This document shows positions 1 through 64,000 of a DNA stretch of 64,000 nucleotides, one piece after another. The DNA is from Terriglobia bacterium. Its GTDB lineage: Bacteria; Acidobacteriota; Terriglobia; Terriglobales; SCQP01. The translations under genes and the position numbers were made by a program. The notes under the pieces are model-generated. The model saw only the letters and a program-made list of their open reading frames with translations, had not been told where the DNA came from and ran no database searches. The stretch spans positions 28,359-92,358 of the forward strand of contig JAJPKR010000052.1 of assembly GCA_021323595.1 (NCBI GenBank), written 5' to 3'. Position 1 is the first letter of the stretch. Every line of letters begins with the position of its first letter.

Positions 1-486
1 CGGATGCGAATTGAGCGACGTCGCGCGGCGATAGGTGCTCAGCGCGGGAAACTCGCGCAGCAGGGAATCGAGGTTGACCGGAGCTTGCGCCGCCAGCCGC
101 CCGGCGCCGGCAACTTGCGTCAGGATCGGCACCGCCGTGACCGCCTGGTTGCGCGCCGTGGCCGCCACCGTGACCGACTCCGCCAGCGGCGCCGGCGCCA
201 GCACCCACTGCACCGCGCCCGGCCGCGCCACCTGGCGCGTCAGCGGCGCGAAGCCCCGCGCGCGCACCGTCAGCGTGGCCGGCCATTCGGCAATGGGTAG
301 AAAAAAGCGCCCTTCGGCGTCGGTGGTGGCCCGAACGCCGCCGCCGGACTCTACCTCCGCGCCCGCCACGGGCAAGCCGTCGCCGGAAACCACCACGCCC
401 TGAATTCCCGCCGCCGGGCCCTGCGCCGCCCGCGCGCCCAGCCCCAGCAACGTAACCCCCGCGACCATGAGGGCGGCCCAGCGCAT
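1..486 (-). CDS. TonB-dependent receptor, N-terminal part (runs off the left edge)
   Basis: Manual minus-strand translation from ATG 486: signal peptide [20 protein letters not shown], carboxypeptidase-regulatory-like domain ([18 protein letters not shown]...TTDAEGRF), ESVTVAAT, then plug-like start ([24 protein letters not shown]). Not in ORF track because no stop lies in the window. Confidence 0.75.
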
Positions 487-521
487 GCCCCAGCCTACCA
501 TCGCCGCCTAAAATGAATGCA

Positions 522-1622
522 GTGTCCGCGCTCATCCTCGGCATCGAAACTTCCTGCGATGAAACCGCCGCCGCGGTCGTCGGCGGCGGCGCGCGCTTAC
601 TGTCGAACGTGGTGTTGTCGCAGGTGCCCGTGCATCGCATCTACGGCGGCATCGTGCCCGAGCTCGCCAGCCGCGAGCACTTGCGCGGCATCGTCCCGAT
701 CGTGCGCCAGGCGCTCGAGCAAGCCGCCTGCGAGTTGCCGCAAGTCGCCGCGATCGCCGCCACCCGCGGGCCGGGGTTGGTGGGCGCGCTCTTGGTCGGC
801 CTTACCTACGCCAAGGCGCTGGCGCGCGCCGCCGGCAAACCGCTCATCGCCGTTCATCATCTCGAAGGCCACATCCACGCCGTGCTCCTCGACCGCCGGA
901 ACCAGGGCCTCCCCGAGCCGCCCTTCCCCGCCGTGGCGCTGGTGGTCTCCGGCGGCCATACGTCGCTGTATTGGGTCGAGCGCGAAGACCAGCGCTTTCG
1001 CTACGAGCTGCTCGGCAAGACCCGCGACGACGCGGCCGGCGAGGCTGGCGACAAGGTCGCCAAGATGCTCGGCTTGGGCTATCCCGGCGGCCCGGTCATC
1101 GATCGGCTGGCGCCGGCCGGCGACGAGCACGCCGTGCGCTTCACGCGCCCCAAACTCAAAGGCAACCCGCTCGATTTCTCCTTCAGCGGCCTCAAAACCG
1201 CCGTGCTGCGCCACGTCGAGACCCACGCCATGGCCGCCGGCATCGCCGCCCGCCGCGCCGCGCTCGGCGCCGGCGCTCCCGACGTGGAGAAGCTCCGCGC
1301 CCTCTGCGATCAGCCCACGCTCGATCTCATCGCCAGCTTCCAATACGCCGTCGCCGCCGAACTCGCCGACAAGACCTTGGCCGCCGCCGAGCAGCGCAAC
1401 GCCGCCAGCGTGCTGCTCACCGGCGGGGTCGCCGCCAACCGCCGCCTGCGCCGCGAACTCGACGAAGCCGGCCGCGCCCGCGGCTTCGAGGTCTTCGCCC
1501 CGCCCATCCGCCTCTGCACCGACAACGCCGCCATGATCGCCGCGGCCGCCTGGCCCCATTTCCTGGCCGGCGATTTCGCCGGCCCCGAGGTTTCCGCCGA
1601 AGCCCAATGGGCGCTGGCGTAG
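522..1622 (+). CDS. tsaD: tRNA N6-adenosine threonylcarbamoyltransferase TsaD
   Basis: [57 protein letters not shown] 522 chosen because TAAAAT lies at 509-514; ATG 513 is the alternative. Confidence 0.97.
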
Positions 1623-1712
1623 TGGCGGCGCGGGACCGTGAACTGCGCAATTGACCGCTGGCGGCAATCGTGAATAAATGAGAAATAGCCTCCGTCTCTG
1701 CCCTCGTACTTC

Positions 1713-2414
1713 ATGGCCATCGGTCTCAAGCTGCGTAACCTCCTTTTCGTGATCCATGCCGTGGCGCCCGAGCGCGTGCGCCGCTTTCTCCCCGCCGGCC
1801 TGGAGCCCGACGTGCGCGAAACTCCCGACGGCCCGCGCGCGTTCCTGGCCACCGTGGCGCTGGAGTCGGGCGCCGCCTTCCCCTACGTGCTCACCGGCTT
1901 CCGGCAAGTCAACTACCGCATCTACGTGCGCCATCGCGGCGAGCCGGGCGTGATGTTCTTGCGCTCCTGGGTCTCCTCGCGCACCGCCGCCGCGGCCATG
2001 AGCCTGGCGATTCCTACCGAGCACGCCGACGTGGAAATGGAAATCCAAGACGGCGCGGCGCCCTACAGCCATTTCACCGTGCACGGCCGCTCCGGCGATC
2101 ACGAGTTGGAGCTCGAGGCCCAGGCCGATCCCCAGCCCGCCGCGCTGCCCTACTTCGCCACGGCCGAGGAGGGCTTCGACTTTCTCACCCATCGCCTCAC
2201 CGGCTTCGCCACCGGCCGCAACGGGCTTTCGGTGGTGCGCGTCGAGCATCCCCACATGCATCCCTTGCGCGCGCGCATCGAGGCCAAGCGCGCCGATGAA
2301 TGGACCGCTCAGGGCGTGCTCACGCCCGAGGAGGTCCGCCATCCCCTGCTGGCGCTGATTCAGCCCGAGGTGCAGTTCGACATGAACTTGCCCGAGCGCG
2401 TCGCCGCCTCCTAG
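1713..2414 (+). CDS. DUF2071/YqjF-like protein (acetoacetate decarboxylase-like fold)
   Basis: NLLFVIHAVAPERVRRFLPAGLEPD, QVNYRIYV...GEPGVMFL, FLTHRL, RVEHP pattern; coding-like codon usage. Confidence 0.65.
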   Translation: MAIGLKLRNLLFVIHAVAPERVRRFLPAGLEPDVRETPDGPRAFLATVALESGAAFPYVLTGFRQVNYRIYVRHRGEPGVMFLRSWVSSRTAAAAMSLAIPTEHADVEMEIQDGAAPYSHFTVHGRSGDHELELEAQADPQPAALPYFATAEEGFDFLTHRLTGFATGRNGLSVVRVEHPHMHPLRARIEAKRADEWTAQGVLTPEEVRHPLLALIQPEVQFDMNLPERVAAS

Positions 2415-2423
2415 CCCCGCGCC

Positions 2424-3248
2424 ATGCCGGAAGGGCTCGTTTCGCTGTCACACGGGCCGCTCCATTACCGCCATGCGCCTTGCACGCGCAGCCGCGCCGT
2501 CGCCGTGCTGCTGCACGGCCTGCTCGCCACCAGCTTCGGCTGGCGCGCCACCCTGGCGGCGCTCTCGACCCGCTGTAATAGCTTCGCCCTCGACCTGCCC
2601 GGCCTTGCCGCCTCCGCGCCCTTGCCCGGTTATCGCGCCTCGCTCGCCCGCCTCGCCGGCTGCGTCGCGGAATTTTGGCAGGCGCGCGGCTTGCCGCGCG
2701 GCGTCTTGATCGGCTCCTCCTGGGGCGGCGCGGTCGCGCTCGAAACCGCGGCCCGCTTCCCGCATCTCATTGACCGTCTGGTGCTCGCCGCGCCCCTCAA
2801 TCCCTTCTTTCGCCCCAACTGGCGGCAGCGGCTCTTGCTGCGCCCGCGCCTCGCGCGCTATGGCGCCGAATTGCTGCGGCGCGCGCCCCGCCGCCTCTAC
2901 GCCGCCGGCTTCGCCGCCATGTGGAGCGGCCCGCGCCCGTTGCCCCCGGAGATGCTCGCCGGTTATTGGCGTCCGCTGCGGCAGGCGCGCCTGGGCGCGG
3001 TCGTCGCCGGCATGGTCGCCTCCTGGCACGAAGACCTGCGCGCGCTGGCCGCGCGCCTGCCGGCGATTGACGTGCCTACCTTGCTCATCTGGGGCCGCGA
3101 AGATCGGGTCGTCCCGCCCGACTCCGCCCCCTTGCTCCGCTCCGCCTTGCCGCGCGCCGATCTCGTGTGGCTCCCCGGCGCCGGTCATTTAAGCTTCGAA
3201 GAGCGGCCGGAGGATTTCAACGCCGCCCTCCTCCGCTTTCTTGCCTAG
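2424..3248 (+). CDS. alpha/beta fold hydrolase
   Basis: LLHG, DLPG, GSSWGG nucleophile elbow, PTLLIWGREDRVVP, GAGHLSFEERPEDF. Confidence 0.9.
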   Translation: MPEGLVSLSHGPLHYRHAPCTRSRAVAVLLHGLLATSFGWRATLAALSTRCNSFALDLPGLAASAPLPGYRASLARLAGCVAEFWQARGLPRGVLIGSSWGGAVALETAARFPHLIDRLVLAAPLNPFFRPNWRQRLLLRPRLARYGAELLRRAPRRLYAAGFAAMWSGPRPLPPEMLAGYWRPLRQARLGAVVAGMVASWHEDLRALAARLPAIDVPTLLIWGREDRVVPPDSAPLLRSALPRADLVWLPGAGHLSFEERPEDFNAALLRFLA

Positions 3249-3263
3249 CGCCACCCGCCAGCC

Positions 3264-3863
3264 ATGGGCTCGATTCAGCTCTTCTTCGCGCATTACGGCA
3301 TCTGGGCGGCGGCGCTCTTGCTGCTGCTCGAAAACGCCGGCCTGCCCGTGCCCGGCGAGGTGGGTTTGGTCTACGCCGCTCATCTTTCCCAGCAGGGCAA
3401 GCTCGCCCCCTGGCCCGAACTCGCGGTGGTCGCCTGCTGCGCCTGCATCCTCGGCGACAATTGCGGCTATTGGGTGGGACGCGGCGCGGGCGTGGCCGCG
3501 CGCAACTGGCTGCGCCTCTCCGCCGATCGCGTCGGCTATGCCCAGCGCTACTTCGATCGTTACGGCGCCTTGACCGTCTTCTTCGCCCGCTTCGTGGCCG
3601 GCTTGCGCGTCATCGCCGGCCCCGCCGCCGGCCTCAGCCGCATGGGCTGGCCGCCGTTCTTCCTGGCCAACTCCCTCGGCGCCGGGGCCTGGGTCACCGC
3701 CATCGTGGCCGCCGGCTTCTGGCTGGGCGCGCCGGTCGGCCGCTTGCTCAGCTCCGCGCGCGGCCTTTCGCTCGCCTTGCTGGCCGTCGCCGTGGTCGCC
3801 ATCCTGCTCGCCCTATATAAAATCAGACGGGAGCGCCCCAAGGGAGCCGCGCATGAATGCTGA
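3264..3863 (+). CDS. DedA family membrane protein
   Basis: LENAGLPVPGE, GDNCGYWVGR, YFDRYG..TVFFARFVAGLR. Confidence 0.93.
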   Translation: MGSIQLFFAHYGIWAAALLLLLENAGLPVPGEVGLVYAAHLSQQGKLAPWPELAVVACCACILGDNCGYWVGRGAGVAARNWLRLSADRVGYAQRYFDRYGALTVFFARFVAGLRVIAGPAAGLSRMGWPPFFLANSLGAGAWVTAIVAAGFWLGAPVGRLLSSARGLSLALLAVAVVAILLALYKIRRERPKGAAHEC

Positions 3864-4737
3864 AAGCAATGCCGCCGTGGGGGAATGGACCGGCCCGTTC
3901 CGCCGCGCGCTCGGCGATTGGGAGTTGACCGTCGTCACCGACCGCACCTACACGCTGGATGGCGGCGCGTTCTTCGGCGTCGTCCCCAAAACCCTCTGGC
4001 ATCGCGACGCGCCGTGCGACGAGCGCAACCTCATCCGCTGCGGCCTCAACAGCCTCGTCGCCCGCCGCGACCGCCAGACCGTGCTCATCGAGACCGGCTG
4101 CGGCGACAAGCTCGACGACAAGCAAATGCGCAACTGGAACGTGGACCCGCGCCGCGATTACCTCGAGCGCCTCGCCGCCGCCGGCATCGCCCCCGACCAG
4201 GTGGATGTCGTCATCAACACCCACCTTCATTACGATCATTGCGGCTGGAATACCCTCCGCCGCGGCGACCGCTTCGTCGCCGGCTTCCCCCGCGCTCGCT
4301 ATTACGTGCAGCGCACCGAATGGGAGCACGCCCGGCGCCAGCACGAGCGCGATCGCATGAGCTATCTCAGCCCCAACTACGATCCCTTGATCGAGAGCGG
4401 CCAAATGACCCTCCTCGAGGGCGATCGCGAATTGCTCCCCGGCCTGGAAGTCCGCGTCTTGCCGGGCCATACCCCCGGAATGCAGGCCGTCGTGATCCAT
4501 TCCGCCCGCCAGACCGCCTGCTACATCTCCGACCTCCTTCCCACCCACTGGCATCTCAAACCCACTTGGGTCATGGGATTCGACCTGGATCCGTTGGCCA
4601 CGATCGACAACAAGCATCGCGTGCTTGCGCAAGCCGCGCGCGAGGATTGGCTGCTCGTCTTTACCCACGATCCGGAGCGGCCTTGGAGCCGAGTGGAACG
4701 CGATGGCGAGGGCCGCTACGCTTGGCGGTCGGAATAG
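3853..4737 (+). CDS. MBL-fold metallo-hydrolase (YtnP-like)
   Basis: LDGGAFFGVVPKTLW, THLHYDHCG (HxHxDH), PGHTPG, SDLLPT, WVMGFD, FTHDP. Confidence 0.92.
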   Translation: MNAESNAAVGEWTGPFRRALGDWELTVVTDRTYTLDGGAFFGVVPKTLWHRDAPCDERNLIRCGLNSLVARRDRQTVLIETGCGDKLDDKQMRNWNVDPRRDYLERLAAAGIAPDQVDVVINTHLHYDHCGWNTLRRGDRFVAGFPRARYYVQRTEWEHARRQHERDRMSYLSPNYDPLIESGQMTLLEGDRELLPGLEVRVLPGHTPGMQAVVIHSARQTACYISDLLPTHWHLKPTWVMGFDLDPLATIDNKHRVLAQAAREDWLLVFTHDPERPWSRVERDGEGRYAWRSE

Positions 4738-4910
4738 CAGCGTCGCCCCGCTCCCCTCGTTCGCCATCCGCAAACCGCGCCTGACCCCGCCCGAGCCGCC
4801 GAGCCGGGTGGGAGAGCGACGTCTGCGGCGCTTATCCGCCTGCCGTTGGCAAATCCTACCCACCCCTCTCCGTCCTTAGGCATCCACCATTAGGGGAGAG
4901 AGGAGGAGGC

Positions 4911-5480
4911 ATGAGTACGGTTCGGAATATCGATCGCCGCACGTTCGTGCGCCGCCAAACCGATCAGATGGCCTCGGAATCCGCGCCCGGGCTCGCCGCG
5001 GCTCCCGACCGCTCCATTCAGTGGAATGGCGTCTGGACCGGTTACTTGATCTGGGCTGGCTGCGAAGCGATCCTGCTGGCCTTGGTTCTGGGCCTCGGCA
5101 TGGGAGATCGCGACCCGCTGCAAGCGGCCTCTTGGGGCGCGGCCGGTAAGGCGACGATCGTCTGGGCCATCATCATCACCTGGATTGCCACCTTCATCGG
5201 CTGCTGGATGGCGGCGCGCACCCCCAATAGCCGGAACGGCCGATCCAAGGCGCTGACCCTCTGGGGGTTGATCGAGCTCACGCTCTTGGTGGCCATCGGC
5301 GCCATCGGTCTGACCAGCGTCCGCGCGCCCGGCGCCCTGGGTACGCATTCGGTCGCGGCGAACTTCTTCTGGCTGTCGTTGATCGCCCTCGGCTGCGCGA
5401 TTGGCGGCGGCATTGTCGGCAGTCGCGGCGCCAAGGAAACCCGGAGCTCCAAACCGGTGCAGCCGATGAAGGCAGCTTGA
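4911..5480 (+). CDS. hypothetical membrane protein (short paralog of 5505..6365)
   Basis: Strong RBS GAGGAGGAGG; about four hydrophobic segments; similar to the next gene over its length. Confidence 0.8.
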   Translation: MSTVRNIDRRTFVRRQTDQMASESAPGLAAAPDRSIQWNGVWTGYLIWAGCEAILLALVLGLGMGDRDPLQAASWGAAGKATIVWAIIITWIATFIGCWMAARTPNSRNGRSKALTLWGLIELTLLVAIGAIGLTSVRAPGALGTHSVAANFFWLSLIALGCAIGGGIVGSRGAKETRSSKPVQPMKAA

Positions 5481-5504
5481 TCTACATCGAGAAGGGAGAG
5501 CAGC

Positions 5505-6365
5505 ATGAGCACAGTTCGCAACATTGAACGGCGCATGTTCATTCGCCGGCAGGCCGACCGCGACTTGCAAACCGGCGGCGCGGCCGCGGCGGTGCCCCGC
5601 GCCCGCGAATGGGGCGTCGAGTGGAATGGCATCTGGACCGGCTATATGGTCTGGGCCGGCGTCGAGGCCATTCTCGTGTTCTTGGTCTTGGGAATCGGGT
5701 TCTCCAGCCTCAACCCGCTGCGCGCCTCGTCGTGGGCGGGCGTCGGCCGAGGGTTGGTGATTTGGATCGCGATCATGACCTTCATCGCCACCTATATCGG
5801 CAGCTGGGTCGCCGGCCGCACGCCCCCCGCCACCAAGCAGCACGGCATCGCCAAAGGCATCACGCTGTGGGGCATGATCGTGATCACCATGGTGCTGCTC
5901 GTCGGCTGGATCGCCGGGCAAGCGGTGCAAGTGGCTTCCGGGGCCGTCTCCGGTGTCGCTTCCGCCGCGCCCACCGCCGCCACGACGGGCATCTCCACCC
6001 TGCAAGGCGCTTTGCAGTCGCACGGCATCAACCTGAGCCGCGCCCAGACCACCGACATCGCCGCCAGAATGGCGGCCGGCGATCGCACCGGAGCGGCATC
6101 GACCTTGAGCCGGGATGCCGGCATCAGCAACGCCCAAGCCAATGACATTCTGTCCTCGGTGCAGAGTGGGCCCGTCAGTGCGCTCGGCGGCGCGGCGTCG
6201 CAGGCTGGTACCGCCGCCGGAAGGGCGGTCAAACAGGGAGGCGGCAGCATGGCCTGGGGCTTGTTCTGGATCTCGCTGATTACCCTGGGCTGCGCCATCG
6301 GCGGGGGCGCCACCGGGGGCGGCGGCCTCAAGCGCATCCGTCCGCAGCCGGCGCCGGCTAGTTAA
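5505..6365 (+). CDS. hypothetical membrane protein with Ala/Gly/Ser-rich soluble insert
   Basis: RBS AAGGGAG; WNGIWTG, ATYIGSWVAGR, HGIAKGITLWG, FWISLITLGCAIGGG. Confidence 0.85.
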   Translation: MSTVRNIERRMFIRRQADRDLQTGGAAAAVPRAREWGVEWNGIWTGYMVWAGVEAILVFLVLGIGFSSLNPLRASSWAGVGRGLVIWIAIMTFIATYIGSWVAGRTPPATKQHGIAKGITLWGMIVITMVLLVGWIAGQAVQVASGAVSGVASAAPTAATTGISTLQGALQSHGINLSRAQTTDIAARMAAGDRTGAASTLSRDAGISNAQANDILSSVQSGPVSALGGAASQAGTAAGRAVKQGGGSMAWGLFWISLITLGCAIGGGATGGGGLKRIRPQPAPAS

Positions 6366-6614
6366 ACTTCGGCGCGCTGGCCGCGTGCTGAGACGGCGAG
6401 GGTGTAGGCCGCGTGGCGTCTTGTCGGCGCCACTCGCCCTTGCCCCCGCCGTTTTTGTTTGCGCTCCCGCGCCCCGCGCCGGCCCCGGGGCTCAGCTCCT
6501 GCGACGGTCGAGGGCCGAAGCGATCGCGGCCGCCATCCCCGCCCTGGCCCCAATCCTCGCTGTCCGATCCTCGCCCGCCGGTCCGCGCTCCCCGATCCCT
6601 GCTACCCTTCTCCT

Positions 6615-6914
6615 ATGACCTGCTGGCAATGCGGCCGCGAAATCAAGCTGCTGGCCGCGGAGCGCGTGAGCACCCGCGACACCTGTCCCGGCTGCGATGC
6701 CGACCTGCACGTCTGCCGCAATTGCCGTCACTTCGATCCCACCGCGCACAACGAGTGCCGCGAAGATCAAGCCGAATGGGTGCGGACTAAAGACCGCAAC
6801 AACTACTGCGACTATTTTTCGCCGGTCACCGTTGTCGGCGGCGCCACGCGCGGCAAGACCTCCGCGCCCGAAGACGCCAAGAAAAAATTCGACCAGCTCT
6901 TCGGCAAGCTGTAG
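6615..6914 (+). CDS. small Cys-rich (zinc-finger-like) conserved hypothetical protein
   Basis: CWQC..CPGC..HVCRNC..C..NYCDYF..AKKKFDQLF; TACCCT -10 element 6 nt before ATG 6615. Confidence 0.8.
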   Translation: MTCWQCGREIKLLAAERVSTRDTCPGCDADLHVCRNCRHFDPTAHNECREDQAEWVRTKDRNNYCDYFSPVTVVGGATRGKTSAPEDAKKKFDQLFGKL

Positions 6915-6942
6915 CCCCGCCGCCGCCCCTCCGGCCGCGCAG

Positions 6943-7989
6943 CTACCACCCCAGCCACGTCTCCGCGTTCGTGCGATAAATCTTCTTCAGCACGTCCTTC
7001 GGCAATCCCAGCCCGTAAATGCGCCACCGCCCTTGGCCCGATTCGTGGGTGGGGTAGGGAAAGTATTCGTCCTCGGTTTCGAGAAAGCGATAGTAGAGCC
7101 GGTACATCGCCGGGCTCGGCAGCAGGTCGCTGCCGAAGAGAATGCGATCCGCGTAGCGCAGGAAGAACGCGCGCGCGGTGCGCGGCTGCCGCCCGAGCTC
7201 GGCGGCGCGCGCGGAGAAATCCAGCGCCAGGTTCGGGCAGCGTTCGAGCATCGCGGCCGCGCGCGCCAGATCTTCCGCCGCGCCGCCGACATGGGCGCCG
7301 AGGAAGCGCACTCGCGGATGGCGCGCGATCACCCGCTCCTGCGCGTCCAGCAGCTCTTCCCAGGTGGGAAACTCCGGCCCGTAAAAACTCCATTCCGGAT
7401 GCGCCGCCAGTTCCTCATAGCGTTCGTTGCGCGGATCGATCGGCTGGAAAAAGGCCGCCGGATCGCCGATGTGCAGCATCACCGGAATTTGCAGCTCGCC
7501 CGCCTTCTCGAAAAGCGGCGCCAGGCGCTCGTCATCCACGCGCAGCAGCGCGCCGCGCGCATCGCGCGCGGTCAGACCCAAATCCTTCCACACCTTGAGC
7601 CCGCGCGCGCCTTGCTCGACCCGCCGCTCCAGCTCGTCGGTGATCGCCCTCACGCTCTCGCCGCGCGCCAGCGGCGTCCAATCCGCCAGCACGAAGAGCC
7701 GGTAGCGCTCGGGCGGCGCCGGGCGCGCCCGCCGGATCGCCTCGTCCAGCTCCGCCCCCTTCGCCAGCGAGATGTTGACAATGCGTTCGACGCCGCTGGC
7801 GTCGAGAATCGGCCACAGCTCGGCGAGCGGGATCGAATCCAGATGTGCGTGCGCGTCAATCGCCGGCCATGCCGGGCGCTCGATTTCATGCGCCGCCACG
7901 CGCAACTGCGGCACCGGCTGAAAATCGCTCAACGGCAGGTCGACTCGCGCCGTCTTGCCCACCATTTCCACGAACGGGTCGTTGGCCAT
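6943..7989 (-). CDS. amidohydrolase family 2 protein
   Basis: IDAHAH, GLKVWKDLG, PVMLHIGDP, GAHVG, RILFGSD. Confidence 0.9.
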   Translation of the reverse strand: MANDPFVEMVGKTARVDLPLSDFQPVPQLRVAAHEIERPAWPAIDAHAHLDSIPLAELWPILDASGVERIVNISLAKGAELDEAIRRARPAPPERYRLFVLADWTPLARGESVRAITDELERRVEQGARGLKVWKDLGLTARDARGALLRVDDERLAPLFEKAGELQIPVMLHIGDPAAFFQPIDPRNERYEELAAHPEWSFYGPEFPTWEELLDAQERVIARHPRVRFLGAHVGGAAEDLARAAAMLERCPNLALDFSARAAELGRQPRTARAFFLRYADRILFGSDLLPSPAMYRLYYRFLETEDEYFPYPTHESGQGRWRIYGLGLPKDVLKKIYRTNAETWLGW

Positions 7990-8529
7990 GCACCCCTAGC
8001 CTACTTTGGACAACCATTCGGACCAAAGTGGCATCGCATTCCCAAGGGGCGGTTAACGCGAAGGGGTTCGTGCATTTCAGCCCTGAAACCACGCTCGCAA
8101 AACCGCGCGCCAAAACCGCGCCCTGAAACAGACCGAAGCCGCGATCGCCGGTGATCGCCTCCGTCGCGCCGCGACACACAAGGCCATGCCATCGCCCGCG
8201 CGGCGATTTCGGCAACTTCGCTCACGAGCGCCAGGACCGAGACACCCCCCGTTTGGGGACGAGACCATTTTCGCGCGCGTCTCGACCCCGGAGTCTCGAC
8301 GCTAACATTAAGTAACTAAATGACTTACACGCCGATCCTCGACCCCGTAGCCGCATCGGCTGGTCTCGCCCGTCTCGGGCTGGAAGGCGCTCCTGCACCG
8401 CGAATCGAGCGTCCGGAATTGAACAACCAGTCGCGGAAGCGAACACTTCGAGCGCTGCCGCGCCCGTTATCTGTTCTAGGCTTAGCAACTTACATTGGCT
8501 GCCGGCGTGCATTCGCGGCCTTGAGCGCT

Positions 8530-10899
8530 ATGGATCTATTCGCCGACTTGCGTTCCGCGATGGGCGCCGCCCGCCGGCGTCCCGCCGCGAGCGCTCTGGC
8601 CATCGGCTCGCTCGCGCTGGCCATCGGCGCGGTGACCGCGATCTTCAGCGTGGTGTACGGCTCGGTGCTGGCGCCGTTGCCGTATCGAAATCCCAGCCGC
8701 CTGGTGGCGCTCGAAACTCGCAATCCCTTCGTCAACCTGATTGGTTACAAGAGTTCGCCGAAGGACTTCCTGACGTGGCGAGCGCGCAGCGACGCCTTCG
8801 CGTCTCTCGGTGCGGTCGCCGAAGACACCTTCACCCTGACCGGCCGGGGTCCGGCGCAAAATCTCTGGCTCGGCGAACTTTCCGCCGGCATGCTGCCGGC
8901 GCTCGGCGTCGGTCCGGTCTTCGGCCGCGCGTTCCAATCGGCGGCCTATAACAAGGATGGCCCGCGCGAAGTCCTGCTGAGCTACGCCTATTGGCGGCAA
9001 GACTTCGGGGGTTCGCACAGCGTCCTCGGCCAACCGCTGGTGCTCAACCACCAGCCCTACACCGTGGTCGGCGTCTTGCCGCGGCATTTTTCGCTCTTGC
9101 CCGACCTGAGCCCGAAGCTCTGGATTCCGCTGCCGCTCAGCCCGGCGGATACCGGTTGGAGGCTCGAAGCCATAGGCCGCCTCAAACCGGGCGTGCCGCT
9201 CGCCCGCGCCAACGCCGAGATCGCCGCCATCGAAGCCTCTCTCGCCCGGCAGAGCCGGGCCGACATCTTCCGCAACATCACCGCCTTCGTCCGCCCGCTG
9301 GATGACGCCGTGCGCGGCCAGTCGCGCCCGGTGTTGCTCCTGCTGCTGGGCGCCGTGGCGCTCTTGCTGCTGATCGCCTGCGCCAACGTCGCCAATTTGC
9401 TGCTGACCCGCGCCTCCGAGCGGCGGCGTGAAATGGCGCTGCGTGCCGCCCTCGGCGCCGGCCGCGCCCGCCTGGCGCGCCAGTGGCTTCTGGAAAGCTT
9501 GCTGCTCGCCCTTGCCGCCGCCGCGCTCGGGCTGCTCCTGACTTGGTGGACGCTCGGCGGCCTCGCGCGTTTGCTCGAGCGCGAGATTCCCCCCACTGCC
9601 GCCATCGCCATCAAGTGGCCAGTGCTGCTGTTTGCGCTCGCCGCCGCCCTCGCGACCAGCTTGATCTTCGGCATCGCGCCGGCGGCGCAGATGGCGCGCG
9701 CGCCGCTCCGCGAGGCCCTCCAACAGGGATCGGCCGCCCTGGCCGGCGAGCGCCAGGGCGCGCGCCTGCGCCGCATCTTCACCGTTGCCGAACTGACGCT
9801 GGCGCTCGTGCTCGTCATCGGCGGCGGCCTGCTGTTCCGCAGCATGCTGGCGCTCCAAGCCGTCAACCCCGGCTTCGACGCCCGGCATCTGCTCGTCATC
9901 TCCGTCAATTTGCCCGCCGAGCGCTACGCCAATCCCGAACAGCAGGCGGCCTTCTTCGATCGCGCCTTGGCGCGGCTGCGCCGCTTGCCCGGCGTCGCAG
10001 CCGCCGCCGTGGCTGGCGGCGCGCCGTTTGAGTACGAACAGGTCTCGAACATCACCATCCCCGGCCGCCCCGCGCCCAAGGGCTTGACGCCGGTCGCGGA
10101 TAACTTCTCCGTCGGCGCCGATTATTTCCGCGCCATGGGCATTCCGCTCGTGCGCGGGCGCTTGTTCCAGGCCGCCGACTTCGCGCTCAAGGCGCCGCCC
10201 GTCACGCTGATTGACTCCAAACTGGCGCAAGAATTTTGGCCCGGCCAAGATCCGCTCGGCTACAAGCTCAATGGCGCCACCATCGTCGGCGTCGTCGGCC
10301 ACATCCGCGACATGCATCTGGACAAAGACTCCGGGCCCGAGTACTACCGCCCGGCGCGCTCAGGCGGCGCGATCCTCATCCGCGCCTCCGGTCCCCTCGC
10401 CGCCACCGCCGGGGCGGCGCAGCATGCGGTCGCCGCGCTTGACTCCGAAGTGCCTGTCGGCGCCGCGCTGGGCATGCCGCAAATCATGACGCGGCGTCTC
10501 GCCGACCGCCGCGCGCGCATGCTGCTGCTCGGCGCCTTCGCCGGCCTTGCCGTCTTGCTCGCCGCCCTCGGCGTCTTCGGCGTCGTCTCCTACTCGGTCG
10601 CCTGCCGCACCCATGAACTCGGGCTGCGCGCCGCTCTCGGCGCCCGGCGCGCCGTCTTGCTGCGCATGGTCCTCGGCGAGGGCCTGCGGCTCGCCGCCGC
10701 CGGTGTCGCCCTCGGCCTGCTCGGCGCGGCGGCCTTGACCCGCCTGCTCGCCAGTTGGCTTTACGGCGTCCAGCCGCTAGACGCCGCCACCTTCCTCCTC
10801 GCCGCCTTCGGCCTGCTGGTGCTCGCCGCCGCCGCCGCGTGGTTCCCCGCGCGCCGCGCCGCCGCCGTGGACCCCATGGAGGCGCTGCGCTATGAATGA
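8530..10899 (+). CDS. ADOP-type duplicated ABC permease (MacB_PCD/FtsX x2)
   Basis: DLRSAM..LALAIGAVTAIFSVV, LLIACANVANLLL, RTHELGLRAALGA, PARRAAAVDPMEALRYE; start moved to ATG 8530 by alignment with paralogs. Confidence 0.92.
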   Translation: MDLFADLRSAMGAARRRPAASALAIGSLALAIGAVTAIFSVVYGSVLAPLPYRNPSRLVALETRNPFVNLIGYKSSPKDFLTWRARSDAFASLGAVAEDTFTLTGRGPAQNLWLGELSAGMLPALGVGPVFGRAFQSAAYNKDGPREVLLSYAYWRQDFGGSHSVLGQPLVLNHQPYTVVGVLPRHFSLLPDLSPKLWIPLPLSPADTGWRLEAIGRLKPGVPLARANAEIAAIEASLARQSRADIFRNITAFVRPLDDAVRGQSRPVLLLLLGAVALLLLIACANVANLLLTRASERRREMALRAALGAGRARLARQWLLESLLLALAAAALGLLLTWWTLGGLARLLEREIPPTAAIAIKWPVLLFALAAALATSLIFGIAPAAQMARAPLREALQQGSAALAGERQGARLRRIFTVAELTLALVLVIGGGLLFRSMLALQAVNPGFDARHLLVISVNLPAERYANPEQQAAFFDRALARLRRLPGVAAAAVAGGAPFEYEQVSNITIPGRPAPKGLTPVADNFSVGADYFRAMGIPLVRGRLFQAADFALKAPPVTLIDSKLAQEFWPGQDPLGYKLNGATIVGVVGHIRDMHLDKDSGPEYYRPARSGGAILIRASGPLAATAGAAQHAVAALDSEVPVGAALGMPQIMTRRLADRRARMLLLGAFAGLAVLLAALGVFGVVSYSVACRTHELGLRAALGARRAVLLRMVLGEGLRLAAAGVALGLLGAAALTRLLASWLYGVQPLDAATFLLAAFGLLVLAAAAAWFPARRAAAVDPMEALRYE

Positions 10900-11182
10900 A
10901 GGACGGCGCGTTCCCGAGATCGGCGTCCGCCGAGAATGACGCCCCCGCCCATGTCGCATCCCGCAAACGCGATCGCGGAACCCGGCTCGGCCAGCCGCCG
11001 CAGGCCGCCGCTCGCGCCTGCGCCCGTCCTCTCGTGCCTGTGGCAGCGCCGTCGCCGTTTCATTCGCCTCCGCCGCCATTCCCGGCATTGCGTTCGCGGC
11101 TTCGTTTCCCGAATCGCCGGCTCGTATTCGACCGGTCCCCGGCCCCGAATCCCTGCTGGTCCTTCTTGCCCAAGGTGAAATC

Positions 11183-13618
11183 TTGAGTCTTGCCAACGAT
11201 CTGCGCTACGCCCTCCGCACACTGCGCCAATCCCCCGGCTTCGCCGCCGTCGCCATCCTCACCCTCGCCCTCGGTATCGGCGCCAACACCGCCGTGTTCA
11301 GCCTCGTCAACGGCCTCGTGCTGCATCCGCCGGGAATCAACGATCCCGCGCGCGTGATGGCGTTGCGCGCGAGGTACGACAAGCTCAACTTGAAAAGCAT
11401 CTCGATCTCGCCGCCCGATTTCCGCCTCCTCACCGGCGATCGTCGCGTCTTTTCCACCGCCGCCCTCGCCGATAACACCGACTTCGATTATTTGGTGGAC
11501 GATGTGCCGCATCGCATCGCCGGCCTCAGCGTTTCCTGGCAATGGTTCGATGTCTTCGGCGCGCGTCCCCTGCTGGGTCGCACGTTCCTCCCGCAAGAGG
11601 ACCAGCCGCACGCCAACCATGAGGTCGTCCTGTCCTATAGCGCTTGGCAGCGGCTTTTCGGAGGCGACCCAGCGATCGTCGGCCGCTCGATCCAGTTGAG
11701 CGACGAGCCCTATCGCGTGGTCGGCGTCATGCCCGCCGATTTCGTGCCGATGCCGACGCAGCCGGCCGCGCTCTGGGTGCCGCTGGCGCTGCCGGCCGCG
11801 TCCTTCGACCTGCAAAATTCTTTCAATGAAAGCCTCTTCGCGCTGGCCCGCCTTGCTCCCGGGGTTTCGCAGGCGCAAGCGGAATCGTACGTGCAACTGC
11901 AAGCCGAGCGCTTTCGCCAGCGCCGGGATCCGTACGGCAGTTATGCGCGCGAAGCCGGCTGGGGTCTCTTCGCGCTGCCCGTGGCCTCGTACCTGTACGG
12001 CGATCTGGCCGCGCCGATGGTGATTCTGCTGATCGCAGTCGGCCTGGTGCTGCTGATCGCCTGCGCCAATATCGCCGGCCTCTTGCTGGCGCGCGCCGGT
12101 GGCCGCGCGCATGAACTCGCCATCCGCGCTTCCCTGGGCGCCGGCCGCGGCGTGCTTTTGCGCCAAGGGCTGACCGAAAGCGGCGTCTTGGCCGCCCTTG
12201 GCACCCTGGTCGGCGTCGCCTTCGCGCAACAGGGCATTGCCTGGCTCTGGTTGATGGCGCCGCGAAACTCCGCCCCGGCCTCCCTCTTTCGCCTGGACGG
12301 CACCGTACTCGCCTTCCTGATCGCCATCGGCATCGTCGCCGCGCTGCTCGCCGGCGCGGCGCCGGCGTGGCGCATGGCGCGGTTCCATCCCGGCCAGCTT
12401 TTGCAAGAAGGCGGACGCGGCTCGACCGGCGGCCGCGCGCGCCAGCGCCTGCGCTCGGCGCTGGTCGTCGGCGAGATCGCGCTCTCGCTGGCGCTCTTGG
12501 TCGGCGCCGGCCTGCTGGTGCGCAGCTTGGCGCGGATCGGCCAGCTCGATCCCGGCTTCCAGCCGCACGGCGTGACCATCGCCAATCTCGACCTGCCGGC
12601 CCGGCGCTATGACACCAAGCCCAAACTGGCGCAGTTCTACAGCTCGTTGCTCGCGCAACTGCGCGCCCAGCCCGGCGTCAGCGCCGCCGCCTTGGTTTTG
12701 CCCGCGCCCTTCAGCGGCTACGATCCCACCGCCTCCTTCGCCATCGCCGGCCGCCCCACGCCCCCTGGCCTGCCGGCGCCGCATGGCCGCGTGCGCCTCG
12801 TCTCACCCGATTACTTCGCCGCCATGGGCATTCCCCTGCGCGCCGGCCGCTGGTTCACGCCACAAGATACGCTGGCCACGCAGCCCGTCGCCGTCATTGA
12901 CGAATCCCTCGCCCGCCAATATTGGCCGGGGCAGAATCCGCTCGGCCAGCGCATCATCGAAGGCCCGCCCGGCCCGCCCGCGGTAATCGTCGGCGTCGTC
13001 GGTTTCGCCAAGCAGACCGGGCTCGTCGGCGACACCGGCAAGGGCGTTTACTATTTCCCGACGGCGCAGCGTCCGCGGCCGCAAATCATGGCCGTGGTCA
13101 AATCCACCTTGGCGCCCGCCGCCGCCGCGCGCGCCATCCAGCACGCGGTCGGCGCGCTCGACCCCGAGTTGCCCGCCTACGACATCGCCACCATGGATCA
13201 GCGGATCGCGGCCTCGCTCGGCCCGCGCCACTTCGCCGCCCGCGCCCTCGCCGTCTTCGCCCTGATCGCACTCTTGATGGCGGCGCTCGGACTCTACGGA
13301 CTCGTCAGCTACACGGTCGCCGCCCGCACGCGCGAAATCGGCCTGCGCATCGCCTTCGGCGCCCGCCGCCGCGATGTGCTGGCGATGATCCTGGGCGAGT
13401 CGCTGCGCTTGGTCGCGCTGGCGCTGGGGATCGGCCTGCTCGTCGCCTACGTCGCGGCGCGTTTCCTCGCCAGCCAGCTCTACGGCATCGGCGCCTTCGA
13501 TGCGCTGACCTTCCTCGCCGTGGCCGCCGCGCTGGTCGCGGTCGCGCTCGCCGCCAGTTGGCTGCCCGCGCGCCGCGCCGCCGGCGTGGACCCCATGGAG
13601 GCGCTGCGCTATGAATGA
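11183..13618 (+). CDS. ADOP-type duplicated ABC permease
   Basis: [51 protein letters not shown]. Confidence 0.93.
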   Translation: MSLANDLRYALRTLRQSPGFAAVAILTLALGIGANTAVFSLVNGLVLHPPGINDPARVMALRARYDKLNLKSISISPPDFRLLTGDRRVFSTAALADNTDFDYLVDDVPHRIAGLSVSWQWFDVFGARPLLGRTFLPQEDQPHANHEVVLSYSAWQRLFGGDPAIVGRSIQLSDEPYRVVGVMPADFVPMPTQPAALWVPLALPAASFDLQNSFNESLFALARLAPGVSQAQAESYVQLQAERFRQRRDPYGSYAREAGWGLFALPVASYLYGDLAAPMVILLIAVGLVLLIACANIAGLLLARAGGRAHELAIRASLGAGRGVLLRQGLTESGVLAALGTLVGVAFAQQGIAWLWLMAPRNSAPASLFRLDGTVLAFLIAIGIVAALLAGAAPAWRMARFHPGQLLQEGGRGSTGGRARQRLRSALVVGEIALSLALLVGAGLLVRSLARIGQLDPGFQPHGVTIANLDLPARRYDTKPKLAQFYSSLLAQLRAQPGVSAAALVLPAPFSGYDPTASFAIAGRPTPPGLPAPHGRVRLVSPDYFAAMGIPLRAGRWFTPQDTLATQPVAVIDESLARQYWPGQNPLGQRIIEGPPGPPAVIVGVVGFAKQTGLVGDTGKGVYYFPTAQRPRPQIMAVVKSTLAPAAAARAIQHAVGALDPELPAYDIATMDQRIAASLGPRHFAARALAVFALIALLMAALGLYGLVSYTVAARTREIGLRIAFGARRRDVLAMILGESLRLVALALGIGLLVAYVAARFLASQLYGIGAFDALTFLAVAAALVAVALAASWLPARRAAGVDPMEALRYE

Positions 13619-13718
13619 AGCCTCCGCGGCCGGGTGGAATCGCGTCATCCGCGCAACCGCCGCCGGGCGGCACCGGGCCGCGCCGCGCCCCACACCCGCT
13701 ACCTAACACCTGCCGCCT

Positions 13719-16136
13719 ATGCTTGCCGACTTACGCTACGCCCTCCGCACCCTGCGCAAATCCCCCGGCTTCGCCGCCGTCGCCATCCTCACCCTCGCCC
13801 TCGCCATCGGCGCCAACACCGCGATTTTCAGCGCCGTGGACGCCGTGCTCTTGCGCCCGCTCCCCTATCCCGATGCCGGACAACTGGCGGGCGTATGGGA
13901 AACCAATCTCGCCAGCGGTAATCGCATCCAAGTCTCCGGCCCGGACTTCGGCGACTGGAGCCGGCAAACGCGCGGCGTATTCAGCGGCATCGCCGCCTAT
14001 GCCTCCGCGCCGCTCAGCATCTCCGGCGATGGGATCCGTCCCGAGCGCGTCATCGTCGGTGCGGTCGGCGCCGGCTTCTTCTCGACGCTGCGCGTCAATC
14101 CCGAACTGGGCCGCTGGTTCACTGCCGCCGAGCATCGCCCCGGCGTCACCGGCGCGACGCTTTTGAGCGACGGGTTATGGCGCCGCCTGTACGGCGCCGA
14201 TCCCGCGGTCCTCGGCCGCACCGTCGTCGTGGATGGCGTCCCTTCGGTCATCGTCGGCGTGATGCCGCCGGCGTTTCGCTTCCCCGATGACGCCGAGCTC
14301 TGGCTCCCGCTCGAGCATTGGGGCGTGGTTGATTCCGGCAGCCGCACGGCGATGAATTATCGCGTCGTCGCGCGGCTCGGCGCCGGCGTCTCGCTCGGCA
14401 AGGCCCAAGCGGCGATGACCGCGCTTGCGGCCCGCCTGCGCCGCCAGTACGGCACGCACACCGGCGCGCTGGTCGTCGGTCTCCGCCGCCAGCTCGCCGG
14501 CGATCTAGGCCCGGCGCTGTGGATCCTGCTCGGCGCCGTCGGCTTGCTGCTGCTCATCGCCTGCGTCAACGTGGCGAATCTGCTGCTGGCCCGCGCGGCG
14601 GCGCGCCGGCGCGACTTCGCCCTGCGCGCCGCGCTCGGCGCCTCCCGCGGCCGGCTGCTGCGGCAAGGGGTGACTGAAGGCCTCCTCCTCGCCCTGCTCG
14701 GCGGCGCGGCCGGGCTGCTGGTCGCGGCGTGGGGCACGGCGGCGCTGCGCTCGGCCGCCGCCGCCATCTTGCCCAGCTATGCGCAAGTGCGGCTCGACGC
14801 CGGGGTGTTGCTGTTCACCTTCGGCCTCGCGCTCGCCACCGGCGTCCTGTTCGGCCTCGCCCCCGCCTGGCAGTCGGCGCGCTCCGATCCGCACGCGGCG
14901 CTGCAAACCGGAGGCGCGCGGCTGGCCGCCGCGCGCGGCCGTCTGCGCTCCGCCTTGGTCATCGCCGAAGTCGCCTTGAGCTTCGTGTTGCTGATCGGCG
15001 CCGGGCTCATGCTCCGCAGCCTCGGCGCGCTCTTGGCCGTCCCCCTCGGCTTTCAGCCCCAGCATCTCTGGGTGGCCGACGTCTCGCTGCCCGAGGATGC
15101 GCCCGCCTACTCCCAGCCCGCCGCCGTGGCGCGCTTCTTCGACCAGTTGCTCGCGCGGGTTCGCGCCTTGCCCGGTGTGACCGCCGCGGCCGCCGCCAGC
15201 GCCCTGCCGCTCGGGAACGGCCAGTCGACCAACGGCGCGTTCGTGATCGCCGGCCGCCCGCCGGCGCAGGAAAATTTGCTGCCCTACGCCGAATACCGCG
15301 AAGTCACTCCCGGCTATTTCCATGCCATGGGCATTGCGCTGCTGCGCGGCCGCGACTTCACCAGTGCCGACACGCAGCACACTCCCTTCGTCGCCGTCAT
15401 CAATCAGGCGGCGGCGCGCCGCTACTGGCCCGGCCAGAATCCGCTCGGCCAGCGCATGCGGTTTTTGGGCTTCACTCCCCACGGTGCGCCGCCTTGGATG
15501 GAAATCGTCGGCGTCGTCGCGGATACCCGTATCTCGCTGGCCGCGCCGCCGCGTCCCGCCGCCTTTGTCGCCGCCGCCCAGCAACCCTATTGGATGCTCG
15601 GCGACGCCTACGTCCTCGTCCGCGGCTCATTCTCCGCCGGCGCGCTGCGCGCCGCCTTGGTTCGCATCGCCTCCAGCCTCGATCCGCAGGTCCCCGTGCG
15701 CGTCGGCCCCTTCACCGCCCGGCTGGACACAGCCGCCGCGCCCTCGCGCTTCCGCGCCGCCTTGCTGGGCCTTTTCGCCGCCTTGGCGCTGATTCTCGCC
15801 GCCGTCGGCCTCTACGGCGTCCTCTCGTTCTTGGTCGGCGAGCGCCGCAAAGAGGTCGGCATCCGCCTGGCGCTGGGCGCGCGCCCGGGCCAGGTCCTCG
15901 CCGCCGCCATCGGCGAGGGCGTGCGCTGGGTCGTGCTCGGCCTCGCCGCCGGCGCCGTGGCCGCCTGGTTCGCGGGCCGCCTGCTCGCCCGCTTCTTGTT
16001 CGGCGTTTCTCCGGCCGATCCGCTCACCTTTGCGGCGGTCGCGCTGCTGTTGCTGGCCGTCGCCGTGCTGGCCTGCTGGCTGCCCGCCCGCCGCGCCGCC
16101 CGCGTCGACCCCGTGCAAGCGCTGCGCTGCGAGTAG
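13719..16136 (+). CDS. ADOP-type duplicated ABC permease
   Basis: [51 protein letters not shown]. Confidence 0.93.
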
Positions 16137-16239
16137 CGCCGGCGGCGCGGCCGGCGCCCCGGCGCGCCCGGGACCAGCCCCACCGCCTGCGCGCCGCGTC
16201 GCCTGCCGCGCATCGGTGATTCCTTGAGACAATGGACGT

Positions 16240-16719
16240 GTGCCGAAGACTCATCGTTATTCGGTCACCGTCCGCTGGACCGGCAACACCGGCTCCGGCA
16301 CCTCGCACTACCGCGATTACCGGCGCGATCACGAAATCTCGGCAGAGGGAGCGAAGCCCGTCATCCCCGGCTCGTCCGACCCCGCCTTTCGCGGCGATCC
16401 CGCGCGCTGGAACCCCGAGGAGCTTTTGGTGGCGGCGGTCGCGGCTTGTCACCAGCTCTGGTATCTCCATTTGTGCGCGCAAGCCGGCGTGGTGGTGCTC
16501 AGCTATCTCGACCACGCCGAAGGCGAAATGGAGGAGACCGCCGGCGGCTCGGGACGCTTCATCCGCGTTACCTTGCGCCCGCAAATCGTCATCGCCAAGG
16601 GCTCCGTCCTCGCCCAGGCGCGGGCGCTGCACGCGCCGGCTCACGCCAAGTGCTTCATCGCCAACTCGATGAACTTCCCCGTCCACCACGAGCCCGACAT
16701 TCGCGTCGAAGCTTCCTGA
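16240..16719 (+). CDS. OsmC family protein
   Basis: WTGNTGSGT..Y.RDHEI, SSDPAFRGDPARWNPEELL, ACHQLWYL, AHAKCFIANS. Confidence 0.93.
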   Translation: MPKTHRYSVTVRWTGNTGSGTSHYRDYRRDHEISAEGAKPVIPGSSDPAFRGDPARWNPEELLVAAVAACHQLWYLHLCAQAGVVVLSYLDHAEGEMEETAGGSGRFIRVTLRPQIVIAKGSVLAQARALHAPAHAKCFIANSMNFPVHHEPDIRVEAS

Positions 16720-16829
16720 CCGCGCCCCGCGCCGGCGATCGGGCCGCCGCCGGAACCCGGTGGCAACGCCCCCGCGTTCCGCGTGCCGAATCGCTTCGCG
16801 CTCCCCTCGCGAACCCTTAAACTTGAGAG

Positions 16830-17645
16830 ATGCAGCGCCTGGGGGAGGCCGCCGATATTCTCGGTGCGATCATGGCCCGCGAGGAGGCGCGCGTCGCCGA
16901 AGCCCGCCGCGCCTTGCCGCTCGACGAGCTGCGCCGCCGCGCCGCCCGCCGCCGCCCGCGCGACTTCGCCGCCGCGCTCCGCGCCGCCCGCCGCCCGGCC
17001 GTGATCGCCGAGATCAAGCAGGCCTCGCCCTCGCGCGGCCTCTTGCGCGCCGAGCTCGACGTGCCCGCCATCGCCGCCGCCTACGCCGCCGCCGGCGCCG
17101 CGGCGCTCTCCGTGCTCACCGAAGGCCCTCACTTTCACGGCTGCCTCGACTATCTCGCCCAGGCGCGTGCCGCCTGCCCGTTGCCCCTGCTGCGCAAGGA
17201 CTTTATCTTCACCGACTACCAAATCTGGGAGGCCGCCGCGCATGGCGCCGACGCCGTGCTCCTGATCGCCGCCGCCCTTGCCCCGCCCGAGCTGCCGCGG
17301 CTGCTGGCCGTGGCACGCGAGGCGGGCCTGGCGGCGCTGGTCGAGATTCACGACGCCGCAGAGGCGGAGCGCGCCGCCACGGCCGGCGCCGTCCTCATCG
17401 GCGTCAACAATCGCGATTTGCGCACGCTGCGTGTGGACCCCGAACTGGCGCTGCGCCTGGCGCCGCGCCTGCCGCCGGGCGCCCTCAAGGTCGCCGAGAG
17501 CGGCTTGCGCGCCGCCGCCGACCTGCGCCGGGCCGCGGCCGCCGGCTTCGATGCCGTGCTGATCGGCGAGCGCTTCATGCAGGCGCCCGCGCCCGGCGCC
17601 GCCCTCGCCGCCCTGCTCGCCGAACTGGAACGCGAGGCGTCATGA
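16830..17645 (+). CDS. trpC: indole-3-glycerol phosphate synthase
   Basis: IAEIKQASPSRG, LSVLTE, LLRKDFI, GVNNRDL, VAESG. Confidence 0.96.
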   Translation: MQRLGEAADILGAIMAREEARVAEARRALPLDELRRRAARRRPRDFAAALRAARRPAVIAEIKQASPSRGLLRAELDVPAIAAAYAAAGAAALSVLTEGPHFHGCLDYLAQARAACPLPLLRKDFIFTDYQIWEAAAHGADAVLLIAAALAPPELPRLLAVAREAGLAALVEIHDAAEAERAATAGAVLIGVNNRDLRTLRVDPELALRLAPRLPPGALKVAESGLRAAADLRRAAAAGFDAVLIGERFMQAPAPGAALAALLAELEREAS

Positions 17646-18265
17646 TCAAGATCTGCGGCATCACCTCCGCCGCCGACGCTCTCGCGGCCGCCGCCGCCGG
17701 CGCCGATGCCGTCGGCTTCGTCTTCGCCCCGCGCTCGCCCCGCCGCGTCTCCGCCGCCGCCGCCGCCGCCATCGCCGCCCAACTGCCCGCGCACGTGCTC
17801 AAGGTCGGCGTCTTCGCCAACGCCGATCCCGCCGAAATTCGCGCCACCGCCGACGCCGCCAGCCTCGATTTGCTCCAGTTGCACGGCCGCGAGCCCTCCG
17901 CGCTCGCCCGCTACTTCGCCCCGCGCCCGATCTGGAAGGCGCTGCACATGGGCGCGCCCGGCTACTTGGAAACCGCCGCCGAATGGGGCGAGTGCGCCGC
18001 CGCCTTGCTGCTCGACTCCGGCGGCGGCACCGGCCGCGTCTTCGATTGGCGGCAAGTGGCCGCGTTCGAAGGCCAAAAATTGATCATTGCCGGCGGCCTC
18101 ACCCCGGAAAACGTCGCCGAATGCATCGCCCGCACCGGCCCTTGGGGCGTGGACGTCTCCTCCGGCGTCGAATCCGCGCCCGGCCGCAAGGACCCGGCGC
18201 GCGTGCGCGACTTCATCCGCGCCGCGCAAGCCGCCTTCGCCAGCCTGTACGCTAAGAAGGTATGA
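17642..18265 (+). CDS. trpF: phosphoribosylanthranilate isomerase
   Basis: [50 protein letters not shown]; ATGA overlap with trpC. Confidence 0.95.
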
Positions 18266-19479
18266 GCGCCACCGTCGCCCCGCCGCCCGCCCGCTTCGGC
18301 GCCTACGGCGGCCGCTACGTGCCCGAAACGCTCGTCGCCCCGCTCGACGAGCTTACCGCCGCCTACCAAGCCGCCCAGGCCGATCCCGCCTTCGCCGCCG
18401 AGCTCGATGAACTGCGCCGCACCTACGCCGGCCGTCCCACCCCGCTCTTCTTCGCCCGCCGCATGAGCGAAGAACTGGGCGGCGCGCGCGTCTATCTCAA
18501 GCGCGAAGACCTGCTCCATACCGGCGCCCACAAGATCAACAACTGCCTCGGCCAGGCCTTGCTGGCGCGCCGCATGGGCAAGCGCCGCATCGTCGCCGAA
18601 ACCGGCGCCGGCCAGCACGGCGTCGCCACCGCCACCGTCTGCGCGCTCTTCGGCTTCGAGTGCGTCGTCTACATGGGCGAAGAGGATATGGCGCGCCAAG
18701 CGCTGAACGTGGCGCGCATGCGTCTGCTCGGCGCCGAGGTGCGCGGCGTCGCCGCCGGCAGCCGCACCCTGAAGGACGCCATCAACGAAGCCATGCGCGA
18801 TTGGGTCACCAACTGCCGCACCACCCACTATCTGCTCGGCTCCGTGCTCGGCGCTCACCCCTATCCCGCCATGGTCCGCGATTTTCACGCCTGCATCGGC
18901 CGCGAGGCGCGCGAGCAGATCCTCGCCGCCACCGGCCGCCTGCCGGCGGCGCTGATCGCCTGCGTCGGCGGCGGCTCGAACGCCATGGGCCTGTTCTACG
19001 CCTTTCTCGCCGACCAATCCGTGCGCCTGATCGGCGTCGAAGCCGGCGGGCGCGGCGCCGAACTCGGCCAGCACGCCGCCCGCTTTCACGGCGGCTCGCC
19101 CGGCGTGCTGCAAGGAACTTTCTCCTACATCTTGCAGGACGCCGCCGGGCAAATCGCCGCCACCCACTCCATCTCCGCCGGGCTCGATTATCCCGGCGTC
19201 GGCCCCGAGCACGCCGAACTCCATGATCGCGGCCGCGCCGAATACGTCGCCGCCGGCGACCAAGAGGCGCTGGCGGCCTGCCAATATCTGGCGCGCCGCG
19301 AAGGCATCATTCCCGCGCTCGAATCGGCGCATGCCGTCGCCGAGGCGCGCCGCCGCGCTCCCGGCCTGCCCCGCGACGCCTCCCTCATCGTCAATATCTC
19401 CGGCCGCGGCGACAAAGACATGGAGATCATCGCCCGCGAACTGCCCGGCCTCGCCTCCCCGGAGCGTGCGTGCGGCTGA
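18262..19479 (+). CDS. trpB: tryptophan synthase beta chain
   Basis: [62 protein letters not shown]. Confidence 0.98.
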
Positions 19480-20261
19480 CCGAAGCCTTCACCGCCGCGC
19501 GCGCCGCCGGCCGCTGCGCCCTTGTCCCCTTCGTCACCGCCGGCGACCCCTCGCTCGCCGCCACTCGCGACATCGTCTGCGCGCTCGCCGCCGCCGGCGC
19601 CGATGTCGTCGAGCTCGGCGTCCCCTTCAGTGATCCCGTCGCCGACGGCCCCGTGATCCAGCGCTCCAGCGAGCGCGCGCTGGCGCGCGGCACGCGGCTG
19701 GCCGACGTGCTCGAGCTGGCGCGCGCGATCCGCCGCCGATCGCCCGTGCCGCTCCTGCTCTTCGGCTATTTCAATCCGATTCTTCGTTACGGCCTCGAGC
19801 GCTTCGCCGCCGATGCCGCCGCCGCCGGCGCCGATGGCGCTCTCGTCACCGATCTCATTCCCGAAGAAGCCGCCGACTACCGCCGCGCGCTGGCGGCGCG
19901 CGGCTTGGCCGCCGTCTTTCTCGCCGCGCCCACCTCGCCCGACGAGCGCCTCGCCGCCATCGCCGCCGCTTCGACCGGCTTCATCTACGCCGTCTCCCGC
20001 ACCGGCGTCACCGGCGCGCGCGAGCAAGTGCCCGCCGCCGCCCGCGAATTGGTGGCGCGCGTGCGCCGCGTCGCGCGCCAGCCGATCGCCCTCGGCTTCG
20101 GCCTCGGCACCGCCGCCCAGGTCGCCGAGGTCGGCGCCTTCGCCGATGGCGCCGTCGTCGGCACCGCGCTGGTGGCGGCGCTCCATCGCGCCGTCGAGCA
20201 GGGCGGGGAAGCCGCCGCCGCTCCCGCCGCCGCCGCCTTCCTGCGCTCCCTGCAACCGTAG
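19470..20261 (+). CDS. trpA: tryptophan synthase alpha chain
   Basis: [46 protein letters not shown]. Confidence 0.97.
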
Positions 20262-20412
20262 CCGCCTGGCAACAGCGCCGAGCTCCCCGGTTCCGATGGC
20301 CGGCGCCGGCTCTCCCACTGCGCACCGGATCTCTCGCGCACGCCCCGCGCGCTGGGTGGCGCCGCTTCGGGACCTTCGCCGATCCGGCGGCCCCGGCGCG
20401 GCGAACTGGCGC

Positions 20413-21315
20413 TCAGGCCCCGGCGCCCTGCCACGCGTACGAGCCCGCGCGCAGGTCCTCGAGCACCGGGCGGCCGCGCGGCTGCCAGCCGAGCTCGCGC
20501 TCCGCCTTGGCGCCCGACACTTGCTGATCGAGCGCCAGCGCGTCGGCGAACGCGCCCAGCGTCTTGCGCGCCTCTTCCAGCGGCCATGCCGCCGTCTTGC
20601 CGCCCGCGCCGGCGCCGAGGCTCGCCGCTTCCGCCAGTTCCCGCATCCTCACCGCCGGCCCGTGCGCGGCGTGGAACAGCGAGCCCGCCGGCGCCTTCTC
20701 CAGCGCCAGCACGTAGAGCCGCGCCAGATCCTCCACCTCCACGAAGGACCAGCGATTGCGCCCGTCGCCCACGTAGCGCGCCGCCCCCGTCTCCCGCGCC
20801 GACTGCGTCAACATCCTCAGCAGGCCGCCGCCGCGTCCATAGACGTCGGCGGGCCGAATCACGATCACGCGCGGGCCGCGCTCCTTGCCGCTCAGCACTT
20901 CCTGCTCCAGCGCCGCGCGGTAGGCGACTAGCGGCGTGGGCTGAAGCGGGCTGCTCTCATCGGCGATGCGATCGCCCGTCGAACCCAGCACCCAAACGCC
21001 GCTCGTATAAAGGAACGGCTTGGGGCTGCCCGCCAGCGCGCGCAACATCGCGCGCGTCGCCGCGATATCGGCGGCCGCCGCGTTCGCGCCGCCGGTGTTG
21101 GCGGTATGAATGGCCGCATCAGCGGCGCGCGCGCCCGCCGCCACCGTCTCCGGCTGCAGCAGATCGCCGCGATGCGGGCGCAGGCCGCGTTCGGCCAACT
21201 GCCGCGCCTGCTCCTCCGATCGCGCCAATCCGATCACCTCGTGCCCCGCTGCTTGCAGCGCTTCCGCCACCGCGCTCCCGATGTAACCGCTGGCTCCGGT
21301 CAAAAACACTCGCAT
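20413..21315 (-). CDS. NAD-dependent epimerase/dehydratase (atypical SDR)
   Basis: VFLTGASGYIG, YTSG, IRP..VYG, VEVEDLA. Confidence 0.9.
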   Translation of the reverse strand: MRVFLTGASGYIGSAVAEALQAAGHEVIGLARSEEQARQLAERGLRPHRGDLLQPETVAAGARAADAAIHTANTGGANAAAADIAATRAMLRALAGSPKPFLYTSGVWVLGSTGDRIADESSPLQPTPLVAYRAALEQEVLSGKERGPRVIVIRPADVYGRGGGLLRMLTQSARETGAARYVGDGRNRWSFVEVEDLARLYVLALEKAPAGSLFHAAHGPAVRMRELAEAASLGAGAGGKTAAWPLEEARKTLGAFADALALDQQVSGAKAERELGWQPRGRPVLEDLRAGSYAWQGAGA

Positions 21316-21386
21316 GTCCGCATTATCCTGCGCGCCGCCCGCGAGCGGCTTCGTATAATCAGTTCATCTCTCGCCAGGAGTCTTCG

Positions 21387-22775
21387 TTGCGCGATCCCGA
21401 AAAGCCCTCGCATGCCGGGCGCAATGCGCTCGCCGTCCTGATCCTTCTCATCGTCCTCGTCTGCGGCTTCGCGTTCTCGCGCGGCGGCGCGCCGCAAGTC
21501 ACCGCCGCCTGGCCGCGCGCCGTCGGCCGCGAGGCGCGCCTCGACCTCACCGTGCGCTCCGCGCTCGGCGTGCGCGCGGTGCGCGTCTTCTATCGCCAGA
21601 AGGGCCGCGATATTCCCGTCGCCGCCGCCGGCTTCGGCGGGCGCCACTGGTTCTTCGCGCCCCCCGCCCAGCGCGAGCTGCATCTGGCCCCCACCATCGG
21701 CCGCGCGCGCGTCGCCGGGCTCGCCGACGGCGCCGCCGAGCTCGTGGTGGTTGCCCAGTCCGCCAACCTGCGCGGCTCGCGCCTCCTCCTCGCCCGCCCG
21801 GTCGAAGTCCGCTCCATCCCGCCCGCCATCGAGGTATTGAGCACGCAGCAATATGTCCGCCAGGGCGGCGCCGAGATGGTGACCTATCGCTTGGTCGAGC
21901 CCGGCGGCGGCGGCCTCGAAGACGTGACCTCCGACGTCCGCCTGGCGGGCCGCCTCTACCCTGGGTATCCCGTGCCGGGCGCCGCGCCCGGCGTGATGTT
22001 TTGCCTCTTCGCCTTTCCGTACAACGCGCCGGCCGACTCCGTGCCGCAACTAGTCGCCCGCGATGCGGCCGGCAATGAGGCTAGCGCCGGCTTTCCCGTC
22101 CAGCTCTTTCCCGGCAAGTTCCGCACGCGCACGATGGCGATCGACGACGCCTTCATCTCGCGCGTCGTCGTGCCCATCATCGCCAACACCCCGTCGCTGA
22201 CCGATCCGGTCACGCCCTTGCAGCAATTCCTGCTCGTCAACCGCGACCTGCGCCGCACGGATGCGCGGCTGCTGGCCGAGGCCGCCGGCGAGAGCGTCCA
22301 TCAATTTCTCTGGCACGGCGCCTTCCTCGCCCTGGCTCATGCCGCCGTCGAGGCCGACTTCGCCGACCATCGCCTCTACCGCTACGACGGCAAGATCGTG
22401 GATCAAGAAGACCATTTGGGCTACGACCTCGCCGTGGTGCGCCACACGCCCGTGCTGGCGGCCAACTCCGGCCGCGTGCTGTGGACGCATTACTTCGGCA
22501 TCTACGGCAACGCGATCCTCATCGACCACGGCTTCGGCCTGATGTCGCTCTATGCCCATTTGAACGACTTCGTGGTCAAGCCGGGCGACGTGATCGCGCG
22601 CGGCCAGCTGATCGCCCACAGCGACTCCACCGGCCTGGCCGGCGGCGATCATCTGCACTTCAGCATGCTGCTCGACGGCGTGCAGGTGAATCCGATGGAA
22701 TGGTGGGATCCGCATTGGGTGCACGACCGCATCGAGGCCAAGCTGGCGGCCGTCGGCGCCAACCCCCTCCCTTAA
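21387..22775 (+). CDS. M23 family metallopeptidase, N-terminal membrane anchor
   Basis: HLGYDLA, YGNAILIDHG, YAHL, GGDHLHF; TTG start with AGGAG RBS and TATAAT at 21354-21359. Confidence 0.88.
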   Translation: MRDPEKPSHAGRNALAVLILLIVLVCGFAFSRGGAPQVTAAWPRAVGREARLDLTVRSALGVRAVRVFYRQKGRDIPVAAAGFGGRHWFFAPPAQRELHLAPTIGRARVAGLADGAAELVVVAQSANLRGSRLLLARPVEVRSIPPAIEVLSTQQYVRQGGAEMVTYRLVEPGGGGLEDVTSDVRLAGRLYPGYPVPGAAPGVMFCLFAFPYNAPADSVPQLVARDAAGNEASAGFPVQLFPGKFRTRTMAIDDAFISRVVVPIIANTPSLTDPVTPLQQFLLVNRDLRRTDARLLAEAAGESVHQFLWHGAFLALAHAAVEADFADHRLYRYDGKIVDQEDHLGYDLAVVRHTPVLAANSGRVLWTHYFGIYGNAILIDHGFGLMSLYAHLNDFVVKPGDVIARGQLIAHSDSTGLAGGDHLHFSMLLDGVQVNPMEWWDPHWVHDRIEAKLAAVGANPLP

Positions 22776-22848
22776 TTTGGGACTGGTCGTAACCGGCGGG
22801 CTGCCGGCCTCGTCTCAACCCTGACGGCTTAGGTCCGCTCGCCCCTTT

Positions 22849-24159
22849 ATGCCTTTTGCACGTTCGCGAGCGCTAGCCTGCTCCTTGGCGCTAACTGCTT
22901 GTGTTGTCATGGGCTTGGGAGGGGCAGCGCACGGCCAAACCGGCCCCGCCGTGACGTTGCCCCCAATTCCCGCCGCCAGCGTGGATCTGGATCAGGCTAT
23001 CGCCCTGGCGCTCGCCTACAATCCCGCGCTCGCCGCCGCGGCCACCACCGTGCCGCAAAGCCAGGCGGAGGAGGTCACCGCCAACATCCATCCCAACCCG
23101 GTTTTGACCTGGGATGGGTTGTTCTTGCCCCTCAACCCGAACAACTGGAATCACAACATCGTCAGCCAGATTTCCGAATTCGACGTGGGCGTGGCCTACA
23201 CCTTCGAGCGCGGCGGCAAGCGCCAGCATCGCCTCGCTGCCGCCCGCGCCGCCACCGCGGTGACCCGCTCGCAGTTGGCGGATGCCCGCCGCACGCTGGC
23301 CTTCAACGTCGCCCAGCAATTCGTCAACGTGCTGCTCGCGGAGTCGAACCTCGACTTTGCCCGCCAAGACCTGGCCAGCTTCCAGCGGACGGTCAACATC
23401 GGGCAGGCGCAGCTCAAGGCCGGCCAGATCAGCGAAGGCGACTTCCTCAAAATCAAGCTGCAACTGCTGCAATTCCAGACCGACGTCTCCTCGGCGCAAT
23501 TGGCGCTCTTGCAGGCGCGCGCGGCCTTGCGCAATGCCGTCGGCTATCGCGCCCTGGCGCCCGATGTGCGCGTGGTGGGCAGCTTGCAGTACACGCCGCT
23601 GAAGGGCGGCGAGGATGATTACAAGGCGCTGGCGCTCCAGAACCGCCCCGATCTGCGTGCCGCGCGCCAAGGCATTACCGCCGCCCAAGATCAATACACG
23701 CTGGCGCGCGCCAACGGCAAGCGCGACCTCACCAGTTCGCTGACGTTTTCGCACGTCGGCGGCATCACCGGCGCCGGCATCGCCTTCAACATGGAAATTC
23801 CCGTCTTCGACCGCAATCAGGGCGAGATCGCCCGCTCGCGCTTTGCCGTCGCCCAGGCGCAGGATCTCTCGACCGCCACCGCCGAGCAGGTGATGACCGA
23901 CGTGGCCACCGCCTACGAGGCGGCGCAAACCGGCTCGCAGGTCGTCGCGCTCTACCAATCCGGCTACTTGCAGCAAGCGCAGGAATCGCGCGACATCAGC
24001 GCCTACGCCTATCACCGCGGCGCGGCCAGCCTGCTCGATTTTCTCGATGCCGAGCGCAGCTACCGCGCCACCGAACTCGCCTACCGCCAATCCCTGGCCG
24101 CCTACATGCTCGCCCTCGAGCAGCTCAAGGAAGCGGCCGGCACGAGGAAGTTGCTATGA
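22849..24159 (+). CDS. TolC/CzcC-family outer membrane efflux protein
   Basis: ERGGKRQHR, NRPDL, IPVFDRNQGEI, GAASLLDFLDA; first gene of an RND operon. Confidence 0.93.
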   Translation: MPFARSRALACSLALTACVVMGLGGAAHGQTGPAVTLPPIPAASVDLDQAIALALAYNPALAAAATTVPQSQAEEVTANIHPNPVLTWDGLFLPLNPNNWNHNIVSQISEFDVGVAYTFERGGKRQHRLAAARAATAVTRSQLADARRTLAFNVAQQFVNVLLAESNLDFARQDLASFQRTVNIGQAQLKAGQISEGDFLKIKLQLLQFQTDVSSAQLALLQARAALRNAVGYRALAPDVRVVGSLQYTPLKGGEDDYKALALQNRPDLRAARQGITAAQDQYTLARANGKRDLTSSLTFSHVGGITGAGIAFNMEIPVFDRNQGEIARSRFAVAQAQDLSTATAEQVMTDVATAYEAAQTGSQVVALYQSGYLQQAQESRDISAYAYHRGAASLLDFLDAERSYRATELAYRQSLAAYMLALEQLKEAAGTRKLL

Positions 24160-25319
24160 GTCGCACCCGGCTCGCTCCCTGTTTCGCCGCCCTGGCGGCG
24201 CTCGCGGCCCTGCTCGCCGGCTGCGGCCGGCAGGCGCCGGCTACCGCCGCTGCCGCGCCGCCGAACGCGTCCGCCGATCCCAACGGCCCCAGCCTGTTCA
24301 CGATTCCCGCCGCGCAGATGACGCACCTGAGCCTCTACACCGTCGCGCCCACGACGTTGGTGCGCACCCTGCGCCTGCCCGGCACGGTGGTCTACAACGG
24401 CTTCCACACCACCGCCGTCATCACCCAAGTCGGCGGCCGCGTCACGCGCATCCTGGCGCAGCCCGGCGAACATGTGCGCGCCGGCCAGCCCATGCTCTAT
24501 GTCAGCAGTCCCGATTACTCCGCCGACCGGGCGGCCTTCTTGAAGGCGCGCGACGCCTTCCAGCTCGCTGACAAAAACTACCGGCGCGCGCAGGATCTCT
24601 ACGAGCATCAGGCCATCGCCGAGGCCGATCTGCTGCAAGCCGCTTCCGCCCGCACCCAGGCCGAAGCCGACTTTCAGAACGCCGAGCAGGCGCTGCGCAT
24701 CCTGGGCGTCGCCGATCCCGCCGCGGTCGCCGCCCGCCCCTCCCCCGACATTCCCGTGCTCGCGCCCATCAGCGGCCTGGTCGTCGATCGCGAGGCGATG
24801 CCGGGACAAGTCGTGCAAGCCGGCAGCACGCAGCTTTTCACCCTTTCCGACTTGCACACCGTCTGGGTCCTGGTCAACGTCTTCGAGCGCGACCTCGCCT
24901 ATGTCCATGTCGGCGACCCCGTCACCGTCCATAGCGACGCCTACGGCCGCGACTTTCACGGCCGCATCTCGTATTTGGGCGCCTCCCTCGACCCCACGTC
25001 CCGCACCTTGCAAGCCCGCATCGTCACCCGCAATCCCGGCGAGGAGCTGAAGAACCAAATGTACGTGACCGCCGTCGTCCAGGCCGGCGTCGAGCGCCGC
25101 GCCATTGCCGTGCCCGACGCCGCGGTCCTGCGCGACGACGTCAACCAGCCCTTCGTCTATGTGGCCGTGCCCGGCCGCACCGGCACCTTCGCCCGCCGCC
25201 TCGTCCAGATCGGCGAAAGCGAGGCCGGTAGGACCCAGATTCTGAGCGGCTTGCAGCCCGGCGAGCGCGTCATCGCCGAGGGCAGCCTCTTTGTGCAGTT
25301 CGCCAATTCCCTGCAATAG
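24156..25319 (+). CDS. RND efflux periplasmic adaptor (CzcB-like), lipoprotein
   Basis: LLAGC lipobox, APISG, LSDLHTVWV, LDPTSRT, GLQPGERV. Confidence 0.93.
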   Translation: MSRTRLAPCFAALAALAALLAGCGRQAPATAAAAPPNASADPNGPSLFTIPAAQMTHLSLYTVAPTTLVRTLRLPGTVVYNGFHTTAVITQVGGRVTRILAQPGEHVRAGQPMLYVSSPDYSADRAAFLKARDAFQLADKNYRRAQDLYEHQAIAEADLLQAASARTQAEADFQNAEQALRILGVADPAAVAARPSPDIPVLAPISGLVVDREAMPGQVVQAGSTQLFTLSDLHTVWVLVNVFERDLAYVHVGDPVTVHSDAYGRDFHGRISYLGASLDPTSRTLQARIVTRNPGEELKNQMYVTAVVQAGVERRAIAVPDAAVLRDDVNQPFVYVAVPGRTGTFARRLVQIGESEAGRTQILSGLQPGERVIAEGSLFVQFANSLQ

Positions 25320-25325
25320 CGCGCC

Positions 25326-28300
25326 GTGATCAATCGCATCGTCCAATTCGCCCTGCGGCAGCGCTTCTTCGTTTTGATCGTGGTCGTGCTGATGGTCATC
25401 GCCGGCGCCATCTCCTTCCACCGCATGCCCGTGGACGCCTATCCCGACCTCTCGCCGCCGATGGTCGAGATCATCACCCAATGGCCCGGCCACGCCGCCG
25501 AGGAAGTCGAGCGCTTGGTCACTCTGCCGATCGAATTGCAGCTCAACGGCACCCCGAATCTGGTCGTGATGCGCTCCATCTCGCTTTACGGCCTTTCCGA
25601 CGTCATCCTCACCTTCACCGATTCCACCGACAATTACTGGGCCCGCACCGAAGCCTTCGAGCGCGTCGGCGGCGCCACCCTGCCGCAAGGCGTCACCCCC
25701 AGCATGGCGCCGCTCTCCAGCCCCAGCGGGCTGATCTACCGCTACGTAGTCGAGAGTCCCGACCGCACCCCGCAAGAGCTCAAGACCATCGAGGATTGGG
25801 TGCTCGAGCGCGCTTACAAGGCCGTGCCCGGCATCGCCGACGACTCCGGCTTCGGCGGCACCGTGATGCAGTACCAGGTGCTGCTCGATCCCAGCCGCCT
25901 CTACGGCTACAACCTCAGCGTCGCCCAGGTCATCAACGCCCTCGCCGCCAACAACGGCAACACCGGCGGCGGCTTCTATTCCCAGGGCGGCCAGTTCTAT
26001 TACGTGCGCGGCCTGGGCCTGGTGCGCAACACCGAAGACATCGGCGACATCATCGTCGGCTCCAGCAACGGCGTGCCCATTCACGTGCGCGACATCGGCC
26101 AGGTGGTGATCGGCCACGCGCCGCGGCTGGGCGAATACGGCTTCCAGAACAACAACGACGCCGTCGAAGGCGTGCTCATGATGCTGCGCGGCGCGCGCAC
26201 CCAAACCGTGCTCAAGCGCGTCGAAGCCGAAACCTATAAGCTCAACCACGGCCTGCTCCCGCCCGATGTCAAGGTCTTTCCCTTTTACGACCGCACCGGC
26301 CTGATCCAGCTCACCACCAAGACCATCGAGGGCAACCTGCTGCGCGGCATGATCCTGGTCTTCTTGGTCTTGCTCTTCTTCCTCGTCAGCGTGCGCGCGG
26401 CGGTGATCGTCGCGCTGACGATTCCCCTGGGCCTGCTCTTCAGCTTCATCCTGCTGCACGCCAAGGGCGTGGACGCCAATCTCCTCTCCATCGGCGCCAT
26501 CGACTTCGGCATCATCATCGACGGCACCGTGGTGATGATGGAGAACATCTTCCGCGAGCTCGGCCTGCGCCACGGCCGGCACTACAACTTGTTCGAGGTG
26601 ATCGCCGCCGCCGCCCGCGACGTGGACCGGCCCATCTTTTACTCCGTCGCCGTCATCATCGCCGGCTACCTGCCGATTTACGCCCTGACCGGGCCGGCGG
26701 GCACGCTGTTTCACCCCATGGCCGACACCATGGTCTTCGCGCTCATCGGCGCGCTCGGCATCACCCTCACCCTCGTGCCGGTGCTCACCTCCTATTGGTT
26801 CAAGCGCGGCGCCCGCGACGCCAGCACCCGCGTCTTCGAGTGGATCAAGGCGGTGTACGCCGGCCGCCTGCGCTGGTGCCTGCGCCATCCCGCCTGGACG
26901 GTGGCCGTGATCGTCGCCATCTTCGTCGCCAGCATGTCCGTCGTGCCCACCATCGGCGGCGAGTTCATGCCTCACCTGGATGAAGGCGCGCTCTGGGTGC
27001 GCGCCACCATGCCTTACACCATCTCCTGGCAAGAAGCCGCGAAAATCTCCCCGCAGATTCGCGCCTTGCTGCGCTCCTATCCGCAGGTCACCTACGTCGG
27101 CTCCGAGCTCGGCCGCCCCGACGACGGTACCGATCCCACCGGCTTCTTCAACGACGAGTTCTACGTCGGCTTGAAGCCCTACGACGATCCCAGTTGGCGC
27201 GCCAGCCGCGATCACACCAAGCAGGCCCTGATCGACGACCTGCGCGGGCGCTTGGCCACCTATCCCGGCATCATCTTCAACTTCACCCAGCCGGCCGAGG
27301 ACGCCGTGGATGAAGCCCTCACCGGCCTCAAGAGCGCGCTCGCCGTCAAGGTCTTCGGCCCCGACCTCCAGGTGCTGCAGGCCAGCGCCCTGCGCATCAA
27401 GCAGGCGCTCGCCCGCGTGCCCGGCTTCACCGACTTGACCGTCGTGCGCGAGCTCGGCCAGCCCAGCCTCGTCGTCACCGTGAACCGCGCCAAGATCGCC
27501 CGCTACGGCATCAACGTCAGCGACGTCGAAGCCGTCGTTCAAGCCGCCGTCGGCGGGCAAGCGGCGACGCAGGTGATCCAAGGCGAAAAGCTCTTCGATC
27601 TCGTCGTGCGCATGGAGCCGCAGTTCCGCCAAAACCCGCGCGCGATCGGCAATCTCCTCGTGCCCACGCCCGGCGGCCAGCTCATTCCTCTCAGCCAGCT
27701 CGCCGCCATTGACGTGCAGTCCGGCGCCTCCTTCATCTATCGCGAAAACAACTCGCGCTACATCGGCGTCCAATACAGCATCGTCGGCCGCGACCTCGCC
27801 TCCGCCGTGCGCGACGGGCAAAACGCCGTCAACGCCGCGCTCCGCCTCCCGCCCGGCTATCACTTGCAGTGGGGCGGCGAATACAGCGAATATCTGGCCG
27901 CCCGCGCCCAGCTCTCCGTCGTCGGCCCGCTGGCGCTGCTGCTGATCTTCCTTATCCTGTTCGCGCTCTACGGCAACTTCAAATTCCCCTTGGCCGTGTT
28001 CCTCAGCGTCGTGCTCACCGAGCCGGTGGGCGCGGTGCTGGCGCTGAAGCTGACCGGCACTCCCTTCAGCGTCTCCTCCGGCATCGGCTTTCTCGCCCTG
28101 CTCGGCGTCTCGGCGGAAATGGCCGTCATCATGGTCTCCTACGCCAACAAGCTCCGCGGCGAGGGCATGAGCATCCATGACGCCGCCTACCAGGCCGCGC
28201 TGCTCCGCCTCCGCCCCATTCTCATGACCGCCATGGTGGCTTGTCTCGGCTTGCTGCCTGCGGCGCTCTCGCACGGCATCGGCAGCGACACGCAGCGCCC

Positions 28301-28412
28301 CTTCGCCATCGTCATCGTGGGCGGCATGCTCTGCCCGATGCTGCTCGGCTTCTTCCTCTACCCGGTGCTCTATCAGCTCTTCGCGCGCGAAGGCGACGTG
28401 TTGCAGGTTTGA
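25326..28412 (+). CDS. CusA/CzcA family heavy-metal efflux RND permease
   Basis: PVDAYPD, EEVERLVT.PIE, AIDFGIIIDGTVVMMEN, EFMPHLDEG, RLRPILMTA, QRPFA. Confidence 0.95.
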   Translation: MINRIVQFALRQRFFVLIVVVLMVIAGAISFHRMPVDAYPDLSPPMVEIITQWPGHAAEEVERLVTLPIELQLNGTPNLVVMRSISLYGLSDVILTFTDSTDNYWARTEAFERVGGATLPQGVTPSMAPLSSPSGLIYRYVVESPDRTPQELKTIEDWVLERAYKAVPGIADDSGFGGTVMQYQVLLDPSRLYGYNLSVAQVINALAANNGNTGGGFYSQGGQFYYVRGLGLVRNTEDIGDIIVGSSNGVPIHVRDIGQVVIGHAPRLGEYGFQNNNDAVEGVLMMLRGARTQTVLKRVEAETYKLNHGLLPPDVKVFPFYDRTGLIQLTTKTIEGNLLRGMILVFLVLLFFLVSVRAAVIVALTIPLGLLFSFILLHAKGVDANLLSIGAIDFGIIIDGTVVMMENIFRELGLRHGRHYNLFEVIAAAARDVDRPIFYSVAVIIAGYLPIYALTGPAGTLFHPMADTMVFALIGALGITLTLVPVLTSYWFKRGARDASTRVFEWIKAVYAGRLRWCLRHPAWTVAVIVAIFVASMSVVPTIGGEFMPHLDEGALWVRATMPYTISWQEAAKISPQIRALLRSYPQVTYVGSELGRPDDGTDPTGFFNDEFYVGLKPYDDPSWRASRDHTKQALIDDLRGRLATYPGIIFNFTQPAEDAVDEALTGLKSALAVKVFGPDLQVLQASALRIKQALARVPGFTDLTVVRELGQPSLVVTVNRAKIARYGINVSDVEAVVQAAVGGQAATQVIQGEKLFDLVVRMEPQFRQNPRAIGNLLVPTPGGQLIPLSQLAAIDVQSGASFIYRENNSRYIGVQYSIVGRDLASAVRDGQNAVNAALRLPPGYHLQWGGEYSEYLAARAQLSVVGPLALLLIFLILFALYGNFKFPLAVFLSVVLTEPVGAVLALKLTGTPFSVSSGIGFLALLGVSAEMAVIMVSYANKLRGEGMSIHDAAYQAALLRLRPILMTAMVACLGLLPAALSHGIGSDTQRPFAIVIVGGMLCPMLLGFFLYPVLYQLFAREGDVLQV

Positions 28413-28432
28413 GCGGCTTCTATAATGACTCC

Positions 28433-29101
28433 ATGAAGCTCCCCCTTGCGGCGCTGGCGCTCGCCGCTCTGGCGTGGACCGCGGTGGCGGCGCAAAATCC
28501 CCCGGCGCTCGCTCCGGCGCTGCCGCCCCGCATCACCTTCAGCAAGAGCTTTCGCGGCTCGGTGCCCACGTTCGTCGAAATCACCGTGCAGCGGGACGGC
28601 TCGGCTTCCTTCGAGGTCATCCAGCAGCCCGGCCAGCCGCCGGTCAAAATGGAATTCCACGTTGGCAAGGCGCTCGTCGAGCACATCTTCGCCCTCGCCG
28701 CCCAATTGCACGACTTCAGCGGACCCGAGCTCGAGGCTAAAGCCAAGGTGGGCTATATGGGGACCAAGATGCTCGCCTACGACGACGCCACCCGCCACAA
28801 TCAGCAAACCTACAACTACTCCTCCCGTCCCGCCGCCCGCGACCTCACCGACATCTTCGAGCGCATCGCCGGCAGCGGCGAGCACGCCGCCCGCTTGCGC
28901 CACGCCGTCCGTTACGATCGTCTCGGCGTGGTGCAAGAACTCGACGGCATCACCCGCGACTGGAGCGAGCACCAACTGCTCGCGCCCGAACTGCTCGAGC
29001 CGGTGCTGGAGCGAGTGGCCAACGATCCCGATCTGATGGATATCGCCCACCGCCGCGCCTTGGATCTCTTGACCGAGATGGGCTCCGCTCGCAATCGCTA
29101 A
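28433..29101 (+). CDS. secreted hypothetical protein
   Basis: Signal peptide MKLPLAALALAALAWTAVAA; TATAAT 6 nt upstream of the ATG. Confidence 0.8.
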   Translation: MKLPLAALALAALAWTAVAAQNPPALAPALPPRITFSKSFRGSVPTFVEITVQRDGSASFEVIQQPGQPPVKMEFHVGKALVEHIFALAAQLHDFSGPELEAKAKVGYMGTKMLAYDDATRHNQQTYNYSSRPAARDLTDIFERIAGSGEHAARLRHAVRYDRLGVVQELDGITRDWSEHQLLAPELLEPVLERVANDPDLMDIAHRRALDLLTEMGSARNR

Positions 29102-29142
29102 CGCCATCGCCCCGGCTCGCATCTGATCCGCAAGGAGTTCTT

Positions 29143-29772
29143 ATGACGGATCCCGACGACGAGAAGCACCGCGCCGACGAGAAAGCGCGCGAGAGTGGCC
29201 GCCCCGGCGGCGGCAAGGGCCGCAAGGATGAGGTCGGCAAGAGCGGCGTCTATCCCATGTCCGGTCCCTTGCCCCAAGGGCCGGCCGAGTTGCGCACGCC
29301 CGCTGCCTGGGGCCAAGGCGAGCGCGGCGCCGCTGGCTACGAGGACTCCGGCCGCTCCGAGTTGGTCTACGAACAAGGCCAGTTGCTGGGCGGGCTCGAC
29401 GCCGGCGCCCCCGGCTCGCCGCCCCCGGCCGGCCTGCTCATCCCCCCGCCGGCCTGGGAGAAGGCGCTCGACGACTTCAGCCGCCGCCACCGCAACTGCC
29501 CGGTCTTGATCGAGGAGATTCGCGGCGAAGAACGCCGCGTCGCCATCGAGAATGAGCCGCTCACCGGCATCAGCTCCGATCGCGCCGGCGAGCGCGACAA
29601 GATCTACGTCGCCGTTGGCAGCCGCGCCGACCAGTCCCACACCCACGTCATCTCCGCGCCCCGCCAGTTGCGTATCTTCGTCGCCCCCGGCGAGGCGCCC
29701 AGCGCCGAGGTCGAATCCGCCGACGGCACGCGCACCCGCCTGCGCTGCCTCGAGCACCGCCCCGCCGCTTAA
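29143..29772 (+). CDS. hypothetical protein with C-terminal DUF5335-like domain
   Basis: AAGGAG RBS; C-terminal IPPPAWEKALDDFSRRH...PLTGISSD...HVISAP..L..ADG pattern. Confidence 0.65.
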   Translation: MTDPDDEKHRADEKARESGRPGGGKGRKDEVGKSGVYPMSGPLPQGPAELRTPAAWGQGERGAAGYEDSGRSELVYEQGQLLGGLDAGAPGSPPPAGLLIPPPAWEKALDDFSRRHRNCPVLIEEIRGEERRVAIENEPLTGISSDRAGERDKIYVAVGSRADQSHTHVISAPRQLRIFVAPGEAPSAEVESADGTRTRLRCLEHRPAA

Positions 29773-29776
29773 GGGG

Positions 29777-29852
29777 AAAAGGGGACAGCCTGATCTGCCC
29801 CGGTTTCCCCACTTCCAGGGAAACCGGGACGGCCCGGCCCGTCCCCGTATTT
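29777..29852. repeat. REP-like palindromic element, copy 1 (composite)
   Basis: AAAAGGGGACAG-CCTGAT-CTGCCCC, followed by inverted companion GGGAAACCGGGACGG-CCCGG-CCCGTCCCC; first unit nearly identical to 54639-54671. Confidence 0.65.
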
Positions 29853-29985
29853 CGCGACGGCCCCGCTTCGACCACGACTAGCGGCCGCACCCCCGCGACC
29901 TTCGCCGACGCTCCGCTCTGCTCCCCGGCGCTGGACGCCCGCCGCCGTTCCGCTTACGCTTCGATTACGCCTGCGTCCAACGCTC

Positions 29986-32439
29986 ATGCACGCCCTGCTG
30001 CGCGACTTGCGCCACGGACTGCGCCTGCTGCGCCGCGATGCCGGCTTTGCCGCCGTCGCCATTCTCACCCTGGCGCTCGGCATCGGCGCCAACACCGCCA
30101 TCTTCAGCGTCGTGGATGCCGTGCTCCTCCGGCCCCTGCCGTTTCCCCATCCCGAGCAGTTGGTTTCGCTTCGCGAATCGGCCCCCACCTTCCCCAGCAT
30201 GTCGGTCGCCTACCCCGACTATCTCGACTGGGTGAAGCAAAATCACGTCTTTTCCTCCCTCGCCGCGTTTCAATGGGATGGCTACACCCTCACCGGCGTC
30301 GGCGAACCGGCGGCCATCCCGGCCGGCGCCGTCTCCGCCAGCTATTTCACGACCCTGGGCGTGCCGCCCCTCCTGGGACGCACCTTCAGCGCCGCCGACG
30401 ATCAGGCCGGCGCCGGCGGCACGGTCGTGCTCTCCTACAAGCTCTGGCAGCAGCGCTTCGGCGGCGACCGGAAATGGCTGGGGCGCGCCATTGACCTCGA
30501 TGGCCAGAGCTACACGATCATCGGCGTCATGCCGCCGGCGTTCTCCGGCGCCTTCTCGCAGTTCGCCGGCAATGACGTCGGCCTTTGGGTGGCCATCGGC
30601 CGCAAAGCGGGTCTGCCCGCGAACAAATTCCTGATGAATCGCGGCAGCCATCCTGGCATCAACGGCCTCGCCCGCCTGCGTCCCGGCGTCACCCTGGCGC
30701 AAGCCCGCGCCGCCATGGACACCATCGCCCAGCGGCTCGACCGCCAATACCCCGACTCCAATACCGGCGAAGGCGTCAACCTGATGAGCCTCAAGGAGCG
30801 CGCCGTGGGCGACACGCGCCCGGCGCTGCTGGCGTTGCTGGCCGCCGTCGCCTTCGTCTTGCTCATCGCCTGCGCCAACGTGGCCAATCTGCAACTGGCG
30901 CGCGCCGCCACCCGGCGCAAGGAATTCGCCATTCGCGCCGCTCTGGGCGCCGGCCGCGGCCGCCTGATCCGCCACTTGCTCACGGAAAGCGTGGCGCTGG
31001 CCTCTCTCGGCGGCCTGCTCGGCCTCGGACTCGCCGCCGTGCTCATCGCTCTCGCCCCCAAAATCCTTCCCGCCGGCGTGCCGCGCGCCGCCGAGCTCGG
31101 CTTGGACTGGCGCGTCCTGCTCTTCACCCTGGTCCTCTCCCTCGCCACCGGCATTCTCTTCGGCCTGGCGCCGGCGCTGCACGGCCCCGACCGCGATCTG
31201 CAAGGCGAACTCAAGGAAGGCGGCCGCTCCTCCCGCGGCGGCGTCACCGGCCAGCGCCTGCGCGGCGTGTTGGTCGCCGCCGAAGCCGCGCTCTCGCTCG
31301 TGCTCCTGCTCGGCGCCGGCCTGCTCTTGCGCAGCTTCTGGCGGCTCAGCCGCGTCAATCCCGGCTTCGCCACGCGCGGCGTGCTGACCTTCAGCGTCGG
31401 CCTGCCGCAAACCCGCTACCCCAAGGATGCGCAAATCGCCGCCTTCTTCCATCAGGCGCTGGCGCGCATCGCCGCCCTGCCGGGCGTCGCCGCCGCCGGC
31501 GCCATCCAGCCGCTGCCGCTCGGCGGCAGCGACTGGGAGAACTCCTTCCAGTTGCCCGACCGCCCCAAGTTCCCGCCCGGCCAAGTCCCCAGCGCCCACT
31601 TCGCCATGGTCACGCCGGACTATTTCCGCGCCATGCGCATCCCCCTGCTGCGCGGCCGTTACTTCACCGATGCCGACAATGCCGGCGCGCCCCTAGTCGC
31701 CATCATCGATCGCGGCTTCGCCGCCAAATACTGGCCCGGTCGCGATGCCATCGGCCAGCGCATCGCCATGGATAAAGACGTGCTCACCGTCGTCGGCGTC
31801 GTCCCCCACGTCATGCTGGAGGGCCTGGCCGGCGCTTCCCTGATCGATAAGTTGCCGCAAATGTATGTGCCGCACGCGCAGCACGCCAATAACTTCATGA
31901 GCTTCGTGCTGCGCGCCGCCCCCGGCTTCGCCGATCCCGGCAAGTTGCTGGCCCCGGCGAAGGCGGCCATCGCCGCGCTCGATCCCGACTTGCCGGTGTA
32001 CGACGTCAAGACCATGTCCGCGATCGTCTCCGCCAGCTTGGGCGAAAACCGCCTGTCGCTGATCCTGGTGGGCTTGTTCGCGTTCTTGGCGCTGGTGCTG
32101 GCGGCGGTGGGGATCTACGGCGTGATGTCCTACATGGTCGCGCAGCAATCCCATGACCTCGGACTGCGCATGGCGCTCGGCGCGCAGCGCGGCGATGTCT
32201 TGCGCCTCGTGCTCGGCCAGGGACTGCGGCTGGCCGCGGCCGGCCTCCTCGCCGGAATCCTCGCCGCGCTGGCCCTGGGCAAAGTGCTGGTGCGCTTCCT
32301 CTTCGGCGTCCGCCCCACCGATCCCCCGACGTTCGTCGCCATCGCCCTGGTGCTGCTGGCGGTCGCGCTGCTCGCCTGTTACTTGCCCGCGCGCCGCGCC
32401 ACCACCGTGGATCCGCTCGTGGCGCTCCGCTACGAGTAG
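29986..32439 (+). CDS. ADOP-type duplicated ABC permease
   Basis: DLRHGLRLL, LLIACANVANLQL, LGLRMALGAQR, VDPLVALRYE. Confidence 0.93.
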   Translation: MHALLRDLRHGLRLLRRDAGFAAVAILTLALGIGANTAIFSVVDAVLLRPLPFPHPEQLVSLRESAPTFPSMSVAYPDYLDWVKQNHVFSSLAAFQWDGYTLTGVGEPAAIPAGAVSASYFTTLGVPPLLGRTFSAADDQAGAGGTVVLSYKLWQQRFGGDRKWLGRAIDLDGQSYTIIGVMPPAFSGAFSQFAGNDVGLWVAIGRKAGLPANKFLMNRGSHPGINGLARLRPGVTLAQARAAMDTIAQRLDRQYPDSNTGEGVNLMSLKERAVGDTRPALLALLAAVAFVLLIACANVANLQLARAATRRKEFAIRAALGAGRGRLIRHLLTESVALASLGGLLGLGLAAVLIALAPKILPAGVPRAAELGLDWRVLLFTLVLSLATGILFGLAPALHGPDRDLQGELKEGGRSSRGGVTGQRLRGVLVAAEAALSLVLLLGAGLLLRSFWRLSRVNPGFATRGVLTFSVGLPQTRYPKDAQIAAFFHQALARIAALPGVAAAGAIQPLPLGGSDWENSFQLPDRPKFPPGQVPSAHFAMVTPDYFRAMRIPLLRGRYFTDADNAGAPLVAIIDRGFAAKYWPGRDAIGQRIAMDKDVLTVVGVVPHVMLEGLAGASLIDKLPQMYVPHAQHANNFMSFVLRAAPGFADPGKLLAPAKAAIAALDPDLPVYDVKTMSAIVSASLGENRLSLILVGLFAFLALVLAAVGIYGVMSYMVAQQSHDLGLRMALGAQRGDVLRLVLGQGLRLAAAGLLAGILAALALGKVLVRFLFGVRPTDPPTFVAIALVLLAVALLACYLPARRATTVDPLVALRYE

Positions 32440-32552
32440 CCGGCGCCGGCGCGGCGTTGTCGCTGAACCCCGATGGATTGCGGGAGAGCTGCGGAATCCC
32501 GGCGCGCCGGCCGTCGCCGGTCGCTGCCGCCCGCGCCCGCCCGCGGCCGCGT

Positions 32553-33920
32553 CTAGCGCGCCGCCGCGGCCGGCTTCAGATGCCGCGCGGCGAACTCGAG
32601 AAACGCCGGCCAGTTGGGCAAATCGGTATGGCCGCCCTCATGCTGCCGCCAGCCGATGTCGACGTCCAGCAACGCCGTGCCGAGCGGCGGCATGACGTCG
32701 CTCCCCAATCCTTCGCCGCCCAGCAGCCGATACACCGGCCCCGCCGCCACCGCCGCCAAGAACATCCCGCGATCGTCGATCCATCCGCCTTCGACCTTCG
32801 GCGAACCGGTGCTGATGAAAATCGGCCGCGGCGCGCACATCGCGATCAACTCATTCGAATCCACCGGCAGGTCGTTCACCGTGCGCGGGCCGTCATAAAG
32901 CAAAAAGTTGCCCGCCATCCATTGGTACTCGCCCGTCCCTGCCAGATTGCCCGCCTGTTCCCCGAAGTTGCGGCGAAAAGGCTTGGCGCCGCCCGCTCCC
33001 GACGAACCGATCAGCCCGATCGCGAAGCGCTGATCGTAAGCCATCGCCACCAGCGCCGCCTTGCCGTAGCGCGACAGCCCCTCGATCCCCACCTCATGAG
33101 CGTTGATTGCCGGATCGCTCTGCAGATAATCGAGCGCGCGGCTCGCGCCCCACGCCCAGGCTCGCAGCGCGCCCCATTGATCCGGACGCCGCGGCTGGCC
33201 GTGGTTGCACAGCCCGATGATTCCTTCCGTCAAGCCCGCGCCGCTGTCGGCTTGCACGCTCGTCGGCACCAGCACCGCGTAGCCCCAGCCATGCTCGAGC
33301 AACTGCTGTTGCCAGCTCGGCCCGGGCGGAGGCGGCGGCAGCTTGATGCCGCGTGCCCGCATCTGCGCCAAAAATCGCGCCATTTGCGCCGGATCGAAGC
33401 CGAGATGGATCATCGCCGGAACCGGCCCCCGGGCGTCGGCGGGCGTCGTCAGCGTCATCTCGATGTTGACCGCAATCAGCGGATACGCCGAATTGTCCAC
33501 CTGGCCGCGCAGTTGTTCGGTGACCACCGGAATGCCGTACTGCGTCTCCCGCTTGCGGCTGACCACGATCCAATCCACGCGCGGCGTGTGGCGCGGCACG
33601 CGGCCATAGACGTCGCGATCGAAAGCGGCGGCGATCTGCGGCCGCCGCTCGCGCCACCACATCGCCGCCGTGGTCACGCGCCGCCCGTCGGCCATCGTCA
33701 GCGCATCCGGCAGATCGGCGCCGCCCGCCTTGCTCTCGTCATAGTTGGGCGGATTCTTCGCGCCGGGATTGGGATCCGCGCCCGGCCGCAGCGCCCGGAT
33801 GCGCAGCATGCGCATCAGCAGCGCATGATCTTGCGCCGCCGTCATGTGCACCGGTGGGCGCGCTTGGGCCGCCGTGAAAACCGTCGCGGCCCCGAGAAAA
33901 CAGGCGAGTAAAGTTCGCAT
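32553..33920 (-). CDS. CE15 glucuronoyl esterase/acetylxylan esterase-like secreted protein
   Basis: NYDESK..LPDAL, WGALRAWAWGASRALDYL, GLSRYGKAAL catalytic-Ser motif, SSGAGGA, HEGGH; signal peptide; AGGAG RBS. Confidence 0.88.
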   Translation of the reverse strand: MRTLLACFLGAATVFTAAQARPPVHMTAAQDHALLMRMLRIRALRPGADPNPGAKNPPNYDESKAGGADLPDALTMADGRRVTTAAMWWRERRPQIAAAFDRDVYGRVPRHTPRVDWIVVSRKRETQYGIPVVTEQLRGQVDNSAYPLIAVNIEMTLTTPADARGPVPAMIHLGFDPAQMARFLAQMRARGIKLPPPPPGPSWQQQLLEHGWGYAVLVPTSVQADSGAGLTEGIIGLCNHGQPRRPDQWGALRAWAWGASRALDYLQSDPAINAHEVGIEGLSRYGKAALVAMAYDQRFAIGLIGSSGAGGAKPFRRNFGEQAGNLAGTGEYQWMAGNFLLYDGPRTVNDLPVDSNELIAMCAPRPIFISTGSPKVEGGWIDDRGMFLAAVAAGPVYRLLGGEGLGSDVMPPLGTALLDVDIGWRQHEGGHTDLPNWPAFLEFAARHLKPAAAAR

Positions 33921-34162
33921 CATCGCTCCTCGCGGTGCCCTGCGCGTGCATCGCATCGAGCTCCCAGCGCAAGCCGCGCCGGGGGCCGCGAAATTTCGCC
34001 GCGCCGCTGCGCCGCTGCCCGGCGAGGTCGTCGCGGCGCACGCAGCGAGCCGTGCGAGGCCGCGGGCCGTGCGGGCCGGCGCAAGTACACCAATGTACCT
34101 GATCCCGCCCGCGCGGCCGCGAACGCAGCCCGGCGACGCCGGTCGCCCCGCCCGCCGCGTCT

Positions 34163-34825
34163 TCAGGCGCGCCCGTAAATCGGTATCACCGCGCCGTTGA
34201 TCTCGCCGGCCTCGTCCGAGGCCAGCCACACCAGCAGATCGGCGATCGCTTCCGGCTTCACCCAGCGCGTGGCGTCCGCCTGGGGCATGGCCGCGCGGTT
34301 CGCGGGCGTGTCAATGGTGCTCGGCAAAACCACGTTGGCGGTGATGCCGTGCTCGCGGCCTTCGAGCGCCAGCGTGCGCGTCAGCGCGATCAACGCCGCC
34401 TTGGAGACGCCGTAGGCGGCGAAGTTCGCCGCCGCCTCGACCCCCGTGCGCGATCCCACCGTCAGGATGCGCCCCCGGCCCGCCGCCTTCATCGCCGGCA
34501 GCACCGCCCGGCAGAGATAAAACGCCGCGTTCAAATTCAGGTCGAGCATGCGCTGCCAGGTGGCGTCGTCGGTCGCCTCCACCGGCTGCCCGCCGGCAAA
34601 TCCGCCCATCAGATGCACCAGCACATCCACCCGCCCCGCTTGCCGCAGCGCCTCGTCCACCGCCGCGCGCGCGCCCTCCGGCCGCGTCAAGTCCGCGCTC
34701 ACGTAATTGCCCGCCCCGCGCGCCACGCCAACGACCGTGAATCCGGCCCGGGGAAACGCGCGCGTTACGGCCCCGCCCAGCCCGCCGCTCACGCCGCTGA
34801 TCAACGCTACCCGCCCGGCATTCAT
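34163..34825 (-). CDS. short-chain dehydrogenase/reductase
   Basis: ISGVSGGLG, YGVSK (YxxxK), NVVLPSTIDTPANR. Confidence 0.93.
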   Translation of the reverse strand: MNAGRVALISGVSGGLGGAVTRAFPRAGFTVVGVARGAGNYVSADLTRPEGARAAVDEALRQAGRVDVLVHLMGGFAGGQPVEATDDATWQRMLDLNLNAAFYLCRAVLPAMKAAGRGRILTVGSRTGVEAAANFAAYGVSKAALIALTRTLALEGREHGITANVVLPSTIDTPANRAAMPQADATRWVKPEAIADLLVWLASDEAGEINGAVIPIYGRA

Positions 34826-37800
34826 CGCTGCTGCGATTGTACCTGCGCCGCCCCGCCCGCCGCCTCCGCTCCCGCCGCGGGAAAGCTCAGCATCCGCGTA
34901 TCGCCCATCGGCACCAACACCAGCGAACAGGTCGGCTTCGCGTGCAGCAACGGAACGGATTCACAACTCAAAAGGCCTTGTGCGATCAAGGGCGCGTGCC
35001 CGCCGCCGGGCAGCCCCGCCAGCTTCAGCGCCGCGCCCTCGACGTGCGCCAACGCCGGCCGCAACGAAGCATCGCCCGTAACCCACTGCGCCGCGCCGAT
35101 GCGCAACGGCCCCTGTCCGTCGGCGCCGGCGTCCAAACGCAGCAAGAGCTCCGCGCTCCCGTCCGCTTTCGGTGGCGCGGGAAAATTGAGCGTGCGCAAA
35201 TTCTGCAAATCCATACGATGCCGCGATTCGGCCCCGCTGACCGCCTCCGCGCCGATCAGCCCTTCCAGCACCTGCTGGTCCGCGTGGAACTGGTCCGTGC
35301 GCGACGCCAGGATGCCGGCGGCCGATTTGGGCACCTTCACCTTCGCCAACGCTGCGGGATCGATCCTCCCCATCGGAGCTTCTTGCGCCACGATCTGCGC
35401 GTAAATCGCGGCCGCTTCGCGCTTATGCCCCAGCTTTGCCTCCGCCTCCCCCAGCGCCCGCCCCGTCTCTTTCTGCTCCATCAACTCCCAGCTCGCGCGC
35501 AAATAGGGAATCGCCCCTTCTGTGTCGCCGAGTTGCAGCCGGGCCCTGCCGATCGCTTCCCACTCCATCACCAGCGTGCGGGTGAGCGTCAAATCGCGCG
35601 CCTGGAGCGGGGCCGCCGCGGCCGCGGCCAGCGCCTGCGCGGCGGCGTTCGCGCCTTGCCCCGCGTACTGCTGCGCGCGCTCCGGATCGAGATGGTGCCA
35701 CGCCATCCAAGCGCCGATCGAGCCGCTCAGCTCGGGCGATGGCGCGAGGCTCGCCGCCTTTTCCAGTTCCGCGATGGCCGGCTCGGTCTGCCCCGTCTGC
35801 TCCAAACTCATGCCCAGATCGGCGTGCACTTGCGCGTCGTCCGGCGTGATCTTCGCCGCTTCCTGCAGCTCGGGAATCGCCTTCGCGTACTGCCCCAGCC
35901 GGGCCAGCAATTCGCCCAGATTGGCATGCGCGTAGCGGTCGAGGGGATTGATCTGGATCTGCTGCTCGAACTCCTGCGCGGCATCCTGCATTTGCCCCAG
36001 GCGCATCTGCGCCAGCCCCGCGTTGTTGTATGCATACGGATCGAAGGGGTTATGGGCAATCTGCTTCTGAAAGGCGGCGAGCGCCGGCCCCGGCTGATTG
36101 TCGTCTAAGTACGCGCGGCCCAGCTCATTCCACACATCCGCGGGCGGCGCAGCCGCAGCCGCCGCCTGCGTGAACAATTGGATCGCGCGGCCATAATCCC
36201 CTTCCTGAAACGCCGTTTCTCCGGCGGCATAGAGGCCCGCGCCCGTGTTGCTCGCCGGAGCCGCCGCCACCTCCCCGGTCCGCGTCACCGGGAGCGCCTG
36301 GTTCAGGTCCGCTTGTACCGCGCGCCGGAACGCCTCGTAATCGTCGTGCGCCGCGGCGGGGATTTCCCGTTCCGAAAATTTCATCGTGCGGGTGATCGTG
36401 ACCGTCTCGCCCGTGGCCGCCGTGCCGGTGACCGCGTACTGCGACGTGTATTGGGCGTACGGCCGCCTGAGGTTCACCGCCACCGGCGCCGTCGCTTCAT
36501 AACCCACCGGGAGCCGCAGCGTCAGCACGTGCTCGCTCGTCATCGGCGACCCCACTTTGAGCGGCTTGCCCTCGTCCGCCTCCGGCAGCGCCAAGCCTTT
36601 CGGCAAGCTAAGGTCGCTGGTCTTGTCGCCGGGGCTCCAGAAATCGTCGGCGGTGGAATGAAACGCCAGTTGCAGCGGCGCGCTGGTCAGTGCCAAGTTC
36701 TTCGCGTCGGTCTGGCTCACCTCGCCGCTCTGCCAAGTCGCCGCTATCATCGCTTGGTCCATCAGCGGCCAGCGCGCGGAGGGAATCGCGTTGTACAGCA
36801 TGCGCAGCACCAGCGCCCCATCCCCCGATTCCGCCAATTTGACGTCGGCCTCGAGCTTGCCGCTGGCGTCGGCGTTGGCCGCGATCGTCATGCGCTCGAA
36901 CATCGGGCTCGGTGGATCCGCCGGCGTGCGCTCCAGATGCGCGGCCCCGGACCCGGGAATCACCAGCGCCTCCTCGTCGCGAATCGGCGCGAACAGCATC
37001 CCGAACGCGGCCACCCGCGTCGTCGTGTCCAGCCACTGCTCGCCCTGCGGCGTCGGAATCGCGGTGATGATGTGATCGAATTGTCCCGGCGAGGGGACGT
37101 CGGGATCCACCGCGTGCTTCGTCGAAACCAACGCCGCCTCCGCCGGGATGCCCACCGCGTGCAGCAACGCCGCCAAGAGCGTTTCCTGGTCCTTGCAGTC
37201 GCCGTATTCGTTCGCCAGCACCTGCTCGGCCGCGTGCGGCTGGTACCGCCCGATCCCGAACGAGAGGCTCACGTAACGGATGGTCTTCGCCACATAATCG
37301 TAGAGCGCCTCCGCCTTGCCCCGCTCGCTCGTCTGTCCCGCCGTCAGCCGCGCCGCCAGCGCCGCCAGCGCCGGCGTGACGCGGAGCTGGCTCTTTTGCA
37401 GCCCGGCATACCAAGCGCCCACCGCCGCCCAGGAAGAGAAGGTCGTCAACTGCACGTCCGGAGGCGGCGGCAACTCGCCGCCAACGCGCGTCTGCGGCGC
37501 GGCGTCGCTGGTGGGCGCCGGCGGGTGCCAAAAGTACACCGTCCGCCCGGCGCGGCTCATCACCGACGTCGCGGCATAGCCCGGCTGTGTCCGTAAGATC
37601 ACCGCTCGGCCCTGCGGGATATCGATCGTCAGCGTCTCCGAGCGCGTGGCGGCGCTGTGGGAAAACTGGAACTCGAACCAAAACTGCCCGGGATCGAGCG
37701 GCGCGAAACGTTCCGTGACCACGTCGTAGGAGACCTCCGCGCCTACGCTCACGCCCGGCACCGTGACGTGCACCTGGTGATAATCCGAATAGACCGGCGC

Positions 37801-38154
37801 AATGCGCTCGATCGGCAAAGGCAGATCGCGCACGGCATCGGCGCCGACTTGGATCTCGCGCCCATCGGCGGTCTTCACCCGCACAGACACCACGTGCAAG
37901 CGCTCGTTGGCCGAGTTATACCCGAAGACCAGCTCGCCCGCCCGTTGCACGCCCGGCGGCGTCTGCACGCGCATGCTCGCGCTCTCCTCCCGCCGCATCT
38001 TCCCGTCGTTCTCGAAGCGCACCGTGGTCGCCAAACTTTCGATCAGGACCGGCTCCTGCGCCAGATTCGCCGGCGTGGCGGTGGTCTGCCCGGCTGCCGT
38101 CGCCGTCGCCAGCAGCCACGCCAGCCCCAGCCCCAGAGTCGCCGCTCTAGTCAT
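34822..38154 (-). CDS. DUF3857/transglutaminase-like protein with TPR repeats, secreted
   Basis: Signal peptide; IRYVSLSFGIG, GDCKD, FDHII, WLD triad motifs; TPRs such as WNELGRAY, AYNNAG, AHANLG. Confidence 0.88.
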   Translation of the reverse strand: MTRAATLGLGLAWLLATATAAGQTTATPANLAQEPVLIESLATTVRFENDGKMRREESASMRVQTPPGVQRAGELVFGYNSANERLHVVSVRVKTADGREIQVGADAVRDLPLPIERIAPVYSDYHQVHVTVPGVSVGAEVSYDVVTERFAPLDPGQFWFEFQFSHSAATRSETLTIDIPQGRAVILRTQPGYAATSVMSRAGRTVYFWHPPAPTSDAAPQTRVGGELPPPPDVQLTTFSSWAAVGAWYAGLQKSQLRVTPALAALAARLTAGQTSERGKAEALYDYVAKTIRYVSLSFGIGRYQPHAAEQVLANEYGDCKDQETLLAALLHAVGIPAEAALVSTKHAVDPDVPSPGQFDHIITAIPTPQGEQWLDTTTRVAAFGMLFAPIRDEEALVIPGSGAAHLERTPADPPSPMFERMTIAANADASGKLEADVKLAESGDGALVLRMLYNAIPSARWPLMDQAMIAATWQSGEVSQTDAKNLALTSAPLQLAFHSTADDFWSPGDKTSDLSLPKGLALPEADEGKPLKVGSPMTSEHVLTLRLPVGYEATAPVAVNLRRPYAQYTSQYAVTGTAATGETVTITRTMKFSEREIPAAAHDDYEAFRRAVQADLNQALPVTRTGEVAAAPASNTGAGLYAAGETAFQEGDYGRAIQLFTQAAAAAAPPADVWNELGRAYLDDNQPGPALAAFQKQIAHNPFDPYAYNNAGLAQMRLGQMQDAAQEFEQQIQINPLDRYAHANLGELLARLGQYAKAIPELQEAAKITPDDAQVHADLGMSLEQTGQTEPAIAELEKAASLAPSPELSGSIGAWMAWHHLDPERAQQYAGQGANAAAQALAAAAAAPLQARDLTLTRTLVMEWEAIGRARLQLGDTEGAIPYLRASWELMEQKETGRALGEAEAKLGHKREAAAIYAQIVAQEAPMGRIDPAALAKVKVPKSAAGILASRTDQFHADQQVLEGLIGAEAVSGAESRHRMDLQNLRTLNFPAPPKADGSAELLLRLDAGADGQGPLRIGAAQWVTGDASLRPALAHVEGAALKLAGLPGGGHAPLIAQGLLSCESVPLLHAKPTCSLVLVPMGDTRMLSFPAAGAEAAGGAAQVQSQQR

Positions 38155-38355
38155 GCCCGTCTTATCTAAGGCCGTTCAGCTCGAATTTACAAGCGCCAGC
38201 AACCCGCCGCCGTGCTCGCCCTCGCCGGCCTCCCTCCGCCTTTTCTCGCCGCTTTCTGGTTGCCGTCCCCCAATTGCCCCCGCCCGCCTCCCGCCGGCGC
38301 TTCCACCCGCCGCGCCGCCCACCGCGCCGCTTCATCCGGCGCTAGGCTGGAAGCA

Positions 38356-39711
38356 GTGGCTAGCGTTTTGCTCCTCGGCCATTACGAACTCGGCCGCCAG
38401 CCCTTCGGGCTGGCCTCGGCGGCCGCTTGGCTGCGCGCCGCGGGCTGGCCAACGGAAATCCGCGATCTCTCCCGCCAGCAGTTGGCGCCGGAGCTCGTCC
38501 GCGTCGCCAGCCTGATCGGCCTCTATTTGCCGATGCACACCGCCACGCGCCTGGCGGCGGCGCTCCTGCCCGCGCTGCGCCGCGATGCGCCCCGCGCCAC
38601 CCTCTGCTGCTTCGGCCTCTACGCGCCGCTCAACGCCGAGTTTCTGCGCGAGCTGGGCGCTTCGGTCATCCTCGGCCCGGAATTCGAAGCCGACCTCGTC
38701 CGCGTCGCGCAGGGCGTCCCGCCCCGCGACCCGGCGGCCTTGCCGCGCCTGCCGTTCCTCGTGCCCGAACGCGCCGGCTTGCCGCCGCTCGCCGACTACG
38801 CCCGCTTGCGGACCCCCTCCGGCGCGCGCGTCGCCGGCGCCACCGAAACCACCCGCGGCTGCAAGCACTTCTGCCGCCATTGCCCGATCGTGCCCGTCTA
38901 CGGCGGCCATTTCCGCGTCATTCCCCGCGCCGTGGTGCTCGAGGATATTCGCCGCCAGGTCGCCGCCGGCGCCGAGCACATCACCTTCGCCGACCCCGAC
39001 TTCTTCAACGGCCCCGCGCACGCCCTCGCCGTCGTGCGCGCCCTGCACGCGGAATTTCCCCGGCTCAGCTACGACGTCACCATCAAGATCGAGCATCTGC
39101 TCCGCCATGCCGCCCTGCTGCCCGAGTTGCGCGCCACCGGCTGCGTGCTGGTCACCAGCGCCGTCGAATCGCTCGACGATGCCGTGCTCGCGCGCTTGGC
39201 CAAGGGCCACACACGAGCTGACTTCCTGCGCGCCGTCGAACTGCTCGCCGCCCACGGCCTGGCGCTCAGCCCCACCTTCGTCCCCTTCACTCCTTGGACG
39301 ACGCCCGCCGCTTACGCCGATCTGCTGCAAACGTTGGCCCGCCTCGGCCTGGTCGAAGCCGTCGCGCCGATTCAACTGGGCATCCGCCTGCTGATCCCGC
39401 GCCGCTCCCGCATTCTCGATCTGCCCGATGCCGGCGAGTGGCTCGGCGCCTTCGAGCCGGCGACCCTCAGCTATCGTTGGCGCCATCCCGACCCCGAGAT
39501 GGATGAGCTCCAGCGCCGCGTGCAGTCGGCCATCGCCGCCGGCGTTACGCGCGGCGCGGCGCGCGCCGAGATCTTCGCCCGGCTCTGCGCCCTCGCCGCC
39601 GTGCCGCCGCCCGAGCGGCTGCCCCCGCGCGAGCGCATCCCCTACCTCGACGAACCTTGGTTCTGTTGAAGCGAGCCCACCGGCGAGCAGTTCGCTCGCG
39701 CCCTCTACTGA
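38356..39711 (+). CDS. CUAEP/CCAEP-tail-type radical SAM protein, probable selenoprotein (Sec at UGA 39667-39669)
   Basis: CKHFCRHC radical SAM motif; YELGRQPFG N-terminus; reading through UGA gives EPWF-C-U-S-E-P-TGEQFARALY* ending at TGA 39709-39711, which overlaps the next ATG; SECIS-like hairpin follows the UGA. Confidence 0.88.
39683..39699 (+). promoter_or_regulatory. bacterial SECIS-like hairpin
   Basis: GCGAGC-AGTTC-GCTCGC; loop begins 19 nt after the UGA and has GU at its 5' side. Confidence 0.7.
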
Positions 39712-41006
39712 TGCCCCGCGCCGTGCTTCTGATCACGACCACGCTCGGCTACCAAGCCGAGGAGTTTCGCGCCGCCGCCGCGCGGCTGCGCGTGCCGCTG
39801 TTCGTCGCCAGCGATCGCTGCCATCGCCTCGCCGATCCCTGGGGCGACCAAGCGTTGCCGATCCGCTTCGAGCGTCCCCGCGCCGCCGCCGCCGCCATCG
39901 CGCGCCAGCCCTGGGCGCGGGAGATCGCCGGCGTGCTCGCCCTGGGCGATCGCGCGACGCTCGCCGCCGCCTGCACCGCAGTGCGGCTGGGCTTGCGCGG
40001 CAATCCGCCCGCCGCCGTCCGCGCCGCCGCCGACAAGTTCCGCTTGCGCCGTGCGCTCCGCGCCGCCGCCCTGCCCACGCCCGCCTTCCGCCGCTGGCCG
40101 CTCGCCGCCGATCCCGCCCGCGCCGCCGCGCTCGCGGCCTATCCTTGCGTGCTCAAGCCGCTCGCGCTCTCCGGCAGCCGCGGCGTCATCCGCGCCGACG
40201 ATCGCGCCCAATTCCTCGCCGCCTGGTCGCGCATCGCGCGGCTCTTGCGGCGTCCCGAGCTGCGCGCCTGGCGCGCGCCCGGCCTCGATTTCCTTCAGGT
40301 CGAGAGCTACATCGCCGGTGAAGAAGTCGCGCTCGAAGGCTGGCTCGAAGACGGCCGCTTGCGCGTGCTCGCGCTCTTCGATAAGCCCGACCCGCTCGTC
40401 GGTCCCTACTTCGAGGAAACCATTTACGTCACCCCCTCGCGGCATCCGCCCCGCGCGCAAGCCGCCATCGCCCGCGCCATTGCCCGCGCCGCCGCCGCCG
40501 TCGGGCTCCGCCACGGCCCGCTGCACGCGGAGGCGCGCTTCAACTCGCAGGGCGTCTTCGTGCTCGAGCTCGCCGCCCGGCCCATCGGCGGCCTGTGCGC
40601 CCGCAGCTTGCGCTTCGTGCCGCCCAATGGCGGCGCCCCGCTTCCCTTCGCCGCTTGGCTGCTGCGCGCCGCGCTCGCCCCCGGCGCCGCCCCGCGCTAC
40701 CGCCGCGAGGCGCGCGCCAGCGGCGTCATGATGCTCCCCATCGGCGCCGGCGGCTTCTTGCGCGAGGTCGCCGGCCAAGACGCCGCCCGCGCCGTCCCCC
40801 ACGTCTCCGACCTCGTCATCACCGCCAAACTCGGCGAGCGCCTGGAGCCGCTGCCCGAAGGCGCCAGCTATCTCGGCTTCGTCTTCGCGCGCGCCTCCGC
40901 ACCCGCCCTCGTCGAGCGCAGCTTGCGCCAGGCCTTCGCCCGCCTCCGCCCGCGCTGGTCGCCGCCGCTGCCGCTCGCCGCCGCGCACCCGGCGCCGCCC
41001 CGCTGA
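39711..41006 (+). CDS. ATP-grasp ligase (L-amino-acid-ligase-like)
   Basis: AADKF, PCVLKP..LSGSRGV, VESYIAGEEV, ELAARPIGG, C-terminal LPEGASYLGFV; TGATG coupling to the extended radical SAM gene. Confidence 0.9.
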   Translation: MPRAVLLITTTLGYQAEEFRAAAARLRVPLFVASDRCHRLADPWGDQALPIRFERPRAAAAAIARQPWAREIAGVLALGDRATLAAACTAVRLGLRGNPPAAVRAAADKFRLRRALRAAALPTPAFRRWPLAADPARAAALAAYPCVLKPLALSGSRGVIRADDRAQFLAAWSRIARLLRRPELRAWRAPGLDFLQVESYIAGEEVALEGWLEDGRLRVLALFDKPDPLVGPYFEETIYVTPSRHPPRAQAAIARAIARAAAAVGLRHGPLHAEARFNSQGVFVLELAARPIGGLCARSLRFVPPNGGAPLPFAAWLLRAALAPGAAPRYRREARASGVMMLPIGAGGFLREVAGQDAARAVPHVSDLVITAKLGERLEPLPEGASYLGFVFARASAPALVERSLRQAFARLRPRWSPPLPLAAAHPAPPR

Positions 41007-41045
41007 CCCGCGCGCGCCGCCGCGGTCCCCGCCGGCCGCCAAAAG

Positions 41046-41077
41046 CAAAACGGCCGGGGCATGCCCCGGCCGTTTTG
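41046..41077. terminator. bidirectional intrinsic terminator
   Basis: Perfect palindrome CAAAACGGCCGGGGC-AT-GCCCCGGCCGTTTTG between convergent genes. Confidence 0.85.
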
Positions 41078-41095
41078 AACCCGTTAGTCGCGCGT

Positions 41096-41278
41096 CTAGT
41101 GCTTGGTCTTCTTCGTGGTCTTCTTGTGCATCATCTTCTTGTGATGCGCCATCTTCTTATGCTTCGTCTTCGAGTGGCTCGTGGACGTGGTCTGCACGGC
41201 CATCGGGGCGGTCGTGATGGGCGCGGCGAAAGCGCACATCCCTAGGGCCAACAGCAACGGCAACAGTCGCTTCGACAT
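41096..41278 (-). CDS. small secreted Lys/His-rich protein (60 aa)
   Basis: GGAGG RBS; signal peptide MSKRLLPLLLALGMCAFA; mature part ...SHSKTKHKKMAHHKKMMHKKTTKKTKH; terminator directly downstream. Confidence 0.8.
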   Translation of the reverse strand: MSKRLLPLLLALGMCAFAAPITTAPMAVQTTSTSHSKTKHKKMAHHKKMMHKKTTKKTKH

Positions 41279-41599
41279 GACATCCTCCGTGGGATTTTTG
41301 CCGTTCGGCGTCGCGCCGCGCGGCAAGGCGTTCTGACCCGGCCGGCGCCTCGCCCCGTGCGAGGTCCAAGCTGCAGCCAGACGATGTTGAGTATAGCGGA
41401 AACATAGCCCCGCGGAACTCGGGTGCCTCCCTCGGCGCCCGCCCCGCCCTGCTGGCCGCCAATCCCGGCCGCCCGCCGCCCGATCACGCCCGGCCCGGCG
41501 CCCAGTCCCAGCCGCCATCGGCCAGCCGTCAACCTCGCCGGCCGCCGAATTAGGCCGGCACACGCAAAAAGCTATCTTGGGCGGCGCGGCCGCGCCGGG

Positions 41600-41875
41600 C
41601 TACTTCGTCCGTTGCGGGACGTAGCCGGGGGGCAACTGCGCGCCTTCCCCGAAAAAGAACTGTTCGAGCTGTTCGTTCAGGAGCTTTTGCGCCTCCGGCG
41701 TCCACGGCGCCAGCCGATACTCGTTCATGAGCATCTTGGCGTGCTCCTTCCAAAGGCTCCAGCCTTCGGCGGAAACATTTTCGTAGATGCGCTGCCCGAG
41801 CTCGCCCGGCCATGGCGGCTCTTCCAGCCCCGGCAGATCCTTCCCCAGCTTCACGCAATGCACGATTCGCGCCAT
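41600..41875 (-). CDS. yggX: Fe(II)-trafficking/oxidative damage protection protein
   Basis: RIVHCVKLG..GL..PP.PGELGQRIYENVS..W..W....MLMNEYRL, PPGYVP. Confidence 0.93.
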   Translation of the reverse strand: MARIVHCVKLGKDLPGLEEPPWPGELGQRIYENVSAEGWSLWKEHAKMLMNEYRLAPWTPEAQKLLNEQLEQFFFGEGAQLPPGYVPQRTK

Positions 41876-41923
41876 GGCCCTTATTCTCCCCCAAAACCCG
41901 CCGGCCGCGCCGAGGCCGCCCGC

Positions 41924-43233
41924 TCAGTGGGGCGCGACGATGGTCCGGCCGCGGAAGATCACCGCGCGCACGTTCTTGATCGCCTCGGCGTCGCTAAGCG
42001 GATCGCCCGCCACCGCCACCAGATCGCCCTCCTGCCCGGCCGCCACCGTGCCCAGCCGCGGCAGCCCCAGCAACTCCGCGCCTCCGATCGTCGCCGATTC
42101 CAGCGCCTGCTGCGGCGTCATGCCGTACTGTGCCTCCGCCGCGATCTCGTCGAGCACCGTGCCCTTGCCCGGCTCGTAGCTCTGGTCCGAGCCGGCGGCG
42201 ATCTTCGTCCCCGCCGCCAGCGCGATGCGAAAGCTCGTTTCCATGCTATCCACCAGCGCGCGCGCCTTGCGCACCGTGGAATCCGGCAAGTGCTCCTTGG
42301 CCGCGTTGTCGATCACTGCGTGCGGGATGTACTGCGTCGGCACCAGAAACACGCCGTGCGCGCGCATCGTCGCCGCCTGCGCCGCGTCCAGGCCGGCGCC
42401 GTGCTCGATCGAATCCACGCCCGCCGCCACCGCGTCCGCGATCGCCTGGTGATTCTCGTCGTGAGCGGCGACCTTGCGATGCGCCATGTGCGCCTCCTCG
42501 ACGATCACCCGCATCTCCTCGGGCGAAAGCTGCTCGGCGTCAGGCGAGTCGAGCGGCGACATCACCCCGCCCGACGGCATCATCTTGATCACCAACGCCC
42601 CGTACTTGATCTGTAAGTGCACCGCCTTCTCGGCGTCGGCCGGCGAGTTCACATAGCCGTTCAGCGGCGTATAGAAATCCGCCATCGCATACTGCGGCCC
42701 GAACACGAGAAAGTCGCCGTGCCCGCCGGGAATCGAGATCGCATGCCCGGCGGGGATGATGTGCGGCCCGGCGAAGTCGCCCTCCTCGATCGCGTCGTGC
42801 AGGGCCACGTCGATGAACCCCTGGCTGCCGAGAATGCGCATCGCCGCCACCCCCGAGCGCAGCGCGTACTCGACTGCCTGCCGCGCCCGCAGCGCCGCCA
42901 GCGCATCGCTCGGATGCTCCTCCCGCGGCCCCGTCCACAAATGCGTGTGCGCGTCAATCAGCCCGGGCAGCACCGTGTAGCGCGACAGATCGATGCGCTC
43001 CGCCCCCGCCGGCGGCGCCAAGTCGCGGCTCACGGCGGTGATCTGCCCGTCCGTGATGATCACCGTCGCCGGCGCCAGCGGAGCCGCGCGTCGAAAATCA
43101 GCCGCCCGCAGCGCACCCACACCGTGCCGCGCTGCGCCGCCTCGGCCCCCCAGGCGCCCAGCCCCAGCGCCAATACCAGCGCCAGCGCCGCCGCCGCTGC
43201 TCCGCGCCCGCCCGTTCTCCGCCCTCGCCCCAT
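41924..43233 (-). pseudogene. secreted metal-dependent amidohydrolase (Xaa-Pro dipeptidase-like), frameshifted near 43085
   Basis: PGLIDAHTH, IKMMPSGGV, SIEHG, AGSD motifs lie in frame 41924-43120; the signal peptide and TVWVRCGRLIFDA strand lie in another frame from ATG 43233. Could be an assembly error. Confidence 0.7.
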
Positions 43234-43486
43234 CCTTCGCGCTCCTCCCCCCGGCGCGCCCGCCAGCCTACCACAGCGCGTCCCCTCCCGCCAGCAACTG
43301 CCGCATGATCGCGCGCGCCGCGATGGCCTGTGCCGCGCAAAGAAATTCCTCCGGAACGCTTGCGCGACGCGCCCGACTTGATTCCGCTTGTTTCGTGACG
43401 GAACCCGCTCGTCCGCGAGCGGGCGTAAAGGGTGCGGCGCCGGGACCGGACGCGGCCGCCTTCCGCGCGCCGGTTCCCGGTCTACC

Positions 43487-45946
<2,460 letters not shown>

Positions 45947-46134
45947 TCAGGGTTCCCTCGAGGCACAGGCCGAGCGCCGCCACCCGAAACTGCGGTGGAA
46001 AGCATGGCCGTTCGGAAGGTTAGGCCCGCGCTCGCCTGGCTATCATTAAGAATACCATTCCCGGCCGTGCGAACGCCAGCCCAACGCGGCTCTAATTGAT
46101 TGATTTTTCGGGCGGTTAGAGATGCAAGCCGGCT

Positions 46135-47268
46135 TCAGATGCGCATCGGCATCACTACGTACCGATACTGGTACGGGGCGCCGTCTTTCGGCCGCAGTTG
46201 CCCGGCGGATTGTTCGTCCTTCAGCTCGAACAGCACCTCGTCGCTCCCCGTCGCCGCCAGGAACTCCAGCAGATATTGCGAATTGAAGCCGATCACCATC
46301 GGCTCGCCCTGATACGGGACTTCCAGCTCTTCGTCCGACTCGCCGCTCTCGCTCGACGACGACGTCAAGATCATCTTGTCCGTTTCCAGCCGCAAGCGGA
46401 TCGCATGCGATCGCTCGTCGGCGAACTGCGAGACGCGCCGGATCGCCGCCCCCACTTCGTCCGTGCGCACGCTGACCGTCCGCTTGTTCTCCTTCGGCAG
46501 CACCGCCTCGTAGTTGGGAAACTGTCCCGTCAGTTGGCGCGCGCTCAGCATCCGCGTCTGCCCATCCGTCGGCAGCCGGAAATACAAATGCGTCTCGTCC
46601 CGCGCCAGCAGCACGCTCCCACCCTCCGGCACTTCCTCGAGCAGCGTCTGCAGCTCCAGCATTGCCTTCTTGGGAACCAGAAATTTGCTCTCCCCGCTCA
46701 CGCCCTCGAGCTTCACCGCGTCGTCGAGGATGTGCGCCAGCCGGTGCCCGTCCGTCGCCACCAGCGTCATGCTCTCCGGCTTCAGCACCAGCAGCGCCGC
46801 GTTCAGCGTGTAGCGCGATTCCTCGCTCGAGATCGCGAAGATGGTCCGCCGGATCATCTGCCGCAGCGCCTCCGCCGGCAGCTTCGCCGGCGTCGCGCCC
46901 GGAAAGGTCGGCAGCGCGGGATAGTTCTCGCGCGACATCCCCACCATCCGCGTGTTCGACCGCCCGCACCGGATCTGCACCCAGTGGTTCTCCATCAGCT
47001 TCAGCGTCAGTTCCGCGTCGGGCAGCAGGCGCACGTACTCGATCAGCTTGCGCGCCGGAATCGCGCAGCCGCCGCTCTTCTTGATCTTCGCCGCGCAACT
47101 CGTCTCGATCGCCAGATCCAGATCCGTCGCCGCCAGCCTGGCGCGGCCGTCCGCCTCCGCTTCCACCAGCACATTCGCCAGGATCGGGATCGTCGTCTTG
47201 CGCTCCACGACGCCCTGCATCAGCAGCAGCTCCTTCAGCAGATCGAGTTTGCGAACCGTGATTTCCAT
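46135..47268 (-). CDS. dnaN: DNA polymerase III beta sliding clamp
   Basis: GVVERKTTIPILAN, ATDLD, SRYTLN, VATDGHRL, FPNY, VVMPMRI. Confidence 0.98.
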   Translation of the reverse strand: MEITVRKLDLLKELLLMQGVVERKTTIPILANVLVEAEADGRARLAATDLDLAIETSCAAKIKKSGGCAIPARKLIEYVRLLPDAELTLKLMENHWVQIRCGRSNTRMVGMSRENYPALPTFPGATPAKLPAEALRQMIRRTIFAISSEESRYTLNAALLVLKPESMTLVATDGHRLAHILDDAVKLEGVSGESKFLVPKKAMLELQTLLEEVPEGGSVLLARDETHLYFRLPTDGQTRMLSARQLTGQFPNYEAVLPKENKRTVSVRTDEVGAAIRRVSQFADERSHAIRLRLETDKMILTSSSSESGESDEELEVPYQGEPMVIGFNSQYLLEFLAATGSDEVLFELKDEQSAGQLRPKDGAPYQYRYVVMPMRI

Positions 47269-47289
47269 CCTGGCGTCTTCCCCGGGGAC

Positions 47290-47545
47290 TGCGCGGACTT
47301 TCCGCAAAGCCTACGGGGACTCATTCTATATGGTTTTGATGGATCTCTCCTAGCCCCACCCGTCGTTGCCGCGCAAATGCGGAAAACCCACCCGGCGTGC
47401 GAAAACACCGGCTCGCCCGCGCGCCTATGCCGGTGCAAAAGCACCGCCCGGCGAGAGCGCCTGCGGATGGTGCGCCGGCTCGCCGGCGGTTTTCCACGCC
47501 GCTCCGGAGAAAAGCGGCGGTTTTCGACAGCCAATCCGCAGCCGT
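47290..47545. promoter_or_regulatory. cluster of degenerate DnaA-box-like 9-mers (oriC-like region)
   Basis: CTTTCCGCA 47298, TGCGGAAAA 47378, TGCGAAAAC 47398, TGCGGATGG 47462, TTTTCCACG 47490, TTTTCGACA 47521, CAATCCGCA 47532; short AT-rich stretch ~47320-47345; directly upstream of dnaN. Confidence 0.5.
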
Positions 47546-48229
47546 TTACGGCGCCTGTGGACGCACGATCGTGGCGCCGGGAAAGTCGGTCGAGAAGTGC
47601 CGGTCTGCGATGCGCGCGTTGAGGCGAATGTCGGAATAGTTGAGCCGCTGGAAATCGCCTGACGGCTGGTTAACCTGCTGCGCCGCCGTCACCCACAACT
47701 TCGGGTCGTACCAGAGATCGATGGAGCTAACCCCCGGCGTCGGCCGCTTGGGGGTCAAATGCAAATGCACCAGCCCGCGCTCCTCCGGCTCGAGCGCGAC
47801 TCGATAGGAGGCCAGCAGCGCGTGGCCGCCGCCGCCGAGTCCCAGCAGCAGGAACTGCGCCACCGCCTCGCGGTTCTTGCGCAAATCGAATTCTTGCGCT
47901 TGCTTGATGCGTGGCTGATAGATCCAACCGGTGTCGTCGCGGTAGATGAAGTCGCGGCGGTACGGCTTGCGGATCTCCAGCGCGATCTCCATCCCCCGCG
48001 CCGTCTTCCGGTAGTAGAAGTCGCCGGCCTCGACCGTCGTGTCGTCCACCAGCTTGGTGTATTTGAGCGAGACCACCTGCGCCGTCAGGCTGTGGATGTT
48101 GGCGGCGGCGCGGTCGATCTGGCTCAAGACGCCGTCGAGGGTCATCGTCGGCGCTGCCGCCGCGGCTCCCGCCAGCCAAAGCGCCAGCAGCGCGGCGCTA
48201 ATCGGTCCAGACGTTGTAAATGACCGCAT
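47546..48229 (-). CDS. LolA-like outer-membrane lipoprotein-sorting protein
   Basis: Signal peptide, SLTAQV, GDFYY, WIYQPRIKQ, LHLTPK, YSDIRLN; start uncertain. Confidence 0.75.
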   Translation of the reverse strand: MRSFTTSGPISAALLALWLAGAAAAAPTMTLDGVLSQIDRAAANIHSLTAQVVSLKYTKLVDDTTVEAGDFYYRKTARGMEIALEIRKPYRRDFIYRDDTGWIYQPRIKQAQEFDLRKNREAVAQFLLLGLGGGGHALLASYRVALEPEERGLVHLHLTPKRPTPGVSSIDLWYDPKLWVTAAQQVNQPSGDFQRLNYSDIRLNARIADRHFSTDFPGATIVRPQAP

Positions 48230-48548
48230 GCCCGCTGTCGCCGCGCAGCACCTGCACCTGCCGGATCCGGACCGCGTGGCCCAGATACCGACCGAGGATC
48301 TTTTGCAAGTCGGCGCCCTCTTGCGCCCCCAGAATCTCATAGACCTTTCCGCCCTGGGCGCTGAGCAGGGTCACCGCCACCGGATGCGCGGGAAACGGGC
48401 GTGGCTGATCGCGGAACAGGTGCCGCGGCGTCAAAAAGATGAACGCCAAGATCACCCCCACCATGATGTCGTACTCGATCGAGCCGCGCGGATAGGTCCA
48501 CCAGATGAACGACCGTACCTTCGCGCCCAAGCTGCGCCGTTCCGCCAT
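48198..48548 (-). CDS. conserved hypothetical membrane protein
   Basis: WTYPRGSIEYDIMVGVILAFIFLTPR single TM segment; coding-like codon usage. Confidence 0.7.
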   Translation of the reverse strand: MAERRSLGAKVRSFIWWTYPRGSIEYDIMVGVILAFIFLTPRHLFRDQPRPFPAHPVAVTLLSAQGGKVYEILGAQEGADLQKILGRYLGHAVRIRQVQVLRGDSGHAVIYNVWTD

Positions 48549-48800
48549 GCCAGTCCCTTATGCTACGTCGCCCCGCCCTGCCCGAACAACCCGGGCGCCG
48601 AACCACCCGCAGCGCCCGAACCACCGCGGCGGATGATACAGTGGATGAAGCCCGCGCCTTCCCCCACGGCACCACGCTCGGGGGATTCCTGGGCGCGGAG
48701 CTTCGCGGGACCGGGCGCTTCGCTGAGGGGTTCGATCACCAAAATTATGGGGACGCACGATAGCCGCCCGCTTTCCTCGTCCCGCTGAAAGAGAACATTG

Positions 48801-49598
48801 ATGCCGCTTTGGGTCTGGGCCTGTATTTACGGTTTCGTCGTTTGCCAGCTTTCCGGCTTGGCCACCACCATCTACCTTCATCGTTCCGCGACGCATCGCG
48901 CCTTCTCCCTCAGCCCCTGGGTGGCGCTGCCGATGCGCTTCCATCTGTGGCTGTTCACCGGCATCGTGGTGCGTGAGTGGGTGGCCGTGCATCGCAAGCA
49001 CCATCACTTTACCGACGAGCCCGGCGATCCGCACAGCCCTTTGCTCGAAGGCGTCTGGCAGATCTTGGCCGGCAATCCCATCTACTACCGCCGTGCCGCC
49101 AACGACGACGAAATCGTGCGTGCGTACGCGAAAGACATTCCCGTGCGGCGCTACGACCGCTGGCTGCTCGACCATGGCAATCTCGGCATCGCGCTCGGCT
49201 TGCTCCTCTCCGTTGGCGCCATGCGCCTGGCGGGTGGTAGCTGGCTCGCGGCTGCGGTAGCCGGCGCCGCCGCCTACCTGGGGCAGGGCTTCGGCTATAT
49301 CGTCGCCAACGCCTTGGTCAACGGGGCCTGCCATGCCTTTGGCTACCGCAATTTCGACAACACCGCCACCAACCTGCGCTGGGTCGCCTGGCTGTCGGCA
49401 GGCGAAGGCCTCCACAACAACCACCACCAATATCCCAGCGCCGGCAAGCTCAGCATCGCCCGGCACGAAACCGATCCCGCCTGGCCGGTGATTCGTCTGC
49501 TCGCGAAGCTGCGCCTGGTTCAGCTCAAGCCGCTCCCCCGCGCCTTCCTCGCCGATCAGTCGCGCCTCTGCGAACAGCCCGTCAACTCCAACTGCTGA
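48801..49598 (+). CDS. fatty acid (acyl-CoA delta-9-type) desaturase
   Basis: His boxes YLHRSATH, HRKHH, LHNNHH; DPHSP. Confidence 0.92.
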   Translation: MPLWVWACIYGFVVCQLSGLATTIYLHRSATHRAFSLSPWVALPMRFHLWLFTGIVVREWVAVHRKHHHFTDEPGDPHSPLLEGVWQILAGNPIYYRRAANDDEIVRAYAKDIPVRRYDRWLLDHGNLGIALGLLLSVGAMRLAGGSWLAAAVAGAAAYLGQGFGYIVANALVNGACHAFGYRNFDNTATNLRWVAWLSAGEGLHNNHHQYPSAGKLSIARHETDPAWPVIRLLAKLRLVQLKPLPRAFLADQSRLCEQPVNSNC

Positions 49599-49641
49599 TG
49601 TTCTGGGTGCAGGCCCCGTCGGCCAGGCGCATCTTACGCTC

Positions 49642-49665
49642 GTGGGGCAGGCATTCTTGCCTGCC
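49642..49665. repeat. REP-like palindrome
   Basis: GTGG tetranucleotide followed by GGCAGGCA-TTCT-TGCCTGCC, the GT(A/G)G-plus-palindrome REP layout, just after a stop codon. Confidence 0.6.
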
Positions 49666-50060
49666 GTCCCGCCATGAGCAAAGCGCCCATCCAGCGGTCC
49701 CGGCCAACTCCACTGGCCCAAACCGAATCCTACTTACGAGGCCCCCAGGGGTAGCTTCCACGGATCGCGCCTCTGCGCATCGTCCGCTGCTTGACAACCC
49801 AAAAGTCTGGCTGCGCTTCGCTCGGGCGTTCGGGTGCCCGAGGTCGGGTGCCACCCATTGGGAAGCTCAACACTGCAAGCCGCCGTCGTGCGCCGGTGCG
49901 CGGCATGCAAATCCAAGCGCCGCAATCGCTTAGACGTTAGCGGTCCTCCGCCGCGCCGCAAGGGGTGTTGACCTGGTCTTCCAGACAGGTGCTCCGGCCG
50001 CCGCCGTCCCTGTCGCGCCTTCGCCGCGTTGCTTCGGCCTAGGCGCTATCGGCTGGTACC

Positions 50061-50696
50061 ATGGGCTGCGTGTCGGAGGAAATCGAGAGCCTGCTGCGCT
50101 CCGCGCTGCCCGACTACGGCGTCGCGCCCACGCCCGAGCGCCTCGCCCGCCTCACCGATTTCCTCAAGCGCTTGATCCGCTGGAACCGCCGGATTCGCCT
50201 CGTCGGCTCGGCGGCGCCAGAAGAGCTCGTGCGCCGTCACGTCGGCGAATCGCTCTTCCTGCACTCTCTGATCCCGCTCGCGGGCAAGACGCTTCTCGAT
50301 GTCGGCTCCGGCGCCGGCTTCCCCGGCCTTGCCCTCCAGCTCGCCTTCCCAGAACTTCGTGCGACGTTGGTAGAATCTAACAGTCGAAAGGCAGCCTTTC
50401 TCCAAGAGGTGGCAAGAGTGTCTGGCCTAGGCCGCGTGACCGTAGCCCGTGCCGAGGACGTACGAGAACAGGCAGAAATCCTGACCCTGCGCGCCGTGGA
50501 AGGCATGGAACGCGGTCCCACCAGATATGCACATCTGTTAATACCCGGTGGAAAACTGGCCGCCTGGATCACGCTGGAGATGGCGGATCGCTGGCGGCGC
50601 CTGCCGCTCTGGCATTGGGCGGAGCCGTCGCTGCTTCCGGGAACCCGCCAGCGCGCCATCATCCTCGGCGAGCTTCCCGGCGAGCGCCCGGCCTAG
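50061..50696 (+). CDS. rsmG: 16S rRNA m7G527 methyltransferase
   Basis: WNRRIRL, RHVGESL, DVGSGAGFPG, VESNSRKAAFL, RAE, RAV; upstream of parAB. Confidence 0.92.
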   Translation: MGCVSEEIESLLRSALPDYGVAPTPERLARLTDFLKRLIRWNRRIRLVGSAAPEELVRRHVGESLFLHSLIPLAGKTLLDVGSGAGFPGLALQLAFPELRATLVESNSRKAAFLQEVARVSGLGRVTVARAEDVREQAEILTLRAVEGMERGPTRYAHLLIPGGKLAAWITLEMADRWRRLPLWHWAEPSLLPGTRQRAIILGELPGERPA

Positions 50697-50712
50697 TGTT
50701 CCACGTGGAACG
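50697..50712. promoter_or_regulatory. parS centromere site
   Basis: TGTTCCACGTGGAACG, with a perfect 14-bp palindromic core matching TGTTNCACGTGAAACA-type parS, between rsmG and parA. Confidence 0.92.
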
Positions 50713-50760
50713 AGCAAAATTTCTTCCCCACAGCCATTACTTCCGCTACACTCCAGATTC

Positions 50761-51564
50761 GTGGCCAGCATCATCGCCATCACCAATCAGAAAGGAGGCG
50801 TCGGCAAGACCACCACCGCCATCAACCTCGCCGCATCCTTGGCTGCTGCCGAGCTGCCAACCCTGCTCGTGGACTGCGACCCCCAAGGCAACGCCAGCAG
50901 CGGCGTCGGCGTCGCCCGCGCCTCCGTCGCCACCAGCCTCTACCACGTCCTCATGGGCTTCGTGCCCGCCGCCACCGCCCTCTTGCCCACCGCCCTCCAG
51001 GGCTTGCAAGTCCTCCCCGCTAGCCGCGACCTCGTCGGCGTCAACGTCGAGCTGGTCCAGACCCCAGGCCGGGAAACGCGGCTGCGCGAGGCGCTCGCCC
51101 CACTCCGCTCCCAGTTCGATTTCATCATCCTCGATTGCCCCCCGGCTCTCGATCTCCTCAACCTCAATGCCCTCGTCGCGGCCGACGCCGTCATCATCCC
51201 CATGCAGTGCGAGTACTTCGCCCTCGAGGGTATCTCCCAGCTCCTCGAAACCGTTCAAGCCGTCCAAGCTAGCTGGAATCCCAAGCTTCGTATCGAGGGC
51301 ATCCTCTTCAATCAGTTCGACGAGCGCACCAACCTCAGCCGCCAAGTCGCCGAGGATCTGCGCCAGCACTTCGGCGCGCAAATCTTTCAAACCACCATTC
51401 CCCGCAACATCCGCCTTGCCGAAGCCCCTAGCTTCGGTCAACCCGTTTTGCTCTACGACGTCCGCTCCCGCGGCTCGGAGGCCTACCTCCAGCTCGCTCG
51501 CGAGGTCATTGAACGTGAACAGCAACTCCGCGAATCCGCGCAAAGTCTTGGGACGGGGACTTGA
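50761..51564 (+). CDS. parA: chromosome partitioning ATPase ParA/Soj
   Basis: NQKGGVGKTTT, DCDPQGN, DCPP, QCEYFALEG, IPRNIRLAEAPSFG. Confidence 0.97.
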   Translation: MASIIAITNQKGGVGKTTTAINLAASLAAAELPTLLVDCDPQGNASSGVGVARASVATSLYHVLMGFVPAATALLPTALQGLQVLPASRDLVGVNVELVQTPGRETRLREALAPLRSQFDFIILDCPPALDLLNLNALVAADAVIIPMQCEYFALEGISQLLETVQAVQASWNPKLRIEGILFNQFDERTNLSRQVAEDLRQHFGAQIFQTTIPRNIRLAEAPSFGQPVLLYDVRSRGSEAYLQLAREVIEREQQLRESAQSLGTGT

Positions 51565-52414
51565 ATCCCTCTTAGGTCCGCTGCCGGCGACTGACCTCGC
51601 CGCTGCTGCCGGTTCCACTTCCCCCGACGGCGAGGGCGTGCGCTCCATCCCCGTGGCGCGCATTCAGCCCAACCCCTATCAGCCGCGCCGGACCTTTTCC
51701 GACCCCGCCATGGAAGAAATGGCCGCCTCCATCCGCGCCAGCGGCGTCCTCCAACCCATCCTCGTCCGGCCTCTGCCCCAAGGCGATTTTCAACTCGTCG
51801 CCGGCGAGCGCCGCTGGCGCGCCGCCCAGCGCGCCGGCCTCTCGGAAATTCCCGCCCTCGTCCGCTCCCTCACCGACGAGCGCGCCCTCGAGCTCGCCAT
51901 CGTCGAGAACCTCCAGCGCGAAGATCTCAACCCCATGGATCAGGCCCGCGCCTTCCACCAGCTCGCCACCAGCTTCCGCTTGACGCAAGAAGAGATCGCC
52001 CAGCGCACCGGCAAGGATCGCGCCACCATCGCCAACTTTCTCCGCCTCCTCAAACTCGAGCCCGACGTCCAGCAGATGGTCGAGCAGGGAAGCCTTTCCA
52101 TGGGCCACGCTCGAGCTTTGCTGGCGTTGACCGGCGAGCCGCAGGTCACCGTCGCCCGCCGCTCCGCCGAACAGAGTTGGAGCGTTCGCCAACTCGAGCG
52201 TTTCATCTCCGCCCGTTCTCCCAAAAACTCCGAATCCTCGCAGCCCGCGATCGATCCCAACGTCCGCGCCGCCCAAGAGGAGCTGGCCCGCGCCCTCGGC
52301 GCCAAGATTCGTATCAAAGATCACAACGGATCTGGCCTGATCGAGATCGCCTACCACGGCCTCGACGACTTCCAGCGCATCTACGAACGCCTCGTCCGCT
52401 CACCGGAAAGCTAA
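51515..52414 (+). CDS. parB: chromosome partitioning protein ParB/Spo0J
   Basis: [43 protein letters not shown]; GTG 51515. Confidence 0.97.
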
Positions 52415-52445
52415 AATAGTCCAAGCTCCCGCGAGGGCCGCATCC

Positions 52446-53738
52446 TTGCTCGCATCTCTTCTGCTATTGACGGCCTTGATTCCACCGCCGTCCGCGCCCC
52501 GTCAGGCGAAAAAGCCTGCGGCCGCGGCTGCGGCGGCCGCGAGCGCCTCGCCCGAGCAGCAAGCCGACGAACTCCAAAAGATCCTCGAGCAGGCCAATGG
52601 CGAGCCGGGCGCGCGCCTGCGCGGGCTCGAGCGCTTTCTCCGCAAGTACCCGCACACCGAAGCCGCCGACCAGATCTATCAATTGCTGATCAAGGATGCG
52701 ACCGCGCTCAACGACGATCGCCGCGTGCTGCTCTACAACGAGAAACTCTCCGAGCTCCATCCCGGCGATCTCGGCCAGCGCATCAAGGTGCTCAATCTGC
52801 TCCTGCTCAATCACGACGCCGCCAGCGTCGCCCAGGCCCGCTCCGACGCCGATGCCTTGCGCCGCCTCGTCGAGCGCAAGGCCGCCGAAACGCCGCCAGC
52901 CGAGATGAGCCGCGCGCGCTGGGACGTGGACATGAACCGCCTGCGCGCCCTCGCCGACATGTTCCAAGGCGCCGCCGCGCTCGAGGGCGGCGATCCCGCC
53001 CGCGCCGTCGAGCACTTTCAAGCCAGCCTGCGTCTCGAGCCCAACGAAGAAGCCGCCGAAAAACTCGGTGACGCCTGCCTGCAGTTGCATCAAACCGCCG
53101 CCGCCGTGGATGCCTACGCGCTCGCCTTATCGCTGCCCGGCGACACCATCGCCGAGCGCAGCGCCCTGCGCGCCAAGGCCGGCGCGCTCTACGCGCAGCT
53201 CCACCACGGCAGCCAGGCCGGCTTCGGCGATCTCATTCTCGCCAAGTTCGACCAAATCGCCGCCCAGGACGCCGCCGAGCAGCGCGCGCTGCACCCCTAC
53301 GAGCAAAAAACGCCGGTGGCCAGCTACGCCGACTACGTGCTGCGCTCGCTCGACGGCCGCGATCACCGCCTCGCCGATTACCGCGGCAAGATCGTGGTCG
53401 TGGATTTTTGGGCGACCTGGTGCGAACCCTGCCAAGTCGAGCACCCCATCTTCGAGCAGCTCAAGCGCCGCTATGCCGCCGATCCCCGCGTGGTCTTCGT
53501 CGCCGTCAACACCGCCGACGACGAGAGCCAAGTGAAGCCCTTTCTGGCCGCCCACCATTGGAACGATGACACCTGGCTCGACGCCGGCCTCGCCGACTAC
53601 CTCGGCATCGATTCCTTGCCGACGACGCTCGTCATCGCCCCCAGCGGCGCCATCGCCGCGCGCCTCGCCGGCTTCGACGAAGCCAGCTTCGCCTCCGATA
53701 TCGAGCGCGCCATCCGCGCGGCGGGCCACCGCGGCTAG
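52446..53738 (+). CDS. TPR-containing TlpA-family thiol-disulfide oxidoreductase
   Basis: Signal peptide, helical repeats, VVDFWATWCEPC, LPTT. Confidence 0.88.
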   Translation: MLASLLLLTALIPPPSAPRQAKKPAAAAAAAASASPEQQADELQKILEQANGEPGARLRGLERFLRKYPHTEAADQIYQLLIKDATALNDDRRVLLYNEKLSELHPGDLGQRIKVLNLLLLNHDAASVAQARSDADALRRLVERKAAETPPAEMSRARWDVDMNRLRALADMFQGAAALEGGDPARAVEHFQASLRLEPNEEAAEKLGDACLQLHQTAAAVDAYALALSLPGDTIAERSALRAKAGALYAQLHHGSQAGFGDLILAKFDQIAAQDAAEQRALHPYEQKTPVASYADYVLRSLDGRDHRLADYRGKIVVVDFWATWCEPCQVEHPIFEQLKRRYAADPRVVFVAVNTADDESQVKPFLAAHHWNDDTWLDAGLADYLGIDSLPTTLVIAPSGAIAARLAGFDEASFASDIERAIRAAGHRG

Positions 53739-53775
53739 CCGCCTCCGCGCCTGCGGCCGCCCGCCCGTTCCGCGT

Positions 53776-54036
53776 TCAAAACGATCGGGCGCGTTGCAGG
53801 TCGAGCGCTTCCACGCGCGTTTCGCCGGGGTTCAAAACGCCTTCTTGAAAGGGGAGCTTATGGCGGCGCAGCCAGGCTTGCACGATGTCGGCGAGCACGT
53901 GCTGGCCGCGGCCATGGATGACGCGCAGGCCCGCGTGCCTGCGCCGCGCTTGCCGCGCGCCCTCGAGCAATTTGCGTCCGACTTCGTCGTCCTCCGGACG
54001 CGACCCGTGGAGGTCTAAATCCAGATAGCGCGCCAC
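53776..54036 (-). CDS. Smr/MutS2-domain small protein
   Basis: LDLHG, RVIHGRG..VL...V..WL, NPG; TACACT 6 nt before the GTG. Confidence 0.8.
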   Translation of the reverse strand: MARYLDLDLHGSRPEDDEVGRKLLEGARQARRRHAGLRVIHGRGQHVLADIVQAWLRRHKLPFQEGVLNPGETRVEALDLQRARSF

Positions 54037-54085
54037 GCTCGCAGTGTAATCCGGCTGCCCCGCCGTTTGACGCTAGACTCGATTC

Positions 54086-54640
54086 ATGGCTCTGGCCGCG
54101 CCGGGTGCCGGCGACCCCGCTCCCGATTTTTCCCTTCCCGCCGCCGGCGGCGCCGTGCACCGCCTGGGCGAGTTAGTCGCCGAGCGTTCCCAAGCGCTCA
54201 TCTTTTACCGCGGCGCTTGGTGACCCTCCTGCCTCCGCCAGTTGGCGGAGTACGAGCGTGCGCGGCCGGCCTTCGAGGCCGCGGGCATGGGCCTGGTCGC
54301 CATCTCCACCGATCCCCTCGGGCGCGCGGCGGCGATGCGGCAAGAGCTCCGCTTGGGCTATCTCGTCTTGTGCGACACCCGCCGCGAGGCCGCGCGCGCC
54401 TGGGGTGTCCTCGATGAAAGCCGCTTCGGCGGCATCGCCACCCCGGCGACCTTCGTCGTGGATAGCGCCATGCAGGTCCGCTTCGCCTCGGTCGAATCGC
54501 GCAGCCGGCGCGTCGCCCCCGCCTCGCTCCTGGCGTGGCTCCGCCACGGCGCCGCCGATACTCCCGGCGCCCGCTCCCACGTCCCGCAATCGGCCGCCGA
54601 TCTCTGGCGCGCCTTCCGCCTCTGGCTAACTAAAAAGTAA
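54086..54640 (+). CDS. AhpC/TSA peroxiredoxin-like redoxin, probable selenoprotein (Sec at UGA 54221-54223)
   Basis: GDPAPDFSLP...LIFYRGAW-U-PSC-LRQLAEY...AISTD...PATFVVD is one continuous thioredoxin fold across the in-frame UGA; SECIS-like hairpin follows. Confidence 0.88.
54233..54250 (+). promoter_or_regulatory. bacterial SECIS-like hairpin
   Basis: CTCCGCC-AGTT-GGCGGAG; loop begins 16 nt after the UGA. Confidence 0.72.
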
Positions 54641-54671
54641 AAGGGGACAGCCTGATCTGTCCCCGTTTTCC
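54639..54671. repeat. REP-like palindromic element, copy 2
   Basis: AAAAGGGGACAG-CCTGAT-CTGTCCCC-GTTTTCC between convergent genes. Confidence 0.65.
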
Positions 54672-54677
54672 CGGCGC

Positions 54678-57644
54678 TCAGGCCGGCGGCAGCGCCCGCG
54701 CCAGCCCGAGATGCCTCCAATTCACCAGCGCGTTCAGCAGCAGCGCATAGCTGCCCTGCGTCTCGCCCCGCCAAACCGGATTGTTGGCGAAGAGCAAAAT
54801 GTGCCCGTCTCCCACCGGCACGTCGATCACTGCGGGATGGCCCGCCAGCGCCTCCCCGTCGGCTAGCTGCCCGCTATAAAGCAAGTCCTTGGCGTCGGCG
54901 AAGCGCAAGATCACGCGCGGCCGCAGCGCCTCCGGAATCAGATACGGCGAGTGCGTTTCCGCCAGCTCCGGCGAGAGGTACGGCGCCTGCCACGGCTTGG
55001 CCTGCGGCAGCTCCGGCGTCGGCACCAGCGGCCGCCCCTGCACCACGTCCGCCGATTGCGGCCCGTCGCCGGTGTCGCCGCGCCCGCTCGCCCGCGGCTC
55101 GTGCCCGCCGCCGAAGCCGCCGCGTTCGCTGTACCGCACCGCGAAGACCGGCCCGTTGTTGAAGTAGGTCGCGAGTTGCTTGCCGTAGCCATAGGCGACG
55201 GGGCTGTGCGTGTCGAGGAACTGCGTCTCGACCACCACGCCGCGCGCCCGCAAGCCGCCGGCGGGCGCCAGGCTCACGCCGTGCGTCAGCCCATATTCGA
55301 CCGCCAGCCGCGCCGTGTCCATCACCGTGATCAGCTCGCCGCCGGCTGCGACGAAGTGGCGCAAGTGCTCGAGCCCGGCGTACCCCATGCCGCCGCGCAT
55401 ATCCGCGGTGCTGGCGATGTGGCCGAGGTTGGGCGTCAGCGGCGTCGTCTCCCACGGCAGCGGCGGGTTCCAAGAGGGAATCCCCTGGAGAATCGCTGCC
55501 GGCGCCGCCCCCACCGGCGGAAACAAGATCACGTCGTACCGCGCGCGCAGATCGTCGTGGTCGCGAATGAAATGGTCGTCCACGTAATCGTAGGGAATCT
55601 GCAATTGGTCGAGCGCCAGCCGGTACCAGCCCGCGTCCTGCGTGGCCAGCCAGGTGTGCAGCAGCGCGATGCGCGGCCGCTCGAGCGCGTGCCGCGGCAC
55701 CGCCGGCGCCGCCGCCAGCCCCAGCGCCTTCACCCCTAGCGCGCGCGCCGCCGCGTCCAGCCGCGCCCGCGCCGCCGCCGGCACCAGCAGCGTGCCCGCG
55801 GCGAAGTCCCGCCCCGCCGCCCGGAACGGCGCCTCGGCGGCTTCGACCGTCACCCCGCCCAGCCGGTAGAGCAGCGCCGCCAGCGCCGGCTCGGCGTTGT
55901 TATCGACGGCATAGACCGCGCCCGTTCCGCTGGCGCCGCCCGGCGCCGTCACCGGCCCGCTGACCTTCTCCATCGGCTCGGCCAGGATCGCGGTATCGGT
56001 CACCCGCGCCGTCTCCACGTTGCGCAGCGGCCCTTGGCTCCAGCCCGAGTCGTCGTAAGGCCGCGGATCGCGCGGGCTGTAGTACTGCCGGTCGAGCAGC
56101 ATGTCCGCCATACGGCTGTACGGCTGGTCCATGCGGATGACGTAGCTGCCGGCGGGAAACGTCCGCGCCGCCGCCGCGCCCTTCGCGCCCGGCGCCGCGA
56201 CCCGCAGCGCCGCCGTCGCGCGCGACACCTCGATGCCTTGCGCCTCGAGCAGATTCAGCAGTTGCGCCTGCAGCGCCGGCCGCGGATCGTCGCCCGGCAG
56301 CACGTACGCCGCCGGCCCCTCGTTGCGCGCCTTCGCCAGCGCCCGCTCGCTCACCAGGAAGAAATTCCGCACGTACTGCTCGCGATGCCGCGCCATGTAG
56401 TCCAGGCTGATCAGCAGCGCGCTCTCTTGATAATTGGTGTTGTCGCGCTCCGACCACAGCGTCTTCGCCAGCGGCGGGTTCGTCCGCCACCAGGTGCGCG
56501 AGGTGTCGTTCGGACCGAGATACCGCATCCGCGTGTCGGCGCCGCCGTTGCCGAAAGTCTCGTAGAGCCGGCCGATGGCGTTGTGGTCGTTGGCGATGAA
56601 ATACAGATAGCTCGGGTCCCAGGTCGTGAACGTTCCGTACGTGTACACGCCGGGAAAGCCGCGCCGCGTCATCTCCTCGACGTTGTACCAGGCGATCTCA
56701 TGCCATTCCTGCGTGGTGATCGGATCGAGCCAGGCGTTGTAGGGCTCCGTGCCCACCGTGTTGTCGTACAAGTACGGCTCCGATTCGTGCAGATCGTGCA
56801 GCACCAGCGGATGGTATTCGAGGAACGTCCGCATCACCGCTTGCGTCAGCTTCAGCGACAGCCCCATGGCGTCGCGGTTGTTGTCGTGCGCCACGTAATG
56901 GCCCCAATAGACCAGCGGCGGCTCGGGCGAGTTCGGGTGCGCGCGATGCCAGTTGTAGACATCCACCATGCGGTCGTGGCCGTCCACCTCCGTCGTGGGC
57001 GTGATCAGCACGATCCACGTCTTGCGAATGCGCTGGTACATCGCGCTGTCATCCACCGCCAGCCGGTAGGCCAGTTCCATCAGCATCTCCGGGCTGCCGG
57101 TCTCCGGCGAGTGGATGCTGCCGGTGATCCAGTAGAACGGCACGTCCGCCGCGATCGCCTGCTGCGCCGCCGCCGGCATCGGCGCATGCCATTCCGCCTG
57201 CGTCGGATCCACGCCCAGCCGCCGCGGATCGGCGAGCTCGCCGTTGATCTTCTTGTATTCCTCCAGCCGCGCCAGGTTGCCGCGGCTCGAGATCGCCGCC
57301 ATCACGATCTCGCGCCCCTCCTCCGTGCGGCCGATCGTGAATAGCCGCACCCGCGGCGACGCCGCCGCCAGCGCGCGAAAGTACCGGTAGATGTCCTTCG
57401 AATACGTCAAATGCCCCTCGGCGCCCGCGATGTAGCCGAGCACCTGCAGCGGCGTCGGCACCGTCGCCGAGGCCGGCAGCGAAGAAACCAAGTCGCAGGT
57501 GAAATACGGCTCGGTCGTGAACTTGTGGATTTGCGCCGTGTAGGCCGCATCGCGCGGCTGCGGCGCCGGCGCCGGAGCTTGCGCTGCGGCCGGCAATAGC
57601 GTGAGAGTCAAGGCGGCGGCCAGCGCCGCCAGCGTGCTGCGCAT
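54678..57644 (-). CDS. M14 family zinc carboxypeptidase with C-terminal GATase-like domain
   Basis: Signal peptide, IGRTEEGR, SIHSPETG (HxxE), HDNNRD, HDLHE. Confidence 0.9.
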   Translation of the reverse strand: MRSTLAALAAALTLTLLPAAAQAPAPAPQPRDAAYTAQIHKFTTEPYFTCDLVSSLPASATVPTPLQVLGYIAGAEGHLTYSKDIYRYFRALAAASPRVRLFTIGRTEEGREIVMAAISSRGNLARLEEYKKINGELADPRRLGVDPTQAEWHAPMPAAAQQAIAADVPFYWITGSIHSPETGSPEMLMELAYRLAVDDSAMYQRIRKTWIVLITPTTEVDGHDRMVDVYNWHRAHPNSPEPPLVYWGHYVAHDNNRDAMGLSLKLTQAVMRTFLEYHPLVLHDLHESEPYLYDNTVGTEPYNAWLDPITTQEWHEIAWYNVEEMTRRGFPGVYTYGTFTTWDPSYLYFIANDHNAIGRLYETFGNGGADTRMRYLGPNDTSRTWWRTNPPLAKTLWSERDNTNYQESALLISLDYMARHREQYVRNFFLVSERALAKARNEGPAAYVLPGDDPRPALQAQLLNLLEAQGIEVSRATAALRVAAPGAKGAAAARTFPAGSYVIRMDQPYSRMADMLLDRQYYSPRDPRPYDDSGWSQGPLRNVETARVTDTAILAEPMEKVSGPVTAPGGASGTGAVYAVDNNAEPALAALLYRLGGVTVEAAEAPFRAAGRDFAAGTLLVPAAARARLDAAARALGVKALGLAAAPAVPRHALERPRIALLHTWLATQDAGWYRLALDQLQIPYDYVDDHFIRDHDDLRARYDVILFPPVGAAPAAILQGIPSWNPPLPWETTPLTPNLGHIASTADMRGGMGYAGLEHLRHFVAAGGELITVMDTARLAVEYGLTHGVSLAPAGGLRARGVVVETQFLDTHSPVAYGYGKQLATYFNNGPVFAVRYSERGGFGGGHEPRASGRGDTGDGPQSADVVQGRPLVPTPELPQAKPWQAPYLSPELAETHSPYLIPEALRPRVILRFADAKDLLYSGQLADGEALAGHPAVIDVPVGDGHILLFANNPVWRGETQGSYALLLNALVNWRHLGLARALPPA

Positions 57645-57761
57645 GACGAATTCCTCCCCGGAGAAAAGGCACTATATCAGGTCGTGCCGGCCGGAGACAC
57701 TCGGCGCCGCTTTCCCGCGGCCGGCTGCTCCCGCATGCGCACGTCGAATAAAATGATCTCC

Positions 57762-58955
57762 ATGCGGAGGCGCGCCTTCATCCTGCTCGCCGCGGCGCTC
57801 GCCTGCGCGCTGCCCCTGGCCGCCCAGCAAGGCGTCATCTTTCCCCCCGGCCGCATTCCCGCCCCGGAATTGCCGGCCGCCGGCCTCGATCGCACCGGCA
57901 CGGCTTGGCTCAACTCCCCGCCGCTGACGATGAAACAACTGCGCGGCCAGGTCGTGCTCATCGATTTCTGGGAATACACCTGCATCAACTGCATCCGCAC
58001 CCTCGCCACCAACAACGCCTGGTATGCGCGCTATCACAAGCTGGGCTTCACCATCATCGGCGTCCACGATCCCGAGTTCGACATCGCCTATCTCAGCGTC
58101 GCCGATGCCCGCCGCATGCTCAGCGACCCCGAAGCCGCCGCCGCGCGCACCTACGGCACCTCCCGCGAAAGCAACGTCGCCGCCGCCGTCCAGCGCTTCG
58201 GGCTGAAATACCCGATCGTCGTGGACGACCTCTTCTACATCTGGACCGCCTATGACAACAGCAGTTGGCCCAACCGCTTCTTGATTGATTCGCAGGGCTT
58301 CATCCGCTACAACGTCAACGGCGAAGGCGCCGACGCCTGGCTCGAAGGCAAGATTCGCGAGCTGCTGACCGCTGCCCATCCCGGCATCAAGCTGCCGCCT
58401 CCGGTCGTCACCACCGAAGACGACGCCTTCTCCCCCCGCTGCGGCATCACCACGCCGGAAATGTACATCGGCGATTGGCACGGCCGCGGCCGGCTCGCCA
58501 ACGCCGAAGGCTATCGCGACGGCCACACCGTCAACTACCGCTTGCCCTCCGCAGTCGCCGACGGCCGCGCCGCCGTCTCCGGCCCCTGGGAGTCCGACAT
58601 GAGCGGCATGATCTACCGCGGCCATCCCAAGCCCGGCGAGCTCGCCGACCGCCTGGAAATGCGCTATCACGCCCGCCAGCTCTACGGCGTCATCAACGTC
58701 GCCCATGGCCGCCCCGAGCGCGTCTATGTCATGCAGGACGGCCATTACCTCACCGCCGCGAATAAGGGCGAGGACGTCCATATTGATCCGCAAGGCCGCA
58801 GCTACGTTGACGTCTCCGATGCCCGCCTCTATTACCTCACCGCCAATCCCGTCTTCGGCGCGCACCTCTTCGCCTTCTTTCCAACCGCGCCCGGCTTCGA
58901 AGTGAATTCCTTCACCTTCGGCAACAACTGCCAGATCCAGTTCCCCCATCTCTAG
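57762..58955 (+). CDS. DipZ-like redoxin (thioredoxin domain plus C-terminal beta domain)
   Basis: WLNSPPL, IDFWEYTCINC, GVHDPEF, WP..FLID, TPEMYIG, YYL, FTFG. Confidence 0.88.
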   Translation: MRRRAFILLAAALACALPLAAQQGVIFPPGRIPAPELPAAGLDRTGTAWLNSPPLTMKQLRGQVVLIDFWEYTCINCIRTLATNNAWYARYHKLGFTIIGVHDPEFDIAYLSVADARRMLSDPEAAAARTYGTSRESNVAAAVQRFGLKYPIVVDDLFYIWTAYDNSSWPNRFLIDSQGFIRYNVNGEGADAWLEGKIRELLTAAHPGIKLPPPVVTTEDDAFSPRCGITTPEMYIGDWHGRGRLANAEGYRDGHTVNYRLPSAVADGRAAVSGPWESDMSGMIYRGHPKPGELADRLEMRYHARQLYGVINVAHGRPERVYVMQDGHYLTAANKGEDVHIDPQGRSYVDVSDARLYYLTANPVFGAHLFAFFPTAPGFEVNSFTFGNNCQIQFPHL

Positions 58956-59029
58956 CCCCGCCCGCCCCGTCCGCGCAGTCCCGGCCGCGGTCCGTCGCCG
59001 GCATCAGGGACCGCCGCTGCCCTCGCGCG

Positions 59030-59617
59030 TCAATTCGCCTGCGCCCCTGAACCGATCGCGCTTGCCTTCGGATACCCGCCCTGCCGCTTCACCTCCGCCA
59101 TCTGCTCGGCATGCCGCAGGCTGTGCGCGGCGATCGCCAACAGCCATTGGCAACCATCCAGCACCCCCGGGGTGCCCGGCCCGGTGAGAATGCGGTGCGG
59201 CATGCAGTGCGCACGCAGATCGCAGCCCGGCTGCCGCGCAAACTTCACCAGTGCTTCTCGCGCGGCTCGAAAACGCTCCAGCGCTTCCGCCGCGCTCATC
59301 TGCCCCTTGGGCTGAAAGACCTCCGGCGTTTCGAACCGCTGCAATCGCTGCGGCGCTTCCGCCCGGATGCGCTCGTCCAGCTCCGCCCGGGGATGATCCG
59401 GCGGCGGCGGCGGCGCGGCCGGCAGGGCGGGCAGGCGCTGGCGAAGGAAAAACTCCTCTACCGTCGCCACGTGCTCCATCACCTCCGCGATCGTCCACCG
59501 GCCGGCGCCGGCCCGAAATCCCAACTGCTCCGGCGTCAGCCCCGCCATCTCCTGCTCGACCCGCTCACGCGTGCGCATCATGTACTCCGCCACTGGTTCC
59601 TGTTCGATCTGACTCAT
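59030..59617 (-). CDS. DinB family protein
   Basis: WTIAEVMEHV, HSLRHAEQM. Confidence 0.88.
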   Translation of the reverse strand: MSQIEQEPVAEYMMRTRERVEQEMAGLTPEQLGFRAGAGRWTIAEVMEHVATVEEFFLRQRLPALPAAPPPPPDHPRAELDERIRAEAPQRLQRFETPEVFQPKGQMSAAEALERFRAAREALVKFARQPGCDLRAHCMPHRILTGPGTPGVLDGCQWLLAIAAHSLRHAEQMAEVKRQGGYPKASAIGSGAQAN

Positions 59618-59704
59618 TTCTTGCCCCCTAAGCATATTTCCCCGCACGGCGCCGGCCCGCACCGCCGCCGTCCGCCCCGGCCGCGCAGTTCCGGCCGCAG
59701 CCCG

Positions 59705-59917
59705 TCGGCGTCACGGGTAGCATCGCCGCCCTCGCCGCGTCAATGGCATAGGTCCCGCACCTGCCAGGCTCGGCGCCGAATTCGGCCGCGAGTTTCTACC
59801 GGCCCCCTTTCGGCGACCGGCCATGGGATTCGATCCTTGGTAATTGGGTTCATCGCGACACCGCACGGGAACATGACGCGAGCCTGTTCGCCGCCTCTGC
59901 CCACGGCACCCGCCGTC
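59705..59917 (-). ncRNA. structured non-coding RNA candidate (possibly 6S/SsrS)
   Basis: Nested long-range helices whose G-U pairs work only on the minus strand, a GAAA-tetraloop hairpin (59799-59820), extended -10 TGTTAGTGT at ~59924-59932, and a 3' segment TGGCAGGTGCGG recalled from some 6S RNAs; ends approximate. Confidence 0.5.
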
Positions 59918-60089
59918 GCTTCGACACTAACACCCGGCGGCTTGCCGCCAAGGCTAGGCTCGCTTCGCCGCCGGGACGACCACGGCCCTCGCCCGGCGAG
60001 CGGCCGCGTTTCCGCGGGGACCGGATCCCCAATCCCCAACGAAAAATCTGCAACACTCGAGGGCAGCGCCCGGTCTTCTAGGTATAGCG

Positions 60090-60662
60090 ATGGCTGCCGC
60101 CACCCTTTCCGCCTGCGCCCGCGAACTCAGCGCTCCTTGCGCGCGCGCCGGCGCTGCCGAGATGGCGGCGGCGGAAGCCGTGGCCGCCGCCGTGCGCCAG
60201 CATGGCCGCACGCTCTATCGCATCGCGTACTTGGTCCTGCGCGATGCCGCCGACGCCGAGGAGGTCGTGCAAGAATCGTTCTTGCGGGCGTGGCGGCAAG
60301 GCCCGCGCTGGCTCAAGGTTGAGCGTCCGCAAGCCTGGCTGGCGCGGGTGGCCTGGCGGCTGGCGCTCGATCGCAGCCGCCGGCGCCGCGCACCCAGTGT
60401 CGCGCCGCCGCTTGCGCTGGAATCGGTTGCCGCGGGGGTGGACGCCGAGCGGCAAGCGGCGGCGCGGCAGCAGCTCGCCCGCGTCCAAGCCTTGATCGCC
60501 GCCTTGCCCCGCCGCCTGCGCGCGCCGCTGCTGCTCTCCAGTCTCGAGGAACTCAATTCGCGCCAAATCGCCGCCATCCTCGGCGTGCCCGCCGTCACCG
60601 TCCGCAGCCGCCTGCAGCGCGCCCGCCGCATGCTGCGCCAGCGCCTGGAGAGAATGCGATGA
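60090..60662 (+). CDS. ECF RNA polymerase sigma factor
   Basis: LYRIAY..DAEEVVQESFLRAW, AWLARVA, IAAILGVPAVTVRSRLQRAR. Confidence 0.93.
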   Translation: MAAATLSACARELSAPCARAGAAEMAAAEAVAAAVRQHGRTLYRIAYLVLRDAADAEEVVQESFLRAWRQGPRWLKVERPQAWLARVAWRLALDRSRRRRAPSVAPPLALESVAAGVDAERQAAARQQLARVQALIAALPRRLRAPLLLSSLEELNSRQIAAILGVPAVTVRSRLQRARRMLRQRLERMR

Positions 60663-61213
60663 CGCCGCCCGAGCGCCCACTGCCCCCAGCGCCGTTGGAC
60701 CAAGAATTGCGCCAGGCCCTGCGCGCGCTCGCCGCCGAGCCGCCCGCCGGGTTCGAAGCGCGGCTGCTCGCGCGCCTGGCGGCGGTCCCGGCGCGCCGCC
60801 CCGGCGCCGCGTGGCTGCCGGCGTTGGCGGCCTGCGGCGCCCTCGCCCTCGCGTTCGCCGTCGCCTGGCGCGCCCGCCCGCCGCGCCCGGCCGTCGGCGC
60901 TCGCGCCGCCGCCCGTGTCTTCACCGTGCGCGCCGCGCCACCCCGGCTCCGCTACGCCGCCGCCTTACCTGCGCCGCGGCGCGCCGGCCGCCGCCTCCTC
61001 GCCACCCGCCTCCGCCGCGCCCGCCGCGCCCTCGCGCTCCGCGCCGCCGCCCGCCGCTTCCCCGCGCAGTTCCCCACGCCCACGCCGCCCAGTCCCTCCG
61101 AACTCGCCTTGCTGCGCTTTCTCCGCACCGCGCCGCCCGGCCTCGTCGCTCAGGCCTTCCAGCCGCTCGAGATCGCGCCGCTCTGGCCCGACAAAGGAGA
61201 TTCCCGACCATGA
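60659..61213 (+). CDS. putative anti-sigma factor (one TM segment)
   Basis: ATGA overlap with the sigma gene; EPPAGFEARLLARL, TM segment, QFPTPTPPS.E. Confidence 0.7.
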   Translation: MTPPERPLPPAPLDQELRQALRALAAEPPAGFEARLLARLAAVPARRPGAAWLPALAACGALALAFAVAWRARPPRPAVGARAAARVFTVRAAPPRLRYAAALPAPRRAGRRLLATRLRRARRALALRAAARRFPAQFPTPTPPSPSELALLRFLRTAPPGLVAQAFQPLEIAPLWPDKGDSRP

Positions 61214-61809
61214 CCCCGTCCCGCCCCGCGCCCTTCGCCCTCCGCGCCCTCGCGCTCCTCGCCGCCCTCAGCTGCGCCGTCGCCGCCCAGCAAGCCCCAT
61301 CCGTAGCCCCCGCGCCTTCCGCTCCGCCCGCCTACCGCCTCGAGTACGTCATCCGCGAGTACGATGGCGCCAAGCTCCTCAACCAGCGCCGGTACCAACT
61401 GTTGATCGCGGCGCCCGATCATGGAATCACCCGGGCGAATATTAGCGTCGGAGACAGAGTTCCTGTCTCCACGGGCCCGAACCAGTTCCAGTACGAAAAC
61501 GCCGGCGTCCAATTGCAGTGCGACCTGCGCGGGCCCGCCGTGCCAGGCGCGGTCCAAGTCTCCACCACCGTCACCTTAACCAGCCTTGTTGCCCCGGCGT
61601 CCAGCGCCAGCAGCGGCTCCGACGCCTCCAGCGCACTCCCCGGCGGCCCCAGCTCCTCCAACTCCCCCAGCGCCCCCGTTCTCCGCAACGCCAGCACCCA
61701 CGCCGATTCTCTCGTAACACCCAATAAACCGGCGATGCTCGCCAGCATCGACGACGTCTCCACAACGCATCGCTACGAAATTTGGCTCACCGCCGTCCCG
61801 CAGCCGTAA
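61210..61809 (+). CDS. secreted hypothetical protein of the ECF operon (secretin-C-terminus-like motif)
   Basis: AAAGGAG RBS; signal peptide; YRLEYVIRE, VGDRVPV..QFQYENAGV. Confidence 0.75.
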   Translation: MTPSRPAPFALRALALLAALSCAVAAQQAPSVAPAPSAPPAYRLEYVIREYDGAKLLNQRRYQLLIAAPDHGITRANISVGDRVPVSTGPNQFQYENAGVQLQCDLRGPAVPGAVQVSTTVTLTSLVAPASSASSGSDASSALPGGPSSSNSPSAPVLRNASTHADSLVTPNKPAMLASIDDVSTTHRYEIWLTAVPQP

Positions 61810-61870
61810 CCCTGCGCCGCATTCCGCGCGCGGCTTGCCTCCGTCCGCCGCCATCGCCCTCCGGGTCCAC

Positions 61871-61903
61871 AAAAAAAGGCGCCCCGTTTGCGCACAGGGC
61901 GCC
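61871..61903 (-). terminator. intrinsic terminator, U-tract on the minus strand
   Basis: Minus strand GGCGCCCTGT-GCGCAA-ACGGGGCGCC-TTTTTTT. Confidence 0.7.
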
Positions 61904-61986
61904 CAGGCAGTGATGATGTTAGAAGCGGTGATGCCGAGCGCCCGCTAGCCGTTGGCTGCCCGGCGCTTCCAGCCGCCCCTTAATTC

Positions 61987-63012
61987 ATGGAACGGGAACT
62001 CCGCCGCAAGTTGCGTCTTTTGCCAAAGGCGGAATTGCATGTCCACCTCGAGGGCAGCCTCGATCCCGCACTGCTCCTCGAGCTCGCCCGCCGCCATGAC
62101 TGCGCCTTCGGCGTCGCCACCCTCGCCGATGCCCGCCGCCTCTACTCCTTCCACGACTTTCCCGGCTTCCTGCAAGCCATCATCGGCGCCTGCCGCCACC
62201 TGGTCACGCCCGACGATTACGCGCTGGCAGTCCGCGAGTTGACGCGCCGCCTCGCCGCCCAGGGCATCGTCTATGCCGAAGTCTTCGTCTCCATCGGCGT
62301 TCTACATTGGAGGAAAGTCGAGGTCGCCCCTTACTGGGAGGCGATCGAATCCGCCCGCCGCCAAGCCCAGGAGCAGCGGGGCGTCCGCCTGGCCTGGATC
62401 GCCGACTGCGTCCGCCAGTTCGGCTCTGAGGCCGCCCAGCGTGTCCTCGACGAGTGCATTCGACTAATGTCGAATTATTCGCTGGTGGGAATCGGCATTG
62501 GCGGCGACGAAGTTAAGGGTTCGGCGGAGTGGTTCATCGAGGTCTTTCGCCGTGCCCGTGCTGCCGGCCTGGGTCTTACCGCCCACGCCGGTGAAACTTG
62601 CGGCGCCGCTTCGGTCTGGACTGCCGCTCGCGACCTTGCCGTCCACCGTATCGGCCACGGGTTGCGTGCCGTCGAAGATCACAATCTGTTGCAGTATCTT
62701 GCAGAACACGACATTTGTCTAGACGTTTGCCAGATCTCGAACCGTAAGACCGGAGTTTGGAACGGAATCACCCCGCATTCGGTTGTTGATTTCGACAAAT
62801 GGAGAATTAAATACTCGCTGGCCAGCGACGATCCCGGCATCTTCGGCTCCTCGTTGTTGAAAGAACTCTACGCCTTCCCCCTCGACTGGCCCGCCCGTCA
62901 CCGCGCCCTGCGCCAGGGTTTTTTGGCTTCCTTCCTCCCCGACTCCGAAAAGGCCGCGTACCTCGCCGCCTTCGATGCCGCCTGGCGGCAACTGCAGCTC
63001 CCCAACCCGTGA
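61987..63012 (+). CDS. add: adenosine/adenine deaminase
   Basis: LPKAELHVHLEGSL, AHAGE, RIGHG, SDDP. Confidence 0.9.
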   Translation: MERELRRKLRLLPKAELHVHLEGSLDPALLLELARRHDCAFGVATLADARRLYSFHDFPGFLQAIIGACRHLVTPDDYALAVRELTRRLAAQGIVYAEVFVSIGVLHWRKVEVAPYWEAIESARRQAQEQRGVRLAWIADCVRQFGSEAAQRVLDECIRLMSNYSLVGIGIGGDEVKGSAEWFIEVFRRARAAGLGLTAHAGETCGAASVWTAARDLAVHRIGHGLRAVEDHNLLQYLAEHDICLDVCQISNRKTGVWNGITPHSVVDFDKWRIKYSLASDDPGIFGSSLLKELYAFPLDWPARHRALRQGFLASFLPDSEKAAYLAAFDAAWRQLQLPNP

Positions 63013-63321
63013 TCCGCGATTTTAGGGCATCCAGCGCCGTGCCCTGCGTGCGGCTGCGGCGGCGTCTGAAGCCTTTTGCTGCATGCCGGCTGCTGCTTTC
63101 CGATCCCTGTACCTGACATTTCTCAGTGCACCCGCACCGTATTCATTCAGAGAATCCCGGAATTAATGCTTTTCCTTTTAGGCCGGAGGCGGCTACCCTT
63201 GCCCAAGGGAGATGTTGTCTCCGTTGTAGCGGCAGTACCGCGCCGCGTTGCTGTACGGCGGTATCGGGAGCGGGCGTCCAGGTAGCGGGCGGCCCGGCCG
63301 CCGAGGAAGGGAGCAGTAGCA

Positions 63322-64000
63322 TGCGTGTGCTTTTGGTGTACCCCAAGCGCGATCCTCAATCGCGCGTGCGTACCCAGTTCAGCCAAGAGAGGATTCACGA
63401 ACTCTTGTTCTGGCCGCTGCGCGGCCGCAGCTACGGCCTGCAATTCAACGGCATCGAGACCTTGGCCGCGCTGACGCCGAGTTGGGTGAATCTGACCATC
63501 GTCAACGAAAACCTCAAGGACATCGACTTCGACGCCGACGTGGATTTAGTGGCGATCACCGTCATGGTGACCAACGCCACGCGCGCCTATCAAATCTCCG
63601 ATCGTTTCCGCAAACGCGGCGTCAAGGTCGTGCTCGGCGGTTATCACCCGTTCATGATTCCGCAGAACTCCCTGCAGCACGCCGACGCCATCTGCGTGAC
63701 CGAATGCGATTACCTCTGGGAGCAAATTCTCGAGGACGCGCGCGACGGCAAGCTGCAGCCGATCTACGCCCAGCCGGAAAAGACCGACATGACGAAGATG
63801 CGGCATCTCCAGCGGGTCCGCCGCTGGGATTGGCTGCACCACATCAGCCTGACGCTGCAAGCCAGCCGCGGCTGCCCCTTCGACTGCGAGTTCTGCTCGA
63901 TCATCCAGATGCTCGGCCACGACATGCGTTACAAGACGCCCGAGAATCTGACCGCCGAGCTCGAGGTGATCTACAAGAACGATCTGCTCGGCCGCTGGTA
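63322..64000 (+). CDS. B12-binding-domain radical SAM protein (runs off the right edge)
   Basis: Manual translation MRVLLVYPK...LAALTP...DLVAIT...VVLGGYHP...ASRGCPFDCEFCS; AAGGGAG RBS. Confidence 0.9.

Follow-up and report, generated by a model that had tools for sequence, protein, structure and literature searches.

A two-gene operon at positions 38356-41006 was identified with high confidence in the stretch of DNA analysed here (64,000 nucleotides from a Terriglobia bacterium, hereafter the window). It encodes a radical SAM protein of family NF040546 whose UGA codon is read as selenocysteine (Sec) with the help of a SECIS element, followed by a coupled and conserved ligase, and it lies beside the only yggX gene of its genome; in other lineages the neighbor is the only Nfu-type gene. 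The radical SAM protein, by profile search, is a full-length member of an already catalogued family: NCBIfam lists NF040546 under the title "CUAEP/CCAEP-tail radical SAM (seleno)protein". In a section of the preprint by Haft and Gwadz (bioRxiv 2022.07.06.499078) the family is called uncharacterized. What is new here is that the pair adjoins the single yggX or Nfu gene of its genome across phyla. A literature search returned no paper on a partnership of NF040546 with the ligase, yggX or nfu, the supplements of the ArsL papers aside; nothing relevant on radical SAM selenoproteins in Acidobacteria; and nothing relevant joining ArsL with ATP-grasp enzymes, or L-amino acid ligases with radical SAM proteins. 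The coordinates of all features are collected below.

Features of the radical SAM-ligase operon and its downstream flank (window positions)
Feature	Position	Strand	Basis
Radical SAM selenoprotein gene, 451 codons	38356-39711	+	NF040546, Pfam Radical_SAM, homologue alignment
CxxxCxxC motif CKHFCRHC (C169, C173, C176)	38860-38883	+	read from sequence
TGT TGA, vicinal Cys437-Sec438 in tail E-x-W-[FY]-C-[U/C]-A/S-E-P	39664-39669	+	
Sec codon of the radical SAM gene	39667-39669	+	
SECIS-type hairpin: stem 39683-39688 / 39694-39699, loop AGUUC 39689-39693	39683-39699	+	covariation
True stop TGA of the radical SAM gene	39709-39711	+	
ATP-grasp ligase gene, L-amino-acid-ligase type, 431 aa	39711-41006	+	Pfam domains, solved relatives
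GC-rich 14-bp hairpin between A run and T run	41046-41077		fold -28.9 kcal/mol, z = -2.9
yggX (Fe(2+)-trafficking protein, PF04362)	41600-41875	-	convergent on the operon; PF04362 match

The radical SAM protein scores 599.5 bits against the NF040546 model, for which the cut-off is 500, and its residues 4-447 cover profile positions 1-467 of 468; the family named in the original prediction for its CUAEP/CCAEP tail is a real NCBIfam entry, with this protein above its cut-off. A six-frame search of the genome with the same model returns the locus at 592.3 bits, and the Pfam Radical_SAM domain (PF04055) is matched at 49.7 bits. The gene likely starts at GTG 38356 and not at the upstream GTG 38212, because the alignment of homologues begins at the former. 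The CxxxCxxC motif is unvarying across 53 diverse members of the family, and its cysteines C169, C173 and C176 provide the [4Fe-4S] ligands. Residues E433, W435, C437, C438(U) and P441 are likewise invariant in these 53 sequences, the C-[C/U] pair providing the sole invariant cysteines of the family besides the three cluster cysteines. Nothing close to the protein was found when solved structures were searched by sequence (best 9ccb, E = 0.0017). The family is large: it comprises at least 8000 clusters at 90% identity and 490 representatives at 50% identity with E <= 1e-30, and its members are found in at least 584 species genomes from several phyla, among them the cultured Rhizohabitans arisaemae K14-0274, which carries a Cys form (locus L175). 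Within the phylum of the window (Acidobacteriota, according to the records of its relatives), which is dominant among soil bacteria, 71 of 401 sampled genomes encode a member.

The window protein shares with NF040546 both the CxxxCxxC motif and the tail E-x-W-[FY]-C-[U/C]-x-E-P with its UGA-encoded Sec. The open reading frame halts at the TGA that directly follows an in-frame TGT, and read-through yields ...EPWF-C-U-SEPTGEQFARALY, that is, a tail C-U-S-E-P-T-G-E-Q-F-A-R-A-L-Y before the next TGA. The TGA is not an assembly slip: it is covered, without a differing letter, by contigs from three runs of two studies, none of these being flagged as a potential origin of the window. The codon at this position is TGA in 109 and a Cys codon (TGY) in 37 of 146 related loci, and the Cys-form homologues carry on past the Sec position as ...CCAEPTxEQ.... 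Codon periodicity is seen in the four codons 3' of the TGA, where mean column identity among 55 TGA-form relatives is 0.96, 0.95 and 0.65 at codon positions 1, 2 and 3. The family motif C-[U/C]-A-E-P appears here as C-U-S-E-P, with agreement at C, U/C, E and P and Ser in place of Ala. Serine at this place is rare: 3 of the 109 other TGA forms have it, and two Cys forms (P0186 and P0209) read CCSEP. The tail had been described beforehand as a variant; CUSEP is an uncommon version of the family tail CUAEP and not a distinct kind.

Conservation extends from the protein to the RNA. The stem of the SECIS-type hairpin begins 13 nt past the UGA, and pairing holds in 89.8% of cells across 56 TGA sequences, falling to 43-53% when the partner strand is slid. 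Compensatory cells number 68 and fall in five of seven pairs, and none of 500 shuffles matched this. Among TGA forms, 91.6% of the cells of the 6-bp core are paired and 76 of 109 sequences form all six pairs; among Cys forms the corresponding figures are 47.7% and one of 37. Loop position 2 is always G. Judged by covariation, the SECIS-like hairpin is specific to the TGA forms and missing from the Cys forms.

The genome also carries the necessary genes for Sec incorporation: selA (521 bits), selB (346 bits) and selD (351 bits) all score above their cut-offs, and tRNA-Sec (selC) is matched at 69.7 bits, with the anticodon TCA according to ARAGORN. The selD gene itself carries one in-frame TGA. 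Taking the tail, the Cys homologues, the TGA-specific hairpin and the Sec machinery together, we infer that UGA 39667 is read as selenocysteine, which would give the protein a C-terminal Cys-Sec arm. The original prediction had proposed such a hidden selenoprotein, had pointed to a hairpin at the proper spacing, and had suggested examining the alignment of the tail and the presence of selA, selB, selC and selD; each of these points held.

Automatic gene calls, P0004 and many others, end at the UGA with ...EPWFC. These calls would suit an ordinary stop codon, beyond which the similarity would be accidental or non-coding, as would the fold of the single sequence 39661-39740, which is not significant (z = 0.66), and an Rfam scan of 39500-39900, which gave no family and one sub-threshold unrelated match. 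We nevertheless consider an ordinary stop extremely improbable, since it is at odds with the 37 of 146 relatives that encode Cys here and go on to AEP, with the codon periodicity, with a covarying hairpin confined to TGA forms, with the complete Sec machinery, and with a curated NCBI model that spans the tail. A practical consequence of the selenocysteine reading is that the functional tail is missing from public proteomes, because gene callers cut the protein at the UGA.

The ATG of the second gene (39711-39713) shares its A with the stop codon of the radical SAM gene, as had been noticed at the outset, and this one-base overlap (UGAUG) indicates that the ligase is translationally coupled to the radical SAM gene. 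The encoded protein carries ATP-grasp_4 (PF13535, 95.8 bits) and LAL_C2 (PF18603, 50.7 bits) domains, which are also found on its atlas clusters. Its closest solved relative is the L-amino acid ligase BL00235 (3vot, E = 1.6e-30), and BacD comes next at about 1e-10; these solved relatives are dipeptide-forming. It passes no NCBIfam model, reaching 37.5 bits against the BacD cut-off of 850. By its domains the protein is of the L-amino-acid-ligase type, and dipeptide formation is predicted. In-frame "stops" inside some ligase matches were considered as Sec codons and rejected, TGA, TAG and TAA occurring alike; they are taken to be natural ends read through.

Distribution across genomes points to the ligase as a conserved partner of the radical SAM family, in agreement with the expectation that it would be a conserved neighbour. 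In the 401 genomes of the phylum, the radical SAM gene is present in 71 and the ligase in 81; both occur in 68, the radical SAM gene alone in three and the ligase alone in 13, the last count taking in one unpublished genome (G024). Within one genome family (f2) the two genes are found in the identical five of 33 genomes. Of the 71 radical SAM genomes, 30 have the ligase immediately downstream in the same orientation, four have it adjacent in some other arrangement, and seven have it within 10 kb. Across phyla it falls inside the fetched flank in 48 of the best 80 loci, drawn from at least 584 species genomes. Unrelated genes may be inserted between the partners, such as CarboxypepD_reg repeats at locus L117 and a CHASE-PAS-GGDEF-EAL protein at L160. 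In two genomes of fair completeness (G034 and G331) the radical SAM gene is present but a clear ligase orthologue is not. Five of the 13 ligase-only genomes were checked and contain no NF040546 member (best match 62 bits); a search beside the ligase in ligase-only genomes found no substitute enzyme, the neighbours being unrelated (NmrA/DUF2867, TPR, Leu/Phe-tRNA protein transferase, GH114 and a TLC-like protein). Since the ligase is present without the radical SAM gene in 13 of 401 genomes, it is not strictly dependent on the product of the radical SAM enzyme.

The operon had been credited with a -10 element and a terminator of its own. The second part of this claim stands: the 14-bp hairpin downstream of the ligase is a probable bidirectional terminator that separates the operon from the genes converging on it. 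The hairpin is unlisted by a consensus terminator scan because its T run is only four long. The -10 element was not found: a sigma-70 scan of 38000-41700 gave no sites.

Beyond this hairpin lies yggX, whose PF04362 match (124.3 bits, G000:C55:69973-70233, equivalent to window positions 41615-41875) is the sole one in the genome. The other flanking genes of the window, namely gyrB, the open reading frame at 41924-43120 and a 1110-aa open reading frame, are absent from the neighborhoods of the pair at all 89 other loci. Read by eye, the frame at 41924-43120 encodes a putative amidohydrolase. A sequence search of solved structures for DUF169 returned nothing. By contrast with these other flanking genes, yggX adjoins the pair in 28 of 70 loci of the phylum and in 43 of the best 80 cross-phylum loci, and in at least 57 of 70 genomes yggX or nfu is a neighbor of the radical SAM gene or of the ligase gene. 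One unpublished genome (G152) is part of the yggX tally. No methyltransferase, exporter or resistance gene is recurrent beside the pair in 70 loci of +-7 kb. The pair is widespread and consistent within genera, and these features, together with the Fe-S housekeeping neighbors, make it unlike a typical antibiotic cluster.

This neighborhood raises the possibility that the arm bears sulfur or selenium, in the form of a persulfide or selenenylsulfide, or else iron or an Fe-S unit delivered by YggX/Nfu, and that this atom is inserted into a carbon radical. The product, either an amino acid with a thiol or selenol group or a compound that binds iron, would then be extended by the ligase, and the role of the pair would lie in Fe-S and oxidative-stress physiology and not in metalloid handling. 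The frequency with which yggX or nfu sits beside the pair speaks for such a role, all the more as the two are non-homologous, each normally single-copy in its genome, and alike in their role in iron and Fe-S supply. Their labels change at least six times on a quick tree, nfu (the gene of an Nfu-type Fe-S carrier) is found inside the operon, between the two genes and on the same strand, at three loci (L020, L056 and L078), and the yggX arrangement recurs in Chloroflexota, Dormibacterota, Eisenbacteria and Methylomirabilota. However, yggX is usually convergent with the pair and therefore not co-transcribed. It is also present class-wide irrespective of the pair (in f2, in 33 of 33 genomes, versus five of 33 for the pair), so part of the adjacency may be inherited gene order. 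An Fe-S helper beside a radical SAM gene may merely serve cluster repair, and neither a cysteine desulfurase nor a sulfur-carrier gene is among the recurrent neighbors at 70 loci. On balance we regard delivery of sulfur, selenium or iron by the arm as improbable.

A different lead comes from ArsL, the enzyme of arsinothricin biosynthesis. The ArsL model ranks second for all 53 diverse NF040546 members (best E = 7e-92), and the third-ranked family reaches only 1.6e-16; by this profile ranking ArsL is the sister and nearest named family of NF040546. The original prediction had described ArsL as a radical SAM protein whose C-terminal vicinal-Cys tail binds As(III), which is borne out, and had suggested a relationship, which holds at the level of nearest named family and not of membership: the window protein scores 226 bits against the ArsL model (NF040542), short of the cut-off of 450, and its tail is WFCUSEP and not the RCCLKC of ArsL. 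Co-occurrence with ars genes, raised at the same time, was not found, none of them, arsM and arsQ included, being among the recurrent neighbors in 70 loci of +-7 kb. ArsL generates a 3-amino-3-carboxypropyl (ACP) radical from SAM and makes no 5'-deoxyadenosine (5'-dA), and the substrate bound by its cysteine tail is As(III).

By analogy, the reading that we tentatively favor is that ACP is transferred, as in ArsL, to an atom bound by the Cys-Sec arm, and that the ligase then acts on the product; we consider this plausible, though short of probable. The CxxxCxxC-bound [4Fe-4S] cluster would cleave SAM at the C-gamma-S bond, as in ArsL, to release the ACP radical, and the flexible Cys-Sec or Cys-Cys arm would position a soft atom (metalloid or chalcogen) within the active site to accept the radical. 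The radical SAM enzyme would then yield a gamma-substituted 2-aminobutyrate amino acid, which the ligase could couple in an ATP-dependent manner to another amino acid or an amine. The product put forward in the original prediction, a possibly metalloid-containing amino acid that the ligase makes into a small peptide, is hypothetical. YggX or Nfu might supply the oxygen-labile cluster of the radical SAM enzyme in hosts that are mostly aerobic.

Conventional chemistry has to be weighed against this proposal. A 5'-deoxyadenosyl radical may modify an amino acid or the ligase's dipeptide product, with the Cys-Sec arm acting as a redox or hydrogen donor; the C-terminal Cys-Sec of thioredoxin reductase is a redox arm, and radical SAM epimerases use hydrogen-donor cysteines. 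The canonical CxxxCxxC motif and the Pfam Radical_SAM match would fit such an enzyme, as would the weaker resemblance to B12-binding radical SAM families (PF02310 is annotated on some homologues), the presence of just two chalcogen residues in the tail, and the lack of metalloid genes nearby. Selenium is moreover not an obligatory substrate, since the Cys-form genome G375 (97% complete) was searched for selD and none was found. On the other hand, ArsL, the only strongly related characterized family, makes no 5'-dA; the canonical motif is found in ArsL as well and therefore does not discriminate between the two chemistries. We judge the 5'-deoxyadenosyl route to be somewhat unlikely.

A broader form of the ACP proposal is that the pair and YggX/Nfu constitute a cross-phylum module in which Sec-dependent ACP-radical chemistry forms a carbon-heteroatom bond on an atom offered by the arm and a dipeptide, a previously undescribed small molecule, is then made; this we regard as doubtful. 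If true, it would be the second radical ACP chemistry in a canonical radical SAM fold and the first that is selenocysteine-dependent. Candidate dipeptides would include a new low-molecular-weight thiol or selenol, a metallophore, and a peptide that bears a metalloid and is linked to Fe-S maintenance in aerobic soil bacteria. The sole characterized relative of NF040546, ArsL, performs chemistry thought to be unique, and a large family with a constant amino-acid-ligase partner offers a clear route to finding the product of the pair. The sisterhood with ArsL, the invariant C-[C/U] arm and the constant ligase partner lend a concrete experimental handle to what has been an annotation label.

Several known systems resemble parts of this arrangement. 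In MerA and thioredoxin reductase a flexible C-terminal vicinal Cys-Cys or Cys-Sec arm takes a soft metal or electrons to a buried active site; these are flavoprotein disulfide reductases of unrelated folds, and the likeness is one of analogy. Dph2 of diphthamide synthesis shares with the proposed route a radical ACP transfer from SAM, and it is followed by Dph6, which carries out an ATP-dependent ligation and is not an ATP-grasp enzyme. However, Dph2 lacks the radical SAM fold and its target is a protein histidine, while no protein substrate is indicated for the window pair. The ligase shares its ATP-grasp_4 and LAL_C2 domains with BL00235 and with the alanine-anticapsin ligase BacD/YwfE, which joins an amino acid to an unusual warhead amino acid; it differs from them in that its orthologue group exists in some genomes without the radical SAM gene. 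ArsL has in common with NF040546 a radical SAM core with the canonical motif and C-terminal vicinal chalcogen residues, but its tail provides three ligands, whereas that of NF040546, C-[U/C] followed by AEP, provides two. Unlike ArsL, the NF040546 pair stands outside any arsM, arsQ or ars operon context, its radical SAM protein is partnered with an ATP-grasp ligase, and most members of the family are selenoproteins.

The open reading frame (ORF) of the radical SAM gene stops at a TGA codon (Table), which the original prediction took for selenocysteine (Sec) in a hidden Cys-Sec tail, followed by a SECIS-like hairpin and by a second stop that shares its A with the ATG of the adjacent ATP-grasp ligase gene. 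The sequence bears out this reading of the frame: read-through gives ...DEPWF-C-U-S-E-P-T-G-E-Q-F-A-R-A-L-Y before the second TGA, and the two genes form an operon with an overlapping stop and start. The pair had also been credited with a -10 element and a terminator of its own. A consensus scan of the operon region returned 0 sigma-70-like promoter sites, which leaves the -10 element unconfirmed, and a GC-rich hairpin 3' of the ligase gene is the probable terminator. The small ORF beyond it opens with a signal-peptide-like stretch (MSKRLLPLLLALG...) and closes with one rich in His and Lys (...HKKMAHHKKMMHKKTTKKTKH); a longer ORF, 41099-41563, has no match in Pfam, and elsewhere the ligase gene and yggX stand too close together to leave room for such a gene.

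Coordinates of features of the operon region within the window
Feature	Position	Strand	Detail	Basis
Radical SAM gene	38356-39711	+	probable start GTG 38356, not upstream GTG 38212	start of homologue alignment
In-frame TGA	39667-39669	+	ORF stop; Sec position	sequence reading
SECIS-type hairpin	stem 39683-39688 with 39694-39699	+	loop AGUUC	covariation
Second stop (TGA)	39709-39711	+	last base is first base of ligase ATG	sequence reading
Ligase gene	39711-41006	+	ATP-grasp	ORF
Terminator hairpin	41046-41077		14 bp, GC-rich; -28.9 kcal/mol, z = -2.9	fold
Small ORF	41096-41275	-	between the operon's terminator and yggX	

Among the best 120 database homologues, many stop at ...EPW[FY]C and others run on as ...EPWYCCAEPTxEQ.... 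The radical SAM gene with 7 kb on either side was taken from 69 of the 70 other genomes bearing it in a sample of 401 genomes of the phylum (Acidobacteriota); one partial hit (G265) was left out. The codon after Cys in these loci and the window is TGA in 62, TGC in 7 and cut by a contig end in 1. Together with 80 loci from other species genomes, and after dropping two cut loci (L035, L180) and one holding an N (L064), 146 loci besides the window could be used, with TGA at the Sec position in 109 and the Cys codon TGY in 37, L175 with its natural Cys-Cys homologue being among the latter. The following residue is Ala in 141, Ser in 3, Thr in 1 and Val in 1, so that CUSEP, including that of the window, is a rare spelling. 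Conservation continues beyond the UGA: over the next four codons, identity averages 0.96 at the first codon position, 0.95 at the second and 0.65 at the third.

The hairpin lies at a fixed distance 3' of the UGA. In 56 TGA sequences 89.8% of its pair cells are standard (43-53% in a slid-partner control), 68 compensatory cells fall in five of seven pairs, the observed values are reached by 0 of 500 shuffles, and the second base of the loop is always G. All six core pairs form in 76 of the 109 TGA loci versus 1 of the 37 Cys loci, so that selection on the encoded protein fails to account for the hairpin. The machinery is also in place, as the genome of the window encodes selA, selB, selD and tRNA-Sec (anticodon TCA). 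The same TGA recurs in contigs of three further runs from two studies. Judged from these comparisons, UGA 39667 with its SECIS is, as predicted, almost certainly a true Sec codon. The selD gene of this genome (G000:C5:39148-40068) is itself interrupted by one in-frame TGA, which makes SelD a probable selenoprotein too. An in-frame TGA is also seen in selD of three genomes with the Cys form, and selD of another, G218, is split over two frames.

With Cys in place of Sec, the 451-residue radical SAM protein scores 599.5 bits (cut-off 500) against NCBIfam NF040546, the "CUAEP/CCAEP-tail radical SAM (seleno)protein", its residues 4-447 aligning with profile positions 1-467 of 468; Pfam finds only the Radical_SAM domain. 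Because the score passes the curated cut-off, the protein belongs to NF040546, and the original prediction was right about a sequence-defined CUAEP/CCAEP family. NCBI's annotation rules already cover this selenoprotein family, so the locus represents no new family; the CUSEP spelling is a minor matter. Haft and Gwadz (bioRxiv 2022.07.06.499078) refer to the family as uncharacterized and describe CU motifs as rare and a possible pointer to heavy-metal chemistry. In the literature as far as it was accessible, NF040546, CUAEP and CCAEP appear in relevant form only there; the terms NF040546 and "tail radical" are absent from the accessible main text of a 2026 review of prokaryotic selenoproteins (PMC13188914).

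The cysteines that never vary among 53 members, with identities as low as 32%, are the cluster ligands C169, C173 and C176 and the pair C437-C438(U), the latter within the signature E433-x-W435-[FY]-C-[C/U]-A-E-P441. Two sub-groups can be told apart by their tails, ...PRLTE[PS]WFC, mostly beside nfu (L012-L023), and ...IPYLxEPW[YF]C, mostly beside yggX (other loci), the window belonging to the latter. Sec forms mostly end about 11 residues past Sec; in many Cys-form homologues (P0020, P0028, P0033, P0060 and others) the tail beyond CCAEPTxxQ is extended by 20-50 residues and has a conserved end, ...[DG][AG]F[VL] or ...DVDVLP.

The ligase carries ATP-grasp_4 and LAL_C2 domains (Pfam), and among solved structures it is closest to the L-amino acid ligase BL00235 (3vot, E = 1.6e-30) and BacD; it passes no NCBIfam model, and the Atlas clusters resembling it are unnamed LAL-type proteins. 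The original prediction made it the partner of the radical SAM enzyme. In the 401 genomes, that of the window included, the radical SAM protein (E <= 1e-60) is found in 71 and the ligase orthologue (E <= 1e-50) in 81; both occur in 68, the former alone in 3, the latter alone in 13 (unpublished genome G024 included) and neither in 317, counts in which related genomes are not independent. In family f2 each is present in 5 of 33 genomes, the identical five. Of the 71 genomes with the radical SAM gene, 30 have the ligase gene immediately after it on the same strand, 2 have it upstream and 2 have it adjacent but on the opposite strand; 7 have it at a distance of up to 10 kb, 27 have it at a greater distance or on a different contig, and 3 lack it. 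Even a threshold relaxed to E <= 1e-5 gives no ligase match in G034 (100% complete), and in G331 (93% complete) the match is weak (E = 3e-6). In the 80 best loci from at least 584 species genomes across phyla, the ligase gene falls inside the flank in 48, and 11 of the remaining 32 have fewer than 1500 bases downstream. Judged by record title, Chloroflexota, Dormibacterota, Eisenbacteria, Methylomirabilota, Calditrichia, Pseudomonadota and Actinomycetota are all represented, although such labels may be wrong for metagenome bins. The partnership is thus conserved; we did not find this constant partner of NF040546 in print.

No family radical SAM protein was found in the five ligase-only genomes checked (best hit 62 bits). 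Ligase orthologues 44-50% identical occur without it in seven loci, L081-L087 (G286, G389, G357, G039, G081, G142, G153), and all four sampled genomes of family f27, G024 among them, are ligase-only. A DUF169 gene (PF02596, ~230 aa) adjoins the radical SAM gene in 11 of 150 loci, none of them the window (L016, L012, L116, L125, L128, L134, L158, L163, L167, L170, L175). It abuts that gene in 10 and follows nfu in L012; it stands between the radical SAM and ligase genes in four, and it comes immediately downstream in loci where no ligase gene is adjacent, those of G034 and the isolate Rhizohabitans arisaemae among them. NCBIfam gives no match to DUF169, sequence comparison gives no solved relative, and the literature holds passing mentions only (a survey of selenium-linked genes; beside Nitrospina hgcAB). 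Possibly it is an additional partner of the radical SAM protein or a substitute one.

The recurrent neighbor of the pair is yggX (PF04362, Fe(2+)-trafficking protein), usually convergent and just past the ligase gene, or alternatively an Nfu-type gene (PF01106), in some cases fused to an IscA-like domain. Among 70 radical SAM loci, yggX is present in 28, nfu in 17 and neither in 25; in 12 of those 25 a separately located ligase gene adjoins one or the other, so that a member of the pair lies beside yggX or nfu in at least 57 of 70 genomes. In L020, L056 and L078 the nfu gene separates the radical SAM and ligase genes and shares their strand; it is adjacent in six of the seven ligase-only loci L081-L087. 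Across phyla, yggX accompanies the ligase in 41 of the 48 loci that have the ligase, and nfu does so in 2. None of the 89 other phylum loci searched (L012-L100) has any of the remaining genes that flank the pair in the window. The genome of the window has a single yggX and no NifU-domain gene; in 29 of 30 genomes chosen for nfu beside the pair, that copy is the only NifU-domain gene. Labels of yggX and nfu on a quick FastTree of 148 radical SAM sequences switch at least six times. A strict functional link is weakened, because yggX occurs throughout the class with or without the pair (166 of 401 genomes, unpublished G152 included; 33 of 33 in f2) and usually lies on the opposite strand. Our reading is that the pair is kept beside the lineage's single iron or Fe-S supply gene, whichever is present, most simply because the cluster of the enzyme has to be kept intact in aerobic hosts; YggX or Nfu may have a closer role in the chemistry. 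We did not find this neighborhood in print.

An enzyme that inserts sulfur, selenium or iron is an improbable alternative. On selenium, selD is present in four of five Cys-form genomes (G218 among them) and none was found in the fifth, G375 (97% complete); therefore the system seems able to run without selenophosphate in this small sample, which argues that Sec is a better-performing residue of the arm and not a sign of a selenium substrate.

ArsL (NF040542), the RCCLKC-tail enzyme of arsinothricin biosynthesis, had been described in the original prediction as a radical SAM protein whose C-terminal Cys tail binds As(III), and the literature agrees: it splits SAM into methylthioadenosine and a 3-amino-3-carboxypropyl (ACP) radical and requires the tail for As(III) binding (bioRxiv 2024.02.01.577332), all three tail cysteines binding arsenic according to a later preprint (bioRxiv 2026.04.29.721666). 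Its model is the second family for the window's protein (226 bits; third family 43.8) and for 53 of 53 members (best E = 7e-92; next family 1.6e-16). ArsL and NF040546 are thus sister families, a relationship we did not find in print. On this model the radical SAM enzyme would form an ACP radical, the Cys-Sec arm would hold a soft acceptor atom, the ATP-grasp enzyme would ligate the resulting amino acid, and YggX or Nfu would act as cluster support; we put this whole chain forward tentatively. An arsenic-antibiotic version of the original prediction has lost ground, because no ars, exporter or resistance gene recurs (nor do methyltransferases, among recurrent neighbors) and the distribution is consistent within genera. 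That the protein is instead a conventional 5'-dA radical SAM enzyme with a redox arm we consider only slightly less likely than the ArsL-like chain, and a small share of the probability goes to some other explanation. The ligase partner, the yggX/nfu neighborhood and the sisterhood with ArsL together make the function of the family a directly testable question. The protein falls outside ArsL itself by score (below the cut-off of 450), tail and gene context; ArsL being the only characterized relative, an enzyme that would work as ArsL does still leads among the readings.

Follow-up and report, generated by a model that had tools for sequence, protein, structure and literature searches.

A conserved in-frame UGA and a coding-region hairpin point to a UxxC selenoprotein of the AhpC/TSA family in a Terriglobia bacterium

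The locus described here lies on the forward strand of the window (the whole stretch of 64,000 nucleotides that was analysed) and consists of a reading frame that opens with an ATG at 54086-54088, ends with a TAA at 54638-54640 and holds a lone in-frame TGA as its codon 46 [Table 1]. An earlier note on this DNA had proposed that the frame is read through this UGA into a product of 184 amino acids, and direct reading of the sequence confirms the start codon, the UGA and the length of the read-through product, MALAAPGAGDPAPDF...LIFYRGAW-U-PSCLRQLAEY...LWRAFRLWLTKK, in which Cys49 is encoded by TGC. Translation table 11 cuts the same frame into a piece of 45 amino acids (54086..54223) and an ORF of 132 amino acids that begins with a TTG (54242..54640). 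The AhpC/TSA-like identity given in that note is borne out by the Pfam AhpC-TSA domain (PF00578), which spans the TGA from residue 9 to residue 133 with an E-value of 1.4e-24 and a score of 86.8 bits against a gathering cut-off of 26; PF08534 spans the UGA as well (E 3.8e-19). Both sides of the UGA evolve with a dN/dS below 1 in nine of nine ortholog pairs (0-0.63 upstream, 0.18-0.48 downstream). As the domain begins at residue 9, too early for a signal peptide to precede it, the protein is probably cytoplasmic.

Table 1. Features of the candidate selenoprotein locus (positions in the window).
Feature	Position	Strand	Basis
Complete CDS of the predicted selenoprotein, 184 aa and TAA, AhpC/TSA (Prx-like) fold	54086..54640	+	Frame, Pfam, AF2 model, dN/dS
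UGA, predicted U46, opening the U-P-S-C redox motif	54221..54223	+	TGA in 20/20 orthologs; Cys in homologs; metagenome contigs
Cys49 codon, putative resolving Cys of UxxC	54230..54232	+	Invariant in ortholog alignment; alignment to 2cx3 and 2ywn
Putative bacterial SECIS hairpin (stem of 7 bp, loop AGUU)	54233..54250	+	Published criteria, covariation, frozen synonymous sites
Invariant UUG (Leu53) at the SECIS loop/stem junction; false start codon for gene callers	54242..54244	+	20/20 orthologs
Trp/Arg-rich C-terminal helix, residues 170-181, conserved subfamily-specific tail	54593..54628	+	Model helix, alignment, Cys forms
-10-like box TAGACT, its end 6 nt upstream of the start codon	54074..54079	+	TANNNT box in orthologs
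GC-rich palindromic hairpin, terminator-like, between convergent genes; copy of a repeated element	54643..54664	.	Terminator scan

Position 54074, where the earlier note placed the start of the feature, is the first base of the TAGACT box and not the start of the gene. In 15 of the 20 orthologs a TANNNT box ends five to seven nucleotides upstream of the start codon, compared with a mean of 0.96 and a maximum of six in 1000 shuffles; at other offsets such a box is found in zero to two orthologs only. A two-hexamer sigma-70 scan of the locus found nothing. The transcription start deduced from this -10-like box suggests that the mRNA is leaderless. Past the stop codon, the palindromic element has 17 matches in the genome with at most three substitutions. 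The genes around the locus encode an Smr-domain protein, a TPR-thioredoxin protein and an M14 peptidase. A conserved operon was considered and rejected, as argS lies within the locus in eight of the 20 cases, all from one genus, and unrelated genes neighbour it elsewhere; across the 20 loci, no conserved neighbour hints at a substrate or reductant. The overlapping ORFs at 54173-54589 (-), 54358-54774 (-) and 54067-54417 (+) gave no Pfam match. A motif scan of the window for another selenoprotein yielded 169 read-through frames, 94 after filtering, and inspection by eye of the recognisable genes among the filtered frames found no second selenoprotein, which is no evidence of absence; in the TrpB, TrpC, GyrB, desaturase, SDR and TPR-thioredoxin frames, the TGA was seen to fall outside the conserved body.

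The TGA stands in the identical alignment column at 20 of 20 orthologous loci, drawn from five genera of two families with protein identities of 32-65%; five of these orthologs, the closest among them, belong to unpublished genomes, and the count without them is 15 of 15. Of 27 more loci from across the phylum, 24 have TGA in this column as well, and U-P-x-C is invariant among the orthologs. The earlier note had left open that close relatives might carry TGC or TGT at this site, and it is TGA that they carry. Alignment with AhpC/TSA homologs places a Cys at the UGA column, where distant homologs have the first Cys of FYRGAWCPxC, as do P0021 (37% identity, E 3e-33) and P0024 (36%, E 1e-29), members of the subfamily that shares the C-terminal tail of the protein; the subfamily members P0025 and P0059 also have a Cys in this column. 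The existence of these tail-bearing Cys forms led us to reject the idea of an obligately Sec-containing subfamily. A scan of genome contigs, in which 594 of 600 stretches were confirmed, had Cys forms of at most 40% identity for all of its best 80 matches, because U had been back-translated as Cys in the query. In contigs from four runs of four studies the TGA site is unchanged, two of these runs being unflagged as possible sources. Among the 20 runs listed, none is an RNA run holding the sequence.

The 7-bp hairpin that had been noticed after the UGA is real and pairs CUCCGCC with GGCGGAG (54233-54239 / 54244-54250) around the loop at 54240-54243, with a minimum free energy of -12.8 kcal/mol for the isolated hairpin. 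The bacterial SECIS (bSECIS) criteria printed in the legend to Fig. 2 of PMC13188914 ask for a loop of 3-9 nt with a G in loop position 1-2, a stem of 4-16 bp, a distance of 16-37 nt from the UGA and an MFE of -7.5 kcal/mol or lower. The hairpin falls within all four of these published criteria, its spacing of 16 nt between UGA and loop lying at the lower limit of the model. Its local fold is not significant against shuffles in this GC-rich DNA (z -1.10; 27 of 200 shuffles equally stable), and an Rfam scan of 53900-54800 with E-values up to 10 returned no SECIS family and two chance-level matches, one to a snoRNA and one to an lncRNA family. Support for this putative SECIS element is thus comparative, not energetic.

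The comparative signal has several components. The offset of the hairpin is fixed in 20 of 20 orthologs, across which 90.5% of the stem cells are paired, against 24-71% once the pairing partner is shifted along. At pair 17-26, 11 distinct rows have A-U, seven have G-C and none has a mismatch, and the covariation score was reached by none of 500 shuffles; the compensated pair corresponds to only one or two evolutionary events on the tree and, since residues 51 and 54 stand at i and i+3 on a helix, may also reflect coupling at the protein level. The codons of the hairpin helix are frozen as xTC CRC CAG TTG GYG in the 20 orthologs, and Leu53 is TTG in every one of them, whereas TTG accounts for 76 of 400 Leu codons (19%) elsewhere in the same genes. 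Sister subfamilies carry differing helices in the same place.

The machinery required to decode such a codon, on which the earlier note had made its reading depend, is all found in the genome: selA (431 bits), selB (346 bits) and selD (351.5 bits) score above their curated cut-offs, selD itself has one in-frame TGA, and a tRNA-SeC(tca) is the sole tRNA with a tca anticodon among the 49 detected by ARAGORN. Elsewhere TGA is an ordinary stop in this genome, since it terminates 1158 of 2476 long frames and is the commonest of the stops. The UGA at codon 46 is almost certainly read as selenocysteine; what the data show is the reading frame, a conserved UGA with its hairpin, the presence of Sec machinery and the fold, and that the residue is actually inserted we infer. 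At the UGA (54221-54223), the hairpin at 54233-54250 would recruit SelB carrying Sec-tRNA(Sec), so that Sec would be incorporated in place of termination and one intact gene would give rise to a cytoplasmic selenoprotein of 184 amino acids.

Other readings of the codon have to be weighed against this one. That the UGA is a real stop, whether in a nonsense-mutated pseudogene or through a sequencing or assembly error, would agree with a frame that is broken under table 11 and with the truncated product (P0002) that alone is present in public collections; given, however, that all 20 orthologs, with identities as low as 32%, retain the TGA column, that both halves of the gene are under purifying selection, that contigs of independent studies agree at the site and that a conserved hairpin follows the UGA, we regard this reading as vanishingly improbable. 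It is extremely unlikely that the locus makes two products, a 45-residue peptide and a 132-residue protein initiated at TTG 54242 and lacking the first redox residue and strands 1-3. This TTG is a possible in-frame start that is kept in 20 of 20 orthologs and chosen by gene callers, but its conservation is attributable to the part it plays in the hairpin; direct, unscored reading shows no Shine-Dalgarno-like sequence just upstream of it, the 45 upstream codons are under purifying selection (dN/dS 0-0.63), and the fragment would lose the entire U/C-x-x-C motif together with half the central sheet of what is confidently predicted to be a single domain. A suppressor or a deviating genetic code that places Cys, Trp or Gly at the UGA would draw on the functional replaceability of Sec by Cys, on the existence of Cys forms and on a public relative, P0040, recorded with a Trp at this position (WWPFC), probably owing to the code chosen by the caller. 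We consider this reading very unlikely in a genome that uses TGA as its commonest stop, has both a full Sec system and a SECIS-type hairpin, and offers a tca anticodon only on tRNA-SeC.

The AF2 model of the read-through product (pLDDT 90.6, pTM 0.86) shows a strand at 35-40 followed by U46 and a helix at 47-65, which puts the redox motif at the N-terminal end of helix 1. Its closest structures are the peroxiredoxins Bcp4, BcpB and AhpE (TM 0.68-0.76 on the query). In a profile alignment to 2cx3 and 2ywn, U46 falls on the Ser/Thr of peroxiredoxins, C49 on their peroxidatic Cys, R42 on their Pro and P120 on their Arg, namely the Arg of 'AKRA' in both structures, which we take to be the catalytic Arg of peroxiredoxins. 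P120 is invariant among the orthologs (GGIAxPA) and directly precedes the strand at 121-125 in the model. Of the PxxxT/SxxC signature of a strict peroxiredoxin the protein thus keeps only the Cys (C49), and the Pro, Thr and Arg positions are occupied by Arg42, Sec46 and Pro120 in 20 of 20 orthologs. The assignment to the AhpC/TSA proteins therefore holds for the family domain and not for a strictly defined peroxiredoxin. Because the residues that define peroxiredoxins are replaced, and because their Arg has given way to Pro120 at what may be the position of the thioredoxin-like cis-Pro, the mechanism would appear closer to that of a ResA/TlpA/thioredoxin-type UxxC oxidoreductase than to that of a true peroxiredoxin. 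Acting as the nucleophile, Sec46 would attack a disulfide, sulfenate or peroxide as its oxidised substrate, and Cys49 would resolve the adduct, yielding an intramolecular selenenylsulfide to be recycled by a thioredoxin-type reductant.

A genuine selenoprotein could also work as a peroxidase, with Sec46 reacting with H2O2 or organic hydroperoxides in the manner of glutathione peroxidase, Cys49 resolving the selenenic acid and the protein serving as an antioxidant instead of a protein-disulfide reductase. Sec is very reactive toward peroxides, the family match is to AhpC/TSA, all of the nearest solved structures belong to peroxiredoxins (BCP, AhpE, Bcp4) and the same genome has a Sec-Prx paralog (TPGU). 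The replacement of the peroxide-activating Pro, Thr and Arg of true peroxiredoxins in 20 of 20 orthologs nevertheless speaks against it, as does the layout of UxxC and Pro120, which would match thioredoxin-type oxidoreductases, ResA (E 4e-15) among them, and we hold a peroxidase to be possible but doubtful. The two activities are not mutually exclusive. Taken as a whole, an intact Sec gene that is decoded under the direction of the hairpin into a cytoplasmic UxxC oxidoreductase of the ResA/TlpA/thioredoxin type is, in our judgement, very probably the right explanation of the locus.

The gene is a fresh example within a known group, the Prx-like thiol:disulfide oxidoreductase selenoproteins ('Prx-like 1'; PF00578, UxxC), and not a new kind, since Prx-like UxxC selenoproteins have been in print since 2004-2008. 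PF00578 selenoproteins with UxxC or UxxU are tabulated as 'predicted with high confidence' in PMC13188914, Table 2 of PMC2398784 gives 225 GOS sequences for this group, and PMC1794560 describes eight sequences from Geobacter, Syntrophus and Desulfotalea. Going by their published description, these selenoproteins share PF00578, UxxC and a SECIS element directly downstream in the coding region with the present gene, whose subfamily differs in its conserved Trp/Arg-rich C-terminal helix and in having no N-terminal extension. Sec peroxiredoxins (PxxxTxxU) likewise combine an AhpC/TSA fold with Sec in the active-site turn; there, however, Sec takes the place of the peroxidatic Cys (TxxU), whereas here it stands three residues earlier, at the Thr position, and the peroxidatic position stays Cys. 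The same genome encodes a Sec-peroxiredoxin paralog (FFPRANTPG-U), and the gene would add to the selenoproteins of the organism beside this paralog and SelD. BCP/PrxQ and AhpE (2cx3, 3hjp, 5epf, 1xvw) are the closest solved structures, with profile E-values of 7e-21 to 7e-15, a Foldseek E-value of 2.5e-13 and TM scores that reach 0.76 (query) and 0.90 (target), but retain the Pro, Thr and Arg for which Arg42, Sec46 and Pro120 are substituted here, and have no counterpart of the extra C-terminal helix. ResA and TlpA appear to share the dithiol-type xxC with which helix 1 opens, together with a Pro in the opposite loop (ResA profile E 4e-15); they are membrane-anchored, extracytoplasmic Cys proteins, in contrast to the predicted selenoprotein, which has Sec and no signal or anchor sequence. 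The peroxiredoxin-like Cys forms of cd02970, a group described as CxxC proteins without the Prx triad, have the same FYRGAWCPYC box; such forms carry an N-terminal extension of ~45 amino acids and an insertion of ~25 amino acids, both of which are missing from the selenoprotein subfamily, and have no W/R tail. A cd02970 selenoprotein with UxxS figures in the review table of PMC13188914. No NCBIfam model reaches its cut-off for the 184-residue protein; the best match, the SelL/SelL-related redox protein (NF040769), has a Prx-like fold with Sec in a CxxC-equivalent motif, but its 37.5 bits against a cut-off of 120 mean that the protein is not a member. SelL has UxxU according to PMC2398784.

The C-terminal tail had been suspected of being amphipathic and of associating with the membrane. 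It is conserved and predicted to be helical, with P168, R175 and A176 nearly invariant among the orthologs and block-mean pLDDT values of 62-78 over residues 151-184 of the AF2 model, and is common also to the Cys forms P0021, P0024 and P0059. Its best 11-mer has a hydrophobic moment of 0.67, which is matched by 23% of composition-matched shuffles, and the shuffle fraction is 0.02 or lower in only three of the 20 orthologs. These values do not support an amphipathic membrane anchor. We tentatively suggest, as one possibility that at present we would not favour, that the tail-bearing clade forms a functionally distinct, uncurated Prx-like subfamily of stand-alone, apparently leaderless genes with Sec and Cys forms that is widespread in soil bacteria, in which the Trp/Arg helix docks a specific partner or substrate, the change from R51/A54 to H51/V54 is coupled to the SECIS element, and the UUG as a false start hides the family. 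If this were true, the SECIS element of the Sec forms would lie within the active-site helix, a change of one RNA pair would force the two-residue swap from R51/A54 to H51/V54, and the invariant UUG of the loop would act as a systematic false start that conceals the family from annotation.

While the gene opens no new kind of biology, it is a clean example of a coding-region SECIS element constraining the choice of codons and even of amino acids. Its chief value lies in the correction of annotation. As anticipated in the earlier note, gene callers truncate the gene, and the public record holds only a 117-aa fragment, P0002; indeed, they routinely halve members of this known kind of bacterial selenoprotein. 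The first residue of truncated public proteins falls at profile position 49, the TTG codon of Leu53, and 46 of the 150 best profile representatives from a library of 1.84 billion proteins begin just after the Sec column. It follows that a sizeable set of redox proteins of soil bacteria is catalogued without its active site.

Read directly from the plus strand, the frame opens at ATG 54086, runs through 45 sense codons to TGA 54221-54223 and continues in the same frame to TAA 54638-54640, yielding a 184-aa read-through product with the box LIFYRGAW-U-PSC-LRQLAEY. The start codon, the in-frame UGA in the FYRGxW box and the 7-bp hairpin after it that an earlier note had described are thus all present [Table]; its feature began at 54074, however, which is the first base of an upstream TAGACT box and lies outside the gene. 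Under translation table 11 the frame falls into two ORFs, one of 45 aa and a TTG ORF at 54242..54640. Pfam domains span the UGA nonetheless, both AhpC/TSA (E 1.4e-24, residues 9-133) and Redoxin (E 3.8e-19), and the AlphaFold2 model built on 20 orthologs (pLDDT 90.6, pTM 0.86) is a single thioredoxin-type domain with the UGA residue between strand 35-40 and helix 47-65. Across nine pairs of orthologs, dN/dS was 0-0.63 over the 45 codons 5' of the UGA and 0.18-0.48 3' of it; both parts are therefore translated and under selection. Overlapping ORFs on the opposite strand and in the other frame of the locus gave no family match. We consider it very probable, from sequence comparison, that the locus is a genuine, intact selenoprotein gene.

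Features of the selenoprotein locus and its surroundings (window coordinates)
Feature	Position	Strand	Description
TPR protein, 430 aa	52446-53738	plus	C-terminal thioredoxin-like/AhpC-TSA domain, Cys-form WCEPC
Smr-domain ORF, 86 aa	53776-54036	minus	E 1.4e-7
-10-like TANNNT box, TAGACT	54074-54079	plus	5-7 nt before start codon in 15/20 orthologs
Hairpin stem	54233-54239 / 54244-54250	plus	7 bp, starts nine bases after UGA
Hairpin loop	54240-54243	plus	AGUU
GC-rich terminator-like palindrome	54643-54664		gene end; common to convergent M14-peptidase gene

A recent nonsense mutation or an assembly error would leave TGC or TGT at this site in close relatives. A whole-genome search of 60 relatives and the window's own genome (E 1e-8 or better) returned matches in 36 of the 61 genomes, with TGA within all 21 best places. 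The 20 loci fetched represent five genera in two families, their proteins being 32-65% identical to that of the window, and every one carries TGA, not TGC or TGT, at one alignment column, W-U-P-x-C, after removal of a spurious extra 14-aa motif match in L028. Five of the 20 belong to genomes marked as unpublished (G001/L014, G021/L016, G011/L017, G015/L023 and G016/L025), leaving a count of 15/15 when they are set aside; G001/L014 is the closest relative, from the same genus as the window's organism. Across the phylum, 142 of 401 sampled genomes had a profile match at E 1e-20, and 30 loci were fetched, three of them repeats of earlier ones. The 27 new loci (L127 being from the unpublished G202) have TGA at the column in 24 cases and TGC in one (L136), the column not being resolved by the motif in two (L129, L139). 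Metagenome contigs from four runs in four studies also cover the site with no alternative letter; two of these, X8 record 17 and X9 record 26, carry no flag as a possible source of the assembly. This conservation across orthologs, phylum and independent contigs practically excludes both explanations. In four runs, other organisms' contigs match the gene solely over the 36-nt TGG-UGA-hairpin island at 54218-54253, with 2-5 differences within it and divergence beyond, making this the gene's most conserved DNA.

The genome (3.55 Mb, 65 contigs, 97.6% complete, 67.6% GC) is equipped to decode such a codon: SelA (431 bits), SelB (346 bits) and SelD (351.5 bits) each score above the curated cut-off, and a tRNA-SeC with anticodon tca is encoded, so that the Sec machinery whose absence would have spoken against the gene is all there. 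Of 2476 frames with 400 codons or more, 1158 end in TGA, so this codon is not globally reassigned. The selD gene (contig C5, 39148-40068, plus strand, L010) likewise contains an in-frame TGA (...SKAAG-U-ASKLSP) with a stem-loop after it, and a second AhpC/TSA selenoprotein gene on the same contig (about 60712-61098, minus strand, FFPRANTPG-U-IVEAREF) has the classical TxxU selenoperoxiredoxin motif and then a hairpin with an AGUUU loop. A quick motif scan of the whole 64-kb window did not identify the other hidden selenoprotein implied by the earlier note's title.

For bacterial SECIS elements, PMC13188914 (Fig. 2 legend) prescribes 3-9 nt in the apical loop and 4-16 bp in the upper stem, a G at loop position 1 or 2, usually followed by G or U, a UGA-to-loop distance of 16-37 nt and an MFE of -7.5 kcal/mol or lower. 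The hairpin here, with its 4-nt AGUU loop and 7-bp stem, fits all of these limits, with a predicted -12.8 kcal/mol and a spacing of exactly 16 nt, the lowest value allowed. Its offset is identical in 20/20 orthologs, and 90.5% of the paired cells in their alignment are complementary, versus 24-71% with slid partners. Four pairs are invariant; at the pair of columns 17-26, 11 distinct rows carry A-U and 7 carry G-C, with zero mismatch, and the covariation score was reached by 0/500 shuffles. On the tree of the 20 proteins this switch needs only two changes, possibly one, and the compensated pair would count as one or two events, not eighteen. Both of its bases occupy second codon positions, so the switch swaps R51/A54 for H51/V54 and may also reflect protein-level coupling between residues i and i+3. 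Independent support for a SECIS element comes from synonymous sites: the helix codons read xTC CRC CAG TTG GYG in all 20 orthologs, with Leu53 as TTG and Gln52 as CAG in 20/20, whereas in the rest of these genes TTG serves for 76 of 400 Leu codons and CAG for 85 of 116 Gln codons. Elsewhere in the phylum, two sister subfamilies, U-P-F-C-N-S-E-L-R and U-P-Y-C-R-K-Q-L-G-E-L-Q, also place a helix at this distance; these helices differ, and their loops contain G. Counting against a SECIS are a single-sequence fold no better than shuffles (z -1.10) and the lack of an Rfam family match at the locus.

Among solved structures, BCP/PrxQ and AhpE peroxiredoxins come closest (profile E 7e-21 to 2cx3; Foldseek E 2.5e-13 for 3hjp; TM up to 0.76/0.90 for AhpE), followed by ResA thiol-disulfide oxidoreductases (profile E 4e-15). 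For the predicted chemistry we regard as decisive the profile alignments to 2cx3 and 2ywn, in which FyRGyW-C-Pf-C falls on FFPAAF-S-PV-C and FYPAAF-T-QV-C. Compared with the peroxiredoxin PxxxT/SxxC motif, Sec stands at the Thr/Ser position and Cys49 at that of the peroxidatic Cys, whereas the Pro is replaced by an invariant Arg42 and the Arg of AKRA by the invariant Pro120 of GGIAxPA; all three residues on which the peroxidase activity of a peroxiredoxin depends are thus missing in 20/20 orthologs. As in thioredoxin, ResA and TlpA, a U-x-x-C pair is predicted at the start of helix 1, opposite a conserved Pro. Given the missing peroxidase residues and the retained U-x-x-C/Pro arrangement, we favor a selenenylsulfide cycle over direct GPx-like peroxide reduction, which is the less probable reading but a serious rival. 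In the selenenylsulfide cycle, Sec46 would attack an oxidised substrate, Cys49 would resolve the adduct and a thioredoxin-type reductant would recycle the protein. The AhpC/TSA domain begins at residue 9, leaving no room for a signal peptide, and the protein is presumably cytoplasmic. Assignment to the strict peroxiredoxins failed, as did assignment to the NCBIfam SelL-related family (37.5 bits; cut-off 120).

The proposal that the C-terminal tail is amphipathic was not supported: its hydrophobic moment of 0.67 was reached by 23% of composition-matched shuffles, and only 3/20 orthologs stand out. Residues 160-184 are conserved in the subfamily (consensus WPxxRDWWRAL; P168, R175 and A176 nearly invariant), with residues 170-181 predicted as a helix at lower confidence (block-mean pLDDT 62-78 over 151-184). 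Because Pro, Arg and Ala are specifically conserved, the pattern would argue more for a defined contact than for generic membrane binding.

A Prx-like thiol:disulfide oxidoreductase (PF00578, UxxC/UxxU) is among the prokaryotic selenoprotein families listed in PMC13188914, as 'predicted with high confidence' and credited to that paper's own reference 12; Table 2 of PMC2398784 gives 225 sequences for 'Prx-like 1, pfam00578, UxxC', and PMC1794560 reports 8, from Geobacter, Syntrophus and others. The gene has the features stated in these sources, PF00578 and UxxC, and is a new member of an already described kind; its value lies in an annotation fix and a tidy example of a SECIS constraining coding sequence. 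When 1.84 billion representatives were searched with the profile, 25,715 relatives scored E 0.001 or better, 54 of them reaching at least E 1e-30. As with the split under table 11, truncation by standard gene callers, anticipated in the earlier note, appears to recur here: 46 of the best 150 begin just past the U, their own residue 1-2 falling on profile positions 44-51, mostly on 49, where the hairpin has its invariant TTG, seven codons past the U at position 42, and look like mis-called Sec forms. Among 13 library sequences inspected, P0021 (37% identity over 171 aa, E 3e-33), P0024, P0025 and P0059 are full-length, with the expected Cys at the UGA column and a similar tail; this makes the subfamily an ordinary Sec/Cys pair and not an exclusively Sec lineage. 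The Trp at the Sec column of P0040, a public relative (FYRGHW-W-PFC), probably reflects translation of a TGA with a TGA=Trp table.

At the 5' end, the TANNNT box, compared with the corresponding place in loci L014-L030, speaks for ATG 54086 being the start codon and suggests that the mRNA is leaderless here and in the lineage; in shuffles, the observed 5-7 nt placement occurred in 0.96 of the 20 orthologs on average and in 6 at most, and other offsets gave 0-2. Loci L029, L031 and L032, of one genus, have GGAG upstream instead of the box. The Smr ORF is divergent, with 49 nt between start codons, and a second redox gene, the TPR gene, lies about 350 nt upstream. Neighbours vary between genera (argS in one, unrelated genes elsewhere); the selenoprotein gene stands alone, its context offering no clue to the substrate. 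The palindrome beyond its end, GGGGACAG...CTGTCCCC between A-rich and T-rich flanks, is a copy of a repeated element that recurs at about 29781-29802 and has 17 matches (at most 3 substitutions) on 13 contigs, among them four tandem pairs with a distance of 40 nt (contigs C11, C30, C32 and C38); in metagenomes it piles up other organisms' contigs. In the wider family, the sister-subfamily Sec form at L130 (G159 contig C40, FFRGTW-U-PYCRKQLGELQ) lies in one open frame of 554 aa running into a long repeat-rich C-terminal region and would be a fused selenoprotein. The library representatives P0022, P0023, P0026 and P0030 (431-1430 aa) have 3-6 separate profile matches, as tandem Prx-like domains.
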